A DNA stretch of 46,608 nucleotides from Bacillota bacterium (GTDB taxonomy: Bacteria > Bacillota_I > Bacilli_A > RF39 > UBA660), in assembly GCA_022771715.1 (NCBI GenBank), contig JALELF010000017.1, positions 1 to 46,608 of the forward strand, written 5' to 3'. Positions 1 through 46,608 of this stretch are shown one piece after another. How positions within the stretch are numbered: the stretch's first letter is position 1; every line of letters starts with the position of its first letter. A program made the translations under genes and the position numbers. The notes beneath the pieces are model-generated. The model did no database searches and had not been told where the DNA came from. It saw only the letters and a program-made list of their open reading frames with translations.

Positions 1-462
1 AGTGGTTAATATAATAACTGGTATATTAAATCTTTCAATTTTTCTTAACTTACCTAATACTTGAACACCATCTAATTTACCACTTAATACATTACTAGTG
101 AATATAATATCATAATCATTTTGTTCATTTATCTTCATTAACAAGTCTTCACCATTAGTTACAAACTCTGTCTCAATTCCCATGCTGGTTAAAACTTCAT
201 TAGTAACGACAGCTGATGTTTCATAATAATCAGCAATTAAAGCCCTTATTTTTTTATTTGGCTTATATTTACTATTTTTCTCTAATGCTAGTTTATTAAC
301 TTGATAATTCCATCTAAGTATCTCAAAATTTCTCGTTAAATTTTTCTTTTCATTTTCACTTTTAGTTATTTGTTTTTTTAAATATTCTATTTTGATTGTA
401 TGCTTATAGTACATAATTAATAGGAGAATACAGGTTATAACTAAAATTATCATTACACACAT
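1..462 (-). CDS. Membrane-anchored CheY-like receiver (REC) domain protein. Only the N-terminal part is in the window (the gene runs off the window start). The acidic pocket is atypical.
   Basis: Not in the ORF track because there is no stop in the window. My minus-strand translation from the ATG at 460-462 reads MCVMIILVITCILLLIMYYKH (TM helix), then KIRALIADYYETSAVVTNEVLTSMGIETEFVTNGEDLLMKINEQNDYDIIFTSNVLSGKLDGVQVLGKLRKIERFNIPVIILTT, open to base 1. It shows the REC-like beta/alpha pattern, including PVIILT. Confidence 0.55.
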   Translation of the reverse strand, partial: MCVMIILVITCILLLIMYYKHTIKIEYLKKQITKSENEKKNLTRNFEILRWNYQVNKLALEKNSKYKPNKKIRALIADYYETSAVVTNEVLTSMGIETEFVTNGEDLLMKINEQNDYDIIFTSNVLSGKLDGVQVLGKLRKIERFNIPVIILTT

Positions 463-534
463 TAAATAAATATTGGGCACACTATCCCCTCTTTTCTACT
501 CTTTTGGATATATAATGTATACTTTCTACTATAT

Positions 535-565
535 ATAATCATCATATTTATAACATGATGATTAT
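535..565. promoter_or_regulatory. Perfect 11-bp inverted repeat (ATAATCATCAT-N9-ATGATGATTAT) in the divergent intergenic region. Candidate operator.
   Basis: Read directly from the sequence. It lies between the divergently oriented REC-like gene and the XRE gene. A second 10-bp palindrome, CCGATATCGG, lies at 591-600. Confidence 0.35.
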
Positions 566-659
566 ACCATTAGCTATTAGCAAAAGTCAACCGATATCGG
601 CGCATATTAAAGCGATAATTTTGTTAAAATTATTTTAGATTGTAAAGGAGATGGAGATA

Positions 660-899
660 ATGCTATTCAAAGAAGCTATTAGTAAGCGTATTCTAGAACT
701 TTGTGACCAATATGATTATACTCCAAATAAATTAGCTGAAATGTCAGCAATTGCTCCTTCAACTTTGCGAGCACTTATATCTAATAAAGTTAACAATCCA
801 AGTTCTTACGTAATTTACAAAATATGTAAGACATTTAAAATAAGTTTGATCGACTTTTATAACTCTTCACTATTTGATGAAAAGCAAATTGACGATTAA
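660..899 (+). CDS. XRE-family helix-turn-helix transcriptional regulator
   Basis: Track ORF 651..899. The segment YTPNKLAEMSAIAPSTLRALISNKVNNPSSYVIYKICKTFKISLIDFY is a typical HTH_3/XRE pattern. AAGGAG at 645-650 is too close to the ATG at 651, so the ATG at 660 (MLFKEAIS...) is the better start. Confidence 0.8.
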   Translation: MLFKEAISKRILELCDQYDYTPNKLAEMSAIAPSTLRALISNKVNNPSSYVIYKICKTFKISLIDFYNSSLFDEKQIDD

Positions 900-911
900 T
901 TTATCAAATTT

Positions 912-944
912 AAGACTTGAAAACATACTTCAAGTCTTTTTTAT
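912..944 (+). terminator. Rho-independent terminator of the XRE gene
   Basis: 10-bp stem AAGACTTGAA / TTCAAGTCTT, 7-nt loop, followed by a T-run. Confidence 0.7.
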
Positions 945-1040
945 TATTACATCATGCTACAACAATTATTATATAATACTGTTTACTATAAATTCAAGGA
1001 CAAATTATAAATTTATGTATATTTTATGTAAAATAGTTAT

Positions 1041-1063
1041 AAAAAACGAGCTAATACTCGTTT
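1041..1063 (-). terminator. Rho-independent terminator at the end of the three-gene operon
   Basis: On the minus strand: AAACGAG-tattag-CTCGTTT followed by TTTTT. It overlaps the stop codon of the 98-aa ORF. Confidence 0.6.
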
Positions 1064-1358
1064 AATACATATCAATTAATTCTAAATTGCAAAAATCTTC
1101 ATTAACCAATTCACTTAAAACATTTAAATTAAACTTATCAAGTTTTTCTTTTAAAATTTCAGTTGGTACCAAAAATAAATCAGTTCTTTCAATTAATAAG
1201 TCATTTATTCTTTTAATACCAATTTCTTTAAAATAATTTAAATTATTTATAACCATTTCTTGATCACATATCAAATTTTCAATAAATGTTTCATCATTAT
1301 TTTTAATTACTTGAGCTATTGTTTCCTTAGTTATTCCAAAAGGTAATAGAAATTCCAT
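1062..1358 (-). CDS. Hypothetical small helical protein (98 aa), third gene of the coupled operon. The repeat pattern is mTERF-like.
   Basis: Track ORF. Its start overlaps the upstream stop (TAATG at 1356-1360). The segment LNYFKEIGIKRINDLLIERTDLFLVPTEILKEKL resembles a helical-repeat unit. I recognised no enzymatic motif. Confidence 0.65.
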   Translation of the reverse strand: MEFLLPFGITKETIAQVIKNNDETFIENLICDQEMVINNLNYFKEIGIKRINDLLIERTDLFLVPTEILKEKLDKFNLNVLSELVNEDFCNLELIDMY

Positions 1359-2998
1359 TATTTAAGCTCCTTCCCATAATTAAATGTATCAATAATTTGA
1401 CGAATTTTATTTATTTCTTCTTCAGTTATAATTGAATCATAAGTCATTATATAAAGTAATATATCTTGATCAATATTTATGCCATTTTTCAAAATAGTTT
1501 CTGCTAATCTTAAAACTTTAAGTCTAGAAATAAGTCTTCCATCAAAATCATATACATAATTATTCTTTTTATATTTTTCTAGTTGTGCTAAGACTTTATT
1601 CTGGAATACAATTTCAGATAAAGTATTGTTCTTACTTTCTGTTAAAATACTATCAATATATGGTCTTTTACTAATATCAAATGTCTTACATACATTTTTA
1701 GCTTCTTTTAAATTATGAATGTTTATAAAATCGCTGCCAACACCATATACGTCTTTTCTTAGGAATGACGAATTTTCGGTATGGTGATAATATGGTATAT
1801 GATTTGTTTGACAATAATAAATTCTATAGAAGCATAAATTATCAGGTGACAAAGTTAGCTTTGAATGATATCTTTCTATATATTCATACATACCAAGTTC
1901 TATAAATTTATCACATACTCCCATTAAATCAGGAGCTGTCATCCAACTATGAGTAGATAAGCCAATGTCATCTTTTTTTCTTAATCCATATAATTCAAAA
2001 GCTTTAATATTATCTTTAATTCTAGTTGGTGACATTCTGAATAATGTTTGAGCATTTTTTAATGCTTCTTTTACATCCACTTTTTTCCTTTTTAGAATAT
2101 CTACAATTTCAAGGAAATTTTCATATCCACTAGCAACGATAAGTTTTTTATAATCAGTACTAATAACTCTACTAGTCCTTTTAGGAACAAATACATTCTT
2201 TAAAGTTTCTAAAAGTCTTATAGGAAAACCTTCCTCCATAGCTATCTTTTCAATATTAGTTAACACATCAGCATTTGAATATACCAAGATTATTGTAAAC
2301 AAATCACTTTGTTCTCTTACAAAATTAAAAGAACAACTTCTTAATTTTTCAAGTGTTTGCTTTATATTATCATAGTTACCTTCATTTAATATTACTTTAA
2401 TATTATTTTCTTTTATTTGATTAATATCATAAGAATATTTACTTAAAAGTTGTGATAATTCTTCTTCACTTAATTTTACTTCTTTCTTTATTTCAATTTT
2501 TGGTGTTTCTTTATTCTTATCATTATACTTTAGTAAACTCATAATAATTTCGTTTCTTGTTTCATAGGGAACATCTTTATCTGATAAAATTTTAGTGATT
2601 AAATCTATTTCTGTTATTAATTCTTCATTATCTATTTTAGTTAATATTTTACTATAAGGATTTTTATATTTTTTAATTCTATCAGTTTCTTTTTGCTTTT
2701 TTATATCAGCAAGTTCAACAAAATCTGATAAAAATCTTTTTTGCTCTGCTTCTAAATCAAAATGAATTCCTTTTTTTTCAGCATACATTATTTTTTGAAT
2801 AAAAAGTAAATTTCTTAAAACAGCAGTTACATCATCTTTTTCGTAAATGAATTTAATTAAGTGTTCATCTAATTCTATTTCTGTTATATTACCTATATTA
2901 TGTCTTAAAGCTGAAACTTTTTCTATTTTATCCATTTCTTCTGGTTCTGGTAGACTATTTAAATAATCTTCAATTAAATTTTTTAATAAATCTATCAT
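1358..2998 (-). CDS. Hypothetical helical-repeat protein (546 aa), second gene of the coupled operon
   Basis: Long ORF in AT-rich DNA. ATGA overlap with the upstream gene at 2995-2998. Repeat-like units include NIKAFELYGLRKKD and CDKFIELGMYEYIERYHSKLTLSPDNL. I could not assign a family. Confidence 0.7.
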   Translation of the reverse strand: MIDLLKNLIEDYLNSLPEPEEMDKIEKVSALRHNIGNITEIELDEHLIKFIYEKDDVTAVLRNLLFIQKIMYAEKKGIHFDLEAEQKRFLSDFVELADIKKQKETDRIKKYKNPYSKILTKIDNEELITEIDLITKILSDKDVPYETRNEIIMSLLKYNDKNKETPKIEIKKEVKLSEEELSQLLSKYSYDINQIKENNIKVILNEGNYDNIKQTLEKLRSCSFNFVREQSDLFTIILVYSNADVLTNIEKIAMEEGFPIRLLETLKNVFVPKRTSRVISTDYKKLIVASGYENFLEIVDILKRKKVDVKEALKNAQTLFRMSPTRIKDNIKAFELYGLRKKDDIGLSTHSWMTAPDLMGVCDKFIELGMYEYIERYHSKLTLSPDNLCFYRIYYCQTNHIPYYHHTENSSFLRKDVYGVGSDFINIHNLKEAKNVCKTFDISKRPYIDSILTESKNNTLSEIVFQNKVLAQLEKYKKNNYVYDFDGRLISRLKVLRLAETILKNGINIDQDILLYIMTYDSIITEEEINKIRQIIDTFNYGKELK

Positions 2999-4557
2999 TT
3001 TTCAACACCGTCCATACTAATATTTTTATTTTTTTCATCTATAAGACTATAAATTTCTTCTCTAAAATCCTTATTATAACCTAATATTTCTCTTCTTCTA
3101 TTTGGATCTTTACTTAACGAAATTAAATTTCCAATAAGTTCTTTATTATTTTCATAGATGTTTTTAGCTTGATCACCATAATTTGCTTGTCTTGATGAGA
3201 CATGCATTACTAAAATCATATCGTTTGCTAAAGGCGTATAAACCACTCTAGATCCGCCTAGACCACCGCTTCCACCTTTTTTCTTAGCATATGCATGAAT
3301 GCCATTAATATATGATGGTGAAACGTTTCTAAAGTTTCCTTTTCTTAATTCACTTAAGGCTGAAATTATTTGATGACGAAACACTTTTTCTTTTAAACCA
3401 TTTGCTTTAAATTCTTTTTCTACATTATTTAAAAATATTAATTCTTTGTAAGAATCATTATCTAAATTTTTACCTTCTAAAGCTAAAATATTATCTCTGT
3501 ATTCTTTAAAGTATTCCTTTAAAACTTCGATATTCATTTGAAGTTCTTCTACAACGCCATCATCGTAAGTATAGTTTAAGGTTTTTAAAGCTTCTTCTAT
3601 TTCTTTTATGGTTTTATACATGTTTTTCAATAATACTTTTTTTGCAAATTCTATAGGTATATCTTTTATACCACATTGCTTATACAAGTTATCATAACCA
3701 TGTATTCCATTATCTCTTATTTCAGTTTTTCTTATGTCTTCTATATTTTCATCAATTATTTCTTTGACTTCATAATATATTTCCAATTGATTAGGCGTGA
3801 ATATTTTAGAAAAATCTACTTTACTTAATGTTCCTTCAAGTCCTATTTGAAATTCGCCTAAATCTTCATGTTTTAATTCTTCTGGTTCATTTTGTACTAT
3901 AGGTTCAGGTTTTGCAATTGGTTCAGACTTTATAATTTCTTTAGGAAGCTCTTCTTTGTAATCTACTTCCAAATCTTTAAATAATATTAAGTTACTTTTT
4001 AACAAGCCAGTTAGTATTGTATATTTTCCTTCTTCTGAAAAACCTATAGTTTCAAGTATTTCTTCTAATAAATCAAAATTATTAAAATATTTAATAAAAC
4101 CATTTTTATCCATAGAAGCTAAAAGTTCTTGAAGTAAATCTCTTCTTTCTTCTAAGGCTAGTTTATCTACAGATTTAGAATCTCTTATCAAAGTTAAAAA
4201 GTCATATATTTCTCTTAACTCACTCATTACACCTCTATATTGAGGTTGATTTGTTAAGTCTAGTCCAGCACATTCTTCAAATAAAAATCTTGCTTTAGAT
4301 ATAGTACTTTTCATTTCTTTTTTCTTGTAGTCATCAAAACTAGAGAATAAATTAAAGTCTATATTAATCAAGTCTGCTTCATCACTACAATCTTCAAGTA
4401 CTTTAGATACAATTATTTTTTTGGCTTCACTTTCTTGTGCTATTTTGATTTCTTTTTCGACTTTTTCTTTTTCTAATTCTATAAGTGACATTAGTTTTTC
4501 AAACTGACTCATAAAAACCCTACTTTCTATCTTTATATATTGTATCATTAGTTCCAT
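2995..4557 (-). CDS. Hypothetical protein (520 aa) with an N-terminal coiled-coil/helical region and a C-terminal RelE/ParE-like module. First gene of the coupled operon.
   Basis: Track ORF, with an alternative start at 4512 (MSQFEK...). The C-terminal segment LIFLNNVEKEFKANGLKEKVFRHQIISALSELRKGNFRN...GGSRVVYTPLANDMILVMHVSSRQ follows the RelE/ParE toxin pattern (R-v-v-Y ... i-l-v ... R). Confidence 0.7.
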   Translation of the reverse strand: MELMIQYIKIESRVFMSQFEKLMSLIELEKEKVEKEIKIAQESEAKKIIVSKVLEDCSDEADLINIDFNLFSSFDDYKKKEMKSTISKARFLFEECAGLDLTNQPQYRGVMSELREIYDFLTLIRDSKSVDKLALEERRDLLQELLASMDKNGFIKYFNNFDLLEEILETIGFSEEGKYTILTGLLKSNLILFKDLEVDYKEELPKEIIKSEPIAKPEPIVQNEPEELKHEDLGEFQIGLEGTLSKVDFSKIFTPNQLEIYYEVKEIIDENIEDIRKTEIRDNGIHGYDNLYKQCGIKDIPIEFAKKVLLKNMYKTIKEIEEALKTLNYTYDDGVVEELQMNIEVLKEYFKEYRDNILALEGKNLDNDSYKELIFLNNVEKEFKANGLKEKVFRHQIISALSELRKGNFRNVSPSYINGIHAYAKKKGGSGGLGGSRVVYTPLANDMILVMHVSSRQANYGDQAKNIYENNKELIGNLISLSKDPNRRREILGYNKDFREEIYSLIDEKNKNISMDGVEK

Positions 4558-4650
4558 CTTTTTTCAAGAGATATTTATTCATATTCATTGATTAAAATCA
4601 ACTACACATATTCTTAAAAAATCTATAATTCATAGCTAAATTTGTAAACT

Positions 4651-4677
4651 AAAAAGATACAGTTTTAAAACTGTATC
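4651..4677 (-). terminator. Rho-independent terminator of the 659-aa Big_2 gene
   Basis: On the minus strand: GATACAGTT-ttaa-AACTGTATC followed by TTTTT. Confidence 0.65.
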
Positions 4678-4684
4678 CATATAA

Positions 4685-6664
4685 TTAAATTTTAGGTCCA
4701 ACTAACATAAACCAAGAACTTGAACCACTACATGAAACTATTTCACTTAAACTAACCCATGTATTACGACCTGGTCTATTTTTAGCAGGGTCATATAACC
4801 ACACTTCATTATTTTCATTAATAGCTAATATTGCCATAATATGACCTGTTTTAGTATAACAGCCTGCTCCTACTCTTATTAAAACTGGATTACCTTCCTT
4901 TAAGTGTTCAATCATCTTCATTCTATCTGAAGCATTTTTGGTTTTATAAGTTTCACTAGTTTTTAAACCAAAATAAGTGAAAACTTTTCTAGCTGCTGTA
5001 TCTCCAGAACAATATCTGCTACACAATTTTTGACCATAAACTATCTCATTAGTAAGTCGTAAAGGATCATAAACATCGCCATTAGCATCTGTTACAAACA
5101 TTGATAAAATGGTAGCCCATGACGTTACTGAACAGCCTGATGTCGCTATTGGGCCACAATTTGCTGTAGAGCAGAAACTTCCTCCATAACTACCTTGCTT
5201 AAAACAAGTATATGGTGTTAAACAAAGATTATTATTCTTATCAGTATACTGTTCATGAGCAACTACAGTAACATTAACTTTAGCAACTAGTCCATTTTTT
5301 GTTATTGCTGAAATTGTCGTAGTACCACTTTTTATACCAGTAATTATTCCACTTGATGATACTGTCGCAATAGCAGGTGAACCACTTACCCATTCGACTT
5401 CTTGACTAGCTGTCATTGGTAAAACTAAAGCTGTTACTTGTTTAGTCTCTTTATCTTTTAACTTTACTGAACTTATACTTAATACTAATTCTGTAGGCTT
5501 AGGAGTTGAAGAAGAAGTACTATCTTCAATAACTTCAATATTTACAAAAGCTTTTTTATCATTAGTTGAAGTTGCTGTTATTACAGCTTTGCCTTTAGAA
5601 ATTGCTTTAATTTCTCCATTATTATTAACTGTTACTACACTAGTATTTGAACTACTCCAAATAAGATTTTTATTAGTAGCATTATTAGGCATAATTGTCG
5701 CGATTAATTTATCAGTTTCACCTTTCTTTAATTTTAAATTATCTTTATTTAACTTTACACTATATACATCAACTAAAGTATTTTTAGCTATTACTGTAAC
5801 TTCAATACTAGCGCTTTTTCCATTTACTGAAGCAGTAATTGTAGCACTTCCAGCAGCAACTGCTTCTATTAAGCCTGAATTAGAAACTCTAACAATACTT
5901 GAATTAGTACTACTATAAGTTACTTTGCCAATATTAGCGTTTGCTGGAATAAATGATATTCTTGTTTGATAAGTATCTCCTTTTTCTAACGATAAAGAAT
6001 TAGGACTAAATAAAATACTAGAAAGACTTATGGTTGGGCTTTCAACATTTACTTCAATACTAGCACTTTTACCATTTAAAGAGTACGCTGTTAGTGTAGT
6101 AGTACCACTAGTTCTTGCCATTACTAAGCCATCATCAGTTACAGTAGCTACTCTAGTATCATTTGTTTCCCAAATCACTTTGGGATTTGTAGCATTTTCT
6201 GGCAGTACTTTTGTTGTTATTGTATATGTTTTTCCAGATTTTAAATTAATTTGATTATCTAATATTTTTATTTCTTCTACTTCTATATAAGGGATTTCTT
6301 CATCTACATTTACTATTTCTGATGTTACTTTTATTTCTGCTTTTGAATTATCTAAAGTAGCACTTACTATACTTTCTCCTTCTTTTAAGGCTTTTATAAT
6401 TCCTTTATCATCTACTGAAACAATATCAGGATTAGTTGATGAAAACAAAATATTTTCTTTATTTTGACTTGTGCATTCTATTTCTAATTCATATTCTTCA
6501 CCAACTATTAATGAAACATACTCATCTACGAAAGAAATAGTTACCTCTTCTACTGGATTATCTACTTCTTTTTCTTTTTTAGGAATTAAGATAATAATTA
6601 AAACTACTGCTATTACTATGAAAATACTAGCTATAATAATATATTTTCTATTTTCTTTTATCAC
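4685..6664 (-). CDS. Membrane-anchored surface protein with multiple Big_2 (bacterial Ig-like) repeats and a C-terminal papain-like cysteine peptidase (C39-like)
   Basis: N-terminal TM helix (YIIIASIFIVIAVVLIIILI). Repeated units of the form xSSNxxVxxVxxxGxIxAxxxGxxxITA. The C-terminus has ANCGPIATSGCSVTSWATIL (Cys nucleophile region) and GHIMAILAINENNEVWLYDP (His/Asp). Confidence 0.75.
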   Translation of the reverse strand: MIKENRKYIIIASIFIVIAVVLIIILIPKKEKEVDNPVEEVTISFVDEYVSLIVGEEYELEIECTSQNKENILFSSTNPDIVSVDDKGIIKALKEGESIVSATLDNSKAEIKVTSEIVNVDEEIPYIEVEEIKILDNQINLKSGKTYTITTKVLPENATNPKVIWETNDTRVATVTDDGLVMARTSGTTTLTAYSLNGKSASIEVNVESPTISLSSILFSPNSLSLEKGDTYQTRISFIPANANIGKVTYSSTNSSIVRVSNSGLIEAVAAGSATITASVNGKSASIEVTVIAKNTLVDVYSVKLNKDNLKLKKGETDKLIATIMPNNATNKNLIWSSSNTSVVTVNNNGEIKAISKGKAVITATSTNDKKAFVNIEVIEDSTSSSTPKPTELVLSISSVKLKDKETKQVTALVLPMTASQEVEWVSGSPAIATVSSSGIITGIKSGTTTISAITKNGLVAKVNVTVVAHEQYTDKNNNLCLTPYTCFKQGSYGGSFCSTANCGPIATSGCSVTSWATILSMFVTDANGDVYDPLRLTNEIVYGQKLCSRYCSGDTAARKVFTYFGLKTSETYKTKNASDRMKMIEHLKEGNPVLIRVGAGCYTKTGHIMAILAINENNEVWLYDPAKNRPGRNTWVSLSEIVSCSGSSSWFMLVGPKI

Positions 6665-6685
6665 TTTGTCACCTCTTATTCTTTA

Positions 6686-6711
6686 AAACAGTTAGCAATT
6701 ACCAACTGTTT
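6686..6711 (-). terminator. Weak hairpin between the two Big_2 genes. Possible terminator or attenuator.
   Basis: 8-bp stem AAACAGTT / AACTGTTT with a 10-nt loop. The U-tract is only short, and the hairpin overlaps the stop codon of the upstream gene. Confidence 0.3.
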
Positions 6712-8743
6712 AATCTCCATATGTTTCTTCCATTGAAAAAAGTATATTAAATTTTACATGTGTATTTCTTGGATATGTTGTCATTGTTAAAGAAGCACTA
6801 CTACCAGCTGAATGAATTATTGTAAGTGTTCCATCTTTATTTACACTATATACCATAGCATAATGAGTTGCGCCAGCAGTTCTTACAAGCACGTCACCTG
6901 GCTTAGCATAATACACTATATCGTTTACTGCTAATGTTCCTTCACTACTATATCTTATTGGTTTACCTGATTTATAATTTATTTTAACTAATTTTCCAGT
7001 TCCTTGATATATTGCCCATGATAAGAATGAGTAACAATCAAGACCTCCTGTTGGTCTACTACCACCATTAGATGTACTCCAAACTTTGTTCCAACCTTTA
7101 ATAACATAATCCATAGTATTACCTAGATATCTAACTCTATAGTATGGATTATATGTTAGGAAGTATGCCGCCGCTAATGTTCTTGCTCTATTGCTACTTA
7201 TTCCATTTGCTTTAAGGGCAGCTTCTTCCATATATGAATTTAAGTGATCATTAATCTGTCTTATTTCACTATCTGACATTGTTTTATTAAGGCCATATTC
7301 TTTAGCTCTTGTTTCTTCTGTTATATCTGGATATCCAACTGTTACTTCTATTTTAGCAACTAATCCATTTTTTGTTATTGCTGATACTGTCGCTTTACCT
7401 GTTTTATTTGCTTTAACTAATCCTGTATTTGATACTGTAACACAGTCAGAACTTGCGACCCAAGTAACTTCTTGGGGTGCTGATAAAGGTAAAATTGTTG
7501 TTTTTAGTTGTTTTGTTTCTTTTGGTTTTAATTTTAATGATGTTAAATTTATATATATTTCCTTAGGGCTATTATCTTTTAAAAGAGCTTTAACTTCTAC
7601 TTTTAGCGTTGCTTTTTTATTGTTTGATGATGTTACAGTTATAGTAGCTGTTCCTTCTTTTAAAGCTTTAATTTTACCGTTATTAACAGATACTACATTA
7701 TTGTTAGAAGAACTCCATGATAGATTTTTATTACTAGCGTTACTTGGATTAATAGTAGCAGTTACTGTTTGTTCTTCAAGAACGTTTAAAGTAAGCGAAG
7801 TAACACTTAAACTAATATAATTTACTGGTATAGAAGGTGTACTTTCGTCTTTTTTCTTAACATTAACTGTCATTGTGGTGCTTTTACCATTTGACGTAAT
7901 TGTTATTATAGACGTTCCTGATTTTAAAGCTGTTATAATTCCTTCTCTTGAAATATAGGCTACTTCACTATTTGAACTATAGTATTTTGTTGTCTTATCT
8001 GAAGCATTACTAGGAATATATTCTATATTTAGCTTATATGATTCAGATATATCCATATCTATTGATTTAGGGTATACATTTATTTCTGACAAATCAATGT
8101 TTCTATTTTTAACATTTACTATAATTTTATCTGATTCTTTACCATTTACAAATGCGGTTAATGTAGCACTTCCAACCATTCTAGCAAAAACATTACCACT
8201 ATCTGTTACGGTCGCTACTCTTGCATCAGTCGTTTCCCAATAGATACTTTTTTCAGTATAATTTTCTGGATATATGTCATAGTTAATTTGATATGATTTT
8301 CCTGAATATAAATTTAAAGTACTATCTTTAATTTTTAAACTTTCAGCTTCTATTTTTTTGTCAATTATAGCGACATCTTTATTTTCAACAACTACTTCTA
8401 CATCAGCTGTTAAACCTTTTTCAGTTACGACAGTAACTGTAGATGTTCCTTCTTTCAAGGCTTTTATTTTATTGCCTATTAAAGTTATTACTGATTCATC
8501 ACTTACTATATACTCTATTTTTTCTTCATAATTTATGGGATTTATATCTAAAGTTAATTCATATTCTTCATCTTTTTTTAATGTAATCACATTATCTACA
8601 AAGGAGATAGATTTTATTTCAAAAGAATCTTTATCTACTTTGGGTTCTATAGGTTTTGTTTCTTTTTTAGGCTTAATTGCTATAAAAATAGTGATTAAAC
8701 TTAAAACTATTAAAGAAATAATTATTATATTCTTTTTTGACAT
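6710..8743 (-). CDS. Membrane-anchored surface protein with multiple Big_2 repeats and a C-terminal NlpC/P60-type peptidoglycan endopeptidase
   Basis: N-terminal TM helix (IIIISLIVLSLITIFIAI). The Big_2 repeats are paralogous to those of the neighbouring gene. The C-terminus has GGLDCYSFLSWAIY (Cys) and THYAMVYSV...IIHSAG (His), the NlpC/P60 pattern. Confidence 0.75.
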   Translation of the reverse strand: MSKKNIIIISLIVLSLITIFIAIKPKKETKPIEPKVDKDSFEIKSISFVDNVITLKKDEEYELTLDINPINYEEKIEYIVSDESVITLIGNKIKALKEGTSTVTVVTEKGLTADVEVVVENKDVAIIDKKIEAESLKIKDSTLNLYSGKSYQINYDIYPENYTEKSIYWETTDARVATVTDSGNVFARMVGSATLTAFVNGKESDKIIVNVKNRNIDLSEINVYPKSIDMDISESYKLNIEYIPSNASDKTTKYYSSNSEVAYISREGIITALKSGTSIITITSNGKSTTMTVNVKKKDESTPSIPVNYISLSVTSLTLNVLEEQTVTATINPSNASNKNLSWSSSNNNVVSVNNGKIKALKEGTATITVTSSNNKKATLKVEVKALLKDNSPKEIYINLTSLKLKPKETKQLKTTILPLSAPQEVTWVASSDCVTVSNTGLVKANKTGKATVSAITKNGLVAKIEVTVGYPDITEETRAKEYGLNKTMSDSEIRQINDHLNSYMEEAALKANGISSNRARTLAAAYFLTYNPYYRVRYLGNTMDYVIKGWNKVWSTSNGGSRPTGGLDCYSFLSWAIYQGTGKLVKINYKSGKPIRYSSEGTLAVNDIVYYAKPGDVLVRTAGATHYAMVYSVNKDGTLTIIHSAGSSASLTMTTYPRNTHVKFNILFSMEETYGD

Positions 8744-8818
8744 AGTATCACCTCTTCTAATTATATATTAATATTTACTTTTTTTCAATTGATTTAGTTA
8801 TAAAAAAAGTTAATGTTA

Positions 8819-8855
8819 TGAAAAAAGATTTTAATATAAAATATATCAAAATCTT
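8819..8855 (-). terminator. Rho-independent terminator of the 1427-aa gene
   Basis: On the minus strand: AAGATTTT-15 nt-AAAATCTT followed by TTTTTT. It sits directly after the TAG stop at 8858-8860. Confidence 0.5.
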
Positions 8856-8857
8856 AT

Positions 8858-11800
8858 CTATTTACCAATCCATTTCATAATTTTTTGACTACAGTTATTA
8901 TCAGAAACATTAGCATCATTAATTGTATTTTTATAAGCATAAGGTACATTAACAAATTCATATGATAAATCTTCATTAATAATCATATAAGTAGCTTTAC
9001 CTTTATCATTACTTTTAGAGTTTCCGATTCCTATAGCTTTTAAAGTAATAATTTTATCATTGATATTAGCAAAATGTTTATGTCCTTGAATAATTAAATC
9101 ATACTTAGAAATATCATACAATAAATTACCATTATTATAGTCATATAAATAATGACATAATAAAACTTTTTTACCTCCTATATTTAACTCAATGTAATCA
9201 TCATAATTAGAAATTATTTCAATTTGGTCTTGACTTAAATTGTCTAAAGTCCATTTAGTATTAGCTGCTTCTTCTGGATAAGCACCTGTTTCTATTAAAT
9301 GTTTTTGATAAGCATCAACACCATTTATTAAATATAACTCATGGTTACCTTTAACGCTTTTTACTCCATAGTGATTTAATAAATCAATTACTTCACTTGG
9401 ATTAGAGCCTGTCCCAATATTATCTCCTAATGAATAAATTTTTGTTATACCTTTTTTTCTAATATCCTCAAGAGCAGTTAAAGTTGGTTCAAATAATCCA
9501 TGAGCATCTGTTAAAACAGCAATCTTATCTTTGTTTTTGACACTAATTACTCTATTTCTGAATTCAATTAGATATTCTTTACTTACAGCTGGTTTTAACT
9601 CAACTTCTTCTCTCACATTAATAGGTGAAGGAATTGCTTTGTTAACCGGCTGTGTTAAAATAATTTTCAAATTATATTTTAATGCTATTTTAATTTCTTC
9701 GTCTGATGGTTCTCTTCCTGGACAAATTATATATTTAGGTTTCATTCCTTCACGTAAAGATAGTATTTCAGAATTACCATGAGCATCACTTATTTCAAGT
9801 ACTCCTCTTTGACTTCTTATAAGTGGAGCTACTTCTACAGAATTTTTTACAATGCCACCATTAGTTCCCATGTTATCATTAGAACTACAAATAAAATTAT
9901 CATAAGGCATTTCATCAAATCCAAAAATAGTGTTACAAGCATCATAATAATATGCTTGCATTCTATGACTTATCGCTGATAAAGAAATGAAGTTTTGTTT
10001 ACCACTTGCCACACCATTTACTAAATTATCAATATTTTCTGAACTACTTATTACATGAGCAAGTAGTGTATACTGTTTATCTCTAAAATCATATACATCA
10101 ACACCATATTTTTTAGATTCATCTTCTAATTTTACTTTGTTTTCTAAAACGTTGTATCCTATTTTAGATAAATTATAATCCATTTCAATTGCATATAATT
10201 CACGCATTAATTCCTCATAATTTTTGAAATTAAAATCAGTTAAAATAGAATTTAAGTTAATGATAGTGTCATCAAGCATTTGAGCTAAAACATTTATATC
10301 TTCACAGTTAACTATATCTTCTATCAATTCTGTATAATTAATAACTTCATCTATTTTCTTTAATACTTCTGGATTATGCAAATTGTAAAATTTTAATTGC
10401 AACAATTCACAAACGCCACCATAATTAGATAGCATTCCTAAAGCACCGGTAGTATCGCAATTAAAAGATATTTGTAATATTAGGTCTTTATAATCTTCTA
10501 GTTTAGTACAATTTTTCATTCTAATTAAATAATCATCTTTTATTGTACTAATTATATTATCACAATCTTCATAACTATTTATTCCGGAAATTGTTTTGTT
10601 TTGTTTAAACAATAATTTAATTTTATCAAAATTTATGAATTCTAATTCTTCTAAAGCAAGTGACTTACATAAATCTTTATATCTTAAATAATTCTTAACA
10701 AAATCTAAAAAATCTTTATAAGAATACTTACTATTCTTATCATATATATAAGAAAATAATATATTTTTTATATTTAAAAATTCTTCTATGTCATTTTCAT
10801 ATATTTTAACAATATCTGGAACATAATTATAATTCAAATTTAATGAATATTGCCAAAATCTAGGTATATCAATATTGTTAAGTTTTAAAAAAGCTTGTAT
10901 TTTTTCAAAATTTTTAACTAGTTCAAAATGGTTATTAAGATAACATTTAACAAGTTCTAATACCATAGCTTGGTTGTCTTTATTGGTATATGTATTAACA
11001 ATTAATTTTAAAGCAAAATTTTCGCCAACACTTCTACGATTAACAAAGTTAGGATCATTTACTAATTTTGAAAGTCTATCTTTATCTATTTTAGGTAAAA
11101 CTAAATTTAATATTTCTTCCGGAGTTCCCTTTTGAAGATATTCAGCTGGATCTATTTTCTTATTATCTAAATTATCTTTAACAATTCTAAAAATATCATT
11201 TCTTTTCATCTTGAATAATATAGATTTTTGCTTGTCTGATAAGCCTCTTTCAATAAATAATTTATGTAAAAACCCATCATCTAATTCAATATTTTCAAGG
11301 AAAACAATAAATAAATTATCAAAATTTTTTCTTAAACCCTTTAAGAAAAGCAAACACTCACTATAAGTCATTTTTTTGATTTCTTTAGCTTTATTTTTTA
11401 CTGAATTATTTAATAATTTTTGAGTTTTTTTATTACTATAAATACATCCATTTAAAATAACACCATTTTTTAAAGTTAAAATAACATCATCATAGCTTAT
11501 TATATCTAGTGCAACATCATTAATCACATCAGATGGATTATAAAATACTTCTCTTACAAAATCAATAGGACTTTTTCTATAGTCTTTTTCTAAATTGTAA
11601 ATTATTTCTTTAGGAAATCTTTTATAAAGTGTTTCAGTTTCAATATAACTTAATTCTTGTAAAAGTAACCATAAATTATTAAAGTCTAAATTTTCTATTA
11701 AATACTCTCTAAAGTCAGTTGATGAGCATTTTATAAATAGGTTTTTTGCTCTATTTAAATCACTAACTAATAATTTTTGATATTCCCTAATAATTGTATT

Positions 11801-13141
11801 TTTATACAATTTATATAAAGAATTTTTTAAATCTTTTGAAAAAATAGTACTTTCTAAGATATAAATAATTTCTTCATTTGCTAAGTCTTTTAATAATTCT
11901 TCTTGTAAAATTAAAGGATAACTATATTCTCTTAAATACTTATTTATATATTGTTGTCTATTACCTTTTTCTTCATTAATTATTCTTAATACTTCACTTT
12001 TATACTTTTTGTAAATAAATTCTATTAATGTTTCTTTTTTACTTTCTAAAATTTCTTTTATAAATGCTTCATCTATATTAACTCTTTCAAAAACTCTATT
12101 AAATATCTTATCTGTAATAGCGCTTGATAAAAAATCCGATAAACTAAGAGGATTATTGGATATTTGTTCAACTAATATTTCTACAATTTCATCTTCTCTA
12201 ATCTGAAATAATATTTTTCTAAAAGCGTAAAACCAAGTATATTTTCCGGTTTTTAATAAATTTTCAATTTGTTCGAAACTTAGTTTTTTTATCACGTTTT
12301 CTATTATTTCTTCTGAACTGTTATTTAAAATCTCTAAATATGAATCATTTTCTATTAAATAATCTTCCCACTTGTCAATTTTATCTTTATACTCAGAAAA
12401 AATAAACTTTCTTAAATTAATGTTGCCTTCTAAATAAATAAAAGAAATAATATCATTATTAAGTGGATACTTTTCAAATAATATTTTACATGTAGAATCA
12501 GGTAAATCTAATTTTAACAATTCTTTTAATTCACTAACATTGTTTGTGTTTTTTAAAACATAGTTAGATATATCTTCACTTCTATATTTTTTTATACAAT
12601 TAATAAGAGTATAATTAAAACTATCAGCCATTTCTTTTATTAAAGTTTCAATATCTAATCTACTAATAATATATCCTAGCATCTCTTCTGGTACTGATAA
12701 AGGCTTTATATATTGCTTATATGTATTACTTTTAATAGAAATATCTAATAATGAATTTATGTCGTTTTTACGTATATCATATAAATTAGATACAAATGTA
12801 ACATTTTTTAATATTAATTCATTAATAACATTTGTACTAACGTTTGAAATTATTAAATCTCTTAAATCAAAATTAAACATTAACATTTTTCTCAAAAATT
12901 CAATATCAGAATCATCTTTTATAGTAAACGTTTTAAAAAAGCTTGCTACTTTCTCTTCAAGATAAAGTAATATAAGGTCTAGTAAATATTTTTTACTTGG
13001 TAACTTAAAAACTTCTGTCATATCTTCATAATTATATAAAATATTTTCTATTCCTAATTTATTAAATATTTTTAGCTTAAAAAATCCCGGAATAAATTGA
13101 TTTCTTAAACGTTTTATTTCTTTTTCACTAATATTATACAT
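8858..13141 (-). CDS. Giant (1427 aa) cytoplasmic helical-repeat protein with a C-terminal calcineurin-like metallophosphoesterase domain (YfcE/MJ0936-like)
   Basis: Uninterrupted 4.3-kb ORF, with GGGGGAAGGG upstream of the ATG. The C-terminal approx 230 aa carry the MPE motifs VLTDAHG, SLGDNIGTG, KGNHE, LLCH and QGHKH. I see no signal peptide or TM helix. The N-terminal approx 1000 aa are Leu/Ile/Lys/Glu-rich helical sequence with no motif I recognise. Confidence 0.75.
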   Translation of the reverse strand: MYNISEKEIKRLRNQFIPGFFKLKIFNKLGIENILYNYEDMTEVFKLPSKKYLLDLILLYLEEKVASFFKTFTIKDDSDIEFLRKMLMFNFDLRDLIISNVSTNVINELILKNVTFVSNLYDIRKNDINSLLDISIKSNTYKQYIKPLSVPEEMLGYIISRLDIETLIKEMADSFNYTLINCIKKYRSEDISNYVLKNTNNVSELKELLKLDLPDSTCKILFEKYPLNNDIISFIYLEGNINLRKFIFSEYKDKIDKWEDYLIENDSYLEILNNSSEEIIENVIKKLSFEQIENLLKTGKYTWFYAFRKILFQIREDEIVEILVEQISNNPLSLSDFLSSAITDKIFNRVFERVNIDEAFIKEILESKKETLIEFIYKKYKSEVLRIINEEKGNRQQYINKYLREYSYPLILQEELLKDLANEEIIYILESTIFSKDLKNSLYKLYKNTIIREYQKLLVSDLNRAKNLFIKCSSTDFREYLIENLDFNNLWLLLQELSYIETETLYKRFPKEIIYNLEKDYRKSPIDFVREVFYNPSDVINDVALDIISYDDVILTLKNGVILNGCIYSNKKTQKLLNNSVKNKAKEIKKMTYSECLLFLKGLRKNFDNLFIVFLENIELDDGFLHKLFIERGLSDKQKSILFKMKRNDIFRIVKDNLDNKKIDPAEYLQKGTPEEILNLVLPKIDKDRLSKLVNDPNFVNRRSVGENFALKLIVNTYTNKDNQAMVLELVKCYLNNHFELVKNFEKIQAFLKLNNIDIPRFWQYSLNLNYNYVPDIVKIYENDIEEFLNIKNILFSYIYDKNSKYSYKDFLDFVKNYLRYKDLCKSLALEELEFINFDKIKLLFKQNKTISGINSYEDCDNIISTIKDDYLIRMKNCTKLEDYKDLILQISFNCDTTGALGMLSNYGGVCELLQLKFYNLHNPEVLKKIDEVINYTELIEDIVNCEDINVLAQMLDDTIINLNSILTDFNFKNYEELMRELYAIEMDYNLSKIGYNVLENKVKLEDESKKYGVDVYDFRDKQYTLLAHVISSSENIDNLVNGVASGKQNFISLSAISHRMQAYYYDACNTIFGFDEMPYDNFICSSNDNMGTNGGIVKNSVEVAPLIRSQRGVLEISDAHGNSEILSLREGMKPKYIICPGREPSDEEIKIALKYNLKIILTQPVNKAIPSPINVREEVELKPAVSKEYLIEFRNRVISVKNKDKIAVLTDAHGLFEPTLTALEDIRKKGITKIYSLGDNIGTGSNPSEVIDLLNHYGVKSVKGNHELYLINGVDAYQKHLIETGAYPEEAANTKWTLDNLSQDQIEIISNYDDYIELNIGGKKVLLCHYLYDYNNGNLLYDISKYDLIIQGHKHFANINDKIITLKAIGIGNSKSNDKGKATYMIINEDLSYEFVNVPYAYKNTINDANVSDNNCSQKIMKWIGK

Positions 13142-13195
13142 ACCCTTCCCCCTAAAACGGATATTATTTTATAATATTATTAAAAAAAATGCAAA

Positions 13196-13221
13196 TTAAA
13201 AAGATTTAATTTTTAAATCTT
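13196..13221 (-). terminator. Palindromic hairpin/terminator after the GtrA-like gene
   Basis: AAGATTTA-atttt-TAAATCTT flanked by an A-run and a T-run. It overlaps the stop codon. Confidence 0.45.
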
Positions 13222-13599
13222 TTTAAATACGAAAAATTTACTAAAAACATAGTTAAGTACTAGTACAACAAACTGAACAATTAATTTAGCTATTCTGTCA
13301 TTAATATTTATAAAATCAACCATAATCATCATAAATATAAATTCAATGAAAAGTGATAAAAGTCTAGCTAAAATAAAGTTAATAAATTCTTTTATATTAT
13401 TTTTTTGACTTTTAAAAACAAATAACTTGTTAATAAAATAGGCAAAAATAACAGCTAATATCCAAGATAATATAGTACATATTTTATAATCAATATTGAT
13501 GTTTCTTAATAAGTTATAAGATGCAATACTAACAATAGTAGTTAATATACCTGCAATTATATACCTAATTATTTCGTCATATTTTCTAACTAAATTCAT
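13213..13599 (-). CDS. GtrA-family small membrane protein
   Basis: 128 aa with four predicted TM helices and a size and topology typical of GtrA-like proteins (IIRYIIAGILTTIVSIASYNLL...; C-terminal FSKFFVFKK). Confidence 0.6.
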   Translation of the reverse strand: MNLVRKYDEIIRYIIAGILTTIVSIASYNLLRNINIDYKICTILSWILAVIFAYFINKLFVFKSQKNNIKEFINFILARLLSLFIEFIFMMIMVDFININDRIAKLIVQFVVLVLNYVFSKFFVFKKI

Positions 13600-13606
13600 A
13601 TATCAC

Positions 13607-14800
13607 CTATATTATTTCATTTTTTATATTAGGATTTTTTAAAGCTTCAACTAGTTTATCGATTTCTTCAAAAGTATTATAAAAATAAAAACTAATTCGA
13701 CAAGTATTTTTTATTTTTAAATCATCTTTTAAGATTTTAGCACAATGATTTCCAGCTCTAACACAAATATTGTATTTATTTAAATAAATAGCTAAATCTT
13801 GAGCAAAAATATCTTTTATGTTAATAGCAATAATACCACTTTCAGATGTTTCATTATATATAATTATATCTTTTACTGATTTTAATTTTTCTAATGCATA
13901 TTTTTTTAGTTCTACTTCATGTTTATGAATATTATTAATACCTATTTTATTTAAATATTTGACTATTTCACCAAAAGCTATAACACCAGCAATATTAGGT
14001 GTTCCTGCTTCAAATTTATGTGGTATTTCATTATAAACACGGCTATGATCTGATTCAAAAGAACTATTCATGCCACCACCAAATATTATCGGTTTCATTT
14101 TGTTTAATAATTTTTCTTTTCCGTAAATAACGCCAACACCTGTAGGTCCACACATTTTATGGGCTGAGAAAACAAGAAAATCAATATCATAGCCTTGTAC
14201 GTCAACTTTAATATGTGGTACGCTTTGTGCTCCATCTATTAAAACCAAAATACCATTTTTATGAGCAAATTCTATTATTTTTTTAATAGGCCTAATATCA
14301 CCTACAACATTAGTAACATGAGCAATACTTATAACTTTTGTATGTTCATTTACTGCCTTTTTTACATTTTCTAAAGTAACTTTTAAATCTTTAGTTAATT
14401 CAATATATTTTACTTTTATATTTATATTATCTTCTAATTCAAACCAAGGAAGGACATTAGAGGCATGTTCACTTTTAGTAATCAAAACTTCATCATTTTC
14501 TTTTAGATAATTTTTAAAATATCCAAATATTATTTTATTTAAAGAATCTGTAGCACCACTTGTAAAAATAATTTCCGCACTTTTTTTAGCATTTATAAAT
14601 TCTTTTACTAAATTTCTTGTATTTTCATATTTATTATCTACTAAAACACTAATATCATAGTCTCCTCTATGAGCATTAGCTGAATATTCATTATAATATT
14701 CATTTACTGCTTTTGATAAAACAAGTGGTTTTAATGTTGTCGCACCATTATCAAAATATATTATGTCTTTTTTTAAAATTGGAAAGTCTTCTCTATTCAT
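13607..14800 (-). CDS. sufS: Cysteine desulfurase SufS (class V aminotransferase)
   Basis: PLP-lysine motif SAHKMCGPTGVGVIYG, active-site loop RAGNHCA, and location directly after sufC-sufD. Confidence 0.85.
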   Translation of the reverse strand: MNREDFPILKKDIIYFDNGATTLKPLVLSKAVNEYYNEYSANAHRGDYDISVLVDNKYENTRNLVKEFINAKKSAEIIFTSGATDSLNKIIFGYFKNYLKENDEVLITKSEHASNVLPWFELEDNINIKVKYIELTKDLKVTLENVKKAVNEHTKVISIAHVTNVVGDIRPIKKIIEFAHKNGILVLIDGAQSVPHIKVDVQGYDIDFLVFSAHKMCGPTGVGVIYGKEKLLNKMKPIIFGGGMNSSFESDHSRVYNEIPHKFEAGTPNIAGVIAFGEIVKYLNKIGINNIHKHEVELKKYALEKLKSVKDIIIYNETSESGIIAINIKDIFAQDLAIYLNKYNICVRAGNHCAKILKDDLKIKNTCRISFYFYNTFEEIDKLVEALKNPNIKNEII

Positions 14801-14803
14801 AAC

Positions 14804-15616
14804 TCACCTCCAATACTTATTAATTATTTTTTCTATCTCTTCTTTATATGAAGAAAACATAGAAATATTACTTGTTAAAAAGCCTTTTACTAACAAGTTA
14901 AGAGCTAAAGCTTTAGGTATACCCCTACTTTGAAGATAAAATAACTCATCTTGATTAAAGCTTCCAATTAAAGCTGAGTGATTAGCACTTACACTATATT
15001 CTTCAATTAATAAATTAGGTTTTATCACACAAGTATTATCATTAAAATTAATGATTCTTGAGTTTTCATTAACTACACAGTCTAATATTCCTTTAGGGAC
15101 ATCGCCAGTTATATTAAAACTTAATGTGCCATCTAGTATATTAACACCATTAACATTTACATTACTTTCAGTATTATTTGATTTATGATTTATTATATAA
15201 TCATATTCTTCATTAGTTTTACTTATTGTTTTAAAGTTATAATCGATTTTAGCATTTGTTCCTTTTAAATTGATTATAGTTCTTTCTTTTCCTTCAATAA
15301 TGTCATTAAATTTAAAAACAAAAGTTGTACTATTTGTTTCTAAATCAAATATATACTGTGTTTTGACTATTGAGTTATTTATTTCTAGTAAATTAAAATT
15401 TACGTTTTCTTTTACATTAAAAATTATATTCATTTTTTTTAATTCGTCATTATTTATTTTTATAAATAAATTAGTATCTTTTAATATATTTATTTTAATA
15501 GTTTTTACATCAAAAAAGACTGTTTTTTCTTCTAAACTGACATTAATAGTATCATCTATATTGTTTATTATCTTGTCATTAACTATTTCTATTGTATTCA
15601 TAAAATTAATACTCAC
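14804..15616 (-). CDS. sufD: Fe-S cluster assembly protein of the SufB/SufD family (short, 270 aa)
   Basis: C-terminal signature region SANHSALIGSFNQDELFYLQSRGIPKALALNLLVKGF. Overlaps the sufC stop. Confidence 0.7.
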   Translation of the reverse strand: MSINFMNTIEIVNDKIINNIDDTINVSLEEKTVFFDVKTIKINILKDTNLFIKINNDELKKMNIIFNVKENVNFNLLEINNSIVKTQYIFDLETNSTTFVFKFNDIIEGKERTIINLKGTNAKIDYNFKTISKTNEEYDYIINHKSNNTESNVNVNGVNILDGTLSFNITGDVPKGILDCVVNENSRIINFNDNTCVIKPNLLIEEYSVSANHSALIGSFNQDELFYLQSRGIPKALALNLLVKGFLTSNISMFSSYKEEIEKIINKYWR

Positions 15617-16367
15617 TCACTTCAAGCGTACTATTAGAATCAAATTTGTAACCATTTTTTTCTATATATGATACTAATTCACTACCACCACTTTTTATTA
15701 TTTTACCATTCATTAAAACATGAACATGAGTTGGTTTTATATAATCAAGTAGTCTTTTATAATGGGTTATTAACATAATTGCTGGCTTATAGTTATTATA
15801 ATATTCTGTAACTAAACTACCTATAGTTCTTAAACTATCTACATCAAGACCTGAATCTATTTCATCAAGCATTATAAAGTTAGGTTCTAACATAAACATT
15901 TGAAGAATTTCATTTTTCTTTCTTTCACCACCAGAAAAACCATTATTTATTCCTCTATGAATCATTTTTTTATCCATATTTAATTTTTCAACCGTTTTAT
16001 CTAATTTTTTGATAAAATCTATTAATTTAAAATTATCTTTTTCTTTAGCATGTAATGCATTTCTTAAGAAATCAGCATTAGTAACTCCCTCTATTTCAAG
16101 AGGCATCTGCATTCCTAAAAATATTCCTAACCTTGCTCTTTCATCTACTGTTAAATCATTAATCAATTTACCATCAAAAAATATTTTTCCTTCTAGTATT
16201 TCATAATTATCATCACCCATAATGACTTTAGACAAAGTAGACTTTCCAGTTCCATTAGGACCCATTAAAGCATGAATTTCTCCACTTTTAATTGTTAAAG
16301 AAAAACCATCTAATATTATTTTATTATCTATACTTACTTTTAGATTATCTATATTTAATATGTGCAT
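15606..16367 (-). CDS. sufC: Fe-S cluster assembly ATPase SufC
   Basis: Walker A GPNGTGKST, signature FSGGERKK, Walker B IMLDEIDSGLD, and the H-loop ITHY. Confidence 0.9.
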   Translation of the reverse strand: MHILNIDNLKVSIDNKIILDGFSLTIKSGEIHALMGPNGTGKSTLSKVIMGDDNYEILEGKIFFDGKLINDLTVDERARLGIFLGMQMPLEIEGVTNADFLRNALHAKEKDNFKLIDFIKKLDKTVEKLNMDKKMIHRGINNGFSGGERKKNEILQMFMLEPNFIMLDEIDSGLDVDSLRTIGSLVTEYYNNYKPAIMLITHYKRLLDYIKPTHVHVLMNGKIIKSGGSELVSYIEKNGYKFDSNSTLEVSEY

Positions 16368-16546
16368 ATAATCATCTCCAATAGATATTTTACCAAATTA
16401 TTACCAATTTGTCTAAAAAATATATAAATTAATCATAATAAAATGAATATTCGCAGATATTCAATGTATAGAGATGAAAAAACATCTCTTTTTCTATTTT
16501 AATATCCTTAGTTTTGTTATATAATTGTTTTAGAAAGAAGGTAATT

Positions 16547-16906
16547 ATGGACTGTATTTTTTGTAAAATAATTAATAATGAAATACCTAGTTATACTATT
16601 TATGAAGATGATATTGTTAAATGTTTTTTAGATGTTAATCCTGATTCTAATGGTCATACTTTAATTGTTCCTAAAAGACATATTAAAGATATTAATGATA
16701 TGGACAGTGAAACTTTTAATCATATTTTTAAAGTTACTAAAAAACTAAAAAATGTTCTTGAAGAAAAACTAAATATAGATGGTCTTACACTTGTCCAAAA
16801 CAATGGTGATATTCAAGAAGTAAAACACTTTCATTTACATTTAAAACCATACTATAAAAATAATGAAATAGATAGTGTAATAGATGTTTATTATAAAATA
16901 AAATAG
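16547..16906 (+). CDS. HIT-family (histidine triad) nucleotide hydrolase
   Basis: MDCIFCKIINNEIPSY... and the histidine triad HFHLHLKP. RBS AGAAAGAAGG lies upstream of the ATG at 16547. The track ORF starts earlier, at 16514. Confidence 0.85.
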   Translation: MDCIFCKIINNEIPSYTIYEDDIVKCFLDVNPDSNGHTLIVPKRHIKDINDMDSETFNHIFKVTKKLKNVLEEKLNIDGLTLVQNNGDIQEVKHFHLHLKPYYKNNEIDSVIDVYYKIK

Positions 16907-16918
16907 TTCGCAAAAGAA

Positions 16919-17236
16919 CTATTTTTTCTTGAAATTAATACTACCATCTTCATAATGTGTAACTATTACCGTTTCAGGTGTAGTACTTGGATTTAATTCA
17001 TTTAAATAATTTATATCTGCTTTAAATTCAATAGTACCATCTGTATGATGAATAATATAAGTAGGTTGATAAGTAGATTCTGGTGTTTTTGTAGGCTCTA
17101 AAGTTATAGATTTTATTGTTAATCCTTGTGTTTTAGGCATTGTAGCAACTTTATAACTATTTTTATTTTGTTTATATAAAGCGTAACCCCCTACAACAAC
17201 ACTAATACCTACTATATATGCGATTAACTTCTTCAT
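16919..17236 (-). CDS. Small membrane-anchored or secreted protein of unknown function
   Basis: Likely start MKKLIAYIVGISVVVGGYALY at 17236, preceded by GGAAGGAG. There is an internal duplication: YIIHHTDGTIEFK and VIVTHYEDGSINFK. Confidence 0.55.
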   Translation of the reverse strand: MKKLIAYIVGISVVVGGYALYKQNKNSYKVATMPKTQGLTIKSITLEPTKTPESTYQPTYIIHHTDGTIEFKADINYLNELNPSTTPETVIVTHYEDGSINFKKK

Positions 17237-17238
17237 AT

Positions 17239-17859
17239 TTATCTCCTTCCTATTCTTGATGGTGTTTGTTTTACTAAAGCATAACAATATTTGTCTTCAA
17301 TAATTCCACCATCTATTGTACAATTATTTTCTAATCTTTTATTTAAATTATATAACAATTCTATTTTGGATGATTTATCTTTATCATATTTACTTCCATA
17401 TACACCAAATATTAAATTACCATTAATGTATTCAAAGTTTTCTATATCTGTATTTAAATATGGGTTTTGTGTCATATAAGTAGTAAATGAAAAAGGACAA
17501 TCCGTAAGAATAACACCATTTTCTAGAACTTTAAATTCTTCTGGTATTATTATTCTACCACCATCAAGTGATTTTGTATATGGTGTAATCATAGCAGTTG
17601 ACATATCAGAAGAAACTATAGTGTCATATCTTCCTTTGCCTATTTCGACAGCATCGCCATTTTCATATTCAGCTTTCATATCTAATAATAAAAGTTTATA
17701 AAGTTTTGCTGCTTTTTGTCTTAATTTTACCCATTCTGAAAGTGTTTTCAAATAAACATCAAAATGAATATTTTCAACTTTTTCGTCAGTTGCGCTTTCA
17801 AATTGTTTGATTACTTTAATCATATACTCATCACTTACATCAATATAATTACCGTTCAT
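17239..17859 (-). CDS. Hypothetical cytoplasmic protein (206 aa)
   Basis: Best start is MNGNYIDV at 17859, preceded by GAGGGGG. I recognised no motif. Confidence 0.55.
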   Translation of the reverse strand: MNGNYIDVSDEYMIKVIKQFESATDEKVENIHFDVYLKTLSEWVKLRQKAAKLYKLLLLDMKAEYENGDAVEIGKGRYDTIVSSDMSTAMITPYTKSLDGGRIIIPEEFKVLENGVILTDCPFSFTTYMTQNPYLNTDIENFEYINGNLIFGVYGSKYDKDKSSKIELLYNLNKRLENNCTIDGGIIEDKYCYALVKQTPSRIGRR

Positions 17860-17952
17860 AAAAATCCCCCTCAAATTAGCGTATATATTACCACATACTA
17901 ATAATAAAGTCAAATTTGTTATTTTAATTTATTTATTGTATAATTGAACTAG

Positions 17953-18297
17953 TTGGAGATGATTGTTTTGAAAGAAAGCAAAAATATAGAAAAAGTTAGA
18001 AAAAATATGCCTAATTATAATACTATAACTGATTTATCTGATTTTTTTAAAATATTGGGAGATAGTACAAGACTCCAAATATTAATGGCTTTAGAGCAAA
18101 GTGAATTATGTGTTAGTGAATTATCCCATCTTTTAAATATGACTATATCAGCTATATCTCATCAATTAAAATCTTTAAAGAATGCTAAATTAGTTAAATT
18201 AAGAAAAGAAGGAAAAACCGTTTTTTATTCACTAGATGATGATCATATAAATAAATTGTTAAAAGTATCTTTTGAACATATAATAGAAAAAGTTTAA
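17953..18297 (+). CDS. ArsR/SmtB-family winged-helix transcriptional regulator
   Basis: LGDSTRLQILMALEQSELCVSELSHLLNMTISAISHQLKSLKNAKLVKLRKEGKTVFYSL. The start is ambiguous (TTG 17953, ATG 17959 or TTG 17968). Confidence 0.8.
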   Translation: MEMIVLKESKNIEKVRKNMPNYNTITDLSDFFKILGDSTRLQILMALEQSELCVSELSHLLNMTISAISHQLKSLKNAKLVKLRKEGKTVFYSLDDDHINKLLKVSFEHIIEKV

Positions 18298-18316
18298 GAT
18301 TATCTTAAACTTTTTT
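18292..18316 (+). terminator. Terminator hairpin shared by the convergent ArsR gene and the 100-aa gene
   Basis: GTTTAAG-attat-CTTAAAC followed by TTTTTT. The reverse strand also ends in a T-run. Confidence 0.55.
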
Positions 18317-18617
18317 ACATATTTTTTAACTCTTCTTTTACTTTATCAATATTTTTATTAGTTAGTTTTAATACACACTCATTATCTATCATCATATCCA
18401 TTTTTTCTTTGTTTTCTTTCATATATTTATCAATAAATTCTAAGTAATCTTTTTTCACTTTCAATTCTTTTTTTAATTTAGAATAGCTATTTTTTTTAAA
18501 CATACTTTTTATTTTATCAAAAAGTGATTTATTAGATTCGTCTAATGTCTTTTCTAAATACCTAACTTCTAATTTTAATTTCATTTTTTGATTAACTAAA
18601 AGAATTCCTAATTTCAT
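18315..18617 (-). CDS. Hypothetical Lys/Glu-rich coiled-coil protein (100 aa)
   Basis: Track ORF directly downstream of the dCMP deaminase gene. I recognised no motif. Confidence 0.45.
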   Translation of the reverse strand: MKLGILLVNQKMKLKLEVRYLEKTLDESNKSLFDKIKSMFKKNSYSKLKKELKVKKDYLEFIDKYMKENKEKMDMMIDNECVLKLTNKNIDKVKEELKNM

Positions 18618-18618
18618 A

Positions 18619-19104
18619 TTATATCTCTATTTCTATTTTTTTATTGCTTAAACTATAGTTTCTGTAAGTTACTCCACACATATCACATAGTTTTTTTGAA
18701 GCAATAACAGCTTCTGTATCTGCGTATTTATCAGATAAATATATAATTTCTTTAATACCCGCTTGAATTATTTCTTTAGCACACTCATTACAAGGAAATA
18801 AATCAACATAAATTTTAGAATTTTCTAAATCATGTCTATTTCCTCTGAAGTTTAAAATAGCATTTCTTTCTGCGTGCACAACATACAAATATTTGGTTTC
18901 AAGGGGAGTCCCTACTCTTTCCCAAGGAAAAGCATTGTCATCAAAACCATTAGGTGCCCCATTATAACCAATTGATAATATTCTATTATCTTTACTTACA
19001 ATACAAGCTCCAACTTGTGTAGATGGGTCTTTACTTCTTTTAGAAGCTAAAATAGCTACTGCCATGAAGTATTCATCCCAGCTAATATAATCTTCTCTTT
19101 TCAT
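18619..19104 (-). CDS. comEB: dCMP deaminase (ComEB-type cytidine/deoxycytidylate deaminase)
   Basis: Zinc motifs HAERNAI and PCNECAKEI. The start MKREDYISWDEYFM at 19104 is preceded by AGGAGGT, which avoids overlap with polC. Confidence 0.85.
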   Translation of the reverse strand: MKREDYISWDEYFMAVAILASKRSKDPSTQVGACIVSKDNRILSIGYNGAPNGFDDNAFPWERVGTPLETKYLYVVHAERNAILNFRGNRHDLENSKIYVDLFPCNECAKEIIQAGIKEIIYLSDKYADTEAVIASKKLCDMCGVTYRNYSLSNKKIEIEI

Positions 19105-19111
19105 ATACCTC

Positions 19112-22100
19112 CTAAAATAACGATAATTGACTAGATTCTGGCATTCCATCTAAAATATGCATTAAACGCATTTTATCTATTAATGTTTGTGATATTTTAG
19201 CTCTTTTGCCTAAATCTTCAATACTTATAAATTCGCCTTTTTCTCTTTCTTCTACTATATTTTTAGCAACTGTATCACCTAAACCATCAATAGACGCAAA
19301 TGGTGGATATATTGATGTATCATCTTTTACATCCCATATCGTTGCATTACTTTTATAAATTTCGATTGGAACAAATTTAATTCCTCTAGCGGTTGCCTCT
19401 AAGCATACCTTTAAACTTTCTAATTGTCCTTGTTCTTTGTTAGTAGCTTCATATCCTTTGTTTATTATTTCTTCTATTTTTGCTTTAATAGCGTCATATC
19501 CCTGCATCATTACTTCTACATCTACTGCGGTTGCTTTTGATGTTAACCAAGAAGCATAAAAGTAAACAGGCATGTGTACTTTATACCAAGCAATTCTAAA
19601 TGCTGAAATTACATAAGCTGCAGCATGAGCTTTAGGGAACATGTATTTTATTTTTTCGCAAGAATTAATAAACCACTCATCTATACCAGCATCTATCATA
19701 GTTTGTTTATGATCTTTCCAAGCATCTGGTTCTTTACTTGCTTTACCTTTCCTTACAAATTCCATTATTTTGAATGCTTTAATTGGTTTTACACCATGAT
19801 ACATTAAGTAAACCATAATATCATCACGACACCCAATAACCTCTTTAAATGGAACTATATTATTTTTTATCAATTCTTGAGCATTACCTAACCATACATC
19901 AGTACCGTGTGATAAACCAGATATCTTAATTAATTCGGCAAAGGTAGTTGGTTTTGTTTCAGCAACCATTCCTATTGTAAATGGTGTTCCAAATTCGGGA
20001 ATACCTAAAGTACCAGTTGGACACATTATTTGTTCATTAGTAACGCCTAGTGCTTTAGTTGATGTAAAAATACTCATTGTTTCTTTATCATCTAATGGAA
20101 CGGTTAAAATATCCATTTTTGTCAAGTCTTGAATCATTCTAAGTTGTGTTGGATCAGAGTGACCTAAAATATCTAGTTTTAACAAATCTTGGTCGATGGC
20201 ATGATAATCAAAGTGAGTAGTTCGCCATGGACTTGTGACATCATCAGCTGGGAATTGGAACGGTGTAAAATCAGATACTTCCATATAATCTGGTACAACC
20301 ACTATTCCTCCTGGGTGCTGACCAGTTGTTCTTTTAACACCAGTACATCCTATTGCTAAACGTTCTATTTCAGCAGTTCTCATAGTTATTCCTTTATCTT
20401 CACAGTATCCTTTAACAAAGCCATAAGCTGTTTTGTCTGCTACTGTACCTATTGTTCCTGCTCTATACACATTATCAACTCCGAAAAGCACTTTAGTATA
20501 TTCATGAGCTGATGCTTGATTTAAATCAGAAAAGTTTAAATCTATATCTGGTACTTTGTCAGCATTAAATCCTAAGAAAGTTGCGAAAGGCATATCTTGT
20601 CCATCTTTATACATTCTCTCACCACAATTAGGGCACATTTTATCAGGTAAATCAAAACCACTTGAATACGTAGCACCTAAAGGATTACCTTCTTCATCAT
20701 TAAAAATGCTAGTTTTGCATTTTAAACAACGATAGTGTGCTGGTAATGGATTTACTTCTGTTATTCCCATCATGGTTGCTACAAAGCTTGAACCAACTGA
20801 ACCACGGGAACCAACTAAATAACCATCATCATTAGAGTGTTTAACAAGTCTTTGGGCAATTAAGTAAATAGGATCAAATCCGCCACCAATTATTCCACCT
20901 AATTCTTTTTTCATTTTCTTTTCTAATGTTTTTTCGTTTAATTCACCATCTTCTTCTTGCCACTTACTCTTTAAATATTCTTTTAATAATTCTTTAACTG
21001 AATCAAATCCTTCTAAAATAACTTTATGAACATTTTTAAATATTTCTTTCTCTAATTCTTCATTAGATATGTCTGGATTAGCTTCTTTTATCTTATCATT
21101 AAAGCATCTATAAACTATATCTCCATAAAGTTCTTTAGCAATTCTTTCTTCAATATTAAATGGTAAATTATCTCCATACCAAAGACTAGCTTTTTCATAT
21201 ACTAAGTCAGTAACTACTCTTGGACAATCTAAGTAAGATGTACCATCATCACTTTTTACACGTGGTGAAAAAGGAATACCACCTGTATCAATAATTACTT
21301 CTATTATATCAACCATATCTAGTACTTTATTAGTATTAGTAACTACTATTTCATAAGCCAAATCTTTATCTAAAAAGCTAAAGTTTTCTAGCATTTCATT
21401 AGTTGTTCTAAAGTGAAGACTTGGAATATTTGTAATACTATTTTTAGCTAAAGGATGTCTTCCTCCACCCGGAACTTTTTGATTAACAATTATTTCTCTA
21501 TAGATTTTATCTTCTTTATAGAAGTGATGAACATCTCCTGTAGCGACAATTATTTTTCCAGCTTCTTTAGTTGCGTCAATAACTTTCTTTATATGATTTC
21601 TTACTTCAACTATATTTCCAAAATCACTTGTTTGAATTAAATGATCATAGGCATCTGGTGGTTGAACCTCAACATAATCGTAGAAATTAATTATATTAGT
21701 TAATTCTTGACCTTCTTTACTTCTAGCTTCATTAAATACTTCACTTTCATAACAACCACTACCTATTAGTAATCCTTCTCTAAGTTCATTTAATTTACTT
21801 CTTAGAATACGTGGTGTTTTATATAAATAAACTGTATTAGCTAAAGAAATAATTTTAAATAAATTTTTAAGTCCTACTTTATTTTTAGCAATTATATTAA
21901 AATGAAAAGTTCTACCAAATTTATATATTTCATCTTTTGGTATTAATTTTTCTAAATCACTTATTCTAGTAAGTTTTTGCTGAATTAATTTTTGACACAT
22001 TTTATGAAATACATAAGCAGTTCCTTCAGCATCGTAATCAGCTCTATGGTGTGCATCTTCTTCCCAAGGCACATTATATCTTTTAACAAGCGCTGATAAA

Positions 22101-23761
22101 CTATGTCTAGCATATCCTTGGTCAAGTGCTCTAGATAGTTCTAATGTATCAATTACAGTATTTTTGAATTCACCTAGATTATGTTTTTTCATAGAAGCTT
22201 CTATAAATGAAATATCAAATTTAGCATTATGAGCTACCATTGGTAAATCACCAGTCCACTCTAAAAAGCTTCTAGTTACTTCTTCTTCGTTTCTTTTTCC
22301 TCTAACCATTTCATCAGTTATACAAGTTAAATCAATTATTTTTTGTGGTAATGGTCTAAATGGATCAATCAGTTCATCAAATCTATCAATTATTTCACCA
22401 TTACAAATTTTGACCGCACCTATTTCAATCATTTGGTCAACGCCACCAGCATTAAAGCCAGTTGTTTCAGTATCAAATACCACAAAAGTTGTTTCTTTTA
22501 AAGGTAAATCACTTTTTCTGACAACAATATTTACAGTATCATCTACTAGGGTTAATTCTGTTCCATATAATCCTTTAAAATATTTACTAGGATCATCCTG
22601 TTTTTTATTATATTTAGTTATTATTGAATAAGCTATAGGGAATGCTTGACAACCATTATGGTCAGTGATTGCGACTCCTCTATATCCCATTTCTATAGCT
22701 TTTGATACTAATTCGCATGTATGCTCTCCTAAATCAAGTTTAGTAACTCCATCCATTTGGCTCATCATAGTATGAGCATGAAGCTCTACTCTTTTTTGAG
22801 GAGCATCATCGACTAATTTATTTTCTTCTTTTTCTAGAGTATTTATATCTCTTATTGTAAAAGTTAATTCTTTAGAATAAGCATCATCTTTAACGTTTCC
22901 TTTTAATAAATACCATTTATTTTTCTTAATACTACCTTTTATTTTGTCTAATTCTTCTTTAGTATTTACAAACATTTTAGCATACATACTATCTGTGTAG
23001 TCTGTTATTTTAAGAGTAATTATTTTTAAATCTGTTTTAGTATCTCTTATGTCTATATCAGCAAATACATAAGCTTCTACTACTACATTATTACAAGCAC
23101 TATTGATGTTTTTAATTAAAGTGATATCTTCTTTTATTTCCATTCCAAGGATTACATTAGGTTTATCTTCTGTAATTCTTGGTTTTCTTTCAAAATTGAA
23201 ACTCTTTTTAGGCGGTTCTTCTATATGTACTTCATGTGGGATATTTATATTATCAACACTTAAACTTTGATTAATTAAATCATCTACTTCTTTATTTTCT
23301 TTGTGAACTATTTTAGGCTCTACTGTTACACTATAACCCTTTTCCATTAGATATTTAGACAATCCTGCTTTTATTTCATTTACTTTATTAGATAAAAGTA
23401 TACTATCTACTTCTAATATTAAGTAATTATTTTCTAAGTAAGGTTTTATTTCTTTTAAGTTTTCGATAAAAAAGCTTTTATCGTCTAAATTATTCAAGAA
23501 ATTAAAATAATAGTCTTCTATATATTTCATTTCTTTTACTTTAAGACTTAATTCTATATTGTCTACATCTTTAAAAGTATTTTTCAATAAATCATTAAAT
23601 TCTATATAAATGTTATAAGGTAAATTACTGTTTAATTCTAAATTGAATATATACTTATTTTCAATATGAATTATTTTATCTAATATACCATTTTTAAAAT
23701 ATGGTAAGTATTCTTCTTTTATGTTTATTTTTTTTAATAGTGCTTCTAAATAATTATTCAT
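19112..23761 (-). CDS. polC: DNA polymerase III alpha subunit, PolC type (1549 aa)
   Basis: PHP motif ELHAHTMMSQMDG. Exonuclease motifs FVVFDTETTGF, HNAKFDISF and HRADYDAEG. Zinc finger CLKC...CPNC. Also PDIDLNF, GQHPGG and the C-terminal QLSLF. Confidence 0.95.
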   Translation of the reverse strand: MNNYLEALLKKINIKEEYLPYFKNGILDKIIHIENKYIFNLELNSNLPYNIYIEFNDLLKNTFKDVDNIELSLKVKEMKYIEDYYFNFLNNLDDKSFFIENLKEIKPYLENNYLILEVDSILLSNKVNEIKAGLSKYLMEKGYSVTVEPKIVHKENKEVDDLINQSLSVDNINIPHEVHIEEPPKKSFNFERKPRITEDKPNVILGMEIKEDITLIKNINSACNNVVVEAYVFADIDIRDTKTDLKIITLKITDYTDSMYAKMFVNTKEELDKIKGSIKKNKWYLLKGNVKDDAYSKELTFTIRDINTLEKEENKLVDDAPQKRVELHAHTMMSQMDGVTKLDLGEHTCELVSKAIEMGYRGVAITDHNGCQAFPIAYSIITKYNKKQDDPSKYFKGLYGTELTLVDDTVNIVVRKSDLPLKETTFVVFDTETTGFNAGGVDQMIEIGAVKICNGEIIDRFDELIDPFRPLPQKIIDLTCITDEMVRGKRNEEEVTRSFLEWTGDLPMVAHNAKFDISFIEASMKKHNLGEFKNTVIDTLELSRALDQGYARHSLSALVKRYNVPWEEDAHHRADYDAEGTAYVFHKMCQKLIQQKLTRISDLEKLIPKDEIYKFGRTFHFNIIAKNKVGLKNLFKIISLANTVYLYKTPRILRSKLNELREGLLIGSGCYESEVFNEARSKEGQELTNIINFYDYVEVQPPDAYDHLIQTSDFGNIVEVRNHIKKVIDATKEAGKIIVATGDVHHFYKEDKIYREIIVNQKVPGGGRHPLAKNSITNIPSLHFRTTNEMLENFSFLDKDLAYEIVVTNTNKVLDMVDIIEVIIDTGGIPFSPRVKSDDGTSYLDCPRVVTDLVYEKASLWYGDNLPFNIEERIAKELYGDIVYRCFNDKIKEANPDISNEELEKEIFKNVHKVILEGFDSVKELLKEYLKSKWQEEDGELNEKTLEKKMKKELGGIIGGGFDPIYLIAQRLVKHSNDDGYLVGSRGSVGSSFVATMMGITEVNPLPAHYRCLKCKTSIFNDEEGNPLGATYSSGFDLPDKMCPNCGERMYKDGQDMPFATFLGFNADKVPDIDLNFSDLNQASAHEYTKVLFGVDNVYRAGTIGTVADKTAYGFVKGYCEDKGITMRTAEIERLAIGCTGVKRTTGQHPGGIVVVPDYMEVSDFTPFQFPADDVTSPWRTTHFDYHAIDQDLLKLDILGHSDPTQLRMIQDLTKMDILTVPLDDKETMSIFTSTKALGVTNEQIMCPTGTLGIPEFGTPFTIGMVAETKPTTFAELIKISGLSHGTDVWLGNAQELIKNNIVPFKEVIGCRDDIMVYLMYHGVKPIKAFKIMEFVRKGKASKEPDAWKDHKQTMIDAGIDEWFINSCEKIKYMFPKAHAAAYVISAFRIAWYKVHMPVYFYASWLTSKATAVDVEVMMQGYDAIKAKIEEIINKGYEATNKEQGQLESLKVCLEATARGIKFVPIEIYKSNATIWDVKDDTSIYPPFASIDGLGDTVAKNIVEEREKGEFISIEDLGKRAKISQTLIDKMRLMHILDGMPESSQLSLF

Positions 23762-23871
23762 ATTTTACCTCATCAACTTTCTTAAATAATTATATCATTT
23801 AGAAGTAATAAAATAAAGAAAAAACTTGAATTTACTTCTATTAAATTATATAATTAATATGAGGTGAATAT

Positions 23872-24297
23872 ATGAAGAAATTATATTTCATGTTAGCTTT
23901 TTTGTTATTAGTTTGTGGGTGTGAAAAAAAGAATAACAGTTTAGAATGTTCTATCAATAATGATGTAGATTTATATAGTAATAGTGTAGTAATTAAAGTA
24001 AATGATGATAGTATTATAATTGAACAGTCTTTTAATGTTAGAGATGAATTTAAGGAATTAGTTGGTGATTCTTTATTTGATTCTGTTATTGAAAGCTATA
24101 CTTTGTTTGACAAAGATAGTATTAAAGTAGATAGTAAAAAGTCAGATAATGGTTTTAACGTTAATATCAAAATTGATAAAACTAAAATGAATGATGACGC
24201 TAAAAATGATATTATTAGTTTATTTAATATTGATACTAATAAGAATATTGATGAAATTAAAAAGTCTTTAGAGACTGATGGATATACGTGCAAATAA
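23872..24297 (+). CDS. Small lipoprotein of unknown function
   Basis: Signal peptide with lipobox MKKLYFMLAFLLLVCGC. RBS GAGGTG upstream. Confidence 0.65.
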   Translation: MKKLYFMLAFLLLVCGCEKKNNSLECSINNDVDLYSNSVVIKVNDDSIIIEQSFNVRDEFKELVGDSLFDSVIESYTLFDKDSIKVDSKKSDNGFNVNIKIDKTKMNDDAKNDIISLFNIDTNKNIDEIKKSLETDGYTCK

Positions 24298-24325
24298 AAA
24301 TGTTAGATTTTCTAACATTTTTTTA
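24296..24325. terminator. Bidirectional terminator between the lipoprotein gene and ligA
   Basis: AAAAA-TGTTAGA-ttt-TCTAACA-TTTTTTT. Confidence 0.7.
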
Positions 24326-24508
24326 TTCTTTTATCATTTCTAATAAAGTTTCTTCACTTATTATTTCAATTCCTAATTCTTTTGCCTTTACATTTTTACT
24401 AGATGTAGAATTAATATCATTATTTATCAAATAATTTACTTTATTAGAAATAGCTTTTACTACTTTGCCACCATTTTCTTATATATATTCTACTAATTTA
24501 TCTCTATT
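24323..24508 (-). pseudogene. ligA: ligA BRCT-domain coding remnant. It is in frame with ligA but separated from it by two TAA codons.
   Basis: My translation continuing in the ligA frame reads ...GSLNHF*NRDKLVEYI*ENGGKVVKAISNKVNYLINNDINSTSSKNVKAKELGIEIISEETLLEMIKE*. The internal stops are at 24509-24511 and 24479-24481. The GGKV...S.K..YL......SK..KA.ELGI pattern is the LigA BRCT domain. Confidence 0.7.
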
Positions 24509-26272
24509 TTAAAAATGATTTAAGCTTCCTGTAATAACAAATGATAAACCATTTAATATCTTGTTTTTTTCTAATGATGTTTTAGGAATATTTATTTCTT
24601 GTTTTAATTCTTCTAGTTCTTTTAAGAATATTGGATTGGAAAACTCTAACTCCCATTCTTTAGCAATAATTTCTCCTACTCCAACAATTTTACTCAATTC
24701 ATCAAAAGATAAATTGCATATTTTTTCAAAATCATTGTTAAAATGATTGCATATTAATTTTGCTCTAGAAAAACCAATATCAGGAATACCTAATGAATAA
24801 ATAAAGTTAGCTAATTTTACATTTCTAGATTTTTCAATAGATTCTATCATATTGTTATATGACTTTTCACCAAATCCCTCAAAGTTAATTATTTTTTCTT
24901 TATATCTATCTAAACGATATAAATCAGCATAACTTTTTACCAAACCTTCATCAATTAATTTACTTAAAATAGCATCTGATATTCCATCAATATTCATAGC
25001 ATTTCTACTTACAAATAAGCTTAATCTTTTTAAAAGTTTTGCAAAACAAAATTCATTAACACAATATAAATATTCTACATCATTAGTTTCTATAATTTCT
25101 GTTTTTTCACCACAAACAGGACAAGTTTTAGGAATAACAAGATTATTACTTTTAGTATCATTACTAGCAACCTGTGGAATAATCATATTTGCTTTATATA
25201 CGTTTATAGTATCTCCTATTCCCAGTTTTAATCCTTTTAAGATTGATACATTATGAAGAGATGCTCTACTAACTATTGTTCCTTCTAACTCTACTGGTTC
25301 AAAAACTGCGACAGGATTAATTAATCCTGTTCTGGAGGCCATCCAATCTACTTCTTTTAAAGTAGTAGCTGCTGTTTCATCTTTCCATTTAAAAGCAATT
25401 GAATGTTTAGGATATTTGGCAGTACTACCTAAACTATTTCCATATTTTATATCATTATATGTTAAAACTAAACCATCTGATGGTATATCATAACTTTTTA
25501 CTTTTTCTTTAAATTCTAAAACTTTTTCTTCTATTGTATCTTTAGTTACTTTAAAGTGTTCAACTACTTCAAATCCTAACGTTCTTAACCATTCAAAGCA
25601 TTCGCTTTTTAAATTAGGTATATTATCTGCTTCTATTAAAGCAAATATAATACAGTTAACACATCTTTCAGCAGTTACACTACTATCTAATTGTCTAACA
25701 GATCCAGAACATAAATTTCTAGGATTTTTATATTGAAAAGAATCGTCTTTTACTTCTTCATTCATTCTTTTAAAATCAGAATATTTTATTATGGCTTCAC
25801 CTCTAACTACTAGTCTTCCTTTATAAGGAATAGTTAATGGAACATTTTTAAATTGTTTTACGTTTTCTGTAACAACTTCGCCAATAAGACCTGTACCTCT
25901 TGTTACTCCACTAACTAGTTTACCCATTTCATAAGTTAAAACTATAGTTAAACCATCTAATTTCCATGATAACAAACCTTCTTTATCACCAAGGAAGCTT
26001 GCTAATTCTGAAACTTGTTTAGTCTTAGATAATGATAACATAGGGGCTGGATGTTCTACTTGTTTTAAAGAACTAGATATTTCTGGTTCTACATTAATTG
26101 TCGGGCTATTAGAAAGTACCATATTTGTTTCTTCCTCAAGTACAACAAGTTCATCATATAATTTATCATACTCATAATCAGTCATAATTGAAGTACTTTT
26201 TTGATAATATGATTCGGAAGCTTTATTAAGTATTTGTATTAATTCTTTCATTCTATTTATCTTGTTTTCCAT
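24509..26272 (-). CDS. ligA: NAD-dependent DNA ligase LigA, terminating at the start of the BRCT domain (587 aa as encoded)
   Basis: The start MENKINRMKELIQ at 26272 is preceded by AAGGAG. Adenylation motif WKLDG, Zn finger CPVCGEKTE...C, and HhH region. The ORF ends ...GLSFVITGSLNHF*. Confidence 0.9.
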   Translation of the reverse strand: MENKINRMKELIQILNKASESYYQKSTSIMTDYEYDKLYDELVVLEEETNMVLSNSPTINVEPEISSSLKQVEHPAPMLSLSKTKQVSELASFLGDKEGLLSWKLDGLTIVLTYEMGKLVSGVTRGTGLIGEVVTENVKQFKNVPLTIPYKGRLVVRGEAIIKYSDFKRMNEEVKDDSFQYKNPRNLCSGSVRQLDSSVTAERCVNCIIFALIEADNIPNLKSECFEWLRTLGFEVVEHFKVTKDTIEEKVLEFKEKVKSYDIPSDGLVLTYNDIKYGNSLGSTAKYPKHSIAFKWKDETAATTLKEVDWMASRTGLINPVAVFEPVELEGTIVSRASLHNVSILKGLKLGIGDTINVYKANMIIPQVASNDTKSNNLVIPKTCPVCGEKTEIIETNDVEYLYCVNEFCFAKLLKRLSLFVSRNAMNIDGISDAILSKLIDEGLVKSYADLYRLDRYKEKIINFEGFGEKSYNNMIESIEKSRNVKLANFIYSLGIPDIGFSRAKLICNHFNNDFEKICNLSFDELSKIVGVGEIIAKEWELEFSNPIFLKELEELKQEINIPKTSLEKNKILNGLSFVITGSLNHF

Positions 26273-26352
26273 ATTTTGCTCCTTTATTTTTACTTCTATT
26301 AAAATTATATCATTTCTTGCTTTATTTTTCATTAACTTATTTATTTTTTAAC

Positions 26353-26385
26353 AAAAAAGGTTATTAACAAGTTATGTTAACAACC
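26353..26385 (-). terminator. Terminator after the ABC permease gene
   Basis: On the minus strand: GGTTGTTAACA-taact-TGTTAATAACC (one mismatch) followed by TTTTTT. Confidence 0.55.
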
Positions 26386-26391
26386 TAATTA

Positions 26392-29037
26392 TTATATATT
26401 TTCTTCTCTTAAAGCTTCTAATATATTTTCTTTCTTGATTTTACTACTAGCATACATCATACTAATTAATACTATTACAAATACACCTATTATGGCGATT
26501 AGGATACTTTTCCATGGTATTAATACTTGTTTAAATGAGTTAATTGTTCCAAATGAATTATGAAGTAACAATATAACTATTAATGATACTGGTATACCAT
26601 ATAAAAGTGATTTTAAACCAAAGAATAAACTTTCAAAATATAGTATTTTATTAAAGCCATTAGGTGTTAAACCTATACTTCTTAACATTGAAAATTCTTT
26701 TCTTCTTAAATTAATACTAGTATTTATTGTGTTAAACACACTAGTAACTCCTATTAGTGTAACTAATGAAATAAAGCCATATAATAATATTTTAACAACA
26801 ATAACTATATTAGTAATAAGTTTTAAATCTTCTTTTACGTTATAGGCATAAAGTCTTACATTATCATCATCTTTTGTATTTTCAACTATCTTTTCTAACA
26901 ATGGCCATACTTTACCATATTTTGGAGCTTTAATGAAAGTTGAAAATTCATTGGAATAATATAATGGTGTATCTATTTCATATTTAATAGCTAAATCCTC
27001 TGATATAATGATTGAAACATTATATCCACTTGAATTTAAATCTATAAATTTTGGTAACTTATCAGTATAATATAAATTGTTAAGTGGTAATCCTACTTCA
27101 ATTGTTCCCCATTTCCAGCCATCTTCTTCATAATGGCTTTCTGTTACTTTATATAATTGTAAATCAACATTTTTACCACTATAAGGTATATCTTTCATCT
27201 TTTTTCTTTTACCATCATTATAACTAATGTATTCATTCTTATTAACTATAATTACTCTATCTTCTTTTAGACCAATTTCTTTCTTATATTTTTGATAATC
27301 TTCATTGCTTAAAATTGTTATAAATGTATTTAAGTAACCATTTTCAAAAGAAGTATCACCACCTTGAACTTCATCAAGTGTAATTTCTTTAACGTTTGGT
27401 TTTGTGTAAAAGTCATCATCCTGTTTTTTTACATATAAATCAGATATTCGTGATACTGTAATTGCTTCTTTTACTTCTTCATGGTTAAGAGCCTCTTTAA
27501 TTAAATTTAAATATTGGTCTTTATCTAGTATTTTAGTAGCGTCTAATGAATATGAATATACTTGAATATCATAGTCAGGAATATCTGTCATATCAACTGC
27601 TGTATCTAATCCATATTCTGTAAATGCACTAAATGAAATAAACAAAACAATACTTATAAATAAGGAAATAATAGTAACCCTATATTTTTTCTTATTTCGC
27701 TTCATGTTTTTTAAAGCTAATTCACCTTCTACACCAAATATTTTACTAATAAATTTTGGTGTTTTTAATTTACTATTTTTTATTTTAATATCATCGTTTT
27801 GTCTAATAGCTGTTATAGGACTTACACGTGATGCGATTTTACTTGGAATATAAGCTGAAACAAAAATTGTAATAATCATAAATATAACAGGAATTATCAT
27901 AAACAAAGGATATATACTTAAAGCTAGTGGATATGAGAATAAGTTAGGAAGTAATTTATTAATAATTATTAATACTGTACCTATTCCGACAATACCACTT
28001 AATATACCAAGAGGTATTCCAATTAAAGCAACAATAAAGGCTTCAAAAAATACTGTTTTTGCCAATTGTTTACGAGTTGCGCCTATACTTGAAAATAACC
28101 CAAATTGTTTTTTCCTTTCCATAACTGAGATTGCAAATGAATTATATATTACAATAATACAAGCTATTGAAACAAGTGTTAATATAATTGTTATAACTCC
28201 AGCCATACCACTTAATATATTAGAATATCTACTTGCGCCACTTAATGAAAGAAGTGAATCATTATATTCGACGTCTTCATAACATTCATTAGATACTCTT
28301 TCACATAGATTTTCATAACCTAATGATTTTGCAATATCTGAACTTACTTTATATGTATTTCTTGGATTTTTGTAATTAACTAGAACTTTAGCAAAGTTAT
28401 TTCCTTCTACTTTACTTTTAGTAAAAGCCATATAAGCAGGATCACTATAAGACTCTGTTATATCTCTTTCAATTATTCCTACTACTTTATATTCTTTAGT
28501 ACTAATATTTTCTAAAGTTTCTTCAAAATCATAGGAATCTTTAAATGTTTGAATTTGACCATTTAAGTAACGAGTACCAACTTTTAAAGTAATTATATCG
28601 CCTACTTTAATATCAACTTTTTCGTTAAATAAATGTTTTGGTAAAACTATTTCACTATCGTTTTGTGGAATAGTTCCTTCTACTAATTTCAAGTTACTAA
28701 AGTAGTTATCACTTGCTGTTACTACTTCAATATAAGGATTTCTACTATCATTTAATTCTTCAATCTTAGCATATCCTAATGGATATATATAGTTATATGA
28801 TTCAACTTTATTATTATTTTTAATTAGATTTAATTTGTCATAATCCATATTGATTATAACGTGTTGACTACCATTATTATTAATTATTTCTTTTATTGTA
28901 TTATCTCTGATAGTTGAAAAAAGTAAACCAATACCTACCATCAAAGCAGTCGATAAAATTACACCAATTATAGTAACGATAGTTCTTTTTTTATTCATTT
29001 TTAAATGCTTAATCGTTAATTTATTCAAAATATTCAT
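26392..29037 (-). CDS. ABC transporter permease, MacB/FtsX type, with two FtsX modules and two large extracytoplasmic domains (881 aa)
   Basis: N-terminal TM helix followed by a large loop and a 3-TM FtsX block (residues approx 270-400), with the same arrangement repeated at the C-terminus. Its start overlaps the ATPase stop by 1 nt. Confidence 0.8.
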   Translation of the reverse strand: MNILNKLTIKHLKMNKKRTIVTIIGVILSTALMVGIGLLFSTIRDNTIKEIINNNGSQHVIINMDYDKLNLIKNNNKVESYNYIYPLGYAKIEELNDSRNPYIEVVTASDNYFSNLKLVEGTIPQNDSEIVLPKHLFNEKVDIKVGDIITLKVGTRYLNGQIQTFKDSYDFEETLENISTKEYKVVGIIERDITESYSDPAYMAFTKSKVEGNNFAKVLVNYKNPRNTYKVSSDIAKSLGYENLCERVSNECYEDVEYNDSLLSLSGASRYSNILSGMAGVITIILTLVSIACIIVIYNSFAISVMERKKQFGLFSSIGATRKQLAKTVFFEAFIVALIGIPLGILSGIVGIGTVLIIINKLLPNLFSYPLALSIYPLFMIIPVIFMIITIFVSAYIPSKIASRVSPITAIRQNDDIKIKNSKLKTPKFISKIFGVEGELALKNMKRNKKKYRVTIISLFISIVLFISFSAFTEYGLDTAVDMTDIPDYDIQVYSYSLDATKILDKDQYLNLIKEALNHEEVKEAITVSRISDLYVKKQDDDFYTKPNVKEITLDEVQGGDTSFENGYLNTFITILSNEDYQKYKKEIGLKEDRVIIVNKNEYISYNDGKRKKMKDIPYSGKNVDLQLYKVTESHYEEDGWKWGTIEVGLPLNNLYYTDKLPKFIDLNSSGYNVSIIISEDLAIKYEIDTPLYYSNEFSTFIKAPKYGKVWPLLEKIVENTKDDDNVRLYAYNVKEDLKLITNIVIVVKILLYGFISLVTLIGVTSVFNTINTSINLRRKEFSMLRSIGLTPNGFNKILYFESLFFGLKSLLYGIPVSLIVILLLHNSFGTINSFKQVLIPWKSILIAIIGVFVIVLISMMYASSKIKKENILEALREENI

Positions 29038-29717
29038 TATTTTACCTTCTCATCTGATATGATTTTTCCATCTTCGATAGTTATAATACGATCAGCACTT
29101 AAAGCTAAATTATGATCATGAGTAATCATAATAATAGTTTGTTTATATTTTTCATTAGATAGTTTTAGCAAGTCAATTATTTCTCTACTTGCTTTACTAT
29201 CTAAGTTACCTGTCGGCTCATCAGCCAAAAGAATACTAGGTCTATTCATTAAAGCTCTACCTATTGATACTCTTTGTTGTTGACCACCAGATAGTTCATT
29301 AGGTAAATGATTTACACGACTTTTTAAATTAAGTGTTTCGATTAATTCATTTAAATATTCTTCATCTGGTTTTTTATTATCTAAAAGAATTGGTAATGTC
29401 ATATTTTCTTTAACATTTAAAATAGGTATTAAATTATAAAATTGATAAATAAGGCCTACTTGTCTTCTTCTAAATATAGCTAAATTATTTTCGTTTAATT
29501 TATATACATCTTCGCCATCTACATAAACTTTACCACTAGTTGGCCTATCTACTCCACCTAAAATATGAAGTAATGTACTTTTTCCTGAACCAGAAGAACC
29601 TACAATAGCTACAAATTCTCCTTTTTCAACGCTAAAACTAACTTTGTCTAAAGCTTTTACTAAGGTATTACCTTTACCATAATTTTTACTTAAATTTTCT
29701 ACTTTTAATATTTCCAT
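29037..29717 (-). CDS. ABC transporter ATP-binding protein (MacB/LolD-like)
   Basis: Walker A GSSGSGKST, signature LSGGQQQRV, Walker B LLADEPTGNLD. The start MEILKVENL at 29717 has a better RBS than the track start at 29735. Confidence 0.9.
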   Translation of the reverse strand: MEILKVENLSKNYGKGNTLVKALDKVSFSVEKGEFVAIVGSSGSGKSTLLHILGGVDRPTSGKVYVDGEDVYKLNENNLAIFRRRQVGLIYQFYNLIPILNVKENMTLPILLDNKKPDEEYLNELIETLNLKSRVNHLPNELSGGQQQRVSIGRALMNRPSILLADEPTGNLDSKASREIIDLLKLSNEKYKQTIIMITHDHNLALSADRIITIEDGKIISDEKVK

Positions 29718-29790
29718 ACATCTCTTTCCTTTCATATTGATTATATTAAACTTATATTACGAATAAATGACTTTTATAATTACAATTATG

Positions 29791-30984
29791 TCACTTATAA
29801 AATTTTATCTTGAAAGTTGTATATTTGTTTTTCTCACTTGTAACTTCAATAATACCATTTTCTTTTTCTATTATTGTTTTAGCCATGTTAAGACCAATTC
29901 CTATACTTTCTTTATTATTTTCGCCTTTATAAAACCTTTCAAATATATGATTTATATCATCTTTACTTATTCCTTCACCATTATCGGTTATATTTATTTC
30001 TGTATATATAGGATTATCTAATACATCTATTTTGATTTCACCATTTATCTTAGTATGTTCATAAGCATTCTTTAAAATATTAATAAGAGCTTCTATTGTC
30101 CAGTTTAAATCAACTTTTATAAATAAGTCATTAGGACTATTTATAATTAGTTTTTGATTTTTAAGTTCAATTGGTATTTTTAAAGGTTCAACTACTTTTT
30201 CTATTAAATTATTTATATTAATTTTTTCTTTTTTTAGTTTTATAGTTCCACTATCAAGTCTAGATATTTTTAGTAAGCTAGTTACTAACCATTCTATTCT
30301 TTCTAATTGTAACCTATTTTTATTTAAAAATTCTTTTCTTTTTTTCTTATCTAAATTATCATCTAATAACAAATCATTAATTACATACATAGATGTTAAT
30401 GGCGTTTTTATTTGATGAGAAATATCTGATAGAATTACTTCTAAGTTCTTTTTTTCTGATAGTGTATTTTCTTTTTCTTCTTTTAAAAGCATTGTTATTT
30501 TGTATATATCATTTTTTAATTTTGATAATTCATCTTCATTATAATCTCTTATATCAAATGTATCTTTATTATTTAATATATCTTTTATATATTTATCTAT
30601 TTGCTTTATTTTTCTATTTTCATTAATGACATACAAAACATAAATAAAAACCAAAGATAATACAAACACAAGGTATTTAATTATTTCATCTTTTAATAAA
30701 TTGTTATTTTCTACATCATAATAAGAAATAATATCAGTATTATCTAAGCCATACTTTTCTAATATTGTTCTATCAACATTTTTTTTATTTTGAATTAAAT
30801 CTTCTATTATTTCTTTTTCTAATTCTGGATGTTTTTCTATTATTGCATTTATTATGTAAGCATTATTATTTATAATGTTATTTCGATATATTTTCGTTTT
30901 TTCATTAAATATTATAATTATTTGTACTAAGCCTAATAGAAAAACTAATGTAAATAGAATAAAATATATTTTTCTATTTTTCAT
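29791..30984 (-). CDS. Sensor histidine kinase (two TM helices, HisKA + HATPase_c)
   Basis: H-box SDISHQIKTPLT, N-box NILKNAYEHT, G-boxes DNGEGI and GIGLNMAK. Confidence 0.85.
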   Translation of the reverse strand: MKNRKIYFILFTLVFLLGLVQIIIIFNEKTKIYRNNIINNNAYIINAIIEKHPELEKEIIEDLIQNKKNVDRTILEKYGLDNTDIISYYDVENNNLLKDEIIKYLVFVLSLVFIYVLYVINENRKIKQIDKYIKDILNNKDTFDIRDYNEDELSKLKNDIYKITMLLKEEKENTLSEKKNLEVILSDISHQIKTPLTSMYVINDLLLDDNLDKKKRKEFLNKNRLQLERIEWLVTSLLKISRLDSGTIKLKKEKININNLIEKVVEPLKIPIELKNQKLIINSPNDLFIKVDLNWTIEALINILKNAYEHTKINGEIKIDVLDNPIYTEINITDNGEGISKDDINHIFERFYKGENNKESIGIGLNMAKTIIEKENGIIEVTSEKNKYTTFKIKFYK

Positions 30985-31654
30985 TGTACACTCCTATTTT
31001 ATAACCTACTCCTCTTACTGTTTCAATAATACGTGGAGCTGTTGGATTATCTTCTATTTTTTCTCTTATTCTTTTAATATAAACGGTTAATGTATTATCG
31101 TTTACGTATTCTTCATTAACATCCCATATATCAGCAAGTATTTTTTCTCTTGTAAAAACTACATTGGGATTAAGCGCTAATGTCAAAAGTATTTTATATT
31201 CAAGAGCAGTTAACATAACATCTATATTATTTTTAAATACTTTAGCCTGATTTAAATCAATAGTTATATCTTTTATTTTTATTATATTTGAATTATTTTT
31301 ATTATTTCTTCTTAAGACATTTTTGATTCTTGATATTAATTCTCTTGCTTTAAATGGTTTAGTGATATAATCATCTGCTCCCATATCAAGGCCTCTTACT
31401 ATTGATACTTCTAAATCATTGGCGGTTAAAAAGATAATGGGTACATCTTTTTTTGCTATTAATACTTTAAATAAATCAAACCCATTTTTGTCTGGTACAT
31501 TAATATCTAATAAAACAATATCTATATCATTATCATATAAATCAAGACCAATTTTTGCATTTTTAGCTTCTAATACATTAAAAGATTCTTGTTCTAAATA
31601 ATAAGTTAGCCCCATTCTTATTGCTTCATCATCTTCAATAATTAATAAATTCAT
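30974..31654 (-). CDS. OmpR/PhoB-family response regulator
   Basis: REC domain with LIIEDDE, LLDINVPDKNG and FLTA. C-terminal winged helix ending in TVRGVGYKI. Overlaps the kinase start by 11 nt. Confidence 0.9.
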   Translation of the reverse strand: MNLLIIEDDEAIRMGLTYYLEQESFNVLEAKNAKIGLDLYDNDIDIVLLDINVPDKNGFDLFKVLIAKKDVPIIFLTANDLEVSIVRGLDMGADDYITKPFKARELISRIKNVLRRNNKNNSNIIKIKDITIDLNQAKVFKNNIDVMLTALEYKILLTLALNPNVVFTREKILADIWDVNEEYVNDNTLTVYIKRIREKIEDNPTAPRIIETVRGVGYKIGVYNEK

Positions 31655-31725
31655 AATATCACCACTTTAATTATATATTATTTTTAATGATTTTTAGTGA
31701 AAAATTTGTAAGAAAAAAAGAATAT

Positions 31726-32319
31726 TTATTTTAATCGATATTCTTTATCTCTATTTTTTATTTCTTTTTTATATTCTTCATGTTTTTTTAAAACTTTTCT
31801 TAGTTTATCTGTACCATAATATTGAATTTTCAAGTTTTCTTTCCATTGCATTAATAACTGTTTTAATTCTTTGTTTGTACATGACTGACCTTCTTTTGAA
31901 AGAATTGAATCTATCTCGTAAGTAGAAAATAGTTTTAAATATTTAGCTTTACATTCTTCATCATCTCTAGCTAATATTAATATAAATCTTCGATCATTGA
32001 GTATTTCTTTGATTTTTGCTGGTGTATCACTATAAAGGGTACGTAGTTTTCTTACGCTTTCTCTATTTTCTTCAATTATTACGATTGAACCCTTATAATT
32101 TCTACCAGTTCTATTATTTATTTCTTCTAAAATCGATTTATTTTTGTTAAGATAATCTTCTATTTGTTCTTGAAAATACTCTCTAACTTCATTTGAATTA
32201 GCAAAATGATTCATAGTATAGGCATCTAATCTTCTTGGGTCAGTTGGGCATGTAAGTTTTAAATAATTAATTCCATTAGGAAGTGGTTCTTTTCCTAAAA
32301 GTAAACATAAACTCCTCAT
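31726..32319 (-). CDS. Hypothetical protein (197 aa), no recognisable family
   Basis: Track ORF with AGGTGA upstream of the ATG and a near-consensus sigma-A promoter upstream. Confidence 0.55.
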   Translation of the reverse strand: MRSLCLLLGKEPLPNGINYLKLTCPTDPRRLDAYTMNHFANSNEVREYFQEQIEDYLNKNKSILEEINNRTGRNYKGSIVIIEENRESVRKLRTLYSDTPAKIKEILNDRRFILILARDDEECKAKYLKLFSTYEIDSILSKEGQSCTNKELKQLLMQWKENLKIQYYGTDKLRKVLKKHEEYKKEIKNRDKEYRLK

Positions 32320-32335
32320 AGTATCACCTGGCTAT

Positions 32336-32364
32336 ATAATAACAAAAGAAAACTAATGTGTCAA
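32336..32364 (-). promoter_or_regulatory. Sigma-A type promoter (TTGACA-17 nt-TATTAT) for the 197-aa gene
   Basis: The minus strand reads TTGACAcattagttttcttttgtTATTAT. The -35 element is at 32359-32364 and the -10 element at 32336-32341. Confidence 0.55.
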
Positions 32365-32504
32365 ATTATTTAAAATATCCTAATTTCTTTACTTTATTAT
32401 ATATTAGAACATGTTGTTATAGTCCTTAGTGCTCCTGCTATAACATACAAGAATGATTCACGCTAATTATATCTAATAATAGTACATATTTATATTCTAT
32501 ACAA

Positions 32505-32532
32505 TAAAAAACTACAATATTTCTATTATAGT
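32505..32532 (-). terminator. Terminator after divIB
   Basis: On the minus strand: ACTATAAT-agaaat-ATTGTAGT (one G-U pair) followed by TTTTTT. Confidence 0.5.
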
Positions 32533-32548
32533 TAAGCTTGTATTTTTA

Positions 32549-33226
32549 TCAATTTTCCATTATTTTAAAGTATTCACCAGAATCTAAATATAAAATTCCC
32601 TTTTTATTTTCTAAATTTTTAACTATATCTATATAACTATTTATACTTTCAAATTTATATAAAGTTAAATAAACATAATTATTATCGTTCATAGTAAGTA
32701 AAAATCTTTCACTATCAACGTTATTAGGATTATATTCTATTTCTGATATTCTTTTTAAAATATCAATATCAACTTTTCTCATTTTATTTAAAAAGTCAGT
32801 ATAAATAGTATCAGGAACATAATTAATAAGAACTGGTGCATCTAAACATTCTTCTACTTCTTTTCCATTTAATAAAACTGTTTTGTTTAAGGAAGCTTTA
32901 TAAAATAGTGGTCTATTTTCTTCTACTTCTATATATACTTCTTTTCTATTTTTTTTATATACTTTAGCTGAATTTATATAAATATTTTCTTCAAGTCTTT
33001 CTTTTATTGCTCTAGATGAATTAGTAGCGGTTACAGGATAATCAGAAAGACGTGCTATTTCAATTATTTCTTCATCTGATAAAAAGTTATTATTTGTAAT
33101 ATATATATTGGTAATTCTTTGTTTTAGAAAGCTATCTACACCTACATATATTATATATACAACCAAAAGAAAAACAACTAAATTTTGATATTTAATTCTA
33201 TATTTTTTAGTTTTTTTCTTTTTCAT
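32549..33226 (-). CDS. divIB: Cell division protein DivIB/FtsQ (POTRA domain)
   Basis: Basic N-terminus, a single TM helix (LVVFLLVVYIIYVGV), then a POTRA-like segment ITNIYITNNNFLSDEEIIEIA...VYIEVEENRPLF. Located after murG-murB. Confidence 0.8.
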   Translation of the reverse strand: MKKKKTKKYRIKYQNLVVFLLVVYIIYVGVDSFLKQRITNIYITNNNFLSDEEIIEIARLSDYPVTATNSSRAIKERLEENIYINSAKVYKKNRKEVYIEVEENRPLFYKASLNKTVLLNGKEVEECLDAPVLINYVPDTIYTDFLNKMRKVDIDILKRISEIEYNPNNVDSERFLLTMNDNNYVYLTLYKFESINSYIDIVKNLENKKGILYLDSGEYFKIMEN

Positions 33227-33234
33227 AGTATCAC

Positions 33235-34140
33235 CTATTCTACAATTTCTTGTTCTATTTTTAAGTCAATCCCATATTCTTTTTTTACTTTTTCTTTTAT
33301 TTCAAATATTAATTTTTTTATATCTTTTCCTGTAGCTTTACCAGTATTTATGATGAAATTCGCATGTTTTTCACTGACTTTAGCTCCATTAACACTTTTA
33401 CCTTTATATCCAATAGCTTCTATTAATCTGCCCGCATAGTCATTCTCTGGATTTCTAAATACACTACCTGCACTTGGATATTCTAATGGTTGTGTTTCAA
33501 GTCTTCTTTGTTTTCTATCTTCCATTATTTCTAATATTTCATTTTTTTCTTTTTTATCTAATTTTAAAGTTACTTCTAAACATATAAATCCACTATTTTT
33601 CATTAGAAAACTAGTTCTATAATGAAAATCTAGTTCTTTATTATTCATTGTAATAACATGATAGTCTGGTGTTAAAACTAAGATATCTTTTACTATATAT
33701 CCCATATCACTTTTATAAGCACCAGCATTCATGTATATAGCTCCACCAACAGTTCCTGGTATCCCTGATGCGAATTCTAAACCACTAAGTCCTAAATTGG
33801 CAACTTTATATGAAAGTTTTATTAAGCTATATCCTGCTCCTACTGTTACTAAATTATCTTCTATTTTTAAATTATTAAATTCATCTAATTTAATTAAAAT
33901 ACCATCATAATATTTTGTAAATATTAAATTAGAACCATTTCCTATTATTTTGTATTTTATATCATTATCATTTAGAAATTTTAATAATTTAATTAATGAT
34001 TCAGTATCTTTTGGATAAACTAACCCTTTAGCTTCTTCTTGAAGCTTGTAAGTTGTATATTTTTTTAAATCAACATTAGATAATACTTTACCAATCTTTA
34101 ATTTTTTTATCTCACTTATTATATTCATATTATTTACCAT
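33235..34140 (-). CDS. murB: UDP-N-acetylenolpyruvoylglucosamine reductase MurB
   Basis: FAD-binding region IIGNGSNLIF, GIPGTVGGAIYMNAGAY, and the C-terminal SAGSVFRNP...GAKVSEKHANFIIN. Confidence 0.9.
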   Translation of the reverse strand: MVNNMNIISEIKKLKIGKVLSNVDLKKYTTYKLQEEAKGLVYPKDTESLIKLLKFLNDNDIKYKIIGNGSNLIFTKYYDGILIKLDEFNNLKIEDNLVTVGAGYSLIKLSYKVANLGLSGLEFASGIPGTVGGAIYMNAGAYKSDMGYIVKDILVLTPDYHVITMNNKELDFHYRTSFLMKNSGFICLEVTLKLDKKEKNEILEIMEDRKQRRLETQPLEYPSAGSVFRNPENDYAGRLIEAIGYKGKSVNGAKVSEKHANFIINTGKATGKDIKKLIFEIKEKVKKEYGIDLKIEQEIVE

Positions 34141-35212
34141 CTACTAACTTTCTAATTTCATTATAAATTAAAGTAGCACTTTCTCTTACATCTAATGCTT
34201 CTAAATTGCTTTTCATGACATTTAATTTTACTTCATCATTTAATAATTTGTCAACTGTTCTTACTAGAATATCACCTTTTAAATCCTTTTCTTCTATCAT
34301 AATTGCAGCATCGTTTTTAACTAAATCTAAACCATTTTTATATTGATGGTTATCTGGAACATAAGGGCTTGGTATTAAAATAGAAGGAATTCTTAAAGCA
34401 ATTATTTCGCTTAATGTACTAGCACCACATCTACTAATAATTAAATCAGCTTTTTTCATAATTCTTACTTGATTTTCAATATATGGTACTACTTTTACGT
34501 TTTTAGAAAATTTGTTTTTACTTATTTCTTCATAAGAATCTTTACCAGTTACGAATAATATCTCATATTCTTTATTATTAAATAAACTCATTGTTTTAAC
34601 TAAAAACTTATTTACATTAGCTGAACCTAATGAACCCATAACAATATAAACTAATTTTTTGTTTTCGGTCAAATTTAGTTCTTTTTTGTTCATAGCATTA
34701 GCTTTTACTGCATTTTCACTGCATGGATTACCAGTAAACACTACTTTTTCTTTAGGAAGTAAATTCATTGATGATTTAAATGAGACTGCTATTTTATCTA
34801 CATACTTACTTAAAAATTTATTACATTTTCCTGGAACACTATTTTGTTCATGAATTAATGTTTTATATTTTAGATTATGAGCAGCATATATAACTGGACC
34901 AGTTACATAACCACCAACACCAATTACGATATCAGGATTAAATTCTTTTATCATCTTTTTGCATTCTTTATAGCTTGTATAAAATGTTTTAATTGTTTTA
35001 AAGTTTTTTAATAGTTTTTTTCTATTAAAACCATATATTGTGATAGTTTTAAAAGGAATATTATATTTAGGAATTATGTCTTTTTCCATACGATTATGAG
35101 TTCCTATATATAAAAATTCACTATTAGGTTCTTTTTCTTTTATTTTATTTATGATGGCTAAAGCTGGATATATATGTCCACCAGTACCACCTGCACTTAT
35201 AACAACTTTCAT
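34130..35212 (-). CDS. murG: Undecaprenyldiphospho-muramoylpentapeptide beta-N-acetylglucosaminyltransferase MurG
   Basis: GGTGGHIYPALA N-terminal motif, ...GGYVTGPV..., and C-terminal RCGASTLSEI. Confidence 0.9.
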   Translation of the reverse strand: MKVVISAGGTGGHIYPALAIINKIKEKEPNSEFLYIGTHNRMEKDIIPKYNIPFKTITIYGFNRKKLLKNFKTIKTFYTSYKECKKMIKEFNPDIVIGVGGYVTGPVIYAAHNLKYKTLIHEQNSVPGKCNKFLSKYVDKIAVSFKSSMNLLPKEKVVFTGNPCSENAVKANAMNKKELNLTENKKLVYIVMGSLGSANVNKFLVKTMSLFNNKEYEILFVTGKDSYEEISKNKFSKNVKVVPYIENQVRIMKKADLIISRCGASTLSEIIALRIPSILIPSPYVPDNHQYKNGLDLVKNDAAIMIEEKDLKGDILVRTVDKLLNDEVKLNVMKSNLEALDVRESATLIYNEIRKLVDGK

Positions 35213-35302
35213 CCTATCACTCCATTCATATTATACCATAATTATATTCATTTACCAATAAATTTAGAAAGACTTGAGAAAAAGAGTGACTTTTTTGTCA
35301 CA

Positions 35303-35342
35303 TAAATAAAAAGAAGGAACTATACAAATACATATTCCTTCT
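35303..35342 (-). terminator. Terminator at the end of nrdG
   Basis: On the minus strand: AGAAGGAA-15 nt-TTCCTTCT followed by TTTTATTT. A second, smaller hairpin GTGAC-a6-GTCAC with a T-run follows at 35279-35301. Confidence 0.5.
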
Positions 35343-35880
35343 TAATAACAACTTCTTCTTTATTTTTATATTTACTAACTTCACAAGCTTTCTTCAAACT
35401 AAGACTTTTTTTAATATCTAGTATTCTTTGATTTTTAGAACCTCTAAAAATAACATCGAAACTTTTTTCTTCCAATATAAATTTTCCATCAACTAAGACA
35501 TCAATAGTATTTAGAAGTTCTAATAGTTTTTTATTACTTCTAGTCATAATAAGTAATTGTTCAAAAGTAAATCCAGTATAACACCATATATTCATGCCCT
35601 TACTTTTAATATATTTAGCAAGAGACAAAACAGCATCAACTTGAAATAAAGGATCTCCTCCTGAAAAAGTAATACCATCTTGATTAGACAATAAATCAAT
35701 TTCTTTTTTTAAATCATCTATTTTTTTTACAAATCCTTTTTTAAAGTCATGTGTTTCAGGATTATGACATCCCTTACAATCATGAGAACAACCTTGTGTC
35801 CAAATAACGGTTCTAATTCCTTCGCCATCAACAATACTATCAGTTTGAATTTCACTAGCAAGTCTAATAGTCTCTGCCAT
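35320..35880 (-). CDS. nrdG: Anaerobic ribonucleoside-triphosphate reductase activating protein NrdG (radical SAM)
   Basis: CSHDCKGCHNPET (CxxxCxxC) and GITFSGGDP. Overlaps the end of nrdD. Confidence 0.9.
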   Translation of the reverse strand: MAETIRLASEIQTDSIVDGEGIRTVIWTQGCSHDCKGCHNPETHDFKKGFVKKIDDLKKEIDLLSNQDGITFSGGDPLFQVDAVLSLAKYIKSKGMNIWCYTGFTFEQLLIMTRSNKKLLELLNTIDVLVDGKFILEEKSFDVIFRGSKNQRILDIKKSLSLKKACEVSKYKNKEEVVIKKEYVFV

Positions 35881-38227
35881 GTTTTACACGGTCCTTTTCT
35901 TCAGCTCTTTTACCATTATTGAATCTATCTACAGTACCAACTAAATAGCCGGTAATTCTTCTAATTCTTTCAAATTTAACACCATCAGCTTCAGTACGAT
36001 TGCAACCAGGACAAACATCTCCTATTACGCCATTAAAGCCACAAACTGGGTCTCTATCTACTGGATGGTTAATTGCACCATATCCAATTCCTTCTTCTTT
36101 CATAATTCTAACAATTTTTTCAAATGCTTCTACATTATCAGCTGTATTACCATCTAATTCAATGTAAGTAATATGACCAGCATTAGTTAAAGCATGATAT
36201 GGAGCTTCTAGATGGATTTTTTTAGAAACAGAAATATTATAGTAAACTGGAACATGGAAAGAGTTTGTATAATAATCTCTATCTGTAACACCTTTGATTT
36301 TTCCATAAATAGCCTTATCTATGTTAACAAATCTACCTGACAACCCTTCTGCTGGTGTAGCTATAACTGAGAAATTCAAATTATATTTTTCGGCATATTC
36401 ATCAGCTTTTTTACGCATAAAACCAATAATTTCTAGTCCTAACTTTTGAGCTTCTTCACTTTCACCGTGATGTTTACCAATCAAAGCTTTTAAACATTCT
36501 GCTAAACCAATAAAACCAAATGTTAATGTGCCATGTTTTAAAACTTTTCTAAGTCTATCAGTATCTTTTAACTTTTCTGAATCAATCCATACACCTTGTC
36601 CAAGTAAGAATGGAAAATTATAAACCCTTTTATTACATTGAATTTCAAATCTTTCTAGTAATTGATCTTTAACTAATTCCATTAATTCTTCTAATTCTTT
36701 ATAGAAACCTTCCATATCTACTTTTTCATTAGTTACTATACCATGTTTAATACCAAGTCTTGGTAAATTAATTGAAGTAAATGATAAATTACCACGTCCT
36801 GGAGTAATAGCTTTATCAGGATCTACAACGTTTCCTAAAACTCTAGTACGACATCCCATATAAGCAACTTCTGTATTGTAGTCTCCTTCTTTGTAATACA
36901 TTTTATTATATGGTGAATCAATGAATGAGAAATTAGGGAAAAGTCTTTTTGCAGAAACACGACAAGCTAATTTAAATAAATCATAATTTTTATCTTCAGT
37001 ATTGTAATTAACGCCCTCTTTTACTTTAAATATTGAAATAGGGAAAATTGGTGTTTCTCCATGACCTAAGCCAGCTTCAGCCGCTAATAAATAGTTTTCA
37101 ATAACCATTCTACCTTCCATAGATGTATCAGTACCAAAGTTAATTGATGAGAATGGTACTTGTGCCCCCGCTCTAGAATGCATTGTGTTTAAATTATGAA
37201 TAAATGCTTCCATCGCTTGATAAGTAATTCTATTAGTTTTAAGAATTGCTTTTTCATAACTCATGTTAATTGCTCTTATAACTTGTTCAGAATCTTTTCC
37301 TAACTCCAATAGATTAGTTAAATCATCATCCATACTTTCTAGTTTATCAATTTCTTTAATGAATTTTTCAAATTTAATAAATTTAGTATAATCATTATAA
37401 TCTAATATATCATATAATGTTTGTTTAAATTGTTTTTTGAATGTTTGTAATACACCAGGTGCCATATAATAATCAAATGCTGGGATACTTTGACCACCAT
37501 GTTGATCATTTTGATTACTTTGAATAGCAATTGCGGCAAGTGCACTATAAGACATAATATCTTTAGGCGCTCTTAAATGCCCATGACCTGTTGAAAAGCC
37601 ATCTTTAAACAATTTATTTAAATCTATTTGACAACAAGTAGTAGTGCCCATTGGTAAAAAGTCCATATCATGAATATGAATATCTCCATTATCATGAGCA
37701 TCAGCAAATCTTTTTTTAATTAAATAAGCTTTTGTAAATTCTTTTGAAACAGTTGAGCCAAATTGTAACATTGTACCCATAGCTGTATCACCATCTACAT
37801 TGGCATTTTCTCTTTTAGCATCATCTTCAGAAGCTGATTTTAATCCTAAACCTTCTATAACTTTTAAAAACTTATGTTGCTTTTTATCATCAAAAAATGC
37901 TTGTCTAGATTGACTTCTTCTTTCACGATATTCAGAGAATGATTCATATACATCAGTATATCCTTTTTTCTTAAGTTCATCTTCTATCATATCTTGAATA
38001 GTTTCTATTTTTATTTTTTCTTCATTTTTATATTCTTTTTCTATATTTTTAAGAACACACATAAATACTTTATTAATATCTTTTTCAGTGTATTTCTTTT
38101 CATCATCAATAGTTATACTATCAAAACCTTTTTTTATAGCCATGGCAATTTTAGTACCATCAAAATCTACTTTTTTGCCATTTCTTTTAACAACTTTTAA
38201 ATCATTTAATGTAATCTCTTCTATCAT
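35864..38227 (-). CDS. nrdD: Anaerobic ribonucleoside-triphosphate reductase NrdD (class III)
   Basis: N-terminal ATP-cone VVKRNGKKVDFDGTKI, C-terminal Zn ribbon CGFNGVIGDVCPGCN, and glycyl-radical motif RRITGYLVG. AGGAGG RBS upstream. Confidence 0.95.
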   Translation of the reverse strand: MIEEITLNDLKVVKRNGKKVDFDGTKIAMAIKKGFDSITIDDEKKYTEKDINKVFMCVLKNIEKEYKNEEKIKIETIQDMIEDELKKKGYTDVYESFSEYRERRSQSRQAFFDDKKQHKFLKVIEGLGLKSASEDDAKRENANVDGDTAMGTMLQFGSTVSKEFTKAYLIKKRFADAHDNGDIHIHDMDFLPMGTTTCCQIDLNKLFKDGFSTGHGHLRAPKDIMSYSALAAIAIQSNQNDQHGGQSIPAFDYYMAPGVLQTFKKQFKQTLYDILDYNDYTKFIKFEKFIKEIDKLESMDDDLTNLLELGKDSEQVIRAINMSYEKAILKTNRITYQAMEAFIHNLNTMHSRAGAQVPFSSINFGTDTSMEGRMVIENYLLAAEAGLGHGETPIFPISIFKVKEGVNYNTEDKNYDLFKLACRVSAKRLFPNFSFIDSPYNKMYYKEGDYNTEVAYMGCRTRVLGNVVDPDKAITPGRGNLSFTSINLPRLGIKHGIVTNEKVDMEGFYKELEELMELVKDQLLERFEIQCNKRVYNFPFLLGQGVWIDSEKLKDTDRLRKVLKHGTLTFGFIGLAECLKALIGKHHGESEEAQKLGLEIIGFMRKKADEYAEKYNLNFSVIATPAEGLSGRFVNIDKAIYGKIKGVTDRDYYTNSFHVPVYYNISVSKKIHLEAPYHALTNAGHITYIELDGNTADNVEAFEKIVRIMKEEGIGYGAINHPVDRDPVCGFNGVIGDVCPGCNRTEADGVKFERIRRITGYLVGTVDRFNNGKRAEEKDRVKHGRDY

Positions 38228-38283
38228 TTAACTTCCTCCTACCTTATATACATTATTACACAATAATAATAGTTTGTAAATAC

Positions 38284-38606
38284 TTTTTTTATTATTTTGT
38301 TCGTTATTTTTTTTACATTTACGTTTTGCCCTTATTTTTCAATAAATAACAATTTCAAAAAAATTATTTTTACTAAAAAACGTGTTTTTTTATTTTTTTA
38401 ACTTTTTTATTTTTTAGTTAAAATATGCATTTTGCCTTTTAAATATAAGTGTTTTAATGATTTTTTAACATTTTTTACTTTTTTTAACTTTTAATTAAAT
38501 TATACATTTTTGATTTTATATTTATTTGGTTTTTTATCATTTTTTTATTTTTTTGTTTTTTTACTTTTTTTATATTCAATGATTTTTGTTCGCCTTTTTT
38601 ACTACT
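38284..38606. repeat. Oligo-T tract array (A-tracts on the nrdD strand) with degenerate repeated sub-motifs
   Basis: Many T6-T8 runs are separated by 1-4 nt, for example T7-A-T7-G-T7-AC-T7 at 38540-38571 and T7-A-T7-AAC-T6-A-T6 at 38385-38415. Recurring motifs are TTGTTCG..TTTTTTAC (38297, 38587), TTTTGCC (38324, 38430) and TTTTTTAAC. Confidence 0.6.
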
Positions 38607-38607
38607 T

Positions 38608-38630
38608 AAAAAATGCACGAATTATGTGCA
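38608..38630 (-). terminator. Weak terminator after the M23 peptidase gene
   Basis: On the minus strand: TGCAC-ataattc-GTGCA followed by TTTTTT. The stem is only 5 bp. Confidence 0.4.
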
Positions 38631-38639
38631 CCTTTTTAG

Positions 38640-39518
38640 TTATTTAGATATATATAACTTTTCATTTTTATAAAGTTTAATTAAATAACTACCATCTTTT
38701 TGACACTCGTAAATTAGTTTAACATCTTTAACTACTTTACTTTCGATATATTCTAACCACTTATCTTTTTTAGAACTCGCTACATAACCAATAATACCAT
38801 TATTTGTTTTTACTTTATACCATGTATATAATTCTTTATCAATTATTTCTAATACATTATAATACTCGTTATAGTAAACATCTCCTAAATCATTACTTAC
38901 CTCATCTGGTAATGCACGAATATTTATTTGATTAACAAGTATTTTGATTTGATTTTTTGTTTCATCTAAACCATTATCATAGTTTAAATATGTAGTAGTA
39001 ACTTCGCCAGTCGCATATTTTCTAGGATTAACAAACTCATTATTAATAGTAGCTTCTAAATGAACATGAGTTCCATAGGTCCTATCAGTAATGCTTTTCC
39101 CAGATAAAACTAGTCCTGTATTTCCTTGTAAACCAATAACACTATTTTCATCAACTATTTGATTTAAACTAACTAATACACTATCTAAATGACATAGTCT
39201 AAGAATAATCAAATTATTATCATCATAAGTTTCAATCCAAACTTGATTTCCGCCTAATTCATCGATACTCATTTTGACATTTTTACCAGTAATAGAAATA
39301 CATTCATAAATACCATTAGAATACCATACACTTTGTTTTTCTAAAAAAGTATTATAATTTATACTGTCTTCATGTGATTTAAATTTGTTGATAATTTTAA
39401 TAACTTTTCCTTTACCATTTATTTTAATTTCTGATTTATGAACTCCTGAATAGTCTTCTGCACCTCCATGGGTTATATAGTCTTGAGTAATAGATCTTTC
39501 ACTACCTAAATATTTCAT
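38640..39518 (-). CDS. M23-family peptidoglycan endopeptidase with a C-terminal SH3-like wall-binding domain. It has no signal peptide, so the architecture is endolysin-like.
   Basis: HGGAEDY near the N-terminus, plus GNTG and THVHLE (HxH). The C-terminal segment INIRALPDEVSNDLGDVYYNEYYNVLEIIDKELYTWYKVKTNNGIIGYV is SH3_3-like. ATGA overlap with the upstream gene. Confidence 0.75.
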   Translation of the reverse strand: MKYLGSERSITQDYITHGGAEDYSGVHKSEIKINGKGKVIKIINKFKSHEDSINYNTFLEKQSVWYSNGIYECISITGKNVKMSIDELGGNQVWIETYDDNNLIILRLCHLDSVLVSLNQIVDENSVIGLQGNTGLVLSGKSITDRTYGTHVHLEATINNEFVNPRKYATGEVTTTYLNYDNGLDETKNQIKILVNQINIRALPDEVSNDLGDVYYNEYYNVLEIIDKELYTWYKVKTNNGIIGYVASSKKDKWLEYIESKVVKDVKLIYECQKDGSYLIKLYKNEKLYISK

Positions 39519-39850
39519 ACATCATCCCTCTTAATTTCTACAATTTCTGAATCTAAAGACTTAGGAGTATAATTGATTATTTTTTGATTTTTTAAAACAT
39601 CGTATATTGATGGTGCACCAATTAGACTAAATAAACTAACCCAACATGATTCAATAAAATTGAAATCATAGAAATAAATAGAAAAAGGAATACCAATAAT
39701 AAATGAAAAAGCAAGATTAAGTAAACCTATTTGATAATTTTTATTAACGAATGCAAAATGTTTAAATTTTTGAATAATTATCATAACAATAGAACTAACA
39801 ATAACACTAACACTAAGTAATTCAAGAATGCTTTCTTTAACTATTTCCAT
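39515..39850 (-). CDS. Small multi-TM membrane protein, holin-like (111 aa)
   Basis: Two to three hydrophobic helices (LLSVSVIVSSIVMIIIQ, LLNLAFSFIIGIPFSIYFY, WVSLFSLIGAP) and a charged C-terminal tail. It lies immediately upstream of the endolysin-like gene and is coupled to it. Confidence 0.5.
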   Translation of the reverse strand: MEIVKESILELLSVSVIVSSIVMIIIQKFKHFAFVNKNYQIGLLNLAFSFIIGIPFSIYFYDFNFIESCWVSLFSLIGAPSIYDVLKNQKIINYTPKSLDSEIVEIKRDDV

Positions 39851-39851
39851 A

Positions 39852-40163
39852 TTACTCCTCCTTACTAGATAGAGGTAATTTTTCTAAATCTCTTTTTAAT
39901 GATTCCACTACGCCATTACCACCTAAATTGTGATATTCAATATAAAGTTCATTCATTATTTCTTTTTCATAAATTGATATTTTTCCTCTTGATTTATAAA
40001 TGTTATAATTTTCAATAATTTTACTTTTTAATAAAACTTCTACTCCTTTAGTAGTTGAAGACAATACTTTTTTATAATCAGATAATTTTTTCATAAATAG
40101 TGTTAATAATGATATTAGAATACCAAATAAAAATTCAATCCAATAATGAACTATAAATTCCAT
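39852..40163 (-). CDS. Small single-TM protein with a coiled-coil tail (103 aa). Possible holin accessory or second holin.
   Basis: N-terminal TM helix WIEFLFGILISLLTLFM. The tail ...ELYIEYHNLGGNGVVESLKRDLEKLP resembles small phage lysis-module proteins as I remember them. Only a 1-nt gap separates it from the next gene. Confidence 0.4.
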   Translation of the reverse strand: MEFIVHYWIEFLFGILISLLTLFMKKLSDYKKVLSSTTKGVEVLLKSKIIENYNIYKSRGKISIYEKEIMNELYIEYHNLGGNGVVESLKRDLEKLPLSSKEE

Positions 40164-40262
40164 ATACTTCCCTCTATTCTATTATGTTATATGAATAATA
40201 TTTTTTTTTGTAACGATTTATAACTATGAAATAATTAATTTGAATATATTTATATAGGTGAT

Positions 40263-41279
40263 TTGGTGAAAAAGTTATGCTTAATTATATTTTTACTATT
40301 AATTAGTGGCTGTACAGTTAAAGAAAAAACTAAAACTATTATTGAATATGAAAATAATTATGTAGTTAGTATTAACTATCCAATAACTAATATTAAAAAA
40401 CTAGATAATAAAATAGTTAAATATATAAATAAAGAATATAATGATTTTAAAAAAAATAATTCTAATTATAATTTAGAATTATCTGAATTAAATATTAATG
40501 GTAGTTATGACATAGTAAATGATAGATATGTAAAAGTATATATAGAAAAGTATGTTTACTCAAATAAGGTAGAAAATTTTCAAAATATATCGTTTAATTT
40601 TGATATTAAAAAAAATAAGTTTGTTAATGACATTGGTATAACTGAAATAAAAGAAAAAAAGTGTATAAAATATACACCTTCTAATAAAATAATAAACTCT
40701 AATAAAAAAGTAATTGCGCTTACTTTTGACGATGGACCAAGTATTTATACAGAAAGTGTATTAAATGTGCTTAATGAATATAATGCGCGTGCTACATTCT
40801 TTGTTATTGGCAGTAAGGTTAAATATTATAGTGATACTTTAATTAATTTATTAGATAGTGGTAATGAAATAGGAAATCATACTTATAATCATAAATTGCT
40901 TTCCAAACTTAATGATGATGAACTATTAAATCAAATAAATAAAACACAAGAAATAATCAAAGAATATACTGGTTTTACACCTACTTTATTTAGACCAAGT
41001 TATGGTTCTATAAAAAAATCGCAAAAGAGTATGATTGATTTAAATATTATTTTATGGAATGTTGATACTTTAGATTGGAAATATAAAAATAGTAAAGTGA
41101 TTGCTAATAGGGCTTTAAGTAAAGCTAAAGATGGCTCTATTATATTAATGCATGATACTCACAAAAGAAGTGTTGAAGCTTTAGAAATAGTTTTAAATGA
41201 ATTAAAAGGTGAATATGAATTTGTAACTATTAGCGAATTATTAAAAATTAGAATGTTAAGAAGTACAAATGAAGAATGA
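40263..41279 (+). CDS. Polysaccharide (peptidoglycan) deacetylase lipoprotein, NodB homology domain
   Basis: Lipobox LLLISGC. NodB motifs TFDDGP, HTYNH and LFRPSYG, plus ILMHD. TTG/GTG start at 40263/40266. Confidence 0.85.
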   Translation: MVKKLCLIIFLLLISGCTVKEKTKTIIEYENNYVVSINYPITNIKKLDNKIVKYINKEYNDFKKNNSNYNLELSELNINGSYDIVNDRYVKVYIEKYVYSNKVENFQNISFNFDIKKNKFVNDIGITEIKEKKCIKYTPSNKIINSNKKVIALTFDDGPSIYTESVLNVLNEYNARATFFVIGSKVKYYSDTLINLLDSGNEIGNHTYNHKLLSKLNDDELLNQINKTQEIIKEYTGFTPTLFRPSYGSIKKSQKSMIDLNIILWNVDTLDWKYKNSKVIANRALSKAKDGSIILMHDTHKRSVEALEIVLNELKGEYEFVTISELLKIRMLRSTNEE

Positions 41280-41640
41280 AATTAAATTAATTGATTATGA
41301 AATAATTGGTTCTTTATTATTTATTGGTACTTTATTTATTAGTGTTATTTTATCATATAATGAAAAGCTTAGATTAGAAAAAAAAGAGCCTTTATTTGAT
41401 AATAAGACTCAAAAAAATATATTAATTGTAAATAAAATTGTAGTTTTAGGTATTGTTATATTTTTTCTTTATATTAATTATGAACATTATAAAGTAGCTT
41501 TATTTAAAAATGAAGATACTTATAATTATAAGGTTCAGTTAATTCCTTCTTTTTTAGCTATTTTAGCTGCTTTAATTATTTTATATTTAGTTCTTAAAGA
41601 TAACAATATATCTGATATAATCGATAATCCAGAATTATAA
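41269..41640 (+). CDS. Small integral membrane protein (3 TM helices), unknown function
   Basis: Track ORF overlapping the deacetylase stop by 11 nt. Three hydrophobic helices. Confidence 0.5.
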   Translation: MKNEIKLIDYEIIGSLLFIGTLFISVILSYNEKLRLEKKEPLFDNKTQKNILIVNKIVVLGIVIFFLYINYEHYKVALFKNEDTYNYKVQLIPSFLAILAALIILYLVLKDNNISDIIDNPEL

Positions 41641-41723
41641 ACTATTCACTTGTTACTTCTACATTACCAAAGCTAGCTTTTACTGTACCTGTTACAAAAT
41701 TATAGGTATTAGTAGATACGCCA

Positions 41724-42086
41724 CTATGATTTATAATATCCCCCCCAATCAAATACTTTTTCTGTTTTATTAATTATTTTAGTTAAATTAGGATTTGAAT
41801 CGCTATCTTTATAAAGTGCGTTCGTATATATGTCATTAACACTTGACGGTATAATAATATTGGCTAGTTGATTTTGCGAAAATGCCCATCTTCCTATCGT
41901 TTCAAGACCATTTGATAATGTTACACTAGATATTTGATTGAAAACAAAAGAACGCTCACCTATACTTTTTACTGTATTTGGTATTACTACACTTTTTATG
42001 TCTCCTTGAATTAGGGGGACAGCACTACCAGCAAATTCATTATCTTCTTTATTACTCATAAACTGGATATTATTTTTATTTAACAT
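41724..42086 (-). pseudogene. BspA-type leucine-rich-repeat (LRR_5-like) surface-protein fragment. Frame breaks occur at both ends.
   Basis: The segment VVIPNTVKSIGERSFVFNQISSVTLSNGLETIGRWAFSQNQLANIIIPSSV is a typical BspA-like LRR. There is no signal peptide. The frame stays open upstream of the ATG (NDYAFYAKALSTETS) and overlaps the 190-aa ORF. The 3' end stops 4 codons after a G7 run, while another frame continues to 41642. Confidence 0.5.
41740..41746. repeat. C7 (G7 on the coding strand) homopolymer inside the LRR gene
   Basis: This is the longest G/C homopolymer I could find in this very AT-rich window. It sits exactly at a frame switch. Confidence 0.8.
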
Positions 42087-42652
42087 TGATGTTTCAGTTG
42101 ATAATGCTTTTGCGTAGAATGCATAATCATTGTACCATTATTCATATTATTATCCATATTGTTTATATTATCATTAGTTATAAAATAATCATTTGTTATT
42201 TTAATACTTAATAAAGATAATATAGATGTTAAAACAATAACTGATAAAATACCAATAACTATTTTATCTTTATTAATAAATGTTTCTTTAATTGTTTTAG
42301 AATTAAAATTAGACATAATCAAATATATAATTAAGCCCGATATTACTAAACATTCTACTATAAACACAATATAATATGTTGACGTTAAACTACTTTTATT
42401 CATTTCATTTGGTTTTATCGTATTATCAGGTCTTTCAGATGGTACCAAGTTTGTATCATCTTTTTCATTATCTGATTTAGCCGATGGCTCTTCCATGTTT
42501 TTAAATTCTTCATTATTTGATGGTATTTGATTATCTTCTTTATTATCCATATTTGGAGGAATATTATTCATTCCATCATTTTTGATATTATTTTTAGCAT
42601 AATTCATTGTTAGATATACCAAAACTCCACCCAATATAATTATAGTAATCAT
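42080..42652 (-). CDS. Membrane protein with an acidic/Asn-rich low-complexity region. It is possibly the N-terminal part of the disrupted LRR surface-protein gene.
   Basis: TM helices ITIIILGGVLVYL, YYIVFIVECLVISGLIIYLI and IVIGILSVIVLTSILSLLSI. The 3' end overlaps the LRR frame. There is no RBS at its own ATG (see findings). Confidence 0.45.
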   Translation of the reverse strand: MITIIILGGVLVYLTMNYAKNNIKNDGMNNIPPNMDNKEDNQIPSNNEEFKNMEEPSAKSDNEKDDTNLVPSERPDNTIKPNEMNKSSLTSTYYIVFIVECLVISGLIIYLIMSNFNSKTIKETFINKDKIVIGILSVIVLTSILSLLSIKITNDYFITNDNINNMDNNMNNGTMIMHSTQKHYQLKHQC

Positions 42653-42811
42653 TATAATATTTTTATGTTTTTCTTCATTTTATCAATTCCTTTCTATATT
42701 TTAATGATTTTATTTTTTATACCATCTCCAATCTATATTGAGTATAAATATTATTTATTAAACGAATATTAAAAAAACAATATTTTTTACAAAATACTGT
42801 TAATTTTTAAA

Positions 42812-43864
42812 CTATTTTCTTTTATCACTTATAGCGTCATAAATATCTTTTTCAAAAAATCTATAAGTAGTTAAAATAATAATTGCGACAGGTAAAGATA
42901 TAACAATACCCATAATACCAAATAAAATACCTCCTGCAAATACAGCAATAATAACTATTAATGGATGAATATTATTTGTCTTACCATATACTTTAGGCCC
43001 TATTAAATAACTATCTAGCATAGAAAGAAGGAAAAAGGCAATTACTGTTTTAACAAACATAGCTGGGCTTATTACAAAAGCTGTAATAGCTGCAATAACA
43101 TTGACAGCCATACCGCCAAAATAAGGAATAAAACTTGCTACTGCTGCTAAAAAGCCAAGTAAAAGAGCATTAGGATGACCTATAACTATAAAAGCTATTG
43201 TATATTCAAAGAAAGAAATAATAACTATTTTTAAGAAACCACTAACGTAATTATTCATTTGAACATCTAGCTCTTTTAAATAATCAAAATTTCTTAATGA
43301 TACTTTTTTAGAATAATATTTTATATATGCTCTTATTTTATCCATATCAATAAGGAAATAAATAGCTGCAGAAAAAGCGATAACAGCTGTAGAAATAACT
43401 CCTAATGACATATTAATAGCAGATATTGCTCCATCTTTTGCAGATGTACCAACTGATGCGATTATTTCATTAAATGTTTTTGTTAATGTTTCTTGTAGTG
43501 GTCCTAAATTCAAGTCATAATTATTTGAAATATTAGTAATAAATGTAATTATACCATTAAATAAGCTTGATAATTGACCAAATACAACTGGTATTACAAG
43601 ACCGATTGCTAAAGCAAAAATGCCTAAAACTATTGCTACTACTATAGTAATACTAATACCTTTTGGTATTTTTTTACTTTTAAAATATTTAAGTAAAGGA
43701 TATAGCGCATAAGCAATTGCAAATGCCGCTAAAAATGGGAAAACAATTTTAATAACTAAACTTACTATAGAAAGCCATAGTGACTTTGTTTGGTAAATTA
43801 AGTATCCCATAAAAATAATAAGGGCTAAATTAACTAATTTATAATCTATTTTGTTTTTTAACAT
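42812..43864 (-). CDS. AI-2E family transporter (PerM/YhhT-like permease)
   Basis: 350 aa, approx 8 TM helices, and typical conserved stretches ...FIPYFGG... and ...IHPLIVIIAVFAGGILFGIMGIVISLPV. Confidence 0.8.
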   Translation of the reverse strand: MLKNKIDYKLVNLALIIFMGYLIYQTKSLWLSIVSLVIKIVFPFLAAFAIAYALYPLLKYFKSKKIPKGISITIVVAIVLGIFALAIGLVIPVVFGQLSSLFNGIITFITNISNNYDLNLGPLQETLTKTFNEIIASVGTSAKDGAISAINMSLGVISTAVIAFSAAIYFLIDMDKIRAYIKYYSKKVSLRNFDYLKELDVQMNNYVSGFLKIVIISFFEYTIAFIVIGHPNALLLGFLAAVASFIPYFGGMAVNVIAAITAFVISPAMFVKTVIAFFLLSMLDSYLIGPKVYGKTNNIHPLIVIIAVFAGGILFGIMGIVISLPVAIIILTTYRFFEKDIYDAISDKRK

Positions 43865-43865
43865 A

Positions 43866-44303
43866 TTATCTACTCTCCATGATTATTGTAACTGGACCAT
43901 CATTAGTAATTGCTACTTTCATATCACTACCAAAAATACCAGTTTCTACTTTAATTTTTTCTCTTAATTTTTCATTAAATAAATCGTATAAAGGCTTAGC
44001 TTCTATATTTTTTAAAGCATTCACATAGCTAGGTCTTCTACCCTTTAAAGTATCAGCATACAAAGTAAATTGTGAAATACTTAAAATACTTCCATTTACA
44101 TCTAATATACTTTTATTCATTACGCCATTTTCATCATCAAAAATTCTTAAATTGATTATCTTATCTACTAGATATTCAATATCATGAATATCGTCTCCAT
44201 GAGTAAATCCTACTAATACGACTAAGCCTTTATCAATACTCCCAACAACTACATTATCTACTTCTACAGACGATTTTTTACTTCTTTGAACAACTACTTT
44301 CAT
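43866..44303 (-). CDS. dtd: D-aminoacyl-tRNA deacylase
   Basis: [39 protein letters not shown] and NDGPVTI. Conserved position downstream of relA. Confidence 0.9.
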
Positions 44304-46450
44304 TTTATACTTCTTTCTACATCTAAAATATTGGGAATACTTCTTATATCATTCATAAACTTATTTAAACTAGTTACATTTTGTACTGATACAACTAATT
44401 CATATAAGAAATTATCATTGTTATTTATAAAATTAATGTTTAAAACAGTAATATCAGTATTGGAAGTTTTAGCAATTATATCTAATAAAACATTCTTATT
44501 TTCTCTAGCGTGTATCAATAAGTTAGTAGGATACTTTTTATTCACAAGTTCATTCCATTTTACTTCTATAATTCTTTCTTCTAAATTACTTATATTAGGA
44601 CAATCTAATCTATGTACAGATATTCCATTTCCTTTAGTAATATAACCTATTATTTTATCTTCTGGTATTGGTTTACAACAAGAGGCTATATTAACTTTTA
44701 TTTCATCTATTCCTTCTACAATTATATCATTTTTTATAACAGGTAATTCTTCTTTACGATTCTGAGCTTTTTTAAGAATTATTTCTTCTTTTGATTCGGT
44801 TTCTTTATAAATAACATTTATAACTATATTAGGTGTTATTTTGTAGTTTCCTAAAGCTATGTAAAGATCATCTAAAGAACTATATTTTAATTCTGCAAGT
44901 ATTTTATTAACATTTTCTTCTTTTAAAAATTCATTTATACTTATTTTTTTCTTTCTTAATTCTTTATTTAATAATTCTACACCTATTTTTTGATAATCTT
45001 TTTTATCTATTTTGCTAAAGAAATTTTTGATTTTAGATTTAGCTTGAGTAGTATAGGCCATATTTATCCATTCTTTAGATGGACCTATAGAATTTTTATT
45101 GGTATTTATTTTTACTATATCATTATCTTTTAGTTCATAATCAAGTGGTACTATATTATCATTTACTAAAGCACCTACCATTTTATCTCCTACTTCAGAA
45201 TGAACTTTGTAGGCAAAATCTATTGGAGTTGAACCACTAGGAAGCTCTATAACATCTCCTTTAGGTGTAAACACATAAATTGAATCTTTAAACAAATCTT
45301 CTTTAACAGAACTCATAAATTCTTCTTCGTTTGTATCATTTAGTCCCATTATTGATTTGAAGAATTGTAATTTTTGTTCCATAGCACTTTGTAAATTAGC
45401 TTTGCCACCTTCTTTATAAGACCAATGGGAAGCGATTCCGTTTTCAGCTACTTTATCCATTTCATATGTTCTTATTTGAATCTCAAAATAATTGCCACCT
45501 GGTCCAAAAACAGTTGTATGTAATGATTGATACATATTTGCTTTAGGCATAGCTATATAATCTTTAAACCTTTTAGGAAGAGGCTTATATTTTGAATGAA
45601 TTAATCCTAATACTTGATAACAATCACTCTCTGTATCTACATATACACGAAGCGCTAATAAATCATATATATCACTAAATTTTTTACCTTTATTTAGTTT
45701 ATTATAAATACTATAAATAGCTTTAGCTCGACCTTTTATTTCATGTTTAATATTATGTTCATTTAAAATAGTACTTACTTCATTCATCATTTCTAAAACT
45801 AGGTTTTCTCTTTCCATTTTAGTTTGATTTAATTTTTCAACTATTTGAAAATAAGCATCTGGTTTGTAGTACCTTAAAGACAAGTCTTCTAATTCTGATT
45901 TAATACTACTCATACCTAATCTATGAGCAATAGGTGTTAAAATATCTAAAGTTTCTTTTGCTTTTCTTTTTTGTCTTTCTTCTGGTATTGCCCAAAGAGT
46001 TCGCATATTATGAAGTCTATCTGCTAATTTTATAATTATGACTCTTACATCTTCTGATAAACCTACTAATATTTTTCTATGATTTGCGATTACTTGTTCA
46101 TTGTCACCAGTAAAACTTAGCTTATTTATTTTATTAACACCTTCTACAAGTTTGGCAATTTCTAAGCCTACTTCACTTTCCAATTCTAAAGCAGTTATTT
46201 TATTTTCTTCCATTACATCATGAAGTAAAGCAGCAGATACTGTTTGATAATCAGCATTTATATTAGCGAGAATATACGCTACATTTAAAGGGTGAACTAT
46301 ATAGTCATCTCCTGTTAATCTTTTTTCGCCAAAGTGTTTCTCAAACGCTATCATATATGACTTAGTTACTTTTTTTATTTCTTCTTCAGTTAAATATGTT
46401 TTTAATTTCTTAACTAATTCATCATATGTTTTAATTTCTATATTTTTCAT
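44300..46450 (-). CDS. relA: Bifunctional (p)ppGpp synthetase/hydrolase Rel (RelA/SpoT homologue)
   Basis: HD hydrolase motifs HPLNVAYIL...LLHDVMEE, synthetase region [14 protein letters not shown]...[17 protein letters not shown], a TGS domain ([22 protein letters not shown]), and a C-terminal ACT-like domain. Confidence 0.95.
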
Positions 46451-46608
46451 TTTATCATCCCCATTTAATTTTATGTAAAACTTATTTACGAAGTAATATT
46501 TCTTTCTATCAGTATCATCTTCCTATCAAAATTTTACCATAATTTTTAGTATTTTACAAAGTAAAGTAGTAATTATAATAAAATTTTAAAAATATTGTTT
46601 TTTTTAAA

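Follow-up and report, generated by a model that had tools for sequence, protein, structure and literature searches.

What do three tightly packed genes without a database name do in a gut bacterium with a small genome? The question is raised by three minus-strand open reading frames in the window (here the whole 46,608-nucleotide stretch of contig JALELF010000017.1 that was analysed), which lie at 2995-4557 (520 aa), 1358-2998 (546 aa) and 1062-1358 (98 aa) and are referred to, in the order A-B-C, as A (505/520 aa), B and C. A preliminary description, made from the letters of the sequence, had reported overlapping stop and start codons between the three, and these were borne out on the minus strand, as ATGA at 2998-2995 and TAATG at 1360-1356. 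Its view that the trio is bracketed by two terminators also held, with minus-strand hairpins on either side, and a scan of the region returned four terminator-like sites where 0.6 were expected. The start of A is most likely the ATG at 4512, because a promoter-like site falls within the 520-aa reading frame and because all but one of the database gene calls for A are of 505 aa. None of A, B and C gave a match reaching threshold in Pfam, NCBIfam, PADLOC or PHROGs, and the cassette proteins contain no transmembrane segments or signal peptide; they are otherwise acidic, with basic patches confined, in the charge analysis, to the toxin-like module of A and to residues 271-400 of B. The reading of the trio as a self-contained, undescribed and non-metabolic gene set is supported. 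The features of the locus are as follows.

4655-4678, minus strand: terminator-type hairpin of the upstream gene, 3' of the Big_2/C39 gene (dG -13, z -4.4)
4539-4567, minus strand: promoter-like TTGAAA-17-(TG)TACAAT, a consensus match only, upstream of the ATG at 4512 and inside the 520-aa reading frame
2995-4512, minus strand: gene A, 505 aa (longest reading frame to 4557, 520 aa); pI 5.0, acidic, no transmembrane segment; within-species pN/pS 0.042
3973-4512, minus strand: N-terminal helical domain of A (~180 aa), with a homologue at the N-terminus of B; AF2 pLDDT 70-87
3820-3972, minus strand: acidic Pro/Glu-rich linker of A, predicted to be disordered (residues 180-231, pLDDT <50; pI 4.4)
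3151-3450, minus strand: probable RelE/ParE-superfamily-like module, residues ~355-454 in 505-aa numbering; a basic patch (pI 9.7) in which R422 corresponds to RelE R61
1358-2998, minus strand: gene B, 546 aa, of a large unnamed family; pN/pS 0.051
2504-2998, minus strand: N-terminal helical domain of B, common to A by hhalign; pLDDT 64-89
2288-2497, minus strand: first C-like helical unit of B, residues ~168-237; second match of the C-family against B-family hhalign comparison, E 5.3e-4, probability 31%
1973-2143, minus strand: second C-like helical unit of B, residues 286-342; hhalign E 3.3e-5, probability 72%; within the basic stretch 271-400 (pI 9.2)
1862-1912, minus strand: block of conserved residues in B, D363-x-F-I-E367 ... 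Y373 ... S379
1508-1552, minus strand: C-terminal signature of B, Y483-x-F-x-G-x-x-I-S491-R-x-K494-V-L-R497, with Y483, S491 and K494 invariant
1062-1358, minus strand: gene C, 98 aa; pI 4.3, charge -10; pN/pS 0.068; AAGGAG Shine-Dalgarno sequence within the 3' end of B
1038-1063 (approximate), minus strand: intrinsic-terminator-like hairpin with U-run that closes the operon and overlaps the stop codon of C (dG -11.5 kcal/mol, z -3.2)

In the window the trio represents, without D, a D-A-B-C operon that is passed on vertically in uncultured gut Bacilli with small genomes. This operon, of three to four genes, is widespread and has never been annotated before. Co-occurrence of the three genes in relatives, proposed at the outset as a check, was indeed found: of the 42 B genes that are distinct and complete, 40 are directly followed by C, in most cases overlapping it by 4 nt, and 35 are preceded by an A-type reading frame, a contig end or an assembly frameshift explaining most of the remainder. 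A D-type reading frame, encoding a small helical protein, is present at about 27 of the 42 B loci and is lacking in the window lineage. The coupling through overlapping genes is conserved across cassette copies; the cassette is duplicated in tandem in L005, and YitT-cassette synteny is common to two related lineages. The cassette proteins share 35-59% identity, compared with 62-64% for a neighbouring membrane protein, and so have diverged faster than the latter. One cassette locus lies near a GmrSD-like gene. Carrier genomes are ~1.1-1.4 Mb, as judged by the longest contigs, and single variants of the 98-aa protein occur on 500 to >1000 contigs. The carriers rank with the most prevalent of the uncultured human and animal gut bacteria. 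That genomes this small retain an operon of 3.5-5.5 kb, nameless in databases, and hold it under strong purifying selection points to a real gap in the knowledge of their biology.

A probably carries a RelE-type toxin-fold domain, to judge from profile comparisons. From its N-terminus, the protein runs through a helical domain, an acidic linker and a further helical region to the probable RelE/ParE-type module and, last, a helical tail. The N-terminal domain matched that of B in a family-family hhalign comparison (probability 91.7%, E 7.7e-7), and the B-family HMM matches A residues 16-204 (520-aa numbering) with a whole-protein E of 2.5e-8 and high compositional bias. The toxin-like module, proposed already in the preliminary description, was recovered by a profile (A9) built from seven sequences, the window protein included, whose top four PDB matches are all E. 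coli RelE (4v7k, 4fxe, 2kc8 and 4v7j; E 0.0022-0.0061, RelE residues 14-89), with YoeB at E 0.12. In Pfam the sole match of the module consensus was ParE_toxin, below threshold (E 0.0032; 18.4 bits against a cut-off of 23), and sub-threshold matches to Gp49, ParE_toxin and MqsR occurred in 5 of 16-18 relatives. Window A by itself matched no Pfam family and no RelE or ParE model, and neither the insertion-bearing subgroup of the family nor a broad 18-sequence profile matched a PDB entry.

In its resemblance to RelE, ParE and HigB (Gp49) type II toxins, the module aligns with nearly the full E. coli RelE chain and also with the ParE_toxin model, and the arginine equivalent to RelE R61 is invariant in 18/18 members aligned at that column (19 relatives). 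Equivalents of RelE K52, K54 and R81 are kept only in the window lineage and in L002, however, and the position of Y87 is variable or ambiguous among A relatives. As the catalytic R81 and Y87 positions, in contrast to those of RelE toxins, are unconserved family-wide, the module may be non-catalytic. A further difference is that the module is not a free-standing toxin of ~85-110 aa but sits near the C-terminal end of helical A-family proteins of 490-790 aa; in all relatives it is of one and the same family and has a conserved helical tail behind it.

B belongs to a family of 492 representative clusters (50% identity) at E<=1e-3, or 304 at E<=1e-10, in which nearly all cluster matches are of 550-620 aa and aligned over their full length. 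The protein comprises the A-type N-terminal domain, at least two helical units of ~35 aa, the D-x-F-I-E block and a C-terminal domain marked by Y-x-F-x-G-x-x-I-S-R-x-K-V-L-R, which is duplicated in the 746-aa B of L004/L005. Across 121 B sequences the block has an invariant E367, with D363 and Y373 conserved to 90% or better, a level that S379 reaches in a 73-sequence subset. The family has a median pI of 5.5 and is thus mildly acidic, only residues 271-400 being basic. C is, by the same kind of profile evidence, a free-standing copy of the helical unit pair of B. The claim that a common helical unit occurs in all three proteins stood for B and C, which have in common a unit of ~35 aa with the core N-I-x-x-L-x-x-x-G-I (the B-family HMM matches C proteins at E 1.2e-6 with low bias in hmmsearch, and the two hhalign matches are given above), and failed for A, since a comparison of C and A profiles gave no match and A instead resembles B over its N-terminal ~180 residues. 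Such units occur at two or more places in B, where pLDDT in the unit region is <50, and again in C.

How might these proteins work together? As a best guess, they are translated together and form a cytoplasmic complex in which the RelE-like module has mRNA or the ribosome as its target. The fuller proposal, that the D-less D-A-B-C operon encodes a cytoplasmic complex with a RelE-like effector, a domesticated regulator of toxin type, is offered tentatively, as a possible rather than a probable account. A, B and C would be made in fixed proportion and assembled as one complex, A and B pairing through their common N-terminal domains and C docking as an additional B unit. The basic RelE-like module of A would be the effector, directed at mRNA on the ribosome, as RelE is, or at another nucleic-acid machine, in the manner of ParE, while the acidic B and C, and D where present, may hold or gate it. 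The locus would then represent a fixed, strongly constrained gene set of the lineage, specifying a domesticated or ‘giant' regulatory complex of toxin type. Its genomic neighbourhood gave no clue to function. If the module is active, a ribosome- or mRNA-directed toxin fold would be permanently built into a large multi-protein assembly; this would be a new use for a fold whose other known settings are small, mobile toxin-antitoxin pairs.

A related account, which we consider somewhat unlikely, goes further in proposing a cytoplasmic machine not seen before and specific to reduced-genome gut Bacilli (RF39/RFN20-type lineages). Paralogous helical modules would be arranged around a domesticated RelE-fold domain, and the machine would serve a core task, directed at RNA, the ribosome or DNA, for which other bacteria have another solution or none. 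The invariant D-x-F-I-E / Y...I-S-R-x-K-V-L-R domain of B would have a binding or catalytic role of a new kind.

The preliminary description favoured a nucleic-acid-directed accessory system, defence-like or toxin-like. Spelled out, this would be a toxin-antitoxin or abortive-infection defence, in which A would be a large RelE-type toxin that B, C or D neutralise, or for which they act as sensors, with release on phage attack or stress. The RelE-type module, the tight translational coupling, the small acidic partner C, the tandem duplication in L005, the faster divergence of the cassette and the GmrSD-like neighbour of one locus are consistent with such a system. Three-component toxin-antitoxin systems exist, such as PaaR-PaaA-ParE and those of the toxin-antitoxin-chaperone type, and in these, as in the cassette, a RelE/ParE-type protein belongs to a set of several genes that are co-transcribed and coupled in translation. 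The cassette, however, lacks an HTH regulator or SecB-type chaperone, and its components are 5-7 times larger and show no homology to known antitoxins. B, C and D match none of the antitoxin families searched (RelB, ParD, Phd and HigA folds), and A, unlike the toxins of type II systems, is partnered by two or three novel proteins, of which one has ~550-750 aa. Toxin-antitoxin loci are usually patchy in distribution, whereas the trio occupies one site in 18/18 strain contexts of this species, and pN/pS values of 0.042 (A), 0.051 (B) and 0.068 (C), against 0.11-0.17 in the neighbours, show that purifying selection is stronger on the trio. No cassette copies were found in phages, plasmids or viral contigs, PADLOC (PADLOC-DB v2) gave no match for A, B or C at E<=1, and no integrase or transposase is present in nine annotated cassette contexts. 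Together with the lack of family-wide conservation at the RelE catalytic residues, these data render the defence reading unlikely; neither an accessory, defence-like setting nor a variable or defence-island context is supported. The fixed synteny expected of a conserved core locus, named in the preliminary description as a sign against its own reading, was found within the species and not across lineages. The locus behaves like a fixed core locus, a status that derives from one species, and not like a mobile defence island. The XRE regulator that had been set beside the operon is an incidental neighbour; its gene (651-899, plus strand) is convergent to the trio, has its own terminator at 912-938 and was not found beside the cassette in other lineages.

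The core-like behaviour of the locus would also suit a lineage-specific structural or scaffolding complex, serving cell organisation, division or the envelope and having no nucleic-acid target, with the RelE-like and mTERF-like signals as relics or chance. The proteins are all-helical and acidic with long coiled or helical N-terminal domains, and resemblances in the PDB and Foldseek are otherwise limited to generic helical bundles, although the structure models are poor (pLDDT 48 and 58) and Foldseek on these low-confidence models was uninformative. We regard this explanation as quite unlikely. The invariant polar residues of B (E367, Y483, S491 and K494) and the invariant arginine in the module of A suggest specific binding or catalytic sites, the match to RelE spans nearly the whole RelE chain, and the proteins have no membrane segments.

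Prokaryotic mTERF-like DNA-binding repeat proteins (pTERFs), such as pTERF1 (MBQ3414883.1), contain 3-11 tandem 35-aa repeats and derive from gut Bacillota MAGs (PMC11417379), an origin common to the cassette, and it is conceivable that B and C are repeat proteins of this type, binding DNA in a sequence-specific way, and the operon a regulator of transcription or replication. The helical units of B and C are likewise of ~35 aa, and mTERF (PF02536), the family of which the preliminary description was reminded, is matched by members of the C family more often than any other Pfam entry. The likeness is weak, however, as all scores fall below the Pfam cut-off of 23.1 bits: 7/29 C-family members match, the C consensus reaches 17.1 bits (E 0.0027) and window C 14.5 bits. 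Among B members there is one sub-threshold match in 73 (E 0.0047), no better than chance, and the central consensus of B gave none. No mTERF structure was matched in the PDB profile searches, and the cassette units, of which C has a single pair, lack a conserved Pro8 or leucine-heptad signature. B is mildly acidic, and the strong acidity of C (family median pI 4.5) is a misfit with a nucleic-acid-binding solenoid. This identity for B and C is thus very doubtful; were it correct, the two would join the prokaryotic relatives of an organellar protein family for which evidence has emerged very recently.

A polymorphic-toxin (LXG-like) locus, comprising a helical targeting domain with a C-terminal toxin, upstream helpers (D) and downstream immunity proteins, would fit a gene order in which a small helical D precedes a large helical protein with a toxin-fold domain near its C-terminus, and the sub-threshold Imm6 and Imm3 matches of a few C proteins, but is highly improbable and largely refuted by a conserved, non-variable module that precedes a conserved helical tail, by a large, conserved B that shares a domain with A, and by the lack of any LXG or secretion-domain match, signal peptide or transmembrane segment.

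The signature motif of the B family provides a simple metagenome marker for these lineages; in back-translated form it identified no viral contigs and 54 metagenome loci.

The three minus-strand genes at 1062-4557, here termed A, B and C, are all annotated 'hypothetical protein' in the NCBI MAG record (MR227_01190, MR227_01195 and MR227_01200; contig label 'Firmicutes bacterium'), and lie in a window of ~25% G+C among ordinary chromosomal genes encoding PolC, LigA, MurB, MurG, NrdD, RelA/SpoT, SufC/B/S, ABC transporters and a two-component system. The preliminary description of three ORFs that overlap at ATGA (A stop/B start) and TAATG (B stop/C start) between two terminators was confirmed, and its example peptides were found in the translations.

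Features of the operon and its surroundings (forward-strand positions)
2995-4557, minus strand, A, longest ORF, 520 aa
1358-2998, minus strand, B, ORF of 546 aa
1062-1358, minus strand, C, ORF of 98 aa
4655-4678, terminator-type hairpin closing the upstream Big_2/peptidase gene
~1038-1063, terminator-type hairpin closing the A-B-C operon
4567-4539, promoter-like site TTGAAA-17-TGxTACAAT, inside the 520-aa ORF of A
651-899, plus strand, XRE/HTH_26 regulator, a small normal HTH protein convergent with the trio (79-aa start used by gene callers)
912-938, terminator of the XRE gene, separate from that of the trio

The start of A is most likely the ATG at 4512, giving a protein of 505 aa (on which its residues are numbered here), because all database gene calls but one begin at this codon. 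The ribosome-binding site of C, AAGGAG, is located inside the end of B. The proposal that the adjacent XRE gene is a partner regulator of the operon was rejected, as the gene is convergent with the trio, has its own terminator and is not kept in other lineages with the cassette (D-A-B-C, where D is a small gene 5' of A). No tRNA gene, and no Rfam family at the gathering threshold, was found in the whole window (1-46608).

Word-based searches returned few relatives, on whose contigs the set recurs in unchanged order and again with overlaps. The products comprise 493, 555 and 98 aa in one such locus, L002, and 138, 616, 584 and 98 aa in two others, L001 and L003, in which B displays 25% identity; in further contexts the sizes are 140-196 aa (D), 540-790 aa (A), 567-746 aa (B) and 96-100 aa (C). 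An exhaustive profile search with B returned, at the 50% identity level, 304 representative clusters with E<=1e-10, a number that rises to 492 at the looser limit of E<=1e-3. Nearly all of these are 550-620 aa and match end to end. A search with the motif Y-[ND]-F-[ND]-G-x-x-I-S-R-x-K-V-L-R of B in back-translated form located 54 metagenome loci, most of them from human gut. A C-family gene directly follows 40 of the 42 complete and distinct B genes, usually overlapping by 4 nt; of the two exceptions one is at a contig end, and the ORF next to the other was not identified as C. Upstream, 35/42 have an A-type ORF, the rest being mostly contig-end cuts or assembly frameshifts, and a D-type ORF precedes A in ~27/42, D being absent from the window, L002 and a further locus, L006. 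Carrier records bear the labels 'Bacilli bacterium', 'Tenericutes/Mycoplasmatota bacterium' or 'Clostridium sp. CAG:433', and we take them to be RF39/RFN20-type lineages; their longest contigs are 1.1-1.4 Mb, and individual C variants occur on hundreds to >1000 contigs.

The flanks of the cassette vary by lineage (rplQ/CtpB, UvrA/Lgt, PBP, YitT, HSP20/SDR, PssA/Psd and Big_2/XRE), and neither integrase nor transposase was found near it in the annotated contexts examined. The only defence-type neighbour among these contexts is in L062, where 214-2977, 3-5 kb upstream of the cassette, encodes an HTH_3 protein as well as a type IV restriction-like GmrSD_N-like protein of 778 aa. The contig L005 carries two tandem cassettes (3822-12540), the first without D, and in L002 the cassette is preceded by a Post_transc_reg (PF13797) gene (80-358) and followed by a Cys/His-rich ORF of 84 aa (3965-4219). 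Pseudogenisation in L053 (VOFJ01000514.1) was rejected; every gene on this contig, cassette included, is in 50-200-aa pieces, indicating an assembly indel error.

Searches of Pfam, PADLOC, PHROGs and NCBIfam with A, B and C gave nothing at threshold, nor did D and other A proteins match NCBIfam or Pfam; Pfam scans of 73 B members returned noise only. PDB profile searches with B, C, broad A C-terminal alignments, a C+B unit profile and an insertion-bearing A subgroup likewise yielded nothing meaningful. AlphaFold2 models built on shallow alignments displayed pLDDT values of 47.7 for B (4 sequences) and 57.8 for A (2 sequences), with functionally interesting regions <50, and their Foldseek matches in the PDB were helical bundles only, all with E values of at least 1.

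The C-terminal region of A (module at residues ~355-454; 3151-3450, minus strand), to which the preliminary description had assigned a RelE/ParE-like module, displays in all lineages a β-strand (LIFL), helices and then K-rich...G-x-R-[IVL]-x-Y...hydrophobic strand. Single A members gave sub-threshold Pfam matches only, all within one superfamily: Gp49 (two, E 6e-4), ParE_toxin (two, E 0.008) and MqsR (one). With a trimmed 7-sequence profile of the module, window included, Escherichia coli RelE provided the four best PDB matches (E 0.0022-0.0061), spanning RelE residues 14-89 of 95, with YoeB next (E 0.12), and the module consensus matched only ParE_toxin in Pfam (E 0.0032, 18.4 bits; cut-off 23). 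In an HMM alignment the equivalent of RelE R61, Arg422 of A, is invariant in all 18 relatives, out of 19, that aligned there, while the equivalents of K52, K54 and R81 are kept in the window and L002 and not in other lineages; that of Y87 is ambiguous. A RelE/ParE-type fold is likely; it should be emphasized, however, that every Pfam match is sub-threshold and that the broader A profiles and the insertion-bearing subgroup matched nothing in the PDB. This domain is the only tie to known biology of families A, B, C and D, which are without any described relative. The gene set also corresponds to no described system.

The N-terminal ~180 residues are common to A and B (hhalign probability 91.7%, E 7.7e-7). 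C matches B at residues 286-342 (E 3.3e-5, probability 72%) and again at ~168-237 (E 5.3e-4), and C proteins are found by the B HMM at E 1e-6 with low bias; the core of the common helical unit is G-x-x-E/N-x-x-x-x-N-I-x-x-L-x-x-x-G-I. The unit with a glycine turn that had been described in all three proteins is therefore real for B and C, but C displays no similarity to A by hhalign. D matched none of the other three proteins, and a relationship to them was rejected. Among 121 B sequences Glu367, Tyr483, Ser491 and Lys494 are invariant, and Gly290, Tyr337, Asp363, Tyr373, Val495 and Arg497 are at least 90% conserved, as are Ser379, Gly487 and Ile490 in a 73-sequence subset. These residues make up a D-x-F-I-E...Y...S block and a Y-x-F-x-G-x-x-I-S-R-x-K-V-L-R domain; the C-terminal Y-x-F-x-G-x-x-[IV]-S-R domain is present twice in the 746-aa B proteins (L004 2543-4783; L005). 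No cassette protein has a hydrophobic segment, and thus a secreted or membrane location was rejected. The proteins are acidic (pI ~4.9 for A, ~5.5 for B and ~4.5 for C, with a charge of -10 over 98 aa), the only basic parts being B 271-400 (pI 9.2) and the C-terminal module of A (pI 9.7).

The best-supported reading, which we hold tentatively, is that the genes encode a co-translated cytoplasmic complex with the RelE-type effector of A, that is, a domesticated or 'giant' toxin-type complex. Its basis is that the gene set and its coupling are conserved, that paralogy links A with B and B with C, that A probably has a RelE-type module, and that the locus is fixed and constrained. For its assembly, target and regulation we infer that A and B would pair through their common N-terminal domains, C would dock as an extra B-type unit, and the basic module of A would target mRNA, ribosomes or a further nucleic-acid machine, gated by the acidic parts.

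It could be argued that the operon is a genuine defence module of the TA or abortive-infection type, in line with the defence-like accessory setting originally suggested. The trio, however, is at the same site in 18/18 contexts (8 retrieved via C and 10 via the Big_2/C39 neighbour), in which the nearby 1427-aa gene and downstream genes vary. Pairwise pN/pS across nine strains was 0.042 for A, 0.051 for B and 0.068 for C, whereas the two adjacent genes for surface proteins gave 0.11 and 0.17; these selection data exclude spurious ORFs. Two related lineages have a common YitT-cassette synteny with identities of 62-64% (YitT), 38-41% (D), 35-38% (A), 43-46% (B) and 59% (C). Identities of 35-59% together with low pN/pS indicate that the cassette proteins diverge fast over long times and are under tight constraint over short times. 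A phage or plasmid origin was rejected, as neither tblastn searches of phage and plasmid collections with B nor two motif scans of viral contigs, including that with the back-translated B motif, gave a match. With one species sampled in depth, this pattern speaks less for a defence island than for a fixed set of lineage genes inherited vertically, and we consider the defence module an unlikely second choice. A purely structural scaffold follows it, and is also unlikely.

The resemblance to mTERF solenoids noted at the outset bears on a further explanation, that the proteins are regulators of the 'pTERF' type, a name given to DNA-binding prokaryotic proteins with mTERF-like repeats of 35 aa that were described from gut Bacillota MAGs in 2024 (PMC11417379). 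mTERF is the sole Pfam hint for the window trio (C, E 0.017, 14.5 bits), the family touched by most C members (7/29, best E 0.005) and the one that the C consensus matches best, with 17.1 bits (E 0.0027), all below the cut-off of 23.1 bits. B, in contrast, is at chance level (1/73 members match; its central consensus gave no match), no mTERF chain in the PDB was found with any profile used, and the acidity of C speaks against direct nucleic-acid binding. The mTERF-likeness is thus a lead, not a result, and such regulators are improbable. A polymorphic-toxin locus is highly improbable.

Conserved hypothetical operons are not rare in uncultured lineages. The present cassette is widespread in very prevalent uncultured small-genome gut bacteria and is clearly functional.

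Upstream of the operon in the window are two tandem paralogous membrane-anchored surface proteins (4685-6664 and 6710-8743, minus strand), each combining five Big_2 domains with a C-terminal domain of the Peptidase_C39_2 or CHAP type. Beyond them, 8858-13141 (minus strand) encodes a 1427-aa protein whose sole recognised domain is a C-terminal calcineurin-like phosphoesterase; this gene is strain-variable, being missing in the strain loci L066 and L072 and replaced in L078 by a 1431-aa version with no Pfam match. In related uncultured Bacilli of low GC content, arginine codons are known to have been reassigned (PMC8629427). In 22 window genes (11,890 codons) CGG and CGC have zero uses, CGA is used 8 times and AGG 18 times, and TGA is the stop codon in 5 of the 22.
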